This document shows positions 1-43,760 of a stretch of DNA of 43,760 bases, in pieces. Under the pieces are notes generated by a model that searched no databases, was not told where the DNA came from, and worked only from the letters and a program-made list of their open reading frames with translations. The stretch is taken from positions 1 to 43,760 of the IMG/VR virus record IMGVR_UViG_3300032250_000760. One strand, written 5' to 3'. How positions within the stretch are numbered: the stretch's first letter is position 1; each line of letters opens with the position of its first letter. The position numbers and the translations under genes are program-made. This DNA is from a virus (lineage: Duplodnaviria > Caudoviricetes).

Positions 1-255
1 ATCTTCAACCAATTGCGCTTTTTCAGCTGCAAGGGTTTGAATCTCTGCGGAGAGACCATCTGTTACCATACGATCTAGGGCTTCCACCATCACTGTTTTG
101 TCATGTTCATAGCGTTGTGCAAACTCTTCACGAAGTTCTGCACGAGCTTGTTCACGAGCTTCAACCAGCTTGGCTTCCCAAGCTTCGTTGATCTCTCGAC
201 GAGTTTCCTCGGTGATCAAGTCGCTATCAAGTAACGGTTTAATAGCATCTAACAT
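1..255 (-). CDS. gp22: Prohead core scaffolding protein (T4 gp22-like), N-terminal part, runs off the window
   Basis: Translated by hand: ATG at 255, MLDAIKPLLDSDLITEETRREINEAWEAKLVEAREQARAELREEFAQRYEHDK..., open to base 1. Charged and coiled-coil-like, GGAGG RBS, directly after gp21 as in T4 gene order. Confidence 0.8.
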   Translation of the reverse strand, partial: MLDAIKPLLDSDLITEETRREINEAWEAKLVEAREQARAELREEFAQRYEHDKTVMVEALDRMVTDGLSAEIQTLAAEKAQLVED

Positions 256-257
256 GC

Positions 258-905
258 TTATTCCTCCCTTAATTTAAGATCTTTGATTAGCTTTACTACT
301 TCACTTTTCAAATATCTTTGTACCTTGTTGTCCGCGCCGGCTTCACGTGCCACTTCCAATAATCTATGACCGTACTTCATGTTCATGAGTCCTTCGTAGA
401 TTGCTGTGGGATATGCATTTGGAGCACTGGGTTGTGCAACTACATCTACAGTGACTATTTCAAAATCACTGACATGTCCTGTCCTGTCGTCGACGTTTCC
501 GGATCCACGACTTGAAACACCTAATCTAACACCGCTGTCCAACATGGTTTTAACCAGTTGACCCATTGGTGTTGGTAATATCTTTAATTTTCCATAACCT
601 ATAGCACCGTCGCACCACATTTTATCAATCATGTGACTCACACGGTCTAGGTTAATTTTAAGATCATCCGGATGATCCACTTCTCCCAATACCGAATTAC
701 CACTTTTAAGTTGTTCATTAATAGTGCTAACTGCTTTACGAATTTCGTGAGCAGGGTATATTCTTTCATTTGCATTGCGTTTATCGCCTTCAATGCAAAT
801 CCCTTCCATATAAAGGGTTTTACCAGAACCATCAGGAGCATCCTCACTCAGCAGTTTTACCTGCGCTTGTGAGAATGTCAAGTGTTCTTGTAGGTAACGA
901 GCCAT
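258..905 (-). CDS. gp21: Prohead core protein protease (T4 gp21-like)
   Basis: Motifs LYMEGI, NANERIYP, LGEVDHP, INLDRVSH, LGVSSRGSG, TVDVVAQPSAPNA typical of the gp21 family. Confidence 0.95.
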   Translation of the reverse strand: MARYLQEHLTFSQAQVKLLSEDAPDGSGKTLYMEGICIEGDKRNANERIYPAHEIRKAVSTINEQLKSGNSVLGEVDHPDDLKINLDRVSHMIDKMWCDGAIGYGKLKILPTPMGQLVKTMLDSGVRLGVSSRGSGNVDDRTGHVSDFEIVTVDVVAQPSAPNAYPTAIYEGLMNMKYGHRLLEVAREAGADNKVQRYLKSEVVKLIKDLKLREE

Positions 906-911
906 AATCTC

Positions 912-1682
912 TTAGACTGGAGATTTAGTGTTTACGCCAGAAGCCTGTGTTGTCACTGGCTTAGGTGCGGCACCTTGCTTGGGACTGGTTGTCATGCCCA
1001 TGTCTTTTACAGATGGAGCAGGACGGCCTTGTGCAGTGTCACCAGTCATTTTAACTGGACTTGCAGCCATACCTTTTGCACCTGAGTTATGTGGCACTAT
1101 ACTTTTGGTGTTGGCACCGTCGTCGCCCATTTTAGCAGGAGCCACTTTAGACAAACTTACAGCTTCCATCATGCCCATTTCTGGCATAATTTCAGATGTG
1201 TCGTCCATTTCAATAGCGTCGCCGCCAGCGTCCATGTCAAATTCTTCTTCTTCACCGCCTTCGCCGCCCATCATGGCTTCAAATTCAGCCATTAGTTCGT
1301 CTAGCTTGTCTTCAAGATCAACCACGCGGTCTTCAATGTTGTCTTCGCCTGCATCGGCATCTGAACCGAATTCGTCAGCAGCGTCTACTTCAACTTCGTC
1401 ACCGGCATCGTCGCCAGCAACTTCTTCGCTGTCAAATTCTTCTTCTTCTTCGTTCATGCCTTCTTCTTCAGTTTCAACGTCAGTGATCAAATCGTCGGCT
1501 GCATCGCCGTCGTTTTCAACACTTTCATCAACTTCTTTAGTTTCTTCAGCATCTTCTTCTTCCATTAAACTTTCGTAGATTTCGCGAGATTTCTCAACTA
1601 CGATATCATGGAAAAGTTCTTTAGCTTTTGCTTCTTCGTCGTTAATTACGAATTCAATTAACTGTTCAAATTTTGATGTCAT
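912..1682 (-). CDS. Highly acidic putative prohead core/internal protein
   Basis: 256 aa, E/D-rich with basic P/K-rich tail; sits between portal and gp21 (position of T4 gp67/gp68); strong GGAGG RBS. Confidence 0.65.
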   Translation of the reverse strand: MTSKFEQLIEFVINDEEAKAKELFHDIVVEKSREIYESLMEEEDAEETKEVDESVENDGDAADDLITDVETEEEGMNEEEEEFDSEEVAGDDAGDEVEVDAADEFGSDADAGEDNIEDRVVDLEDKLDELMAEFEAMMGGEGGEEEEFDMDAGGDAIEMDDTSEIMPEMGMMEAVSLSKVAPAKMGDDGANTKSIVPHNSGAKGMAASPVKMTGDTAQGRPAPSVKDMGMTTSPKQGAAPKPVTTQASGVNTKSPV

Positions 1683-1753
1683 ATTATTCCTCCAAAGGGT
1701 TATGGCTCATGTTTACTACTTACACAGAAATAGTAATATGAGCATATTTAAGC

Positions 1754-1774
1754 GTCAAATATGGTATATTTGAC
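1754..1774. repeat. Perfect 9-bp inverted repeat in head-operon intergenic gap
   Basis: gtcaaatat-ggt-atatttgac. Confidence 0.7.
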
Positions 1775-1789
1775 TAATTTATGACTGGG

Positions 1790-2011
1790 TCAAAGGCTGG
1801 GAGGGACAGCCGGGGGAGCATATTGCTTGCGAATGTCTTTGAGTTTTTCTTTGTACTCAAATGTTCTTACGTCATTCATCTGACGCAGTTTACTTAGTTG
1901 CCGTAGTGTCAAACGAGTTTTACGCAACTGGCCTTTTTGAGGCTGGCTGTTGTCTTGTGCAACATCTTGATAGCCTTCGGGTTCACGCTGGTAAAGTTCG
2001 TTTAGAATCAT
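1790..2011 (-). CDS. Small basic hypothetical protein of the head module
   Basis: 73 aa filling the gap after the portal (RKTRLTLRQLSKLRQMNDVR); CATAAATA box 5 nt upstream of ATG. Confidence 0.75.
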   Translation of the reverse strand: MILNELYQREPEGYQDVAQDNSQPQKGQLRKTRLTLRQLSKLRQMNDVRTFEYKEKLKDIRKQYAPPAVPPSL

Positions 2012-2019
2012 ACAGGTAT

Positions 2020-3843
2020 TTATGCCGTTGGTGGCGGAGGAACGGCTGTAGGTGCTGTACCTGGACCAGGTGGTGCACCGGGTATGGCACCAGGATCAGC
2101 AGCACCAGCTGGCGGCATGGCTGCAAGTTCTTCACCGGTGGTAATGTCTGCTTCCATACCTGCTGGGGTAATACCGATACTACGCAGATCCTGTCCTTGT
2201 GTGGTGTTGAGTTCAGGCTGATCACGCTCTTCACGCCAGAGCTTTTCATTTTCCACAATCTCTTCTTGACTTAGGCCTAGATAACGTTCCATTAAGAAAC
2301 GCTTGCTCATGTAGGGCAACTGTTCCAGTGTACTGAATGTGCCAACTCTACTGGTGTCCATTTCAGCTTGGCGATAGCTGGCAAAGTTCTGCGGAGGACC
2401 CAACACCACGTCAAAAATACCGTTGTCAATGTTGAATCCACGCCATTTCATAAACATCTTGAATTCGTCATCCAGCTTCTGCATGATCAAACGTTGCAGT
2501 CGTTCGCAGTATTGGTTGAATCTGTACTCTTGTATCAGTGCTGTGCCCACTTTGCCGTCATTCATTGCACGGTCGCTGTCGTCAGGGCCAGTGGGCAAAT
2601 AGCTACTAGGCACACGTAGACCACGTGCCATCTTGTTGTTAAAATACTTCAAATCGTCAATTTCGCCCAGGCCTGTACCGCCAGGCAAAGTATCTACACT
2701 AGAACCACGACCGTCTGCTGTCTGTGGGAAAAAGTAATCTTCGTTGATGCTGAGTGGATTGTAGGCAGCATCCATTAGATTTGCACCGCCACCGTTCACT
2801 GTGGGAATTCTGCGCTGATGCATTTCGTTTTTCACACGTTCCACAAAGGCCATGGCCATGTGGCTAGGCATGTTGCCCACGTCAATTTTAAACACTCTGC
2901 GTTCTGGAGCACGACTTACACGATAGATCAACACTGAATCTTCCAGCAGTTCTTTCTGCTTGTAAACTTTAAAGATGTTTTCCAGGATACTCTGTCCAAA
3001 CGGCCAAAAGTAATCAAGACCTTCGTTTAAACTCAGATGCACCACGTGCTTGGCATCAACGCAGGTTTCGTTCATGGCCTGGGCAAATCTGCTGTTGCCC
3101 ACTGTGCCGCCGGCACCACCACCTGCACCACCATTAGGAGTTGAGTAGTTGGTTTGTCCTGTACTGCCTGTGCTACGACTCACATAGTAGTCGCTGGTGG
3201 TTTTTTGTGCAATGCTGAGATTTTGAAAGTTTGGGTTGATGTCACGAATGATGTACTGTTCGGGACGCTTGCCTTCGCTTTCATTCACAATGACTCTGCT
3301 GACTTTGACCATGTCAACCCAGTACATTTCAAATGTTTCTGGATCACGTACAAACAATTGATCGCCGTACTTGATGGTGTTGCGGAACAGTTTGAACATG
3401 CGCTGGTCCAGCTTGTTCAGCTTGGTCCATTGTTGCAACTGTTTTTTAATAATTTCTACTTCGTGATCAGTAGGAGTTTCTTTAAAATTGATGTCAAACG
3501 GAGTGTTGTTGTCAGTGTTGTTCTGTGTACTGAATTCTGCAATAATGTCCAAGCAGGCATTGACTTCACTATCAAGATCCATGTTTTCGTATTGGTTGTA
3601 ACGTTCAATACGGTTGGGATGGCCCGAATACACTTCAGGCAGTCTGCTGGCATAGTTACGAAATGCAAAGTCATTTCCGGTACCAGTGTTGTTGGTATAG
3701 CCGTTTTGTCGATCGTATCCAGGCATGCCAAACTGGTTGCGACCGGATATCGGACTCAGTTGACCGTTGGCGTCACCTGCGGCCACTTTGAAATACTTGC
3801 GCCAGCCACCATTTCTACCGTTTCTCACTGAGGATTCAGCCAT
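2020..3843 (-). CDS. gp20: Portal protein (T4 gp20-like)
   Basis: Motifs LLEDSVLIYRVSRAPERRVFKIDVGNMP, EDYFFP, GSSVDTLPGG, IDDLKYF, LRVPSSYL. Confidence 0.96.
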   Translation of the reverse strand: MAESSVRNGRNGGWRKYFKVAAGDANGQLSPISGRNQFGMPGYDRQNGYTNNTGTGNDFAFRNYASRLPEVYSGHPNRIERYNQYENMDLDSEVNACLDIIAEFSTQNNTDNNTPFDINFKETPTDHEVEIIKKQLQQWTKLNKLDQRMFKLFRNTIKYGDQLFVRDPETFEMYWVDMVKVSRVIVNESEGKRPEQYIIRDINPNFQNLSIAQKTTSDYYVSRSTGSTGQTNYSTPNGGAGGGAGGTVGNSRFAQAMNETCVDAKHVVHLSLNEGLDYFWPFGQSILENIFKVYKQKELLEDSVLIYRVSRAPERRVFKIDVGNMPSHMAMAFVERVKNEMHQRRIPTVNGGGANLMDAAYNPLSINEDYFFPQTADGRGSSVDTLPGGTGLGEIDDLKYFNNKMARGLRVPSSYLPTGPDDSDRAMNDGKVGTALIQEYRFNQYCERLQRLIMQKLDDEFKMFMKWRGFNIDNGIFDVVLGPPQNFASYRQAEMDTSRVGTFSTLEQLPYMSKRFLMERYLGLSQEEIVENEKLWREERDQPELNTTQGQDLRSIGITPAGMEADITTGEELAAMPPAGAADPGAIPGAPPGPGTAPTAVPPPPTA

Positions 3844-3881
3844 TTACTATTTCCTTTAACGTACAGCAATATTTACCGTGA

Positions 3882-6839
3882 TTACTGTGCATACTTCAAT
3901 AACTTCTCTGATACACCCACTTGATTTTGCATTATACGCACCAATTGATCTAGTCTTTCTAGTTGTGCAGACATCAAATTCATTTGCTCTTCATTTCTAG
4001 CAATCTGCACCGGGATTGATTTTCCATCTGGTAGCGGCACAAATGCTTCGTTTTTGCCAGCTTCGGCTGCTAGTACATTAACACCGCCGGGCGTTGCACG
4101 TATTATTCCGCCGTTTTCTTGCGGGATAGGTGCCACTGGCGGTACCAGCGGCTGCTTTGGCAACATAGTCTTTGAATCGATTTCCAACGCGGCTGCTGAT
4201 TTTGTCAGTGGCAACGTAACCGGACGGGCAGGTACAGGATCAGCAGACAACTCTGCTGTTTTCTTTTCCGCTGACTTAGGCAAAGAAGACAACTCTGCTG
4301 TTTTTGTTTCTGCTGGCTTGGTCAACGCAGGCAACTCTGCCGATTTTGTTTCTGCTGACTTAGGCAAAGCAGGCAGCTCTGCTGTTTTCTTGTCCACTGG
4401 CTTGAGCGAAGCAGGCAGCTCTGCTGTTTTCTTGTCCAATGGCTTGAGCGTCTCTGTTACTTTGGGCTCAATTGGTTTAGGTGGCTCTGCCGCCTTGGGT
4501 TCATCCAGTCTAGGTGGTTCTATTACTTTGGTTTCAACTGGTTTAAGTGGTTCTGCCGCTTTCTTTTCAACCAGTTTAGGTGGTTCTGTTGGTTTCTTTT
4601 CAACTAGCTTAGGTGGTTCTGTTGGTTTCTTTTCAACCAACTGAGGAGGTTCTACAGCTTTCTTTTCAACTAGCTTAGGTGGTTCTACAGCTTTCTTTTC
4701 AACCAACTGAGGTAGCTCAGTCGGTTTCTTTTCCACTGGCATAGGAGCAGCAGGTGCATATCCGCCACCGCCCATCTTTTTATCGGCCCAATCTTTCAAG
4801 TCGCCGATATTTCTCATTGTTGACAATAGCTGTGCGTTGGCTCTGATTTGGTCAGGAGTCAACGCCGATGACAAGGGCGCACTATCAGGCTGTTGCAACA
4901 CTTTGGTTGCACCTGCTGCTCCTAAAAAGTGCGCAAGATAGATGGCAGCATCAGAGGTGCTTACTTTGGCGGCTGCTAGTTGGGCTCTATTGCTGGCAGT
5001 CAGTTGAGACAATGCTTTGCGTTGTAGATCAACATCTGCTTTCATATCCTCAAATGTTTTGCCATACAAAGGATTGCCTGGTTTAGCTCTACTAGCCAGG
5101 GTCTCGAAAGTACCGCTGGTTATTTGCGCTAAACCATATGCTGAGCTGGTTGGTCTTCCGCCTGGTCCGCTGCCATTGGGAATATTTCTACCACCACTTT
5201 CTACTTGAATGATTCTTTCTTCTACTGTTGTGGTGTCGGAAGGTCTAGGTCGTTCTGGAGCAGGGCGTAATGGAACAGGCTGTTCAGGAGCAGGGCGTGC
5301 TGGGACAGGGCGTGCCGGGACAGGTCGTTCAGGAGCAGGGCGTGCTGGAGCCTGTTCATAAGGAGCCTGCGGCTCTCGTTTTTTAATATCAACGCCAAGT
5401 TTTTTTGCTGCTTCCTCAAAGGCTGTGACCAATCCATTGGTTGCACCAGCAGCAGTGTTCATGGCATTTGTAACAGGGACTACACCAAGTTGTAGTAAAT
5501 CTTGCAGTGTGTCGCGCGATTTTCGATTTTGTATGTTGATATCAGAAAGATTCTGCGTTGCTTTATCTGTTACTGCTTGATTTTTTTTGGCCAGTGCTTC
5601 GCGCTGTTCAAAAGTTCCTTGTTGAAGAGTTGCAAAATATTTTATTTGTTCGCCAAGATTACCAAATGTGTTGCCGAACGCACCAATTTGTGCTAGTTTT
5701 GGTCCAGCACCAACAATTTGATCCCCAGTACCGTTGAGTGATCGGCCAAGATCCTCTAGAACTGCTGCTTCAAATTCAGCCTGTGTAAAAAATTTCTTTT
5801 GGGCTACTGCGGCTGCTCTAGGCATTGCTAGAGTCATTTCCTTTGCTTCTTTGGTGTTGATTGTACCAGACAATATGTTCAAGAATCCTTTGCGCAGGCC
5901 GGGTGCGTCTTTTTCCAGCTGTTGCTGAATTCGATCATTGGTTGTCAGTTGAGACTTGGCAAGCTCGTCGCCCATTTTTGCCCGTTGCTGTAACTCATAC
6001 GTTAAGCCAGCATAGCGTTCTTCAGCCATTGCAGATTCACGAGACTGCTCTTGTTGTGATCTATTTTTACCTGTGATTTTTGCTAGTAGATCAACTTCTT
6101 TAATATAATTTTGAGATGCTGTGATCAATTCGTCGGTGGTCATTCGTTGACGACCACCGGTGAGTATCTGCATTTTTGTAAAACCAATAATACCCTTGTT
6201 GATTTCGTTGACGCCTATACCCATGTCGGCAAACTCTCTGCCGTAATTGCCTTTTTGCAGTACTTCTGATATTTTAGTTACTTCATTAAGTCCATCGCCA
6301 ACTGTTTTGCCAAAACTTGACAGCGTTCCTGCACTTTCGTTCACCAACGCAGCAAACACACCCAATTCATTTTTAGAATCGTAGTTCATGCGTTTTATAT
6401 TATCATACATTCCCGAAACGCCGGCAGCAGCATTGGCCCCGACTTGAGATAGTTCTTGATAAGTTTTGTACAGTCGATCCGCGTGTTCATTCACCGCTTC
6501 GGTATACTCGCCTGCACCTTTGACCAGCGTCTTGAGTCCTTTGCCAACATACGGAATCAATCCAACTAGGTCGCCTAGTGCATTGCTGACTGAATTAATT
6601 GACTTGTTAAATACTGATGCACCGGTTTCGCCATTGGCTAGCTGTTTGGTCAATCCCATTGCCGAAGTGCCTAGGCTTCCGAATCCTTTGGTCAATGTCT
6701 CTGTAAGGCCTTTGGTACCGGCTGCCATATCCAACAGAGCCATTCTGGTTTCAACAGTGGCTTGACCAAGGCGTTTTATCTCATCTGCTTCTCGTGCTTT
6801 GAGTTCTGCGATTTCTTCAGGGGTGTAGGAATTTGCCAT
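3882..6839 (-). CDS. Tape-measure/baseplate-hub-like protein with lytic transglycosylase (SLT-like) domain
   Basis: 985 aa; long helical A/G/L-rich N-terminal half; IIQVESGG...SSAYGLAQITSGTF...YLAHFLG lysozyme-like motifs; P/K/E repeats; C-terminal GGII...AEAGKNEAFVPLP motif seen in tail-associated proteins. Confidence 0.75.
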   Translation of the reverse strand: MANSYTPEEIAELKAREADEIKRLGQATVETRMALLDMAAGTKGLTETLTKGFGSLGTSAMGLTKQLANGETGASVFNKSINSVSNALGDLVGLIPYVGKGLKTLVKGAGEYTEAVNEHADRLYKTYQELSQVGANAAAGVSGMYDNIKRMNYDSKNELGVFAALVNESAGTLSSFGKTVGDGLNEVTKISEVLQKGNYGREFADMGIGVNEINKGIIGFTKMQILTGGRQRMTTDELITASQNYIKEVDLLAKITGKNRSQQEQSRESAMAEERYAGLTYELQQRAKMGDELAKSQLTTNDRIQQQLEKDAPGLRKGFLNILSGTINTKEAKEMTLAMPRAAAVAQKKFFTQAEFEAAVLEDLGRSLNGTGDQIVGAGPKLAQIGAFGNTFGNLGEQIKYFATLQQGTFEQREALAKKNQAVTDKATQNLSDINIQNRKSRDTLQDLLQLGVVPVTNAMNTAAGATNGLVTAFEEAAKKLGVDIKKREPQAPYEQAPARPAPERPVPARPVPARPAPEQPVPLRPAPERPRPSDTTTVEERIIQVESGGRNIPNGSGPGGRPTSSAYGLAQITSGTFETLASRAKPGNPLYGKTFEDMKADVDLQRKALSQLTASNRAQLAAAKVSTSDAAIYLAHFLGAAGATKVLQQPDSAPLSSALTPDQIRANAQLLSTMRNIGDLKDWADKKMGGGGYAPAAPMPVEKKPTELPQLVEKKAVEPPKLVEKKAVEPPQLVEKKPTEPPKLVEKKPTEPPKLVEKKAAEPLKPVETKVIEPPRLDEPKAAEPPKPIEPKVTETLKPLDKKTAELPASLKPVDKKTAELPALPKSAETKSAELPALTKPAETKTAELSSLPKSAEKKTAELSADPVPARPVTLPLTKSAAALEIDSKTMLPKQPLVPPVAPIPQENGGIIRATPGGVNVLAAEAGKNEAFVPLPDGKSIPVQIARNEEQMNLMSAQLERLDQLVRIMQNQVGVSEKLLKYAQ
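4561..4737 (-). repeat. 33-bp coding tandem repeat (VEKKPTEPPKL-type 11-aa unit)
   Basis: ttcttttc(a/c)ac recurs at 4561, 4594, 4627/4628, 4660, 4693 and 4726, period about 33. Confidence 0.9.
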
Positions 6840-6850
6840 AACTATATTTA
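6837..6850. promoter_or_regulatory. Adjacent divergent late-promoter-like boxes
   Basis: Minus-strand TAAATA (6845-6850) 5 nt before the tape-measure ATG; plus-strand CATAACTA (6837-6844) upstream of the AGGA RBS of the gp26-like gene. Only 25 bp separate the two starts. Confidence 0.55.
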
Positions 6851-6864
6851 CCTAGGAAAAACAC

Positions 6865-7701
6865 ATGTCAAATAACCCATTAACGCAATATTTTAGACAA
6901 CCGGCTGTCTATATCACACTGCCCAGCGAAGGAAAGTACTATCCTGATGGTGCAATTGAGATGCCAGCCAATCGAGAAATTCCAGTGTATCCAATGACTG
7001 CCATTGACGAAATTACTTACAAAACACCCGATGCATTGTTCAATGGCAATGCTGTGGTCAATGTTATCAAGAGCTGTATTCCTGCTATTCGAGATCCTTG
7101 GGGAATACCTGCAATGGACGTTGATACCATTTTGGTTGCCATCCGCATGGCCAGTTACGGCAGTACCATGGAGATCAACACCACTTGCCCGCATTGCAAT
7201 AGCGAAGCTGACTATGGAATTGATCTGCGCAACATTCTTGACAGCATGCGGTCTCCAGACTATTCAAAACCGGTAGTTGATGGAGATTTAGAAATATATT
7301 TTAAACCAATGTCGTACCGAAATCTCAACGAGAACAATCAACGACAGTTTGAAGAACAAAAACTTCTACAGGTACTGCCTGACGCCAGCATGCCTGATGA
7401 TCAACGCATGAGTGCGCTGAGTGCAGCCTTGATGAAAATTACAGAAATCACTGTCAGCGCACTGGCACAAAGTATTGCTGCTGTAAAAACCCCAGACGCA
7501 TTGGTAAATGAACAGGAATACATCGAAGACATGTTGAAAAATTGTGATCGTAGATTGTTTGTTAAGATCAGAGATCACATTGTTAACACAAAACTCAGTT
7601 CCGAAATACAACCATTGAAAATTGCCTGCGGAGAATGCACAAAAGAATACCAACAGGCCATCACATTGGATATGACAAGTTTTTTCGCGGACGCCTCCTA
7701 G
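6865..7701 (+). CDS. gp26: Baseplate hub assembly protein (T4 gp26-like) / tail assembly chaperone
   Basis: YITLPSEGKYY, VYPMTAIDEI, IRMASYG, two CxxC motifs (CPHC, CGEC), C-terminal SFF. Confidence 0.75.
   Translation: MSNNPLTQYFRQPAVYITLPSEGKYYPDGAIEMPANREIPVYPMTAIDEITYKTPDALFNGNAVVNVIKSCIPAIRDPWGIPAMDVDTILVAIRMASYGSTMEINTTCPHCNSEADYGIDLRNILDSMRSPDYSKPVVDGDLEIYFKPMSYRNLNENNQRQFEEQKLLQVLPDASMPDDQRMSALSAALMKITEITVSALAQSIAAVKTPDALVNEQEYIEDMLKNCDRRLFVKIRDHIVNTKLSSEIQPLKIACGECTKEYQQAITLDMTSFFADAS
7680..7686 (+). other. Putative -1 ribosomal frameshift slippery heptamer T TTT TTC
   Basis: In-frame X XXY YYZ heptamer four sense codons before the gp26-like stop; the -1 frame is open to 7916. Confidence 0.65.
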
Positions 7702-7739
7702 TACTAGACTCTGACCAAATTTCCAAATGGATAGACCAA

Positions 7740-7916
7740 ATGGAAAAAGAAAGCAAGGCCATCAAACAAGAGGCGTTAAAAATGGTATGGTACATGCGCG
7801 GAGGCTTGTCATACGAAGCTGCACTGAATCTCAGTTACGACGAGCGTAATGCAGTGTCTGAGATTATCAAAGAAAATTTAGAAACTACTAAAAAATCAGG
7901 ACTACCGTTTTTCTAA
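7740..7916 (+). CDS. gp51-like baseplate hub assembly peptide, probably also expressed as a -1 frameshift extension from 7686
   Basis: MEKESKAIKQEALKMVWYMRGGLSYEAALNLSYDER...; frame open from 7635; weak RBS at ATG 7740. Confidence 0.65.
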   Translation: MEKESKAIKQEALKMVWYMRGGLSYEAALNLSYDERNAVSEIIKENLETTKKSGLPFF

Positions 7917-7925
7917 GAATCAGCC

Positions 7926-8429
7926 ATGGATATTGAACAAGTTAAAAAAGATATAGAACTGTGGATTGCAAACTTCCTAGAAGTCCCACATCCGGCCCTG
8001 GGAGGATTTTCTCCCTGTCCCTATGCACGGTCAGCACGAATAAAGAACAGCTATGCAGTGTACCTTGGAACAGATCCCTACTATGATCTTAAACACCGTG
8101 GCCGACAGGGAATGGGCGACAAAGAAGTTGTTATCTATGTGTATGATCCACGAGAGTGGACACATGATCAGCTGGCCAGCAGCATCGACCTAGCAAATCA
8201 AGAAGTGTTGCTGCCCCGAGACATGCTGGCCCTGGAAGATCATCCCGACGATGTAGAAATGGTCAACGGAGTGTGCATGAATCAAGGCACCTATGCCTTG
8301 GCTCTGGTCCAGAGTCTCAGCGATCTAAACGCCAAGGCTCGACTCATGGCCAACCGAGGATTTTATCACAACTGGCCCGAAGAATATCTAACCGGCCTGT
8401 TTCAACACCGACAGGATCCCAGAACATGA
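7926..8429 (+). CDS. Hypothetical protein, DUF1415-like
   Basis: N-terminal W..FL...PCPYAR, later DHP and LVQ..L..A...L..RGFY..W motifs resemble DUF1415 (CPFA motif). Confidence 0.55.
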   Translation: MDIEQVKKDIELWIANFLEVPHPALGGFSPCPYARSARIKNSYAVYLGTDPYYDLKHRGRQGMGDKEVVIYVYDPREWTHDQLASSIDLANQEVLLPRDMLALEDHPDDVEMVNGVCMNQGTYALALVQSLSDLNAKARLMANRGFYHNWPEEYLTGLFQHRQDPRT

Positions 8430-8860
8430 GCTATCAGTTTGCTAGAATTGATCTTGCCAAGACCAATTACGAAATCAATGTCAAGTGGGAGTATCTGCGC
8501 AATCCCAACATTGCTGAGCTGAATCAGATCTATCGAGACTACTGCAAGTACAAGCACTTTGCGTCGGTAATGCCAATTTTTGACAGCAGATACACAGACC
8601 CAATGACCGATGTGATCGGCTACTACGATGCAGATCGTTTGGTGGCATTTTCACTGATACGACGCTATGACGATCACAATGCATTGTGTGATCAATTTGC
8701 ATGGAATTATAATAGACCCAAAATGAGATTGGGCATCAACACACTACAAGCAGAGTGTGCAATTTACAAAGATCGGGGATTTCGATACTTGTATCTTGAA
8801 CAGGCACATCTATACAAATCTGATATGGATGGCTTTGAAATACTAGGACCACTGGAGTAA
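8426..8860 (+). CDS. Stand-alone aminoacyl-tRNA-protein transferase C-terminal (ATE_C/Bpt-like) GNAT-fold protein
   Basis: Likely start is ATG 8426 (ATGA overlap), not 8273. YYDADRLVAFS...WNY...RLG...LQAECAIYKDRGFRYLYL...YK...GFEIL follows the ATE_C pattern. Confidence 0.6.
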   Translation: MSYQFARIDLAKTNYEINVKWEYLRNPNIAELNQIYRDYCKYKHFASVMPIFDSRYTDPMTDVIGYYDADRLVAFSLIRRYDDHNALCDQFAWNYNRPKMRLGINTLQAECAIYKDRGFRYLYLEQAHLYKSDMDGFEILGPLE

Positions 8861-8862
8861 CT

Positions 8863-9198
8863 ATGGACATTTATACAATTTGGGCAAACAAAGAAGGTGA
8901 CATTTCTGATCTCGACTGGGTCACAGGAATGGAGAGTTTCTTTGATCATTTGGTATCCGAGGGCAAGATGGAAAACTATCGCATCACTAGATGCAAGATG
9001 GGATTCCGTTCAATTGCAGACATGCCGGAATGGATGATCTTGATGGAATTTAAAGACATGGGACAAATGGATTCCGCATTTCGTCGTGTGGCACCGCTGG
9101 AAGGTGAACTGGAAGTCAAACACAAGAGCTTCAATCAGTTTGTCAGCGGAGACATTCAACATGCCCTGTTCCGTGACTGGCCTGACCAAAACTTATGA
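8863..9198 (+). CDS. Hypothetical protein, DUF6614-like (dimeric alpha+beta barrel-like)
   Basis: MDIYTIW..SDLDW..HL..EG....YRITRCKMGF..EW.I..EF....QMD.AF...H..FN....ALFRDWPD; GGAG RBS. Confidence 0.55.
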   Translation: MDIYTIWANKEGDISDLDWVTGMESFFDHLVSEGKMENYRITRCKMGFRSIADMPEWMILMEFKDMGQMDSAFRRVAPLEGELEVKHKSFNQFVSGDIQHALFRDWPDQNL

Positions 9199-9719
9199 AC
9201 ATTCTCGATCATGTACCCATAGTACCTGATTGGCCCAAGCCTGGTGTCAACTTTTTTGATGTAACTGGCATTCTCTCCCAACCCGATGCATTTGATTTTT
9301 GTTGCAGTTGGCTAGAATCTCAAGCACAGCAATACACAGCTACCAGTCTTGTGGCTGTGGAAAGCCGTGGATTTGTGTTTGCTGCTCCTGTAGCTAGACA
9401 GCTGGGCTTGCCATTGATCTTGGTTCGTAAAGGTGGCAAGCTGCCGGGTGCAACAATACAGCACAACTACCAAACTGAGTACAGCACCGACACCATCGAA
9501 ATGCACCCACATGCTCCAGTAGGCACACACCCGTTGATTGTGGATGACCTATTGGCCACTGGCGGAACTATATTGGCAGCAGCTCATTTGATTCGCAGCC
9601 AATGGACCGACGCTGTGATTTCTGCTGCTGTGATCATACACTTAGAGAACTTGCCCGGGGCGGCAGCATTGAATGCCAACAACATCAACTGGACCAGTTT
9701 GATCAACACCAATGAATGA
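9195..9719 (+). CDS. apt: Adenine phosphoribosyltransferase
   Basis: PDWPKPGVNFFDVT, AVESRGF, VRKGGKLPG, Y.TEY, PRPP-binding LIVDDLLATGGT. Confidence 0.93.
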   Translation: MNILDHVPIVPDWPKPGVNFFDVTGILSQPDAFDFCCSWLESQAQQYTATSLVAVESRGFVFAAPVARQLGLPLILVRKGGKLPGATIQHNYQTEYSTDTIEMHPHAPVGTHPLIVDDLLATGGTILAAAHLIRSQWTDAVISAAVIIHLENLPGAAALNANNINWTSLINTNE

Positions 9720-10254
9720 TCTTATATTAATTGCTATCAAGGAAGAAGCACCCAATCTCCAACACATGATGAATGTGTTCTACACCGGAGTTGGCAAGGT
9801 AAATGCTGCCATGACTGCGGCACAGCTGATTGAACGTTATCGACCCAAACGTGTGATCAACCTTGGCACAGCAGGCGGCATCGCTGTGACTGCTGGTCTG
9901 CATGAATGCACTCGTTTTGTACAACGAGATATACGATGCCTAGGACTGGGATGCAGCAATGGCCAAACACCATTTGAAGATGACATTATCTTAACCACTG
10001 GCCCTGTGGGACTTACCTGCAGTACCGGCGATGACTTTGTGATGAACCCAGAACTAGACATTCCAGCAGATCTAGTAGACATGGAAGCCTACGCCATTGC
10101 CAAAGTCTGTCTGCGTAATCGTATTGAATTTAGATGTTTCAAGTACATTACTGATCAAGCAGATCACTCAGCTCATACCACATGGCAAGACGCTGTTTCC
10201 CAAGGCGAAAAATTCTTTGTTGCTAAACTGCAAGAACTTGGCATAACCATTTAA
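9712..10254 (+). CDS. mtnN: MTA/SAH nucleosidase-like (PNP_UDP_1 family)
   Basis: IAIKEE, GVGKVNAA, INLGTAGG, STGDDFV, VDMEAYAIA, KYITDQAD. Confidence 0.88.
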   Translation: MNDLILIAIKEEAPNLQHMMNVFYTGVGKVNAAMTAAQLIERYRPKRVINLGTAGGIAVTAGLHECTRFVQRDIRCLGLGCSNGQTPFEDDIILTTGPVGLTCSTGDDFVMNPELDIPADLVDMEAYAIAKVCLRNRIEFRCFKYITDQADHSAHTTWQDAVSQGEKFFVAKLQELGITI

Positions 10255-10302
10255 GAACTTCTGCGAAGTTCTATTGACTTCGCTCTGCTCGTCAATTTTT
10301 TT
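10254..10302 (+). terminator. Twin hairpins followed by a T-tract; probable terminator at the convergence point
   Basis: agaacttc-tgc-gaagttct (10254-10272); attgac-N12-gtcaat (10273-10296) followed by TTTTTT. Confidence 0.6.
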
Positions 10303-10319
10303 ATCTTCTTCTTCTTTAA

Positions 10320-10663
10320 GTATTATCTAGATTAACTGGTCACAATTCACCGTAAGCACGGTGAACGATGAGCCTAGCATTATCTGAGTAGCCCAGTCAT
10401 CTATCATAATGAGATTGCAGTTTCCTGCGCGGAGGCGGTTGACCGGTACCCCCTACTCAAGCTTCACATATCAACGGAACCCTAGTAACCCGATGTAGAT
10501 CCAAGTCCTATAAGCATGGGTCGTATCTTTTTCAACGGAGCCCAAACCATTTGTTGCCTTAAGTTAGCAATTGCCTTTGACGCCCAAGAATCCGAATATG
10601 GTATTGCACATATCCTCAATGGGGTTGGGCCATGTCACCCAACACAGTGTCGTTAATGCTGCC
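10320..10663 (-). ncRNA. Candidate ~340-nt structured non-coding RNA of unknown class
   Basis: No ORF in the track; dense stems, several with G-U pairs only on the minus strand, a GCAG-GAAA-CTGC tetraloop hairpin, a 7-bp pseudoknot and an internal 12-nt direct repeat (see findings). Confidence 0.7.
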
Positions 10664-11092
10664 TTACAATTTGTTTATAATGTGTGAGCCATGTACACGC
10701 ACTTGTATATGGCCGTTGTAATAATCTCGTGATTCCAATACTTGTCTTGCAAATTGTTCCCGTGCCTCAATGTAACTGCATTCGCTTTTGGATTTACAAT
10801 AGTAAAGTATTTCTCTGGTGAAGTTTTCGGTGCCTAGTTTTTCGATGTCCGAAGTCAATTCTGGGCTTGACCCATAGTACTCTCTCCAGTCTGAGTCGAC
10901 CTTTGATCGTATCTTTTTCTTCTTCTTTGTGCCGTTTTTAAGTTTAACAGTGCGTTGGGTTGTTTTACTAAATTTTGCTAATTTTTTGCCTATGTACTTG
11001 CGTCCAGAAAGATTATTTGTAATCAAGTAGACAAAGCCCACACAATCTTCGGGTAGAGTTTCAATCGGTTGATTGTTGTAAAGCCATGTCAT
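10664..11092 (-). CDS. Single-domain GIY-YIG nuclease (T4 Seg/EndoII-like)
   Basis: GFVYLITN...GRKYIGKK, WREYYGSS, NFTREIL, conserved Glu in YIEAREQF, YYNG; lysine-rich insert KNGTKKKKKIRSK. Confidence 0.85.
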   Translation of the reverse strand: MTWLYNNQPIETLPEDCVGFVYLITNNLSGRKYIGKKLAKFSKTTQRTVKLKNGTKKKKKIRSKVDSDWREYYGSSPELTSDIEKLGTENFTREILYYCKSKSECSYIEAREQFARQVLESRDYYNGHIQVRVHGSHIINKL

Positions 11093-11101
11093 CCAACATA
11101 C

Positions 11102-12199
11102 TTAGTTGGTCAACCACCCGACTGCATAGTTTTGATCCACAACTTGACATTTGCACTTTTGTTCACATTCCACCCAGGCCTTGTCTGGGTTGTCAAATGT
11201 GTCAAAGAGTTTGTTCCAAATTGGATTATCTAGGACTTCGCGTAAGGTGTGTGTCTTTAAATTCAGTTGATCTCGGTGTTGTTGATGGAAGCTGTCTTTG
11301 AAATTGATTGTTTTTCTATCTGTGCTCAATGCAACATATGGAAAACTTACCCAACTGCATGGATGTAATACTCCGTCTGCACTTACGTAGAGTCCTCGAT
11401 TTCCAATTGAACACATGGGTGTGATAAATTGATCGTGCTGTTGTTTGATTTTGATATATTGTTGTTGGTTGTGTGCCAGGTATGATTGATTGAGCTGCTG
11501 CCGGTCTGAGAGTTGTATAAAGTGTCGTTCGTAGCGGTGCGACGAACTTATAAATTCTGCTCGAGGTTCCAACACATCGTGTTGTCCACCATATGCGTTG
11601 CCATATTTGCTGCCAAACTTGGTACTGTAGGTAAGTTGAACACCGTCGCAGCCTATGTTGCGAGCTTGTTGTTGAATGGAATCTAGATGATCTTGATTGA
11701 ATGAAAATACAATACTCGCCCAGTAAACATGCGCCGAGCTTTCTTGACACATGATTTTCATACCAGTCATAATAGAATCCCAGTCACTGCCAATTCTATA
11801 TAGATTGTTAGTGTCGTGCGTGTGACCATCGACACTGAAGTTGATGGTGTCATACTCATTTGAAATTTTAGCAAACTCTCTCCACCAAGACTCTTTACGG
11901 TAGCTGCCATTGGTTATGGTATACACATGAATTTTGGGATTGTGCATTTTGATATAACCGACAATTTCCAAATACTCACTGGCATATATAGGATCGCCAA
12001 TATCACCACACATGGTAATGCGTTGAACTTGCGTTTTTAACAACTCAGGAGGCAACACACGTTTGAAAAAATCTAGATCAAGTTCTTTGTTCAGCCATGG
12101 AACAGGATCAGTGTCGTTTCGTGGACAACGAGGACACTTTAATGTACATTTTGCACTGACTTCAAAGTGCCAGTGGTATAGTTGCCACGGATAATTCAT
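11102..12199 (-). CDS. Radical SAM enzyme with SPASM/twitch-like C-terminus
   Basis: CTLKCPRC (CxxxCxxC), CGDIGDP, ITNGS, FSVDG; C-terminal C...YVSADGVLHPC and CEQKC. Confidence 0.9.
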   Translation of the reverse strand: MNYPWQLYHWHFEVSAKCTLKCPRCPRNDTDPVPWLNKELDLDFFKRVLPPELLKTQVQRITMCGDIGDPIYASEYLEIVGYIKMHNPKIHVYTITNGSYRKESWWREFAKISNEYDTINFSVDGHTHDTNNLYRIGSDWDSIMTGMKIMCQESSAHVYWASIVFSFNQDHLDSIQQQARNIGCDGVQLTYSTKFGSKYGNAYGGQHDVLEPRAEFISSSHRYERHFIQLSDRQQLNQSYLAHNQQQYIKIKQQHDQFITPMCSIGNRGLYVSADGVLHPCSWVSFPYVALSTDRKTINFKDSFHQQHRDQLNLKTHTLREVLDNPIWNKLFDTFDNPDKAWVECEQKCKCQVVDQNYAVGWLTN

Positions 12200-12798
12200 G
12201 GGCTCACTTCAATTATTTTTATAGATTTATCAAACAACACTGACACAATTTTGTCCACTGCGTGATCGGTTGTTTGATGAGGATGTTGATAAACATCCAC
12301 ATAGCGTTCTGGATATTTTGCATATCGATTGTTGTTGAAATTGGTTTTTGTCAGTCCTAACCTAACTTCAAGTAGATCAACACTGGGATATTCTATCCTC
12401 AACATATTTCCAAATTCTTCCAACGCTTTTTTGCTTAGACTGTAAATTAAATCATTTGGATAATATCGATTGTTGTTGGTACTGGTGATATTCACAATCT
12501 TGCAGTGAATATTTTTTTGCAATGCTTTCTTTGAAAGCAGTACCGGTGATATCAAATTAACATTTAAAATCTCAACAGCATCATTCACGTCGTGATTGAT
12601 CAAGTCCACTTTGCCGCCAACTCCGGTGGCCGCACAATTTATCAGCATGTCGTACTGCTCGATATTGTAGTTAATCACTGCAGGAATATTTGAAAGATCC
12701 AAGTCGGCACGTGATAATCCACTGACGTTGTGATGGGATAATCTTTTCAACAGCGACTGACCTACGCCGCTAGATGCGCCAGTGATTAGAATTTTCAT
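12196..12798 (-). CDS. Short-chain dehydrogenase/reductase
   Basis: ILITGASSGVG, LINCAA, IVNITS, catalytic YSLSK (YxxxK). Confidence 0.9.
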   Translation of the reverse strand: MKILITGASSGVGQSLLKRLSHHNVSGLSRADLDLSNIPAVINYNIEQYDMLINCAATGVGGKVDLINHDVNDAVEILNVNLISPVLLSKKALQKNIHCKIVNITSTNNNRYYPNDLIYSLSKKALEEFGNMLRIEYPSVDLLEVRLGLTKTNFNNNRYAKYPERYVDVYQHPHQTTDHAVDKIVSVLFDKSIKIIEVSP

Positions 12799-14558
12799 GC
12801 CAATTCTATGTCCGTGTTGTAGCTAGTAAAGCCATTCTCTTTTATCACTTTAAGAATGTTCTCTACACGACCTGCAAGTTCATCTCTATGACTCACAAGC
12901 CAGATTGATTTGTGTCGTTCACGGCTCATTTTCTTCAGCAGAGCCAAGGCATTTTCTACACCCTGTGTATCAAGTCCGTTGTCAATCAGTTCGTCAATAA
13001 ACAACAGGTTGATGGGCGAGTACAGGCTTTCCCATACATCGCGGAATGCCCAACTCATACTCAAGATCAAGCGGTTACGTTCGCCACGTGATAGGTTGTC
13101 AAAGTCCAGTTCACGGCCTAGTTCTTCGATGCTCACAGTGAGATCGTTTTGAAACTTCACAGTGTGTGGCAATCCAATACGATCCAGATAGTGCGTGAGT
13201 CGTTGATTCAAGTAACTCAGATTCTGATCAATGATTTTCTTACGTACAAAACTATCCTTACTGGTCAATAGTTTAAGCAAAAAGTCTTGATGATCCTGCA
13301 GGCGAGTGAGCTCGTTGATTGTGTCATAGCTTACAGTTTGCAAGGCCTGCCGTTGCATTTCCTCAATCTGTTCTGCATAGGGATTAACTTCGGCTGATCG
13401 AGTAGCAAGATCTTTGCGCAAGGTTTCTACGCTGTTGCGATGATTCAGCGCCATTTCTAAGCTGTCGTAAAACACAGTGGGTGCAGGTCCTAGAGTGCCC
13501 AACACAGACAAGGCGTCAAGATGTTCTATTCGTTGAGTATCATTGGCCAACAACTGCAATGCAGTTTCTTTCAGCGTGGACTCTTTGGCAGCTTTGATTT
13601 CGTCCTGCTTGTGGTCGTGTAGATCCTGTCCACAGGCGTAGCACTTGTGTTCATCCAAGGACTCAAGTTCTTTTTTGATTTTTTCAAACAGACGATTCAG
13701 TTTGATATCGTCTGCCTCGATACTGCGAATCCAACGATTGGCTTCGTCAATGGCTTTCTTTTTGACATGAAATGATTCCAAGTCTCGGTGTGCTTGTACT
13801 TCAGCATCAATATCAATGTGTTCAAGATCTGCAATGGCCTGTGTGAGCTTGGTCACATCTTCGTTGCGTTTGCTGATCCATAGTCGCTCACGTTTGCGTA
13901 GACTTTCAATCTGTTCTTCAATTCGAACATTGGCCTCTTGCAGGGCTCGAATACGAAATTCTTCCTGCGCAATACTGTCTTTGGTCTGTCGATTCAGTTC
14001 TTTGATACGATCTGCACGTTCACTCAATTGTGTAATGCCCAACAACTGTTCGATAATGGTACGTTGTTCATTGGACTTCAAGCTCAAGAACGGCTCAGTA
14101 TAGGTATTCAAAGCCAGCACATGTTTGAACATGTCGTGGCTCATGTTCATGATGCGTTCGATAGCATCCTGTGTTTCGCGGCTGTCGCCCTGTGCTTCGT
14201 CAGTGGCTGCTTGTGCTTCGTGATTTACAAAGAAACGCAACACATTGGGCTTGCGTCCACGTTCGATTCGATATTCTTGATTGTTCACCACAAAGTCCAA
14301 ACTGACCAACATGCCTTTGCCATTGGTTTTGTTTACAAGATTATCTTTGCGAATGTTGCTCAGGGCATTGCCGTACAAGGCATAGCTCAAGGCATTGATG
14401 ATGGTGGTCTTGCCGGTGCCGTTACGTGACCCGTCTCCGCCCAGGTCTAAGTTTTCGCCCAAGACCAAAGTAAGGTCGCTACGATCAAAATTGATGGCCT
14501 GTGTGGTATTGCCCACACTCATAAAATTTCGAACAGTTAAATTTTTAATTTGAATCAA
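12795..14558 (-). CDS. gp46: Recombination endonuclease ATPase subunit (gp46, Rad50/SbcC-like)
   Basis: RNFMSVGN, Walker A NGTGKTT, coiled coil with CYAC zinc hook, signature LSRGE, Walker B LFIDE, VSH; TTG start with GGAG RBS. Confidence 0.95.
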   Translation of the reverse strand: MIQIKNLTVRNFMSVGNTTQAINFDRSDLTLVLGENLDLGGDGSRNGTGKTTIINALSYALYGNALSNIRKDNLVNKTNGKGMLVSLDFVVNNQEYRIERGRKPNVLRFFVNHEAQAATDEAQGDSRETQDAIERIMNMSHDMFKHVLALNTYTEPFLSLKSNEQRTIIEQLLGITQLSERADRIKELNRQTKDSIAQEEFRIRALQEANVRIEEQIESLRKRERLWISKRNEDVTKLTQAIADLEHIDIDAEVQAHRDLESFHVKKKAIDEANRWIRSIEADDIKLNRLFEKIKKELESLDEHKCYACGQDLHDHKQDEIKAAKESTLKETALQLLANDTQRIEHLDALSVLGTLGPAPTVFYDSLEMALNHRNSVETLRKDLATRSAEVNPYAEQIEEMQRQALQTVSYDTINELTRLQDHQDFLLKLLTSKDSFVRKKIIDQNLSYLNQRLTHYLDRIGLPHTVKFQNDLTVSIEELGRELDFDNLSRGERNRLILSMSWAFRDVWESLYSPINLLFIDELIDNGLDTQGVENALALLKKMSRERHKSIWLVSHRDELAGRVENILKVIKENGFTSYNTDIELA

Positions 14559-14581
14559 TGATAACTCCGTAGTCTACCAGC

Positions 14582-14610
14582 ATTGTAACAATATCTGTAG
14601 TGGTTGTAAA
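14582..14610 (-). promoter_or_regulatory. Sigma70-type promoter for gp46
   Basis: TTTACA-17 nt-TACAAT with TGn extended -10. Confidence 0.65.
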
Positions 14611-14626
14611 CCAATTAGAATAAGTG

Positions 14627-16024
14627 TTATGCAGCACTTTGTTTGTTTCGAAAATGATTTCTTACCTGGGACAAGTTGAATTTATAAGAGTTAATAAATT
14701 CAGTAATATCAACACTGCTCACATGATCAATGGATAGCCCTGCGACCAACCGACTTAGATCTACGTTGATATCACTTACCAATTTGTCAATTTGGTCTTG
14801 AGAATAAGATTGATCGATCAGCAAGCATACTTGGTCCGATTCGCTGTCGCCGATTATGCACATCAAGCTGGGATTTCCGTGAACCTGCACACAACGTTCT
14901 AGTGCAGCCCACGGCACGTCGTGTTCTCGCAATCGAATACTTTTGTCTCGATTGTCATATCTTAGATTGCCTTCTGCATCTTGTACAAAATAATCTTGAA
15001 TCACATGCGACTTGACTTCCAACAACGGATGTGAAACTCGAAGATTATTTTGATCAGTTAATTCGATGCTGTAAAAACTGTCCAGTGGTGTGCCAAAGTC
15101 AAAAGGTGAGTAGCTGTCGTCACTCAGCTGAGTAATTTGGTTGCTCAGCACCGGCGACAGCACTTCAACTGCACCATAACTGTTGCGTATTGACTGAACA
15201 TTTTTTTCTTTGACTAACTTGACCCAGCTCTGCTGGTTCGCTACCAAATGAAATATTTTAACAGTGTGATTGAATCTTGGAGCACTGGTCAAAAACAGTT
15301 CCACAGCCAATGTGTGCGGCAACATGACCACGTTGATTTTGTGATCGTCGACATACTGAGCAAGTTCATTCATACGGTCAGGCACAAATGGCAGGCTATG
15401 TACCTGTTCAAACTGTGCAATCGCCGGCCATGCAAATGGAGGTATTATATTGTGTGCGCCACCGTGGACCAGCAGTGCTCGATCTAGTCCGGGCTGATCC
15501 AGTTCCAGCGCAGAGATATTGCGACGACACAGTGCATGCATGAACTCATGCGAATGATTGATCTTGTTTGGGGTTCCAGTAGATCCAGAAGTATTGAATC
15601 CAAAAACTGTATCGCTGGGTTGGCACACTGGAGGATGATCAATCACTGAGTGTTGAACACATTGATCAATGCGGCTGGACAGATAATGCAGTGCATGAAA
15701 TTTTTCTGCGGCCAAATCAACATGATCAGAAACTATCACATGCCACGGTGCCCATAGGTCTGGGTATGTTGGATGAAAAGATGTTTGTTTTCCGCCAAGC
15801 TCCCAGTTGGCCACAGTGACAGCCAACCAGTTGATGTCTCTAACTTCAAAGTCCAGGAAGAGTTGACTGCCGCGACCAAATCCAGTGTGTTGTACAAGCA
15901 CATGTTTCCATTGATTTATACAACGATCAATATCATCACGATGATGAGTTTGTATATTATCAAGTGTGCCTGAATACCAAGTTAACCTGGCATTCAGCAG
16001 GTCACGTGTCAGTACATTTTGCAT
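14627..16024 (-). CDS. Divergent adenylate-forming (ANL/AMP-binding) enzyme
   Basis: P-loop FNTSGSTGTPNKINHSH, SYGAVE (YGxxE), QDYFVQDAEGNLRYDNR (A7/A8-like). Confidence 0.7.
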   Translation of the reverse strand: MQNVLTRDLLNARLTWYSGTLDNIQTHHRDDIDRCINQWKHVLVQHTGFGRGSQLFLDFEVRDINWLAVTVANWELGGKQTSFHPTYPDLWAPWHVIVSDHVDLAAEKFHALHYLSSRIDQCVQHSVIDHPPVCQPSDTVFGFNTSGSTGTPNKINHSHEFMHALCRRNISALELDQPGLDRALLVHGGAHNIIPPFAWPAIAQFEQVHSLPFVPDRMNELAQYVDDHKINVVMLPHTLAVELFLTSAPRFNHTVKIFHLVANQQSWVKLVKEKNVQSIRNSYGAVEVLSPVLSNQITQLSDDSYSPFDFGTPLDSFYSIELTDQNNLRVSHPLLEVKSHVIQDYFVQDAEGNLRYDNRDKSIRLREHDVPWAALERCVQVHGNPSLMCIIGDSESDQVCLLIDQSYSQDQIDKLVSDINVDLSRLVAGLSIDHVSSVDITEFINSYKFNLSQVRNHFRNKQSAA

Positions 16025-16025
16025 G

Positions 16026-16988
16026 TTAATTCAACCGTATTTGATGTTTTTCTATTACCTGGTTGGCTAATTTTTTTGCAACAGCCAGGCGCTTTGCAAA
16101 ATCTGCAGACCCAGCGGGCGTAGATGTGCCGTGGCCTGCATTGACAGCGTTTACCACAGTTGCAGACTTTGACGCTGTGATTAGGTCGTATTCAATTTTG
16201 TCTGCTATCTTTTTGTCCAGTTTGTTGTAAACAAAATAGCCCAGCATGCCAGGCGAAACTCTGGCATCTTTTCCTGTGAGTTCGCGAACAGTTGGTACCT
16301 GTGGCAATTTTGGATTGCGTTTGTCAGTCATGGTAGCAAGCACACGTAGCTTGCCACTTTCGATCATGGCAGCGGCAGAACCGTAAGTACTGCACGACAA
16401 CGGAAAGGCCTGGTTGTGCAGATCGGTATACCAGGCACCGTACTCTTTGTATGCCACATGCTCGGCCGGTTGTTGACTCACAGCAGCCGCCAACTCAAGG
16501 CCGCAAAAATGGCCTATTGATCCCACTGCCCAAGATCCAAAGATAGGTCGTTTTTTGAATTCAGCAACAGCTTCGTCGGCAGTGCTGTATTTGGTTGACA
16601 CAATCACTAGCATTTCGCCAAGATACGATAATGCAATAGGTCGAATGGGTTTTGTCAGATCTTCACGATTGTTTAAAATCGGCATAGATGTGACAGCGGC
16701 CGAATCTACAGCCAAAATCAAATGATCATTCTGAATAGAATCCCTGTTAAACTCACTCAATGCAACCGCACCAGCGCCGCCAGGTCTATTTTCTACAACC
16801 ACTGGTTGCTTCCATCTAGCGGACAATTCCTCGGCAGTGAGTCTGAATACCACGTCGGGCTGTGACCCAACCGGTAGATTGGTGATTATTTTTACTGTGC
16901 GTGTGGGCCATTCTGTGGCATGTGCAGACACTGCCAATGCAGATAAAAATGCCAATTGGCTGGCCTGTTTTAAAATTTTAGTAAACAT
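16026..16988 (-). CDS. Bug/TctC tripartite tricarboxylate transporter substrate-binding protein
   Basis: Signal peptide ending AHA; WPTRTVKII..G...D...R; QPVVVENRPGGAG; SGKLRVLA; RNPKLPQVPTVRE. Confidence 0.9.
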   Translation of the reverse strand: MFTKILKQASQLAFLSALAVSAHATEWPTRTVKIITNLPVGSQPDVVFRLTAEELSARWKQPVVVENRPGGAGAVALSEFNRDSIQNDHLILAVDSAAVTSMPILNNREDLTKPIRPIALSYLGEMLVIVSTKYSTADEAVAEFKKRPIFGSWAVGSIGHFCGLELAAAVSQQPAEHVAYKEYGAWYTDLHNQAFPLSCSTYGSAAAMIESGKLRVLATMTDKRNPKLPQVPTVRELTGKDARVSPGMLGYFVYNKLDKKIADKIEYDLITASKSATVVNAVNAGHGTSTPAGSADFAKRLAVAKKLANQVIEKHQIRLN

Positions 16989-17003
16989 ATATTGTAATTT
17001 CTT

Positions 17004-18017
17004 TCAGAGTGTTTGGTAGATTTGCAACAGCAACCGATTGTCGTAGAACTCTGATTCAATGTTGGTGAGTTGATCTGTTACAATTTGATCAACTGATTCA
17101 AATTTTACATCGCCAGGCGCCATGTCTGTGTCAACTGCTGAATTTTTAATATTTATTAAGGCCATTTCTCTCAGCCCATAAGTTTTAATAAACGTTTCTT
17201 TGATGAAATTGGCTTCTTCATAAGAGATTTCAATATCCAGTTGTACTCGCACATGCATGTCTTTGGCCAATACAGTGGCAGCGTTGTCAATCACATTGCT
17301 GAGACCCAACACACGATAGCGTGGCTGTGCAGGCCAAGCATGAAACTCCGGTGCCTGACCCCACTCTAAGATCATCATGCCACGTTCATCGTCGCCGGCA
17401 TCGGCGTAGTTGTGTGGAAAGCAGTTGCCAATGTAGGTGATGTTTCGTTTGGTTTGTCGCTTGTGAAAGTGACCGGTAAACACATGTTCAAAATTGTTGA
17501 AGTCTTCTCTGCGTACCGAGCCGTGGTCCGGCATCTCTACCATGGCATTCATCAAGTAGCCGGGCAGTTCAAAGTGCCCAAACATGTATTTGCCCGTTAG
17601 TTTTGGAATACGTTTATGATCGTCTCCGCAGAGCCAAGGAGCAATGACCACGTTGCCACTAGAGAACCAATCGTTACATATGACCACATTCGGAAGATGT
17701 TTAGCCCACTCCACGCTTTGTATATCACGTTTATCGCGATAATATAGATCGTGGTTGCCAGGGATAAAATAAACAGTGTCAAAATTTGCATTCATGTGCT
17801 CCAATGCTTGTAGGCTGTAGTTCAGGGTAACAATGTTTAAACTGGCTCGATTGTTGTGCCAGTCGCCCAGGAACAGGCAGGTTTCACAACCCTCTTCGCG
17901 GGCCTTGGCCGTGGCCCATTTCACAAAGGCCAAACAGTCTTCGTTGTGCAAAACCGAATTGGACTTGAGTCCAAAATGAATGTCAGTGAATACAGCAGCT
18001 TTTTTAAATAGATTCAT
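17004..18017 (-). CDS. gp47: Recombination endonuclease nuclease subunit (gp47, Mre11/SbcD-like)
   Basis: Metallophosphoesterase motifs TDIHFG, LGDWH, PGNHD, GHFE, TGHFH. Confidence 0.95.
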   Translation of the reverse strand: MNLFKKAAVFTDIHFGLKSNSVLHNEDCLAFVKWATAKAREEGCETCLFLGDWHNNRASLNIVTLNYSLQALEHMNANFDTVYFIPGNHDLYYRDKRDIQSVEWAKHLPNVVICNDWFSSGNVVIAPWLCGDDHKRIPKLTGKYMFGHFELPGYLMNAMVEMPDHGSVRREDFNNFEHVFTGHFHKRQTKRNITYIGNCFPHNYADAGDDERGMMILEWGQAPEFHAWPAQPRYRVLGLSNVIDNAATVLAKDMHVRVQLDIEISYEEANFIKETFIKTYGLREMALINIKNSAVDTDMAPGDVKFESVDQIVTDQLTNIESEFYDNRLLLQIYQTL

Positions 18018-18901
18018 ACAGAATATAGTAGTTCTCGTAATTGTACACTATTTGTAGGGAATGTGTCAAGTCCAAAACACCGAATTTCGTAGCCCCGGTT
18101 TCTCAATTTCCACTGTATCCAGCTTTGACTCGGTAAAGGGATTGCTGTCCATTCAAACAGTTGATTGTTCAGCGTACAGTCAACTATGCGGTGACACAAT
18201 TGGTCTTGGGAAAGATGCGATTGCAACGACAGCATGGTACGATGTACAGGCATAAGATCCGCAATGGGCTTTTTGAATTCCAAATTGCAAAACTCCTGTA
18301 AACGATGCAAGGTTGATTCAAAATTGTACAGCAGTTCGTTGGTCAATACCAATTGACATCTTGGATGGCTCCAGCGTTCTGGATGATACCATTCCACTTG
18401 ATCATACCAGGACGGCATCAAATTAAAACTGAGTATTTCTCTCTTTATCCAGTTTGGTATCTGTTCCACTGGGGTAGTTTTCTCAACTGGCCAATTGCTG
18501 TACAAGTTGTCGGCAAACACTGGATCCAATAATCGTGCGTTCCACCAATCTTCCCATACCTTGGTATAAAAGTTATTTACAATTAACAATGCCGAATCAG
18601 GATCTGGATACAAGTGTATAATTTTTTCTGCAACATCCAAAATTTGATTTAAATTATCACTCAGTGTTTCGTGTTGCTGTGTTTTTGGATGCAACCGAAC
18701 AAACAAACAAGACTTTTCTTTGTTGGCAACTGCTTTCCATGTAGAGGAACGTATATTGCCTGCATGATTTCCATGAAACTGATGACTGTTTCCGTTTGGC
18801 ATAAACGGAGCTGCAACCGGAATGTCAGTGGTCAGTGTGGTCAGAGCCCATTCAATGTAAGTACCGTAATTTCCGGCCGGGTACGCAATAGCAATGGTCA
18901 T
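18014..18901 (-). CDS. Hypothetical protein, possibly a divergent P-loop sulfotransferase-like fold
   Basis: 295 aa; N-terminal IAYPAGNYGTYIEWAL and later ELLYNFESTL..L.EFC resemble sulfotransferase-family layout; ATGA-coupled to gp47. Confidence 0.45.
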   Translation of the reverse strand: MTIAIAYPAGNYGTYIEWALTTLTTDIPVAAPFMPNGNSHQFHGNHAGNIRSSTWKAVANKEKSCLFVRLHPKTQQHETLSDNLNQILDVAEKIIHLYPDPDSALLIVNNFYTKVWEDWWNARLLDPVFADNLYSNWPVEKTTPVEQIPNWIKREILSFNLMPSWYDQVEWYHPERWSHPRCQLVLTNELLYNFESTLHRLQEFCNLEFKKPIADLMPVHRTMLSLQSHLSQDQLCHRIVDCTLNNQLFEWTAIPLPSQSWIQWKLRNRGYEIRCFGLDTFPTNSVQLRELLYSV

Positions 18902-18912
18902 GAGTTGGCAAA

Positions 18913-19908
18913 TTACACAGCGCGGGCTGAATCTGGTTCGGCTTCTTCGGCTGGTTTGTCCACAATGTAAGTGGTGATGGTGACCGGTCCGCTCAATGCT
19001 GCCATGCTGGCCTTGCCGGCATTCTGTCTAGTCCATGAAGGACTGAGTCCGTTGATCTCCAAGATGTCATCGCGGATGTTTTGGCTTTTCTTTTCCAAGT
19101 TCAAGATACGAGTAAAGCTGTTGGTGATGGCCGCTGTGTAGTAGGCAAATGGATTTTGTGATTTGGATTCGTCAAACTGTAGGCCAATTTGACTGAGTTG
19201 CAACAGGGCCTGTCCGCGCATTTCTTCGTTGTAGGTGTAGCCGCGCCAGTTTGAGCGTGTGGCATAGCGTTCGCACAGTTTCATGAACATGTGAGCCAGC
19301 TTGCGTGTCATAGTGCCGTGGTCTTTGCTGAAGCAACCAGTTTCCAAATCGCCCTGCCAGTGACTGCGTCCAACTAAAAAGCGTTCTTTGTTTTCGTCTA
19401 GGCGCCAGTGTTCAAACGGCGGAAAGTTCAGGCGTTGGCGTACAGGATTCAAGACCACATCGTCCAGCAGTTCGCCTAGTGAATCATCAACTGCTTCATC
19501 TTCTACAAACTCCAATAGATCTTCGAGTTTTTGTTTTTTCTTTTGTGCAGACTTGGGAATCTTTTTTTCTGCCATAGGGATATGATCCCAACAGGTGATT
19601 CGAAATACCAAATCGGTATTGGGAATTTTCACTGGGTCTACAATGATGCCTTCACGCTTGAGACGGTCAGCACGATTGCGTCTAGCTTCGGCAATGGTTC
19701 GCTGATTTATCTTGCTGACGCTGGGCAGAATAATGTCATATTGGCTGTCTACAGCAGGATCTCTATAGTAGCAATAGGTGTTCTTGCTGGCATGAATTTC
19801 TTTTAAAATATCTCTATTGTTGAGATAGTTCACTTTGGGTGCAGTGGGTGTAGATGATATTGATTTCAACGGATCCAGTACGGATGCTGTTCGTTTAGCT
19901 GTTGCCAC
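18913..19908 (-). CDS. gp55: Late-transcription sigma factor (T4 gp55-like)
   Basis: NYLNNRDIL, NWRGYTYNEEM, FDESKSQNPFAYYT; GTG start with GAGGAG RBS; upstream of gp47/gp46 as in T4. Confidence 0.9.
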   Translation of the reverse strand: MATAKRTASVLDPLKSISSTPTAPKVNYLNNRDILKEIHASKNTYCYYRDPAVDSQYDIILPSVSKINQRTIAEARRNRADRLKREGIIVDPVKIPNTDLVFRITCWDHIPMAEKKIPKSAQKKKQKLEDLLEFVEDEAVDDSLGELLDDVVLNPVRQRLNFPPFEHWRLDENKERFLVGRSHWQGDLETGCFSKDHGTMTRKLAHMFMKLCERYATRSNWRGYTYNEEMRGQALLQLSQIGLQFDESKSQNPFAYYTAAITNSFTRILNLEKKSQNIRDDILEINGLSPSWTRQNAGKASMAALSGPVTITTYIVDKPAEEAEPDSARAV

Positions 19909-19928
19909 AGGCAGGTCTCCTCATAATG

Positions 19929-19961
19929 TATTTATTATAACACTTTTTACTGCGTTGTCAA
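19929..19961 (-). promoter_or_regulatory. Consensus sigma70 promoter overlapping a late-promoter box, upstream of gp55
   Basis: TTGACA (19961-19956)-16 nt-TATAAT (19939-19934) with TGn; continues into AATAAATA (19936-19929). Confidence 0.75.
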
Positions 19962-19981
19962 CCTTTATCATAATATGACCA

Positions 19982-20002
19982 GTTTATTTCTGCAATAAAT
20001 AA
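19982..20002 (+). promoter_or_regulatory. Late promoter with extended upstream motif (baseplate operon, copy 1)
   Basis: gtttatttctgcaATAAATAa; 19/21 identical to 28467-28487. Confidence 0.65.
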
Positions 20003-20019
20003 GGTATAGGAAAAAGATC

Positions 20020-21432
20020 ATGCCATTCATCACCGTAAACGGACAATTGCAACAGGTAAGCCAAGCAGAGTTTGACGACTGGAACAAAGCACCAGAATCG
20101 TCTACCGTCTCACCGGCTGCTGGACAGCCAGACTCAACTACCACTGGAACACCAGCTGGCGGCAGTGTTGTGCAGTTGAGCAACACACAGGAGATCTTGA
20201 TTCCCAATACAGCCAGCACCAGCCCAGGCCAGACTCTGTCCACTCAGGCTGAACGCACTGTGAATGAACCTGCTGGAGTGTTTACTGCGGTTACATCACC
20301 TGTCATTACTCCCACAATAACCGCAACACCACAGCAACTACCGGGTACGTTGGTTGTAGAGGGCGATTTGGTTTCTAACTACCCACCATTGTCAGTGACG
20401 CCAGGACCATTGCCAGACTGGTATACCAAGCCCAACGCCAGCGGGCCTGATGAGACGCCGGCTCCGGCGCTAACTGCGGCTCCTGCACCAGTGACTCCAA
20501 ATCCCAATGGAGATCCAAATCCTAATGCAGTGATTACTCCTGGCACCGGTACCAACCCTGTAGCCAATGTGGATATTTCGCAAAAAGCAGCCACCTTGGC
20601 CAAAGCAAAAGAACAGGCCAGTGTCAAGGACCAACGCCGAGATCCCAACAACGGCGACTGGCGTGTGAAGTTGCGCCTGGCGCCACAGGCTAACTATTTG
20701 TATGCAGCAGAAAACCCTGGCATCTTGGCGCCCTTGAAAAAGCAGGGCGGTGTGATATTCCCTTACACACCCACTATCAGCACCGGGTACAAGGCCAACT
20801 ATTCACCAGTTGATCTTACTCATTCAAACTACAAAGGCTATTACTACCAAGGCAGTTCAGTGGACGCAGTCACATTGAGCTGTCCGTTTACAGCACAAAG
20901 CTCAGTGGAAGCTGACTACCTGTTGGCAGTGATACATTTTTTCAAAGCAGTGACCAAGATGTTTTACGGACAAGATGGCGAACGTGGCACACCACCGCCT
21001 CTGGTCTATCTCACCGGACTGGGCGAATATCAATTCAATGAACATCCCTGTGTGGTTCAGTCATTTACCTACGAGTTGCCCACGGATGTAGACTACATTC
21101 GTGCTCGCAGTCGCAACATCAATCACAGCAACATGTTGAATCAACGACAAGCCAGCAATGCCCTCACGCCTGGAACCACCTGGGGCAAAGGTATTTTGGG
21201 TCCGCTGTTTGGCGGCGCAATTAATCGAATAGCCAACGCTGGGCTGCCCAAAGGTGGAATAACCAAACAGCCAGCACCAAAAACCCTGGGACTAGAAAGT
21301 CCTACCTACGTGCCAACCAAGATAAATTTATCTATATCACTATTGCCAGTGCAGAGCCGCAAGCAACAGAGTCAACAGTTCAGTTTAAAACAGTATGCCA
21401 ATGGTGATCTACTCAAAGGAGGATTCTGGTAA
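20020..21432 (+). CDS. Baseplate/tail-tube initiator-like protein (gp48/gp54-like) with P/T-rich N-terminus
   Basis: IFPYTPTI, LTHSNY, FTAQ, GTPPPLVYL, PCVVQSFTYELP, PTKINLSISLLP tube-fold-like pattern; directly before gp53. Confidence 0.6.
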   Translation: MPFITVNGQLQQVSQAEFDDWNKAPESSTVSPAAGQPDSTTTGTPAGGSVVQLSNTQEILIPNTASTSPGQTLSTQAERTVNEPAGVFTAVTSPVITPTITATPQQLPGTLVVEGDLVSNYPPLSVTPGPLPDWYTKPNASGPDETPAPALTAAPAPVTPNPNGDPNPNAVITPGTGTNPVANVDISQKAATLAKAKEQASVKDQRRDPNNGDWRVKLRLAPQANYLYAAENPGILAPLKKQGGVIFPYTPTISTGYKANYSPVDLTHSNYKGYYYQGSSVDAVTLSCPFTAQSSVEADYLLAVIHFFKAVTKMFYGQDGERGTPPPLVYLTGLGEYQFNEHPCVVQSFTYELPTDVDYIRARSRNINHSNMLNQRQASNALTPGTTWGKGILGPLFGGAINRIANAGLPKGGITKQPAPKTLGLESPTYVPTKINLSISLLPVQSRKQQSQQFSLKQYANGDLLKGGFW

Positions 21433-21731
21433 TGGCAACCTACAACGCAACCAGTCCATATTATGCCACTGGATACAGCCAGTTCTTTTTAGATACCATG
21501 GTCAATAGACCAATACCCAGTCAGAGTGATGACCTGCCATTTATCATCAATCAAACCTATCAGTATAGGCCAGATCTCTTGGCCTTTGACCTGTACGACT
21601 CTGCCGGCCTGTGGTGGGTGTTCTATCAGCGTAACCCCAACACATTGACCAAGCCGCCGTTGGACTTTGCAGTAGATACACTTATTTACGTGCCCAAGAT
21701 AAGCACACTGCGTTCAGTACTGGGATTTTAA
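21432..21731 (+). CDS. gp53: Baseplate wedge protein (gp53-like, LysM-like)
   Basis: YQYRPDLLAFDLY...LWWVF..RN...IYVP. Confidence 0.8.
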   Translation: MATYNATSPYYATGYSQFFLDTMVNRPIPSQSDDLPFIINQTYQYRPDLLAFDLYDSAGLWWVFYQRNPNTLTKPPLDFAVDTLIYVPKISTLRSVLGF

Positions 21732-21734
21732 ACC

Positions 21735-23189
21735 ATGGCAACAAATCCGCAGTTACAGAGTAAACAAAACGAACTGCTTCGTATAAAGCAAGAGATTGCC
21801 AAGTTGCAAGGCGAACTTGCGCAACTTGAAAAAGATCTAGCAAACAGTCGTGCCAATCCTGACTTAGCAGATTTAATCTCGTCGCAAGAACGCACTATAC
21901 AAAGAACCAAGGATCGAATTGCTGCGTTAGAACAAAGAGCAATAGATGTTGAAGCACAAATAGCTGCCATCCCAAGCGAGCCTGCACCACAATCGGCTGC
22001 CGCAGACGTTGCTGCCAGTGGTGCTGGCGCTACACAAAATCCTGCACCTGCTCCCACCAACACAGGCAGATTAACCACCACAGACGCCGACAAACTGGCT
22101 GCCAAGACAGAAACAGGAACCAACCCTCCTGTGAAAACACTGACCGAAACACAGAGTGTGTCGCCTGAATCTTCTTCAACTCCGACGCCTGCACCTGATA
22201 CCAATAACGATTCCGAAGGTCGCCCCGGCGGACAACCTGGAGCAGGCGCCAAAGGTGAGGACGGAGCAACAGCAGCAAATACCAGGCAGATCATCAATGC
22301 TGTGAGTCAACAACCGTTCCAGCCCAGAGATAATGTGTTGGATCAGTACGCCAGTTACACCTACAACATTGGCTGGTACCTGTTGACACCCGAGCAGTAC
22401 AATGAATTAACACAGACTAAAAAAATAGCACTGGGTCAATATAACTTATTGATGCAAAGTGGCGGAGCACCATCCAGTGTTGATGGCGTACAGCCCGATC
22501 TTACCAGTTCCGGTACTGTGGCCAGTGTGTCACGATCTGCTGGTCGAAACCCATTCTTTGGACTGGATTATTATTTTGATGATATAGAAATAAAAAGTGT
22601 AGTCACAGGCAGTGGAACCAACAGCCCACACAATGTGGCTGAAATAAAATTCACAGTGGTTGAGCCAGCCAATATAACACTGATCAACAACCTGTGGGAA
22701 GCAGTAAAAACAGTTTACAATGATTCTGAGATACCCTACTCAACTGCGTATTATGCGCTGATTATAAGATTTTACGGCTATGATGAAAATGGAAAAATTG
22801 TTCAGGCCAACAACTCTGACAACAAAAATGCCATTGTAGAAAAAATATTGCCTTTTAAGTTGAACGACATCCAGTTCACTGTGTCCAATAAACTGGTTGA
22901 ATATCGCGTCACTGCCACAGCAGACCCGTACCTAGACGCATTTGGCACATCACGCGGCGTGATCAAATCCAACATTGAAATAACTGGGGCAACTGTCAAA
23001 GACCTAATGACCAAAGGCTCTGGCCCTGCTGCTGTGTCCCCAGATGATGGAAGAATATCAACTCCCAGTGCTGGCGGCCTTGACAGTCCGGCGCCGCGTC
23101 CAGATTCCAGTGATGGCGGTCAATTGCAGACCACAGCGGGACTTCCGGAACCATTCCGCGTTGAAATTAATGGAGTTGGACCTAACTAA
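21735..23189 (+). CDS. Putative baseplate hub protein, N-terminal part
   Basis: Coiled coil, P/T/A linker, then beta-rich domain (NVLDQYASYTY, FTVVEP, LIIRFYGYD); between gp53 and gp5. Confidence 0.55.
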   Translation: MATNPQLQSKQNELLRIKQEIAKLQGELAQLEKDLANSRANPDLADLISSQERTIQRTKDRIAALEQRAIDVEAQIAAIPSEPAPQSAAADVAASGAGATQNPAPAPTNTGRLTTTDADKLAAKTETGTNPPVKTLTETQSVSPESSSTPTPAPDTNNDSEGRPGGQPGAGAKGEDGATAANTRQIINAVSQQPFQPRDNVLDQYASYTYNIGWYLLTPEQYNELTQTKKIALGQYNLLMQSGGAPSSVDGVQPDLTSSGTVASVSRSAGRNPFFGLDYYFDDIEIKSVVTGSGTNSPHNVAEIKFTVVEPANITLINNLWEAVKTVYNDSEIPYSTAYYALIIRFYGYDENGKIVQANNSDNKNAIVEKILPFKLNDIQFTVSNKLVEYRVTATADPYLDAFGTSRGVIKSNIEITGATVKDLMTKGSGPAAVSPDDGRISTPSAGGLDSPAPRPDSSDGGQLQTTAGLPEPFRVEINGVGPN

Positions 23190-24817
23190 TGGCAACACTA
23201 CCAGGATTTGCAAACACTGCTGCCGGCGTCGCTCTGGCGAATCCCAGCGTTCCTCGACCGGGCCAAACCGCGGGCGCCGCACAAACTGCTGACTCGGCAC
23301 CGCCCAAGGCCAATGCCGCACCCAGTATAAACAAAAATATTGCCATTGGACTGGTAGAGTCGTTGAACAACACCGAAGCTGAGTTGGTCAAAAATGGTGT
23401 ATTTGAGCAGGCCAATCAATACAGCATAGAATTTGCACCCGAGGCACTGGGTGACTCTCGTGTCACCAAGGGAGGCAAGCCCAACAAAACAAAAGTTCCA
23501 ATGCAACAGACAAAAAAGCCGTCTGACGTTATCAATCCTGAAAGCAACTCTGCTGACTACAGTGTTAGAACATTTGACTATCAGGCTGGCACTCCGATTG
23601 TGCTTATTCTCAATGAGATTTTGAAAAACAGCACATACATTGCTGACCAGGCCAAACTGATCAACGATGAAGTAACAGGTCTTCCCAAAGAACAAAAACC
23701 ATTGGGCAATTTGGCCTGGTATAAAATTTCAGTGCAGACCACAGCGATATTGCCATTTGACAGAAAGCGCGGAGATTTTGCAAAAAAAATCAAATACGTG
23801 ATATCCACTTATCCTATAAACAGTATGATAAGTGAATATTTTCCTGAAGGAAAAATACGTGGTCGTCACAAGAGTTACAAATATTGGTTTACTGGTCAAA
23901 ATGCGCAGGTGTTAAAATTTGAACAAGAGTTTAATTATTTGTATCATCAGACATTTACCAATCCAGATGTCCTGGCCGAAACTAGAAGAGCAAACAATAG
24001 AGAGTTGCCACCAAGAAGAGAATATCAGGCCGCAGTGGCCGCAAGCAATACTCAGGGCGCAGAAAAACAAGCCAATGCCATTGGTGCATCGGCTGCTGAC
24101 TATCTGTACAGTAAATCCGACATCAGCAATTGCACTCTGACCATAGTGGGAGATCCTGCATGGATACAACAGGGCGAGGCAGCTACTGGAGTCAGTGGCA
24201 AAAACTTTGATTTTAGTCCATTCAATGCTGACGGTGGCATCAATTTTGATGCACAAGAAATTATTTTTGATGTGCAATGGAATCCTGGAGTAGACTATGA
24301 CCTCACCGGAACTGGTTTGGCAAATCCCAACGTTGCTGCCAAACCACAGGCAATCTATACCTACAAGGCATCAGAGGTAACCAGTAGATTTTTCAAAGGC
24401 AAGTTTGAACAGGTGCTTACCGGTACATTTATTGATCTGTTAGAACCTGCACCTGTTTCAACCAATGTTACTAATGATCGACAGACCCCTAGTACTAACA
24501 ATGCAGGTGTACGTCCGTTGCCACAAACTCTTACATTTGCTGAGCGATTGAAGTCGTCGGTGACCAATCCCACCCCAACATCGTCGTTGGCAAAAGGAGT
24601 TCAACAAATACTGTCTCCTGCAACCAATGGTGACAATTTGTCAGACAATGCACTGCGTGGCACACCAATTTACAATCAAGTACGAAGAGGCGGAGGCACC
24701 GATGCGGCTGCGCTGGCAGCAGCCAGAACTGCATCGTCGGCAGGAACAAATAATTATAGTGGTTCGGCATTGCCAGGAATCCGAGTACCTAACCAACTGA
24801 TTGCTAAGGATCAATAA
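23189..24817 (+). CDS. Putative baseplate hub protein, C-terminal part (gp27/late-control-D-like)
   Basis: TAATG overlap; AGTPI..IL..IL, YKYWFTGQN, LTIVGDPAWIQQ, Y....VTSRF..GKFEQVL typical of hub C-terminal strands. Confidence 0.55.
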   Translation: MATLPGFANTAAGVALANPSVPRPGQTAGAAQTADSAPPKANAAPSINKNIAIGLVESLNNTEAELVKNGVFEQANQYSIEFAPEALGDSRVTKGGKPNKTKVPMQQTKKPSDVINPESNSADYSVRTFDYQAGTPIVLILNEILKNSTYIADQAKLINDEVTGLPKEQKPLGNLAWYKISVQTTAILPFDRKRGDFAKKIKYVISTYPINSMISEYFPEGKIRGRHKSYKYWFTGQNAQVLKFEQEFNYLYHQTFTNPDVLAETRRANNRELPPRREYQAAVAASNTQGAEKQANAIGASAADYLYSKSDISNCTLTIVGDPAWIQQGEAATGVSGKNFDFSPFNADGGINFDAQEIIFDVQWNPGVDYDLTGTGLANPNVAAKPQAIYTYKASEVTSRFFKGKFEQVLTGTFIDLLEPAPVSTNVTNDRQTPSTNNAGVRPLPQTLTFAERLKSSVTNPTPTSSLAKGVQQILSPATNGDNLSDNALRGTPIYNQVRRGGGTDAAALAAARTASSAGTNNYSGSALPGIRVPNQLIAKDQ

Positions 24818-26334
24818 TGGCAGATAATATTATCAGAGACGAAGGCGTTGCGCAAAATTATAGATTTAATCGTGGCGGCACACCGGCGGAATTTGGCCCA
24901 TTCATCGGAGTGGTAAAAAACAACGTTGACCCCACTAGACAAGGACGGTTACAAGTTTACATTGAGCAGTTTGCTGGCCCAGATCCTGAAGATAAAACAC
25001 TGTGGCGCACAGTGAGTTATTGTCCGTCGTTCTACGGTGCAACACCGCCACAGCCCGGTAAAAAAGGCAACACTGACGGTGTAGGTGGCTACCTGGATGG
25101 CAATCCGCAAAGCTACGGCATGTGGTTTACGCCGCCTGATGTTGGAGTCAGTGTGTTGGTAGTATTTGCCGGAGGCGATCCAAACTTTGGATTTTACATA
25201 GGTTGCATTCCTGATGCTGGTATGACACACATGATTCCGGCAATTGGCGCAAGCAAGGCATTTGATATAGAAAACAGCGATCAGAAAAGCTACTACAACG
25301 GTGCCAAGGTATTGCCAGTGACAGAGATCAATCCAAACAATCTCAAGATCAGCGACAATCCAAAATTTTTTAATCAACCCAAACCTGTACACAGTTTTAT
25401 AGCCGCAGAAATGTTCCAACAGGGCACACTGGCAGATCAACAGCGTGGTCCCATTGGGTCAACCAGCCAACGCGAAAGTCCCAGTGCTGTGTTTGGTGTC
25501 AGCACCCCTGGTCGCGCTGTGTATCAAGGCGGTTTGTCTGAATCTGATATTAAAAAACGCATTGCTGCTGGATCAATCACTGACAATGACATAAACATTA
25601 TTGGTCGTAAAGGTGGACACAGTATTGTGTTGGACGATGGCGATTTAGAAGGCAATGACAGATTGGTAAGAATTCGCACTGGTGGCGGACATCAAATCAC
25701 CATGAGTGATGATGGCAATTTCTTTTATATTGTTCATGCCAATGGACAAACATGGCTGGAGTTTGGACAAGAAGGCACAGTTGATGTGTATGCCACAAAC
25801 TCAGTTAACGTGCGAACACAAGGCACAATTAACCTGCATGCAGACAAAGATATCAACATGTTTGCAAAAGGCACAATCAACATGAAAAGTATGCTGGGCA
25901 CAACAATTGAAACTGAAAAAAAGTTAAACGTATCCAGCACTGACGAAATGACCTTGTACAGCAAGGCTCGTATTGCGGTGCTTGCCAGTGGCAGTCTTGC
26001 AATAGTCAGTAACAATGGGTCTTGGAATGCTGGCGGCGCCATGGTACTGCAAGCCGGCGGCATTGATCTCAATGGTGGGTCTGCTGAAACTGTGGAACCT
26101 CCTGTTAAATTAGAAAAACGTGTGATGCCCGACACAGAATTTAACAATGCCACTGGCTGGCAAATTTCAGCCACTGGTTTAGAAAGCATAGTGACACGAG
26201 CGCCCACGCACGAACCATGGCCATTTCACAATCAAGGAGTGGATGTGGAAGTGGCCATGGAGGAAGGCCAGCCAACCACTCCACCTGATACTCCGTCAAT
26301 ACCGTCAGGCTGGTCTGGCACGGTGAAAGGATAA
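24817..26334 (+). CDS. gp5: Baseplate central spike (gp5/VgrG-like)
   Basis: OB-fold GVVKNNVDPTRQGRLQVYI and GMWFTPPDVGVSVLVVF..GD; RIRTGGGHQITMSD; beta-helix repeats; His-containing PTHEPWPFH near the C-terminus. Confidence 0.85.
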   Translation: MADNIIRDEGVAQNYRFNRGGTPAEFGPFIGVVKNNVDPTRQGRLQVYIEQFAGPDPEDKTLWRTVSYCPSFYGATPPQPGKKGNTDGVGGYLDGNPQSYGMWFTPPDVGVSVLVVFAGGDPNFGFYIGCIPDAGMTHMIPAIGASKAFDIENSDQKSYYNGAKVLPVTEINPNNLKISDNPKFFNQPKPVHSFIAAEMFQQGTLADQQRGPIGSTSQRESPSAVFGVSTPGRAVYQGGLSESDIKKRIAAGSITDNDINIIGRKGGHSIVLDDGDLEGNDRLVRIRTGGGHQITMSDDGNFFYIVHANGQTWLEFGQEGTVDVYATNSVNVRTQGTINLHADKDINMFAKGTINMKSMLGTTIETEKKLNVSSTDEMTLYSKARIAVLASGSLAIVSNNGSWNAGGAMVLQAGGIDLNGGSAETVEPPVKLEKRVMPDTEFNNATGWQISATGLESIVTRAPTHEPWPFHNQGVDVEVAMEEGQPTTPPDTPSIPSGWSGTVKG

Positions 26335-26339
26335 CAGCG

Positions 26340-26927
26340 ATGGCCAAGTTTACATTTGCTTTACCCAATGGACTGTTGTTTACATTGAACGGTCCGCCTG
26401 GTTCTACTGTGGAGCAGGCAGAAAAAATTTATCTTGAACAGCTGGCAGCTGGTGCATTTGTTGGCTTGCGTCCAGGCGATCAATTGCAGTCATTTGAAAG
26501 TACCTTGATTGAATTTAATCAGTCTCGTCTTAATCGAGGAACAGCGGGTGTTCCAGATATTCCACTGTTGGCCATCTATAACGGCGGCGCTCTTGGTGTC
26601 CCACCAGGCGAAACACCCGGTGGCACCCTTGGGCCTAACCAAGTAATTATATCTTCGTTGCCTGTGCTGACAGATGTTCCAATCAACAACGGTATTGATA
26701 TAGCAGACTATGTGGATCAAACCACAGTTACTGAAAACATTGGCCCACTGTCTAGCTCACAGGTGCAGGCTATCTTGGCTGCCATTGCTGCATCAGTGTG
26801 TCAGCCAGCTGATGTAATAACAGACGAATTGGGAGTTGGCAAGTATGGCCTAAGTGCGCAACAGTTAGAAGATGCAGGTTACCTAAAATGTGGAACCACT
26901 GCTAGATTTTTAGGAAATTCACAATGA
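26340..26927 (+). CDS. Baseplate-associated hypothetical protein ending in the first half of a lysozyme-like motif set
   Basis: 195 aa; ends GVGKYGLSAQQLEDAGYLK. Confidence 0.6.
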   Translation: MAKFTFALPNGLLFTLNGPPGSTVEQAEKIYLEQLAAGAFVGLRPGDQLQSFESTLIEFNQSRLNRGTAGVPDIPLLAIYNGGALGVPPGETPGGTLGPNQVIISSLPVLTDVPINNGIDIADYVDQTTVTENIGPLSSSQVQAILAAIAASVCQPADVITDELGVGKYGLSAQQLEDAGYLKCGTTARFLGNSQ

Positions 26928-28069
26928 ATAGTTTAACTTCTGTATTAAAAAGTCCCAGTGTATGGACTGGCAAAGACGGAGTTACTTCTGTAACAGGCCT
27001 GTTAAAAAATTCACCTTTGCAAGATAAAATACAACTAGGACTGATTAAATCCAGCTACGACACTTTGGTTCAAACAGGACAAATTGTAACTCCGGGCACA
27101 GATAAAAAGGCCCCCACCGGGCAACTGTACAATGCAGCGGCCAATGCTGGAAAAAGTTTAGTGTCAGCCACTGCTGGTCTAGTATCAGCCCCTAAAGAAT
27201 TAAGTAATTTGCCCACTGCCGGATTAAGCAACATTGCGGGCAATTTAACAGGCGCGGCTGGCAAGCTAACTGGTGCATTAAGTGGTGGACTATCTGGTGC
27301 TGCCGGTGCATTAAGTGGTGGACTATCTGGTGCTGCCGGTGCATTAAGTGGTGGACTATCTGGCGCATTAAAAAATAATATTACCGGCAATTTACCCAAT
27401 GTTTCGTCGTTGGCCAACAGAGGTACAGCAGAACTTGGCGGCCTACTAGCAAATGCAAGTAAGTTTGGTGTTGGCAATGCAGTGGCCTGGGCCAAAGGTG
27501 CAGCCGGTACAGCAGGTGCAGCGGCCGGGGCGGCCGGTAGTGTGCTTGGCGGTGCAATTAATCGATTGTCCGGCGCTGGACTGCCTAAAACTCAGATGGA
27601 CTCGTTGGCCAAACAAGGTCAGTTTGCAGTCAACTTCAGTGACTTTAAATTGCCTGCTGCTGTAGCCGGCATTGTGCCAGCAGCTGGCTTTAAAGGAACC
27701 ATTGACAGATCTACGCTAAACGCCGCAACTGGTAAACTGATTGGTAGCGATAAAATATCCTTGCCAAACTTCAGCCCTCAGTCTATTGACACTTCCGCAT
27801 TGACTGGTGCTGCCAGCAAAGCCAAAGGACTACTGTCGGGCGGACTAGATGCCGGCGGCCTATTGTCCAAAGCCCGTGGTGCATTAGGTGGGCTGACAGC
27901 AGGCAGCATAGGTGGATTAGCAGGCGGTGCACTGGGCAGCACAGCCGGTAAACTAACTGGTGCATTAAGCACAGCTTACTCTGGAACAGATTCAAATTTA
28001 CTCAGCAGAGTTGGTCGATCGCCTGATTCACTGCTGGCAGCAGTTAAATCCAATATTAAAATAGGTTAA
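26924..28069 (+). CDS. Gly/Ala-rich baseplate-associated protein
   Basis: ATGA overlap with AGGA RBS; starts LKSPSVWTGKDG; long G/A/L/S repeats. Confidence 0.65.
   Translation: MNSLTSVLKSPSVWTGKDGVTSVTGLLKNSPLQDKIQLGLIKSSYDTLVQTGQIVTPGTDKKAPTGQLYNAAANAGKSLVSATAGLVSAPKELSNLPTAGLSNIAGNLTGAAGKLTGALSGGLSGAAGALSGGLSGAAGALSGGLSGALKNNITGNLPNVSSLANRGTAELGGLLANASKFGVGNAVAWAKGAAGTAGAAAGAAGSVLGGAINRLSGAGLPKTQMDSLAKQGQFAVNFSDFKLPAAVAGIVPAAGFKGTIDRSTLNAATGKLIGSDKISLPNFSPQSIDTSALTGAASKAKGLLSGGLDAGGLLSKARGALGGLTAGSIGGLAGGALGSTAGKLTGALSTAYSGTDSNLLSRVGRSPDSLLAAVKSNIKIG
27272..27363 (+). repeat. Perfect 33-bp coding tandem repeat, about 2.8 copies (GALSGGLSGAA)
   Basis: ggtgcattaagtggtggactatctggtgctgcc at 27272 and 27305, partial copy at 27338. 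Confidence 0.95.
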
Positions 28070-28077
28070 ATACTGCC

Positions 28078-28452
28078 ATGACAACATTCATAGGTTTCAA
28101 CACAATTGGGCAAACAAAAAAGTTTACTCTGGTAGACTTTGAGTTAGTCAAACGCGACTTGCTAAATGCATTCAACATACAGCAAGGTCAGCTGGTGGGT
28201 CGCCCTGGCTACGGCACAATAATCTGGAGTTATCTGTTTGAAAATCAAACACAAGACACTGAACGTGCAATATTGGCTGAAATACAGCGTGTGGCCAGCT
28301 TGGATCCAAGAATCTATATTGAATCTGCTGAACTGTTTCCCCAGGACGAAGGCATATTGGTACAAATTGAACTGATGATGGTGCCAGGCCAGACCACAGA
28401 GTTCTTGACACTGTACTTTGATCAACAAACTCGCACTGCCAGCTACGCCTAA
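28078..28452 (+). CDS. gp25: Baseplate wedge subunit (gp25-like)
   Basis: VKRDLLNAF...G....RPGYGTIIW.YLFE...DPRI pattern. Confidence 0.9.
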   Translation: MTTFIGFNTIGQTKKFTLVDFELVKRDLLNAFNIQQGQLVGRPGYGTIIWSYLFENQTQDTERAILAEIQRVASLDPRIYIESAELFPQDEGILVQIELMMVPGQTTEFLTLYFDQQTRTASYA

Positions 28453-28466
28453 ACATAAACTGGGCG

Positions 28467-28487
28467 GTTTATTTTTGCCATAAATAA
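28467..28487 (+). promoter_or_regulatory. Late promoter with extended upstream motif (copy 2)
   Basis: gtttatttttgccATAAATAa upstream of gp6; overlaps hairpin ataaac-tgggcg-gtttat (28455-28472). Confidence 0.65.
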
Positions 28488-28505
28488 CCTACAAGATGGA
28501 TTATT

Positions 28506-31500
28506 ATGGCAAAAACTACTAGACAAACCACGGTATTTGGTGTAGAGGATTGGAAAAGAATCTACCAGACCTACCGCGAAGCCGACTTCCAAAGCTATGA
28601 CTTTGAAACTCTGCGTAAGAGTTTTGTTGATTACATACGACTATACTACCCAGAAACATTCAATGACTATATTGAATCAAGTGAATTTATTGCCTTGCTG
28701 GATGTTATGGCATTCATGGGTCAGTCATTGGCCTTCCGCACAGACCTAAACACACGCGAAAACTACCTGGACACTGCTGAACGTAGAGACAGTGTTGTCA
28801 AGCTGGCCAACCTGGTAGGCTATACTCCCAAGCGCAACACAGAAGCGTCGGGCTATCTTAAAGTATTTTCAATTCAAACTACAGAAAACATAGTTGACTA
28901 CAACGGCATCAACTTGGCCAACATCACAGTAAACTGGGCTGACCCAACAAACTTTGATTGGCAAGAACAGTTCACTGCTATTATAAATGCTGCCTTGGTC
29001 AATACACAACGCTACGGACGTCCCGGCAATAGAACCACCATCAACGGAATCCGCACAGACGAATATACCATTAACCTATTACCGGGATTTCTGCCAGTGA
29101 TTCCGTACAGCTCTGTTATTGATGGTGTCAATATGCCGTTTGAAGCAGTGAGTAGCACAGCCAGTGGTCGTGGGTATGTGTATGAACCCAGTCCTCGTCC
29201 CAATGGTCAATTCAACATGTTGTTCCGTAACGACCAGTTGGGATTTGCTTCTGCCAACACAGGATTTTTCTTTTTGTTCAAACAAGGCGTGTTGCAAAAT
29301 CAAGATTTTAATCTGCCAGAACGCATTGCCAACCGCGCAGTCAACATCAACATTGAAGGTGTCAACAACACAGACCGTTGGTTATATCAGTTAGACAACG
29401 TTGGTTCTATTGCTAGAGAATGGGAATTTGTTGAAAGTGTCTACACTGCCGCAGTTGAACAGCAGACTGCACTGCGCCCATTGTATTCAGTGACCAGTAG
29501 AGCCAGTGATCAAATCACCATGAACTTTGGTGATGGTGTGTTCTCTGAGATTCCTGTTGGCCTGTTCCGTGCCTACGTTCGTGCATCAAACGGATTGCAA
29601 TACATTATCAATCCAGAAGAAATGCAAAATGTTTTGCTCAGCATCAGCTATGTAAGTCGTTCTGGGCAGCTAGAAACAATGACTCTGAACTGCGGCATCA
29701 CTGAACCGGTGAGCAATGCTTTGGCCCGTGAAACACTGGACGAGATCAAGCAACGTGCTCCTGCCAGGTACTATACACAGAACCGCATGGTCAACGGCGA
29801 GGACTACAACAACTTTCCGTTCACAGCTTACAATTCAATTATCAAAAGCAAGGCCCTGAATCGTGCAAGTATTGGCACCAGTAGATACTTGGATCTAGTG
29901 GACAACACTGGAAAATATTCTTCCACCAATACATTTGGCAGCGATGGTGCCCTGTACGAATACAATGATTTGCCCACGTTCCTGTTCAGTTGGTTAACCA
30001 CCAATGAAATCAGTGATGTAATTACCAACCGAGTTGAAGTGACGTTGACCAGTGATGCTGCTCGACAGTTTTACTATGCTAACTATCCGCGACCTTCTCT
30101 TTCTGCACTGGCAGTGAGTTGGAATCAAAGCACTACTTTGGCCAATGAAACTACCGGTTACTTTAAAAATTCTGCTGGCAACCCAGTGTCGCTGGGCATC
30201 TACGCCAGTAACAACATGAAGTATGTGCAGACCGGCAGCTTGATTAAATTTGTAGCACCCACCGGCTATTACTTTGACGCCAACAATCGATTGGTACTGG
30301 GAGTTCCTACTCGTGCAGATGAAAAATTAATAATCTGGGCCGCAGCCACAGCCATCTATCTTGACGGTACAAACCAAGGAGCAGGCAATTTCAGCAACGG
30401 TGTTGGTCCAGTGGTACTCAACAACTATGTGCCCACTGGCGCAATATGTAATCTAGTTATTCCGTTGTTCCTGACCGATCTTGGCAGCGATGTTCGCAGC
30501 AGTGCTCTGCAACAGATTGAGTTGTATCGCAATTTTGGTCTAGGTTACAACAACTTGACCAATACATGGTATGTGATCACATCAACCAACCTGGCAGTTG
30601 ACGCAGACTGGAGTCAAACATTTGCCGGCGACACGTCTGGGGCAAATCTTGATGCCAGCTGGTTTGTGCAGTTTATCACTGACGGTGAATCATACACAGT
30701 TACTTCTCGAGCACTGAACTACTATTTTGGCAGTGTGTTACAAACACGATTTTTCTTCTACGGCGACGAGCAGATCTATGACAGTCGCACCGGCACAACC
30801 ATACGAGACTTTGTTAAGGTTTTAAAAACCAACAGCAGACCAGATTCAAACTTGCCGTTGGAAACTGATGTTACCATGCGTATCATTGATCAACCAGTGC
30901 AGCCCGATGGCTATGTGGACGATTATCAAGTGTTGGTGTCATGGCAAGACAGTGATGCCGATGGTGTTCCAGACGATCCTGATTTCTTTGATACCATTGT
31001 TGCACCCAACGCCAATGCACTGACCAAACGAGTATTTTTTCAGCAGGTGGTAGACTTTGACAATCTTGAAAGATATCTGTTGGTTGAGCCTGGCATAGTC
31101 AACGATCAATACGCTACACTTGATGATATCGAAGTGGAAAAAGCACAGTACATAGTTGGCCAGGTATTTTATGCCTACGGAGTCTACAACAGCACAACCA
31201 ACTCCTACACTACTGAGCCGGCTTTTTATGTGCTGGCACTGACAGCCACAGGTACCACTACTTTGATCACTACCTCTGAGTACATAACTCGAGTTGGGCG
31301 CCAAGGCCTGTATTTTCAATATCGACACAACAGTCCACTGACCAATCGAATTGATCCTGGATCAACCAATATCATTGACATATATGTTGTCACACAGGCC
31401 TATTACACAGCTTATCGAAATTACATCGTGGACTCAACTGGCACAATTCCCATGCCTGACGTTCCTACCATTGACACCTTGACAGCTGAGTACTCTGCGC

Positions 31501-31940
31501 TACAAGACTATAAAATGATTTCAGACAATATGATCATTAACTCTGTGACATTCAAGCCGTTGTTTGGAGCCAAGGCAGCAGCACAGTTGCGAGCAACAAT
31601 CAAAGTCATTCGTGCCAGCGGATCCACTGCATCAGTGAGTGAAATCAAGAGCCTGGTAGTGGCCAATATCAACAGTTATTTTGCAATTGAAAATTGGAAT
31701 TTTGGCGACACGTTCTACTTCTCAGAGCTGTCAGGATATCTACATCAGAATATTGGTGATATTGTGAGTTCAGTGGTATTGGTTCCGTTGAACCCGCAAA
31801 AGAGTTTTGGCGACCTGTATGAAATTAGGTCTGCTCCAAATGAAATTTTTGTCAATGCTGCCACAGTGGCGGATATTCAAGTGATCGAAGCATTGACCAG
31901 CACAAACCTTAGAACTGCCCCAGGCAGCGGAGTGATTTAA
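28506..31940 (+). CDS. gp6: Baseplate wedge subunit (gp6-like), enlarged
   Basis: DFETLRKS, FNDYIESS, ENYLDTAERRDSV..LA..VGY.PKR, FGDGVF..IP, ETLDEIKQRAP..YYTQNRMVNGEDY. Confidence 0.9.
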   Translation: MAKTTRQTTVFGVEDWKRIYQTYREADFQSYDFETLRKSFVDYIRLYYPETFNDYIESSEFIALLDVMAFMGQSLAFRTDLNTRENYLDTAERRDSVVKLANLVGYTPKRNTEASGYLKVFSIQTTENIVDYNGINLANITVNWADPTNFDWQEQFTAIINAALVNTQRYGRPGNRTTINGIRTDEYTINLLPGFLPVIPYSSVIDGVNMPFEAVSSTASGRGYVYEPSPRPNGQFNMLFRNDQLGFASANTGFFFLFKQGVLQNQDFNLPERIANRAVNINIEGVNNTDRWLYQLDNVGSIAREWEFVESVYTAAVEQQTALRPLYSVTSRASDQITMNFGDGVFSEIPVGLFRAYVRASNGLQYIINPEEMQNVLLSISYVSRSGQLETMTLNCGITEPVSNALARETLDEIKQRAPARYYTQNRMVNGEDYNNFPFTAYNSIIKSKALNRASIGTSRYLDLVDNTGKYSSTNTFGSDGALYEYNDLPTFLFSWLTTNEISDVITNRVEVTLTSDAARQFYYANYPRPSLSALAVSWNQSTTLANETTGYFKNSAGNPVSLGIYASNNMKYVQTGSLIKFVAPTGYYFDANNRLVLGVPTRADEKLIIWAAATAIYLDGTNQGAGNFSNGVGPVVLNNYVPTGAICNLVIPLFLTDLGSDVRSSALQQIELYRNFGLGYNNLTNTWYVITSTNLAVDADWSQTFAGDTSGANLDASWFVQFITDGESYTVTSRALNYYFGSVLQTRFFFYGDEQIYDSRTGTTIRDFVKVLKTNSRPDSNLPLETDVTMRIIDQPVQPDGYVDDYQVLVSWQDSDADGVPDDPDFFDTIVAPNANALTKRVFFQQVVDFDNLERYLLVEPGIVNDQYATLDDIEVEKAQYIVGQVFYAYGVYNSTTNSYTTEPAFYVLALTATGTTTLITTSEYITRVGRQGLYFQYRHNSPLTNRIDPGSTNIIDIYVVTQAYYTAYRNYIVDSTGTIPMPDVPTIDTLTAEYSALQDYKMISDNMIINSVTFKPLFGAKAAAQLRATIKVIRASGSTASVSEIKSLVVANINSYFAIENWNFGDTFYFSELSGYLHQNIGDIVSSVVLVPLNPQKSFGDLYEIRSAPNEIFVNAATVADIQVIEALTSTNLRTAPGSGVI

Positions 31941-34900
31941 TGGCCAAAGTAAGAACGGTAGATTTTTTACCTGAAATATTTCAAACATCCACTAACAAGC
32001 AGTTCTTATCGGCTACACTGGATCAGCTGGTTCAAGAACCCAAGTTTAAAAAGACTCAGGGCTATGTTGGTCGACGAGTGGGCCCAGGAGTCAATGCCGA
32101 CGACAAATATGTGGTTGAGCCAACTGACAGTCGCACTGATTATCAGCTGGAGCCTGGTGTTGTTTTTAGAAAAATTGATTCTGACGCTGTCAAAGATGTT
32201 GTCACTTATCCTGGCATCACGGATGCATTGTCTACGCAAGGTGCAGTGGTTGATCAAAGCGAGCGACTGTACACCAGCGAGTACTATACCTGGGACCCGC
32301 AAATTGACTTTGATAAGTTTGTAAATTACAGTCAATACTATTGGCTGCCAGATGGTCCACTGGCCGTAAGTGTAGGCGGCACAACAATTCCAATCCAGGC
32401 CGAATACACTGTGACCAGAACCAACGGCGTATACAATTTTTCTGGGTACATTGGAGACAATCCCACACTGACTCTGTTACGCAATGGCAATTACACATTC
32501 AATGTAGCACAAAATTCTAAAGAAACAGTAAACTATCGAGTCACTGCCAGCAGCACAGCATCGTACATTATTGATTACATGCCAAACCCAGCACTGACAC
32601 TGGTACGTGGCAACACCTATGTGTTTAATCTAAATCTCGATGTAGTGTCTCCATTCTGGATCAAAACAGCACCAACTCAAGGTCGTACCGATCCCTACAA
32701 CACGGGAGTGAGTCGCAATGGTGCAAACACTGGAAATATCACATTCACTGTGCCACAGGATGCACCTGACACTTTGTACTACGCCAGTGAAACACAGTTC
32801 AACATGCAGGGACAGTTGACCATTGTTGACGGAACTCCTGGCACTGGACCAGGATTTTGGATTCAGGCCGAACCTGGTGTTGATGGCGTATTACCTTGGT
32901 CACCCAACATTTCCAGTAGAGATGTGCTGGGTGTAATCAACAACGGCGAAGATCTTGGCACAGTGGAATTCGATGTGCCCTTGAGCACTGCACAGAGTTT
33001 TTACTACGGCTTGACCAGCATCGGCAGTGTTGATTTGGCCACCAACCTCACATTCAGTCAGATCAACAATGTGTTTGTGTCTGAGTTTTTTGCCAACTAC
33101 CCGACTGGCATTGATGGCATAACCAACCTAGATGGGCGCACTGTGGTGTTTCTTAACACCAGCAACGATGTTGATGCAGACAGCTGGGAAAATATCAGCC
33201 AGTATGATCCATTGCTACCGGGTCAACAAGGCTTGGGCGGATTTGATACCACTACATTTGCTCAGGCTGTTCCATTGTCACAGAATCAACGTTACAGTGT
33301 GTGGCAAATAAACTATGTGACCACATCTGGAGGTCAACAGTATATACAATTGACCGAGTCACGGTCAGTGACCAATCTGGAAAAATTTACCATTGCATTT
33401 GGAATCCAATATTCCAACACTGGCTGGTATAAAAATGCTTCCGGGTACTTTGAAGAAATTCCTTTGTTGACCGCAGTAAAAGATGTGTTGTACTACCAAG
33501 ACGGCACTGATCCTGGTATTTTTGGACAGATACGTCTGCTGGACCAGACCAACGCAACCACCACTTACATCAGTGACATAATTGGAAAACCCAACTACAT
33601 AAGTTCAAACGGTGTTACATTTACCAACGGTCTCAAGGTACAATTCCGCGGCACCACAGTGCCTGCCGAATACGAAAATCAAGAATACTATGTTGAAGGT
33701 GTGGGTACTGCGATCCGACTATTGCCAGTGGGCAATTTTATAACTCCTGAGCCGTTCACTCAAAATTCTCCTGTTCCCTACGACAGCTTGCCGTTTGACA
33801 TTGGAAACTACGATTACACATTGAACATGCCGCTGCTGCCGGAGTACCTTACCATCAACCGTGCCAGCCCGGATCTTAATGCATGGTCACGCGGCAATCG
33901 CTGGTTTCACATTGATGTAATTACCGCTGCCGCAGCCTACAACAACACAGTGCCGGTGTTGAACAATCTACAACGAGCCAAACGTCCTATTATTGAATTT
34001 TATGCAGGCACACAGTTATATCAGTTTGGCAGCCAAGGCATACAGCCAGTTAATATTGTAGACTTTGAAGAAACAGATGCAATGAGCAACATCAATGGCT
34101 CATTGGGCTACAGTGTTGATGGATATTCATTTGTTCAAGGTACTCGAGTTATCTTTGCAGCAGACACTAATCCGCAAGTTAGAAATAAAGTTTATGAAGT
34201 AACCTTTATTAAACCTGACACACAATCGCCAATAATTGCACAGCCAATTATCAACTTGGTTCCGGCTGCAGATGCCGAAGCACTGGTCAATCAAACAGTG
34301 GTCAATCTCAATGGCCTGACACAACAAGGAATCAGTTATTATTTTGACGGTGTTGAATGGAAGTACGCCCAACAGAAAACAAAAACAAACCAAGCACCGT
34401 TGTTCGAGGTGTATGATTCCGCTGGTGTCAGCTTTAGCGACACTACCAAATATCCCAGTACTACCTTTGCCGGCACCAAATTGTTCAGCTATGCTGTTGG
34501 TACCGGAGTAGCCGACACTGTGTTGGGTGTGCCACTGCGCTACCTAAGTTTAAACAACATTGGTGATATTGTGTTTGATAATAATTTCTACACAGACACC
34601 TTTATCTATGTGGTTGGCAACACTGCAATTACAGAAAACGTAAGTGCAGGCTTTGCGTATCAATACAGCAATCGTGTTGCATACGAGCGACAATTGGGTT
34701 GGAAAGTTGGCGCAACTCCCAGTTTGATTAGACAGCAGTTCCAGTTCACTTACGACGGAAGCCCGCTGAGATTCAACATTGCTATACCTGAAAATTCTGT
34801 GGTTCCGGCCATGCAACTGTATGTGGGTAGCAAATTTGTGTTGCCATCTGAATATACTGTTACTCGTACCAGTACCACTACCACAGTGGTACTGAACAAT

Positions 34901-37900
34901 ATCTATACTCCAGGATCAATAATTGAAGTGCAGGTATTGAGTAATCAGCCCAGTGACAACGGGTTCTTCCAGGTGCCTATCAACTTGGCAAACAATCCTT
35001 TCAACGTCAACAGTCCTGACTTCACACTGGGCACAGTAAGGTCACACTACGAAAGCATTGCGCAAAATCTAATAAATTTTGCCGGCGACATCAACGGCCC
35101 CAACAACACTCGCGACCTAGGCAACATTGGTCGTTACGGCACAGTTATCCTGCAACAAAGTGCGCCCATGACGCTGGCAGGTTTCTTCATGCGCAGCAGC
35201 GAATACAATGTTTTTAAATCATTGGAATTCAACGATAGAGAATACAACAAGTTTAAAAATAGAATGTTGGAAAATGCCATTCGCAGTGAATGGGGCACAA
35301 TGACCACTAGTGAGATTCTTGACAGCATTGTGACAGATCTCAACACTGGCAAAACAAATCTAAACAGTTTTTTCTACAGCGACATGCTGCCAAGCAGCAA
35401 TGTCTATACTGATACTGTTTACACTGTATCTCCAATCACCACTGGCACTTTTAACACACTGCAAACTTACGATTTTACGTCTGCTAACTTTTTAGGACTG
35501 TTGGTATATCTAAACGATAGGTTATTAACTTTAAATTACGATTATACAGTGTCGTCTGACAGTCCGTTGATCACTGTCACAGTTGCCTTGTCTGTGGGCG
35601 ATACTGTTACTGTTCGAGAATATGCCACTACCACTGGCAACTTTGTGCCCAACACTCCTACCAAAATGGGACTGTATGCTGCCTACAAACCTGAAATGTT
35701 CTTGGACGAAAACTATGTGAGACCAATCATGGTCATTCGCGGACACGACGGCAGCATCACTGCGGCCTTTGGCGATATTCGCGACGACATCCTGTTGGAA
35801 TTTGAACACAGAATTTTCAACAACTTAAAGACTGAAGGCAATCCAGTTCCACTGACGCCAGAAGAAGTGATTCCTGGCTATTTCCGCACCACTGATTACA
35901 CACAGCAAGAAATTACCACTATCTTGGGCGAGAGCTTTTTGACCTGGATTGGGCAGAACAAGATAGATTACAAAACTCAACAATATCTTGCTGACAATGC
36001 GTTCACTTACAACTACAGTCAAGCCGGCGACAAAGAAAAAAATCTACCCTTGTTGGGTGCCTGGCGCGGCATCAGCAGATATTTCTATGACACACTGAAT
36101 CCCAATTACACGCCTTGGGAAATGCTGGGTTTCTCACAACAGCCTACCTGGTGGGAAACTCGTTACGGTCCTGCACCCTATACACAAGACAACTTGGTGC
36201 TGTGGGACGACATCCAAGCCGGCTTTGTGGCAGACCCAGATGGTCCTTATGTTGATCCTAGATTTGTAAGACCAAATCTATCAACCTACTTTATACCAAC
36301 TGGCACAGAAGGTCAATTGTTGGCACCAATCAACAGTGTTGTAGGCCAATATGATCCCAACGCTTGGCGAAAGAGTTGGGTAGTAGGCGACGGCGGTCCA
36401 GCCGAAGCTGCCTGGTGGACCAGCAGCAGCTATCCATTTGCTGTGATGCGATTGTTGGCATTGACACGCCCGGCAAAATTCTTCAGCCTGTTTGCAGATC
36501 GAGATCTGTACAAGTACAACACGGAATTTGATCAATATCTCTACAACGGTCGTTACAGACTGGATGCCAACGGAGTACAAGTCTATGGCGGTCATATCAA
36601 CGCAGTAACTGGTGCAGTTATTCCAGTCAGCAAGGCCAGTTACATCAACTGGATTGTAGATTACAATCAGCAGTTGGGTATTAATTCAACTCTAACGCTG
36701 GAAGCAGTATTGTCAAATCTTGATGTAAGACTGTGCTGGAGAACCGGCAGCTTTACTGACAAGCAATATCTCAAAATCTACACTGAACGATCAAGTCCCA
36801 ACAGTTTGAACTCAAGTCTGCTGTTGCCAGATGAAAGCTACGACTTGATGCTGTATAAAAACTCACCGTTCAGCTCAGTGGCCTACAGTGCAGTGATTGT
36901 TCAGATCACTGATGCTGGATATGCAGTACTGGGTTATAGCACTACAGATCCCTACTTTAATATTTTTGCAAGTCGTGCCAATGGGCAGTTGCAAACAGTC
37001 AGTGCTGGCGGTTCTACAGTGCGTGTACCCAAGCAGTACACCAATGACATTGTGCAGGTACCCTATGGATTTGTATTTGCAAATCAGTCATCAGTGGTAG
37101 ATTTTCTACTGAGCTATGGCGAATACTTGAAATATCAGGGCATGGTGTTTGACACTAGAGAAAATGGCTATACTCTGGACTGGAAACAGATGGCCAATGA
37201 GTTTCTCTACTGGGCCAACCAAGGCTGGAACACCAACAGCTTGATCAACCTGAATCCGGCTGCAATTCAATTGACTGCAGAACGTCCTGGCGCAGTGGTC
37301 GACAACATCACTGTACAAAATCCAGAAAACATGTTGCTGGATCAAAACCGTACTCCGTTTGATGCTAGAAATCTCATAATTGAACGTTTGGAAAATAGAT
37401 TCACTGTGACCAGTGCAAACAATCAGTCGATTGCCTATGCAAAAATACAGTTTGTTAGCTATGAAAATCTTGTGGTACTCAACAACGTCAGTATTTTTGC
37501 TGACTTGATTTACAATCCTGCTACCGGAGCACGACAGAATCGTGTGTATGTGACAGCATTTACCACAACCGAGTGGAACGGAACACTGGATGCACAGGGC
37601 TTTGTGCTGAACCAAGACAACGTGCAGTTGTGGGCACCAAACCGCAAGTACGCCAAAGGCGAAATTGTCAACTACAAAAACAACTACTGGTCTGCACAGA
37701 GCATCATTCAGCCCAAGTTGGAATTTGCCTATGCTGACTGGGTCAAGAGTGACTATACCAAAATACAAAAAGGTCTCTTGCCCAACATTGCCAACAAGGC
37801 AGACCAATTGGCCAACAGCTATGACACACAAACTGCCAACCTTGAAAGCGACAACGATCTATTGAGCTATGGCCTGATTGGTTTCCAGCCAAGAGAGTAC

Positions 37901-40765
37901 ATGGCAGCCCTGAATCTAGACGACACCAGTCAAGTCAATTTGTACAAACAGTTCATTGGCAGCAAAGGCACCATACTGAGTGCAGAAATCTTCACTGGGG
38001 CCAACCTAGGCAAAGAAGCTGCAGATTATCAAATTTACGAAAACTGGGCAGTACGCCGTGGCACCTATGGTGCAAATGCAAACCGCAGTTATGTTGAGTT
38101 GAGATTGAATGAAGCACTGTTGCAAAGTGATCCTTCAACAGTGCAGGTGATAGAACCCGGTGAATCAAGCCTGGCCAATCAGACCATACTGCTGAATGAT
38201 CTGTGGCGAGAAAGTTATAAACTAACGTCTCCTGACTTCTTGACCACTACCACTGTCACTGTGACTGACACTGTGTTGCCCACTGCTGGCTATGTCAATG
38301 TTGACGATGTTGATATAACAGTGTTTTCTTTAGATGATCCCAGCAACATTTCTGCTGCTATCGACAGCATTGGCAATGGTACAAGAATCTGGGTAGCAAA
38401 AACCAACAGCTTTGATTGGAACGTGTACCGTGCCACACAAGTCACTGGACAAGTTACTCGTGTCACTGACAACCTTGATGGCACCAGTCTAGTAACATTT
38501 ACAGAGATACACGACCGAGCACCAGGAGATCTACTGATCATCAGATACTTTGATGCATCAGTTGACGGTGTGTATCGTGTTCTCAGCACTCCCAAGCCGA
38601 CCACTCTTACCATTGCATATGAATTCCCCAATGGCAATCAAACTGCTATAAACGGATCAGGACTGGCATTTTATCTTGATACCATGCGTGTGGCCCAGGC
38701 CAGTGATGTTGGTACACTCTCTTATGCCAACGACTTGACACCGGGTGCATTGGCCTGGGTTGACAACAACGGTGCTGGTCAATGGGAAGTACTGGAAAAA
38801 CAAAACGTTTTTGCTCCTAGCTATTCACTTGATTCAGCTGCCTCAATTAACAATTCTGGATACGGCACCAGTATTGCACAAGCATACGAAAATATTGCAG
38901 CACTGGTAGGAGCTCCAGGGTACAGCGTCACTGGTGGAATATATCCTTATCTACGTGGGCGAGACAACACCTACCAAGAAAATCCAATACTGCAACTGTC
39001 TGCGCCTGACACCTTGGGCTACGGCAGCGCATTAGATATTGGATATCAATCCTGGGCCATTGCTGGTGCGCCGCTCAGTCGCAGCGGCGCTGGCTATGCG
39101 GCAATAATTTATAGAGCACCTGCCAGCAATGTATTTTTGCAAACACAACTGCTGATTGCACCGGACCATGCACTCAGTGCAGGCAGTTTTGGTTCCGCAG
39201 TGGTCATCAGCAAAGACGAACGATGGGCGTATGTTGGCGCACCTGCTCAAAATGCAGTGTATGCATACGGTCGTGTAGACGAAGAAATTCAGCAGGTAAA
39301 CTACGTTGGCGACGGTGTTACTTCATCATTCAACTACATTGACAATCTCAATTTTGATCTAGCACAGCCTGGACAGATATCTGTGTTGGTCAACACCACA
39401 CTGCAAAGCTACGGAGTTGACTATACACTAAGCGCAACAGCAGTGGTGTTTAACTCTGCACCGTTTAAAGATTTGCCAATTACCATAGTGCGCAATATGG
39501 AGGCAAAATTTGCAGGCACTGGAACTAGAGCTACCTTTGATCTGGCACCAGTGCTGTACACAGCTACCAACATTGATGCATTTAGTGTCACAGTCGGCGA
39601 TATTTTACAGCGTCCGCACATGGACTATACCTTTGTTGGAACTGTGTTGACTTTTACACCTTCTACTATTCCAGCATCGGGCAGTACAGTTACAGTTTTA
39701 GCCGGCACACATTTCAAACATCTGGGCACAATTACTGGTCCAACAGGATCTCGTTTCGGTACAAGTGTAGCAACAGCTACTGACGGTCGACAAATAATAA
39801 TTGGCGCACCAAGAAAGTCCAACAGCGGATTGATTTCCGGCAGCACCTATGTGTATGATCGTAGCGTGTTACGCTATCAAGTGGGCATTGGCGAAACCGC
39901 AGTGAAAACTTTTGCATTGCCTACCGGATATGCACAACCAGTGTCGGTCTTGGTCAACAATCAGTTCTTAGAAAACAGCGATCAAATCTTAGGTGGTCAA
40001 TTCACTGTGACCGGTGGTCAAGTGGTGTTAGGCAGCAATTTGACACTGTCAGTGGGCGACATAATTGAAATTGAAAGCAACATATTACAAGCAGTACAAG
40101 AGATCACAATCAAAACTCCGTTTGACGAAGCACAATTTGGCACCGCAGTGGACATGTGTTCAAACAATTGCAGTGTATACAGCGGTGCACCAGCTGACGG
40201 CAAGGTCTACATTGGCGCTGGCAGTGTACAACGAAATGTAAATCAAGCACGAGTGTATGGAGTAATAACATCAACTGTTGCAAACCCTGTGCTGACTGTT
40301 GGTGACACCTTGCGTGTTGACAATTACGAAATTGCAGTTCCGGCCAACTATGTCAACAATGGAGTATCTTTACCCGGCAACAATGTTGCTGGACTAGCCA
40401 GCGCCATCAACGCAGCCAATGAAGGTGTTGGTGTTCCCAATGTTCGTGCCACAGTGTCCGATGATCTTTTCTTTGTTGGCGATGACGTTACAAAAACATT
40501 TGACATTGGCGTGACCTATTCGCAGTGCGCCAGCTACAACACTGTGGTCTATGTTGGCAATGTGTTGAAAACGGTCAATGTTGACTATACCTACAACAAC
40601 ACCGCAGGCGTCATTTCTTTTATTGTTCCACCTCGTAGTGGCGCTCGTATACGGGTAGTTTCAGGAATCTTAACTTTAAGTGTCATCAACTCTGCCGCTG
40701 CATTGACAACATCAAAACTGGAAGTGTTGCCTGGTGTAATTGGCACAGCATTCAGCGACATATGA
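31940..40765 (+). CDS. Giant virion structural protein (baseplate wedge/fibre-like), part 1, ending at an in-frame TGA
   Basis: 2941 aa after gp6; LPEIFQT, DKFVNYSQYYWLP; beta-rich modules; FG-GAP-like repeats (FGSAV..VGAP). Confidence 0.8.
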   Translation: MAKVRTVDFLPEIFQTSTNKQFLSATLDQLVQEPKFKKTQGYVGRRVGPGVNADDKYVVEPTDSRTDYQLEPGVVFRKIDSDAVKDVVTYPGITDALSTQGAVVDQSERLYTSEYYTWDPQIDFDKFVNYSQYYWLPDGPLAVSVGGTTIPIQAEYTVTRTNGVYNFSGYIGDNPTLTLLRNGNYTFNVAQNSKETVNYRVTASSTASYIIDYMPNPALTLVRGNTYVFNLNLDVVSPFWIKTAPTQGRTDPYNTGVSRNGANTGNITFTVPQDAPDTLYYASETQFNMQGQLTIVDGTPGTGPGFWIQAEPGVDGVLPWSPNISSRDVLGVINNGEDLGTVEFDVPLSTAQSFYYGLTSIGSVDLATNLTFSQINNVFVSEFFANYPTGIDGITNLDGRTVVFLNTSNDVDADSWENISQYDPLLPGQQGLGGFDTTTFAQAVPLSQNQRYSVWQINYVTTSGGQQYIQLTESRSVTNLEKFTIAFGIQYSNTGWYKNASGYFEEIPLLTAVKDVLYYQDGTDPGIFGQIRLLDQTNATTTYISDIIGKPNYISSNGVTFTNGLKVQFRGTTVPAEYENQEYYVEGVGTAIRLLPVGNFITPEPFTQNSPVPYDSLPFDIGNYDYTLNMPLLPEYLTINRASPDLNAWSRGNRWFHIDVITAAAAYNNTVPVLNNLQRAKRPIIEFYAGTQLYQFGSQGIQPVNIVDFEETDAMSNINGSLGYSVDGYSFVQGTRVIFAADTNPQVRNKVYEVTFIKPDTQSPIIAQPIINLVPAADAEALVNQTVVNLNGLTQQGISYYFDGVEWKYAQQKTKTNQAPLFEVYDSAGVSFSDTTKYPSTTFAGTKLFSYAVGTGVADTVLGVPLRYLSLNNIGDIVFDNNFYTDTFIYVVGNTAITENVSAGFAYQYSNRVAYERQLGWKVGATPSLIRQQFQFTYDGSPLRFNIAIPENSVVPAMQLYVGSKFVLPSEYTVTRTSTTTTVVLNNIYTPGSIIEVQVLSNQPSDNGFFQVPINLANNPFNVNSPDFTLGTVRSHYESIAQNLINFAGDINGPNNTRDLGNIGRYGTVILQQSAPMTLAGFFMRSSEYNVFKSLEFNDREYNKFKNRMLENAIRSEWGTMTTSEILDSIVTDLNTGKTNLNSFFYSDMLPSSNVYTDTVYTVSPITTGTFNTLQTYDFTSANFLGLLVYLNDRLLTLNYDYTVSSDSPLITVTVALSVGDTVTVREYATTTGNFVPNTPTKMGLYAAYKPEMFLDENYVRPIMVIRGHDGSITAAFGDIRDDILLEFEHRIFNNLKTEGNPVPLTPEEVIPGYFRTTDYTQQEITTILGESFLTWIGQNKIDYKTQQYLADNAFTYNYSQAGDKEKNLPLLGAWRGISRYFYDTLNPNYTPWEMLGFSQQPTWWETRYGPAPYTQDNLVLWDDIQAGFVADPDGPYVDPRFVRPNLSTYFIPTGTEGQLLAPINSVVGQYDPNAWRKSWVVGDGGPAEAAWWTSSSYPFAVMRLLALTRPAKFFSLFADRDLYKYNTEFDQYLYNGRYRLDANGVQVYGGHINAVTGAVIPVSKASYINWIVDYNQQLGINSTLTLEAVLSNLDVRLCWRTGSFTDKQYLKIYTERSSPNSLNSSLLLPDESYDLMLYKNSPFSSVAYSAVIVQITDAGYAVLGYSTTDPYFNIFASRANGQLQTVSAGGSTVRVPKQYTNDIVQVPYGFVFANQSSVVDFLLSYGEYLKYQGMVFDTRENGYTLDWKQMANEFLYWANQGWNTNSLINLNPAAIQLTAERPGAVVDNITVQNPENMLLDQNRTPFDARNLIIERLENRFTVTSANNQSIAYAKIQFVSYENLVVLNNVSIFADLIYNPATGARQNRVYVTAFTTTEWNGTLDAQGFVLNQDNVQLWAPNRKYAKGEIVNYKNNYWSAQSIIQPKLEFAYADWVKSDYTKIQKGLLPNIANKADQLANSYDTQTANLESDNDLLSYGLIGFQPREYMAALNLDDTSQVNLYKQFIGSKGTILSAEIFTGANLGKEAADYQIYENWAVRRGTYGANANRSYVELRLNEALLQSDPSTVQVIEPGESSLANQTILLNDLWRESYKLTSPDFLTTTTVTVTDTVLPTAGYVNVDDVDITVFSLDDPSNISAAIDSIGNGTRIWVAKTNSFDWNVYRATQVTGQVTRVTDNLDGTSLVTFTEIHDRAPGDLLIIRYFDASVDGVYRVLSTPKPTTLTIAYEFPNGNQTAINGSGLAFYLDTMRVAQASDVGTLSYANDLTPGALAWVDNNGAGQWEVLEKQNVFAPSYSLDSAASINNSGYGTSIAQAYENIAALVGAPGYSVTGGIYPYLRGRDNTYQENPILQLSAPDTLGYGSALDIGYQSWAIAGAPLSRSGAGYAAIIYRAPASNVFLQTQLLIAPDHALSAGSFGSAVVISKDERWAYVGAPAQNAVYAYGRVDEEIQQVNYVGDGVTSSFNYIDNLNFDLAQPGQISVLVNTTLQSYGVDYTLSATAVVFNSAPFKDLPITIVRNMEAKFAGTGTRATFDLAPVLYTATNIDAFSVTVGDILQRPHMDYTFVGTVLTFTPSTIPASGSTVTVLAGTHFKHLGTITGPTGSRFGTSVATATDGRQIIIGAPRKSNSGLISGSTYVYDRSVLRYQVGIGETAVKTFALPTGYAQPVSVLVNNQFLENSDQILGGQFTVTGGQVVLGSNLTLSVGDIIEIESNILQAVQEITIKTPFDEAQFGTAVDMCSNNCSVYSGAPADGKVYIGAGSVQRNVNQARVYGVITSTVANPVLTVGDTLRVDNYEIAVPANYVNNGVSLPGNNVAGLASAINAANEGVGVPNVRATVSDDLFFVGDDVTKTFDIGVTYSQCASYNTVVYVGNVLKTVNVDYTYNNTAGVISFIVPPRSGARIRVVSGILTLSVINSAAALTTSKLEVLPGVIGTAFSDI

Positions 40766-43760
40766 TTTCTAAACTATGCATACACTCAAACTATAACAAG
40801 TCCTTACCCAACCCTAGGCGCAAACTTTGGTGCTGAAGTGTTTGTCGGCTCTGAAACAGTCAATTTAGTAGTGGGCGCACCCAACGGCAATCTGTACCAG
40901 CCAGTGACATTTGACAACAACCAGACCTACTTTGATGATCGCAGCACAGTGTTTTCCACTGTTTTAGTACAGAGCGGAGTAACATACACATATGACTATC
41001 TACCCAGCTCAACTGACTCAGTTGCTAATCCTGGGCAGTTTGTGTTTGGTCAACAAATGTACGACAGCGACATTGTTGAATTGGATCGCTACGGCACCGC
41101 TGTCAGCTATGTTACTGGAAGACTGTTGATTGGTTCGCCCGGCAGTGATCTTGGTGACAGCAGCGCCAATTATGGACGAGTCAGCGTGTTTGAAAATGCC
41201 AATAGAACGCCGGCCTGGACAGTGAAACACATACAGCAACCAGTGGTTGATATCACCTTGCTGAATTCCATCTACATGTATGATAAATTGCAATCCACAA
41301 TTACATCTTACTTGGATTTCATTGACCCGTTGCAGGGAAAAATTCTTGGTGTTGCAAGAGAAAACATTGACTATATTGGCGCAGTAGATCCTGCAAACTA
41401 CAACAACGGTCCAGTACACAATGTGGGCAATCCATGGGGCCAGTCAAAAGTGGGACAAATTTGGTGGGACACAAACCTGGTGCGATTCATTGATCCAAAC
41501 CAGGACGACATTGTGTACGCCAGTCGCAGATGGAGTCAAGTATTCCCTGGCAGCAGTGTGGACATTTACCAATGGATTGAAAGTGATGTGACTCCTGCCA
41601 ACTACACAGGTCCAGGAACACCATTGAGTGTAGTGAGCTATACCACACGCTCAGAACTCAACATCGACAACATTTTTGCCACTCGTTACTATTATTGGGT
41701 GCGCAACATAGCCACTGTAAACACTGTAGCTGGCAAAAAACTCAGCACAACTGCCATTGCCAACTACATAGAAAATCCACGAGCCAGTGGTATCTCTTAT
41801 TTGGCCGCATTGAACGCCAGCACAGTGGCAGTGTACAATGTGAATGCATTGATTTCTGCACAAGACACAATCTTGCACATTGAATATGATCGTATCAAGA
41901 ACGACGACAATGTGCATCAGGAATACGAACTGATTGCCGACGGGGTAGCTGACAGTTTCTTAAGTGCAAACTTGTATTTAAAACTGCAAGACAGTCTCAG
42001 TGGAATCAACTTGATTGGCGCATCTGTGCCAGATACATCTTTGAGTCCAGCAGAACGATATGGCGTTGAGTTTAGACCTCGACAAAGCATGTTCGTTGAT
42101 CGATTCGCTGCGTTGAAAAACTACCTTGGCTATGCTAACCGAGTATTGGCAAATTATCCAATCACAGAAACCAAGAGTTTTGCTCTGCTCAACAGTAGAG
42201 AACCTGAACCAGCGGCTGGCAGCGGTGCTTGGAATCTACGTGTTGCTGATTTAACTGAACTGAGTTATCAAAATCTAGCGTTGGTTTCAATTGGCTATCG
42301 ATATCTAGTGGCAACAGACTCCAGCAATTCAGGATTCTGGACCATATATCAAGTCACAGCCGGCACACTGGTTGGCAGCAAAGAACTAACACTGATCCGT
42401 GTGCAAAATTACGACACCAGTCGTTACTGGAGTTACATCAACTGGTACGCACCTGGCTACGACAGCACACTAAATCCTGTTGCAACTGTTGCCAACTATG
42501 CTGGCCTGTCAGAGCTGACACTAACGGTGGCACCAGTTGGTTCCAGTGTCAAAGTATCAAACTCGCAAATAGGCAAGTATGAAATCTATCAGCGCACTCT
42601 ACTTGGCTGGGACCGAGTAGGACTAGAAGACGGCACCATTGAGTTCAGTGCCGCTTTATGGGATTATGCCATTGGCAAATTTGGATTTGATTCCGAAGTG
42701 TTCGATGCACAGTACTATGATCAAGAACCTGTAATCGAAACACGTAAAATTATCCAAGCAATTAACCAGCAGTTGTTCATCGATGAATTGGCTATCAATC
42801 GAAATCGCGCATTGATTTTGATGTTTGAATTTATCATGAGTGAATTTTCTGCACCGGACTGGTTGATAAAAACCAGTTTGATTGATGTTGATCACAAGAT
42901 TCGTGACCTAGTACCGTATCAGTCCTATCGTCAAGACAACCAGGACTTTGTGCTGAATTACATACAAGAAGTCAAGCCGTATCACACACAGATTCGCGAG
43001 TTTAATCTGTCCTACAACGGTGCTGATGCTTATCCTGGCATGATGACAGACTTTGACGTCCCTGCGTTTTATGACACCAGTCTAGTTGTGCCGCAATTTA
43101 TCAGTCCTGTGCTGTTGCCGTATACTGGCTCAACGGCCAACAGTAAAAGTAACCCCAATGCTGACACTGATGCTACTGCTATTATCTGGACAGAAAATCC
43201 CTGGAACGAGTGGTACAACAATTATCTACTGAGTGTGCAATCGGTGGTCATAACCAATCCTGGCCAAGGCTATACTACAGCACCAGAAGTTGTCATCACA
43301 GGAGACTGTGTGGTTCCGGCAGCAATGACTGCGGTAATCAATAGTGCGGGTCAAGTGGTAAGAGTTGATATTGACAGCTACGGTAGCGGATACCTCACAA
43401 CTGCAATAATAACTTTAGTCGGTGGCAACGGCAACGGTGCCACAGCTTCTGTCGTAATGGGCAATAGCCTGGTTCGTCAACTCAAGACCACAATAAAATA
43501 CGACAGATATCAGTATTCATCCAACATTGTTGAATGGCAAGCTAATGTTCTATATGATGACGGCACGCTGGTTAGGTATGCAGACCGTGTATGGCAAGCA
43601 GACAGTGGCGATAGTTTCGGAGTTCAGAGCGCCACGTTTGATCCATTCCAGTGGTTAGAGGTAAATGCCGGTACCTTAACCGGGGTTGACCGTACCATGG
43701 GCTTCTATGCTCCTACTGTCAATCAACCCGGACTGAGTCTGCCTCTGTTGATTGACAGTA
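40766..43760 (+). CDS. Same-frame continuation of the giant structural protein, partial at the window end (absent from the ORF track)
   Basis: Translated by hand: 998 stop-free codons FLNYAYTQTITSP...FGAEV...VVGAPNG...GQIWWD...EVKPYHTQIRE...; first in-frame ATG at 41057 has no clear RBS. Confidence 0.85.

Follow-up and report, generated by a model that had tools for sequence, protein, structure and literature searches.

Compact nuclease genes that adjoin a structured RNA are known from the OMEGA systems (IscB and TnpB) and from HEARO. RNA also starts replication in ColE1, where, according to the accessible portions of two papers, a stretch of RNA pairs with the template DNA and forms a persistent hybrid that primes replication (PMC4412123, PMC5043065). 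The former describes the origins of T4 as R-loop-based too, with a transcript that enters an unwinding region, and the primosome assembly site (pas) is described in the available part of PMC5778457 as a fork-like hairpin. The Polynucleobacter-1 motif (RF01718) was reported from 16 representatives by Weinberg et al. (2010; PMC2864571) and tabulated there as possibly cis-regulatory; a supplementary drawing includes part of what we call below the central domain, marked 65% and ‘pseudoknot?’. The accessible text of that paper gives no function for the motif, on which its descriptive supplement may say more. The supplements of PMC10690425, a source available in part, list more than ten thousand viral RNA candidates, and the element that we describe here may be among them. 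Our literature search returned no account of the full-length element, its matched repeats or the islands that carry it, although the supplements of PMC2864571 and PMC10690425 may hold more.

The window (the whole stretch of DNA analyzed, 43,760 nucleotides) represents 43.8 kb of the genome of a giant, T4-like lake phage and carries genes for a portal, a head protease, a late sigma factor and a baseplate hub. Its complete relatives measure 330–355 kb, and the closest cultured gp46 proteins, at 52% identity, belong to PA5oct-like Pseudomonas phages. The first-pass annotation singled out a 409-bp gap at 10255–10663 as unusual and free of open reading frames. It is indeed the largest of the window’s 30 gaps, the remaining ones being 111 bp or shorter, but the strict absence of reading frames does not hold, as two ORFs (45 and 46 codons) overlap the gap. 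The surrounding positions 10071–11200 were recovered in an independent assembly with a single difference. The gap lies where two convergent operons meet, flanked by the following genes:

10664–11092, minus strand: SegE-type GIY-YIG nuclease of 142 amino acids, a single catalytic domain (PF19835, E 1.3e-34; phrog_447)
12795–14558, minus strand: gp46/SbcC-like recombination ATPase, which anchors the synteny upstream
17004–18017: gp47-like gene, labeled from sequence motifs
6865–7701, plus strand: baseplate hub gene, which heads the convergent operon and serves as the downstream syntenic anchor

Several features of the setting deserve mention in their own right. The baseplate-hub ORF (6865–7916, plus strand) is overlapped by a short second ORF in a different frame, and the plus-strand stretch 7926–10254 forms a cargo cassette that encodes a 167-amino-acid protein of unknown function, a DUF6614 protein, a phosphoribosyltransferase and a nucleosidase. 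At the far end of the window, the frame of a 2941-amino-acid ORF ends at 40765 and coding-looking sequence continues from 40766 to the end of the contig at 43760, where no plus-strand ORF that starts with ATG, GTG or TTG and exceeds 88 amino acids is listed; a frameshift, read-through or an ORF open at its end are possible explanations. A permuted tmRNA and many tRNAs occur in both complete relatives (G001:110821-111310; G003:328174-328753), a form that we take to indicate an alpha- or betaproteobacterial or cyanobacterial host. A scan of the window for tRNA and tmRNA genes returned none.

Folding energy did not set the gap apart: the minus strand folds at chance level (z 0.31; 57 of 100 shuffles were equally stable), and neither strand gave a signal against shuffles. 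A comparison of homologues was therefore needed. Using the nuclease as bait (73–94% identity), we collected 80 viral loci. The pattern of the 3′ core is present in 70 of them; seven have too little flank, and two of the three that remain were matched by blastn. From the window together with an alignment of 32 sequences of its class, we derived a 61-pair structure with these parts, listed from 5′ to 3′ along the RNA-like strand:

10318–10651, minus strand: structured RNA-like element of about 335 nt, its ends placed from conservation
10579–10651, minus strand: 5′ multi-helix domain (P1–P4), occupying the place of the RF01718 domain of a sister class
10483–10570, minus strand: middle helices P5–P7, with 3/3, 3/4 and 7/10 compensatory pairs
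10410–10475, minus strand: central domain with nested helices P8, P9 and P11 and a GUUG/CAAC pseudoknot, common to the RF01718-bearing class
10379–10389, minus strand: repeat A, in which a variable 7-mer (here AGAUAAU) comes after a fixed ACUC
10346–10365, minus strand: hairpin P12, between repeats A and B
10322–10332, minus strand: repeat B, in which the 7-mer of A recurs after a fixed AUCU

Across the 32 homologues, 97.5% of the cells of this structure are paired and 33 of the 61 pairs are compensatory. None of 500 shuffles reached 33 compensatory pairs, and pairing dropped to 36–47% in slid controls. The pseudoknot formed by GUUG (10472–10475) and CAAC (10438–10441) is invariant in the window’s class and covaries in the sister class, whose 45 sequences show equally strong covariation overall. 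Within helix P8, UGAG covaries with CUCA at 10410–10413 (UA in 18 sequences, AU in 13, GC in one), and the 5′ domain contains a UGNRA-type loop at 10601–10608, which is presumably T-loop-like. These data support a conserved, covarying and pseudoknotted RNA-like element. The first-pass annotation was right in its choice of the minus strand as the structured one. All the stems and both 7-mers that it described are present exactly where it had put them, and four of its hairpins are kept in the 32 homologues: 10625–10642 (5/5 pairs compensatory), 10431–10453 (100% paired), 10417–10428 (4/4 pairs compensatory) and 10346–10365 (P12, 95.7% paired). Its longer-range pairings are not supported. The pseudoknot that it drew between 10385–10391 and 10453–10459 has no compensatory pair among seven, with three pairs broken in 14, 18 and 9 of the 32 sequences; the UGAG assigned to this pseudoknot is the one that takes part in helix P8. 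Pairing in the long closing stem amounts to 76.5%, and 24 of the 32 homologues break one of its pairs and 28 another.

Contigs from RNA libraries of four studies contain the element region, although DNA may be present in such libraries, and one of these contigs covers nuclease and element together at about 98.5% identity, which as a contig cannot show transcription. Because these data are contigs, they carry no information on ends, strand or level, and the low cover of the 3′ domain is uninformative. We considered several known RNA types. Weak plus-strand matches to C/D-box snoRNAs (E 2.8–8.8) are at chance level, and the D box is not conserved; resemblances to RNase P, group I and II introns, TIGR arrays and k-turns, judged by eye, were dropped, as there was no Rfam match and a G-to-C variant of the repeat abolishes the GA pairs. 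One 145-kb viral contig carries two copies of the element (L309 and L331), with neither nuclease nor gp46 within 3 kb of either.

The element has described relatives. The Rfam check advised by the first-pass annotation gave no match to RF01718 in the window (141-position model; at the gathering score or up to E 10) and none to the OMEGA or HEARO RNAs. RF01718 is, however, matched by eight sister-class loci over their first 140 nt (59–122 bits); among the 26 loci scanned, none of the other classes matches it. A profile of 45 elements of this sister class (class 2) matches the window at 10316–10468 with 56.9 bits (E 9e-17), compared to a best score of 5.2 bits on three shuffled windows. The window is thus homologous to the remainder of the RF01718-bearing elements, namely the central pseudoknot domain and the 3′ module, which together make up its 3′ 150 nt. 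By homology, then, the element belongs to the Polynucleobacter-1 family as a divergent member. Because its 5′ end lacks an Rfam match while its 3′ 150 nt match the RF01718-bearing class, we read it as a modular variant in which a different 5′ domain is joined to a shared core. The claim that the RNA is undescribed is only partly true, since sister-class members carry RF01718. When cultured phages or plasmids were searched by blastn with three classes of the element, nothing meaningful was returned.

In 153 of 157 distinct loci, across 13 sequence types, repeats A and B of the 3′ module carry the same variable 7-mer. A count of 206 of 211 loci is inflated by 41 loci from a search in which the last base of both repeats was set in advance, and hence we used the smaller set. 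The spacing from A to B is 47–68 nt (211 loci), and a short variable linker lies 3′ of repeat A. On trees built per class with the repeats excluded, changes in A mirror changes in B: the counts in A and B are 5/5 and 12/13 for the first base, 5/5, 6/6 and 3/3 for the fifth, and 1/0, 7/7 and 3/3 for the last. As the patterns used to find phage loci restricted the repeat alphabet, the identity test was redone on a class of bacterial islands with the repeats left unconstrained. There, positions 1–7 are identical in 98, 102, 102, 103, 103, 104 and 97 of 104 loci, against 60–71 matches expected at positions 1–4 if A and B were independent (n = 104). The island repeats have unrelated sequences, and a tree of 61 rows implies 6–10 changes at each variable position; in two island loci (L359 and L363), A and B differ at two positions. 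In chance matches to the pattern in genomes, A and B differ in 20 of 21 cases, and in each of two genomes of about 350 kb the pattern occurs once, at the element.

The sequence of the repeat is free, yet identity of the two copies is forced. The simplest explanation is pairing of one copy with the strand complementary to the other, namely the template strand of the DNA. The complement of the repeat occurs elsewhere in the RNA in only 1 of 126 cases. Wobble differences point weakly in the same direction: A has G where B has A in two phage and four island loci, with the reverse in L256 and one contrary C/T case, which would favor RNA of A on the template of B. In such a duplex, the fixed flanks ACUC and AUCU mismatch at two positions. 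DNA contigs, which drop rare forms, show neither a 57-nt skip nor a go-back between A and B. We rejected A and B as promoters, given that the window holds only two copies and their spacing is too short.

Beyond repeat B, three further features complete the locus:

10296–10317, minus strand: A-rich, low-GC spacer, a possible unwinding region
10274–10295, minus strand: GA-GC-loop-GC-GAA hairpin, resembling the ColE1 motif at position 1332
10254–10272, no strand assigned: perfect 8-bp hairpin after the tail motif, whose minus strand forms a C-GCA-G triloop

Across homologues the spacer between B and the tail motif averages 72% A+T, with a median of 42 nt from B to the motif, which is present in 126 of 156 loci. 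The arrangement GA-GC-loop-GC-GA shows a strand preference, occurring on the RNA strand in 112 of 150 loci, on the other strand in 35 and in a control stretch in 8. The terminal hairpins carry C-GNA-G loops in 75 of 150 cases, and the C-GCA-G triloop is unusually stable in DNA. In ColE1, the strict form of the motif, GAGC-N-GCGA, has a single match, at position 1332, which we take to lie past the origin and to be part of the pas. Read on the plus strand, the stem at 10274–10295 precedes a T run and could thus end the opposing operon. GC skew in two complete genomes does not switch at the element; rather, it tracks the coding strand. A motif like the T4 late promoter precedes the RNA in 8 of 166 loci, six of them in islands. 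RNase H (PF00075) is absent from five genomes of the clade, so that a priming RNA would need an RNase H of the host or an unrelated enzyme. In the cultured phage Phosso, a 1-kb gap occupies this slot and an annotated RNase HI directly follows it. Largely non-coding gaps of 0.8–1.5 kb with hairpin-rich ends lie beside the resolvase in PA5oct (L488:7520-9030), Phosso (L489:7910-8925) and GAP32 (L491:7151-7956); these three gaps contain no repeat pattern and no Rfam or profile match.

The element is not confined to phages. A scan of species genomes gave 42 matches, of which 13 lie on phage-like contigs, 8 are copies in Rhodobacteraceae and 21 were judged to be chance. The carriers include Nereida ignava CECT 5292 and Rhodovulum bhavnagarense DSM 24766. 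In the Rhodobacteraceae, where 3 of 401 family genomes carry it, the islands around the element are low in GC and encode two integrases as well as a clamp-loader-like ATPase of the T4 type (phrog_168, E ~1e-23). RF01718 itself occurs in 18 of 151 genomes sampled from the genus Polynucleobacter, and all 19 loci of that genus with enough flank run on into the repeat module, the first six repeat bases being identical in 15 of the 19 (by eye). The islands L484:9138-15904, L486, L487 and L336–L339 are low in GC or phage-like; this family, known from Polynucleobacter and Rhodobacteraceae genomes, combines large and small tyrosine recombinases with the T4-type ATPase and the RNA. In metagenome island loci, a DUF6641-like gene, which marks the Polynucleobacter form of the islands, lies upstream in 49 of 49 and a small tyrosine recombinase downstream in 47 of 48; the neighbors of the element otherwise vary, and the nuclease is found in none of 104. 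The hairpin tail stays attached in phages and islands alike, and a search with the island pattern hit no viral contig. Neither initiator, primase nor helicase was found among the island proteins scanned, and several proteins of 240–290 amino acids without a family could be initiators. The islands are possibly satellites of T4-like phages. A conserved ATAAATA, which we take to resemble a T4 late promoter, immediately precedes the island RNA, about 350–365 nt ahead of repeat A, in six loci (L239, L242, L243, L244, L292 and L294). A similar motif stands in front of structural genes in the window. Phage infection may turn on the island RNA.

These features bring to mind a pre-primer of the ColE1 kind, in which repeat A, the upstream copy, would anchor an R-loop by pairing with the template strand of repeat B; we give this reading about an even chance. 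The element would be transcribed at the end of the gp47–gp46–nuclease operon. As the polymerase passed repeat B, hairpin P12 would set repeat A of the RNA beside B, and RNA A would pair with the template strand of B, so that any sequence would work as long as A equals B. The tether would then seed a persistent R-loop in the A-rich spacer, from which the RNA end would prime leading-strand synthesis, or hairpins on the displaced strand would load a primosome or helicase. In bacterial islands, the same RNA would provide an origin that requires no initiator protein. A replication primer that acts in cis is, at about even odds, the most likely role of the element as a whole; the ornate 335-nt fold is more than such a primer obviously needs. 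Among the options that the first-pass annotation had offered (a ribonucleoprotein, a ribozyme or an origin-priming RNA), the origin-priming RNA is the best supported.

The first of these options made the element the RNA subunit or guide of the adjacent GIY-YIG nuclease. The protein is, as had been claimed, a lone catalytic domain: besides its match to PF19835, its fold superimposes on the I-TevI catalytic domain (Z 8.5, rmsd 2.6 Å, 84 residues), a relationship that came from this direct comparison, as Foldseek and a PDB sequence search returned no GIY-YIG relative. The catalytic fold and the conserved Tyr, Gly, Glu and Asn of the superfamily are all present, with Y22, Y33, G35, K36, E109 and N126 invariant among 20 homologues, and the lysine-rich basic insert is conserved and predicted to lie within a beta-hairpin. 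The family occurs in 506 phage records, and PHROGs (phrog_447) and many phage records label it ‘NAD synthetase’, where Pfam and the fold indicate a GIY-YIG nuclease. An RNA-guided nuclease would agree with this conserved basic hairpin, with the RNA-library contig that spans nuclease and element, with similar collection-wide estimates for nuclease and element (about 3200 and 2900 stretches) and with an RNA-first search, which placed the nuclease no more than 3 kb away in 58 of 61 phage loci with a full upstream flank, and once downstream (L086). But the association is loose. In at least eight loci the slot of the nuclease is filled by a PD-(D/E)XK protein, and the four of these scanned match phrog_244 (a RusA-like resolvase) and PF24608; nuclease and element lie more than 1 kb apart in 10 of 70 loci; and the islands do without the nuclease altogether. 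Moreover, the element keeps a fixed, single-copy position, family members in the three cultured phages that we opened are followed by no comparable long gap, and no column of the nuclease alignment tracks the repeat (best mutual information 0.19–0.32, entropies 0.8–1.0). Thus, the obligate linkage of the OMEGA type is lacking, and we regard a ribonucleoprotein with this nuclease as very unlikely. In the four complete genomes that carry the GIY-YIG gene, phrog_244 is absent, and Endonuclease_7 occurs in one of five genomes. Annotated resolvases directly follow gp46 in PA5oct, Phosso and GAP32, there on the opposite strand, and in a Vibrio phage a hypothetical gene follows gp46 with no long gap. 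Because Holliday-junction resolvases also hold the slot, the GIY-YIG protein is likely to be an exchangeable branched-DNA nuclease of the phage rather than a partner of the RNA.

Other readings of the element place its function in the RNA or in the repeats themselves. A free structured RNA that acts in trans (as a scaffold, decoy or ribozyme), with A and B as twin sites for a partner encoded elsewhere, would suit the ornate fold with its GNRA and T-loop-like loops and the recovery of the region in RNA libraries, DNA being possible in them. Each of the dozens of mirrored changes in A and B would then require a third, matching change in the partner, however, and the retention of a hairpin tail with DNA-type loops in both phages and islands would be puzzling, which leaves this reading rather improbable. 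Free sequence with forced identity is also the signature of tyrosine-recombinase overlaps, and A and B might be crossover or strand-exchange sites (for recombination, resolution or packaging) that require identity over about 7 bp. The small recombinase beside the island loci and the resolvases of the upstream phage slot would fit, but PF00589 is absent from four complete phage genomes, sites 57 bp apart are probably too near for an ordinary excision circle, and the 335-nt fold would be left unexplained; we hold this to be distinctly unlikely. Some defense reverse transcriptases and telomerase jump on their templates, and direct repeats around a hairpin would permit the realignment by which jumping from A to B could synthesize repeats; against the fixed flank of B, a DNA copy of A even has fewer mismatches than arise in the R-loop duplex. 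Against this, RVT_1 is found in none of four complete genomes and not among the island proteins scanned (a divergent enzyme could escape), and the unit length of 47–68 nt bears no relation to a reading frame, so that template jumping is very doubtful. The junction of two operons, the hairpin and T run on the plus strand and the tabulation of RF01718 as possibly cis-regulatory in the accessible part of PMC2864571 would all agree with a cis-acting terminator, antiterminator or insulator. Such a role is highly improbable in our judgment, as the element follows its operon on the 3′ side in most phage loci and is bordered by varied genes in islands, and as the forced identity of A and B would be left unexplained.

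If the primer interpretation is correct, a motif left without a function since 2010, and present on an estimated 2900 viral contig stretches, would gain one, and a structured-RNA origin would exist outside the ColE1-type plasmids, governed by the simple rule that A must equal B. Because the element occurs in culture-collection genomes, this rule is testable without an uncultured phage. The slot swap, for its part, predicts a resolvase role for the widespread phage family that PHROGs labels ‘NAD synthetase’. More tentatively, and on balance doubtfully, one may picture a large clade of T4-like jumbo phages that starts replication from a ribozyme-sized RNA, tethered to its own template by a self-matching 7-nt repeat of free sequence, with the Polynucleobacter and Rhodobacteraceae islands as satellites that borrow the phage replisome through the same RNA origin and a T4-type clamp-loader subunit; Polynucleobacter-1 would thereby gain its function.

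Compared with known systems, the locus resembles OMEGA and HEARO in having a compact nuclease gene beside a structured RNA, and differs in the fold of the nuclease, the lack of obligate linkage and the fixed single-copy position in phages. The nuclease shares the GIY-YIG catalytic fold and residues with T4 SegE and I-TevI but has no DNA-binding tail, and it keeps a conserved position in a resolvase slot. Like the Ssn nucleases (cd10448), as far as the available part of PMC11893778 describes them, it is a small single-domain protein close to hairpins; unlike there, the full hairpin tail is not repeated across the genome, and the other copies of the short motif in the complete relatives G001 and G003 stand without flanking stems (by eye) rather than forming many target hairpins. 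With Polynucleobacter-1, the window shares the 3′ 150 nt of the sister-class phage elements, which themselves start with RF01718, and the RF01718 loci of Polynucleobacter genomes run on into the same repeat module and tail; the window’s 5′ domain, by contrast, folds differently and lacks an RF01718 match, and the motif as drawn in 2010, in the accessible figure, ends before the repeats and tail. The T4 origins oriF and oriG, as far as the consulted part of the literature goes, belong to the same kind of phage and likewise have a transcript that runs into an unwinding region, but they combine a promoter with an unwinding element, whereas here an ornate fold with repeats takes that place and we identified no dedicated promoter. 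Finally, the element has no sequence similarity to ColE1 RNA II (three profiles, nhmmer, no match), its anchor would be a 7-mer of free sequence about 57 nt upstream instead of a G tract, and its carriers are lytic jumbo phages and integrative islands. What it shares with RNA II is a folded RNA-like element of several hundred nucleotides, here recognized from covariation, a GAGC-GNA-GCGA motif on the RNA-like strand and a stretch that, judging from the identity of A and B, would be able to pair with a downstream site on the template strand.
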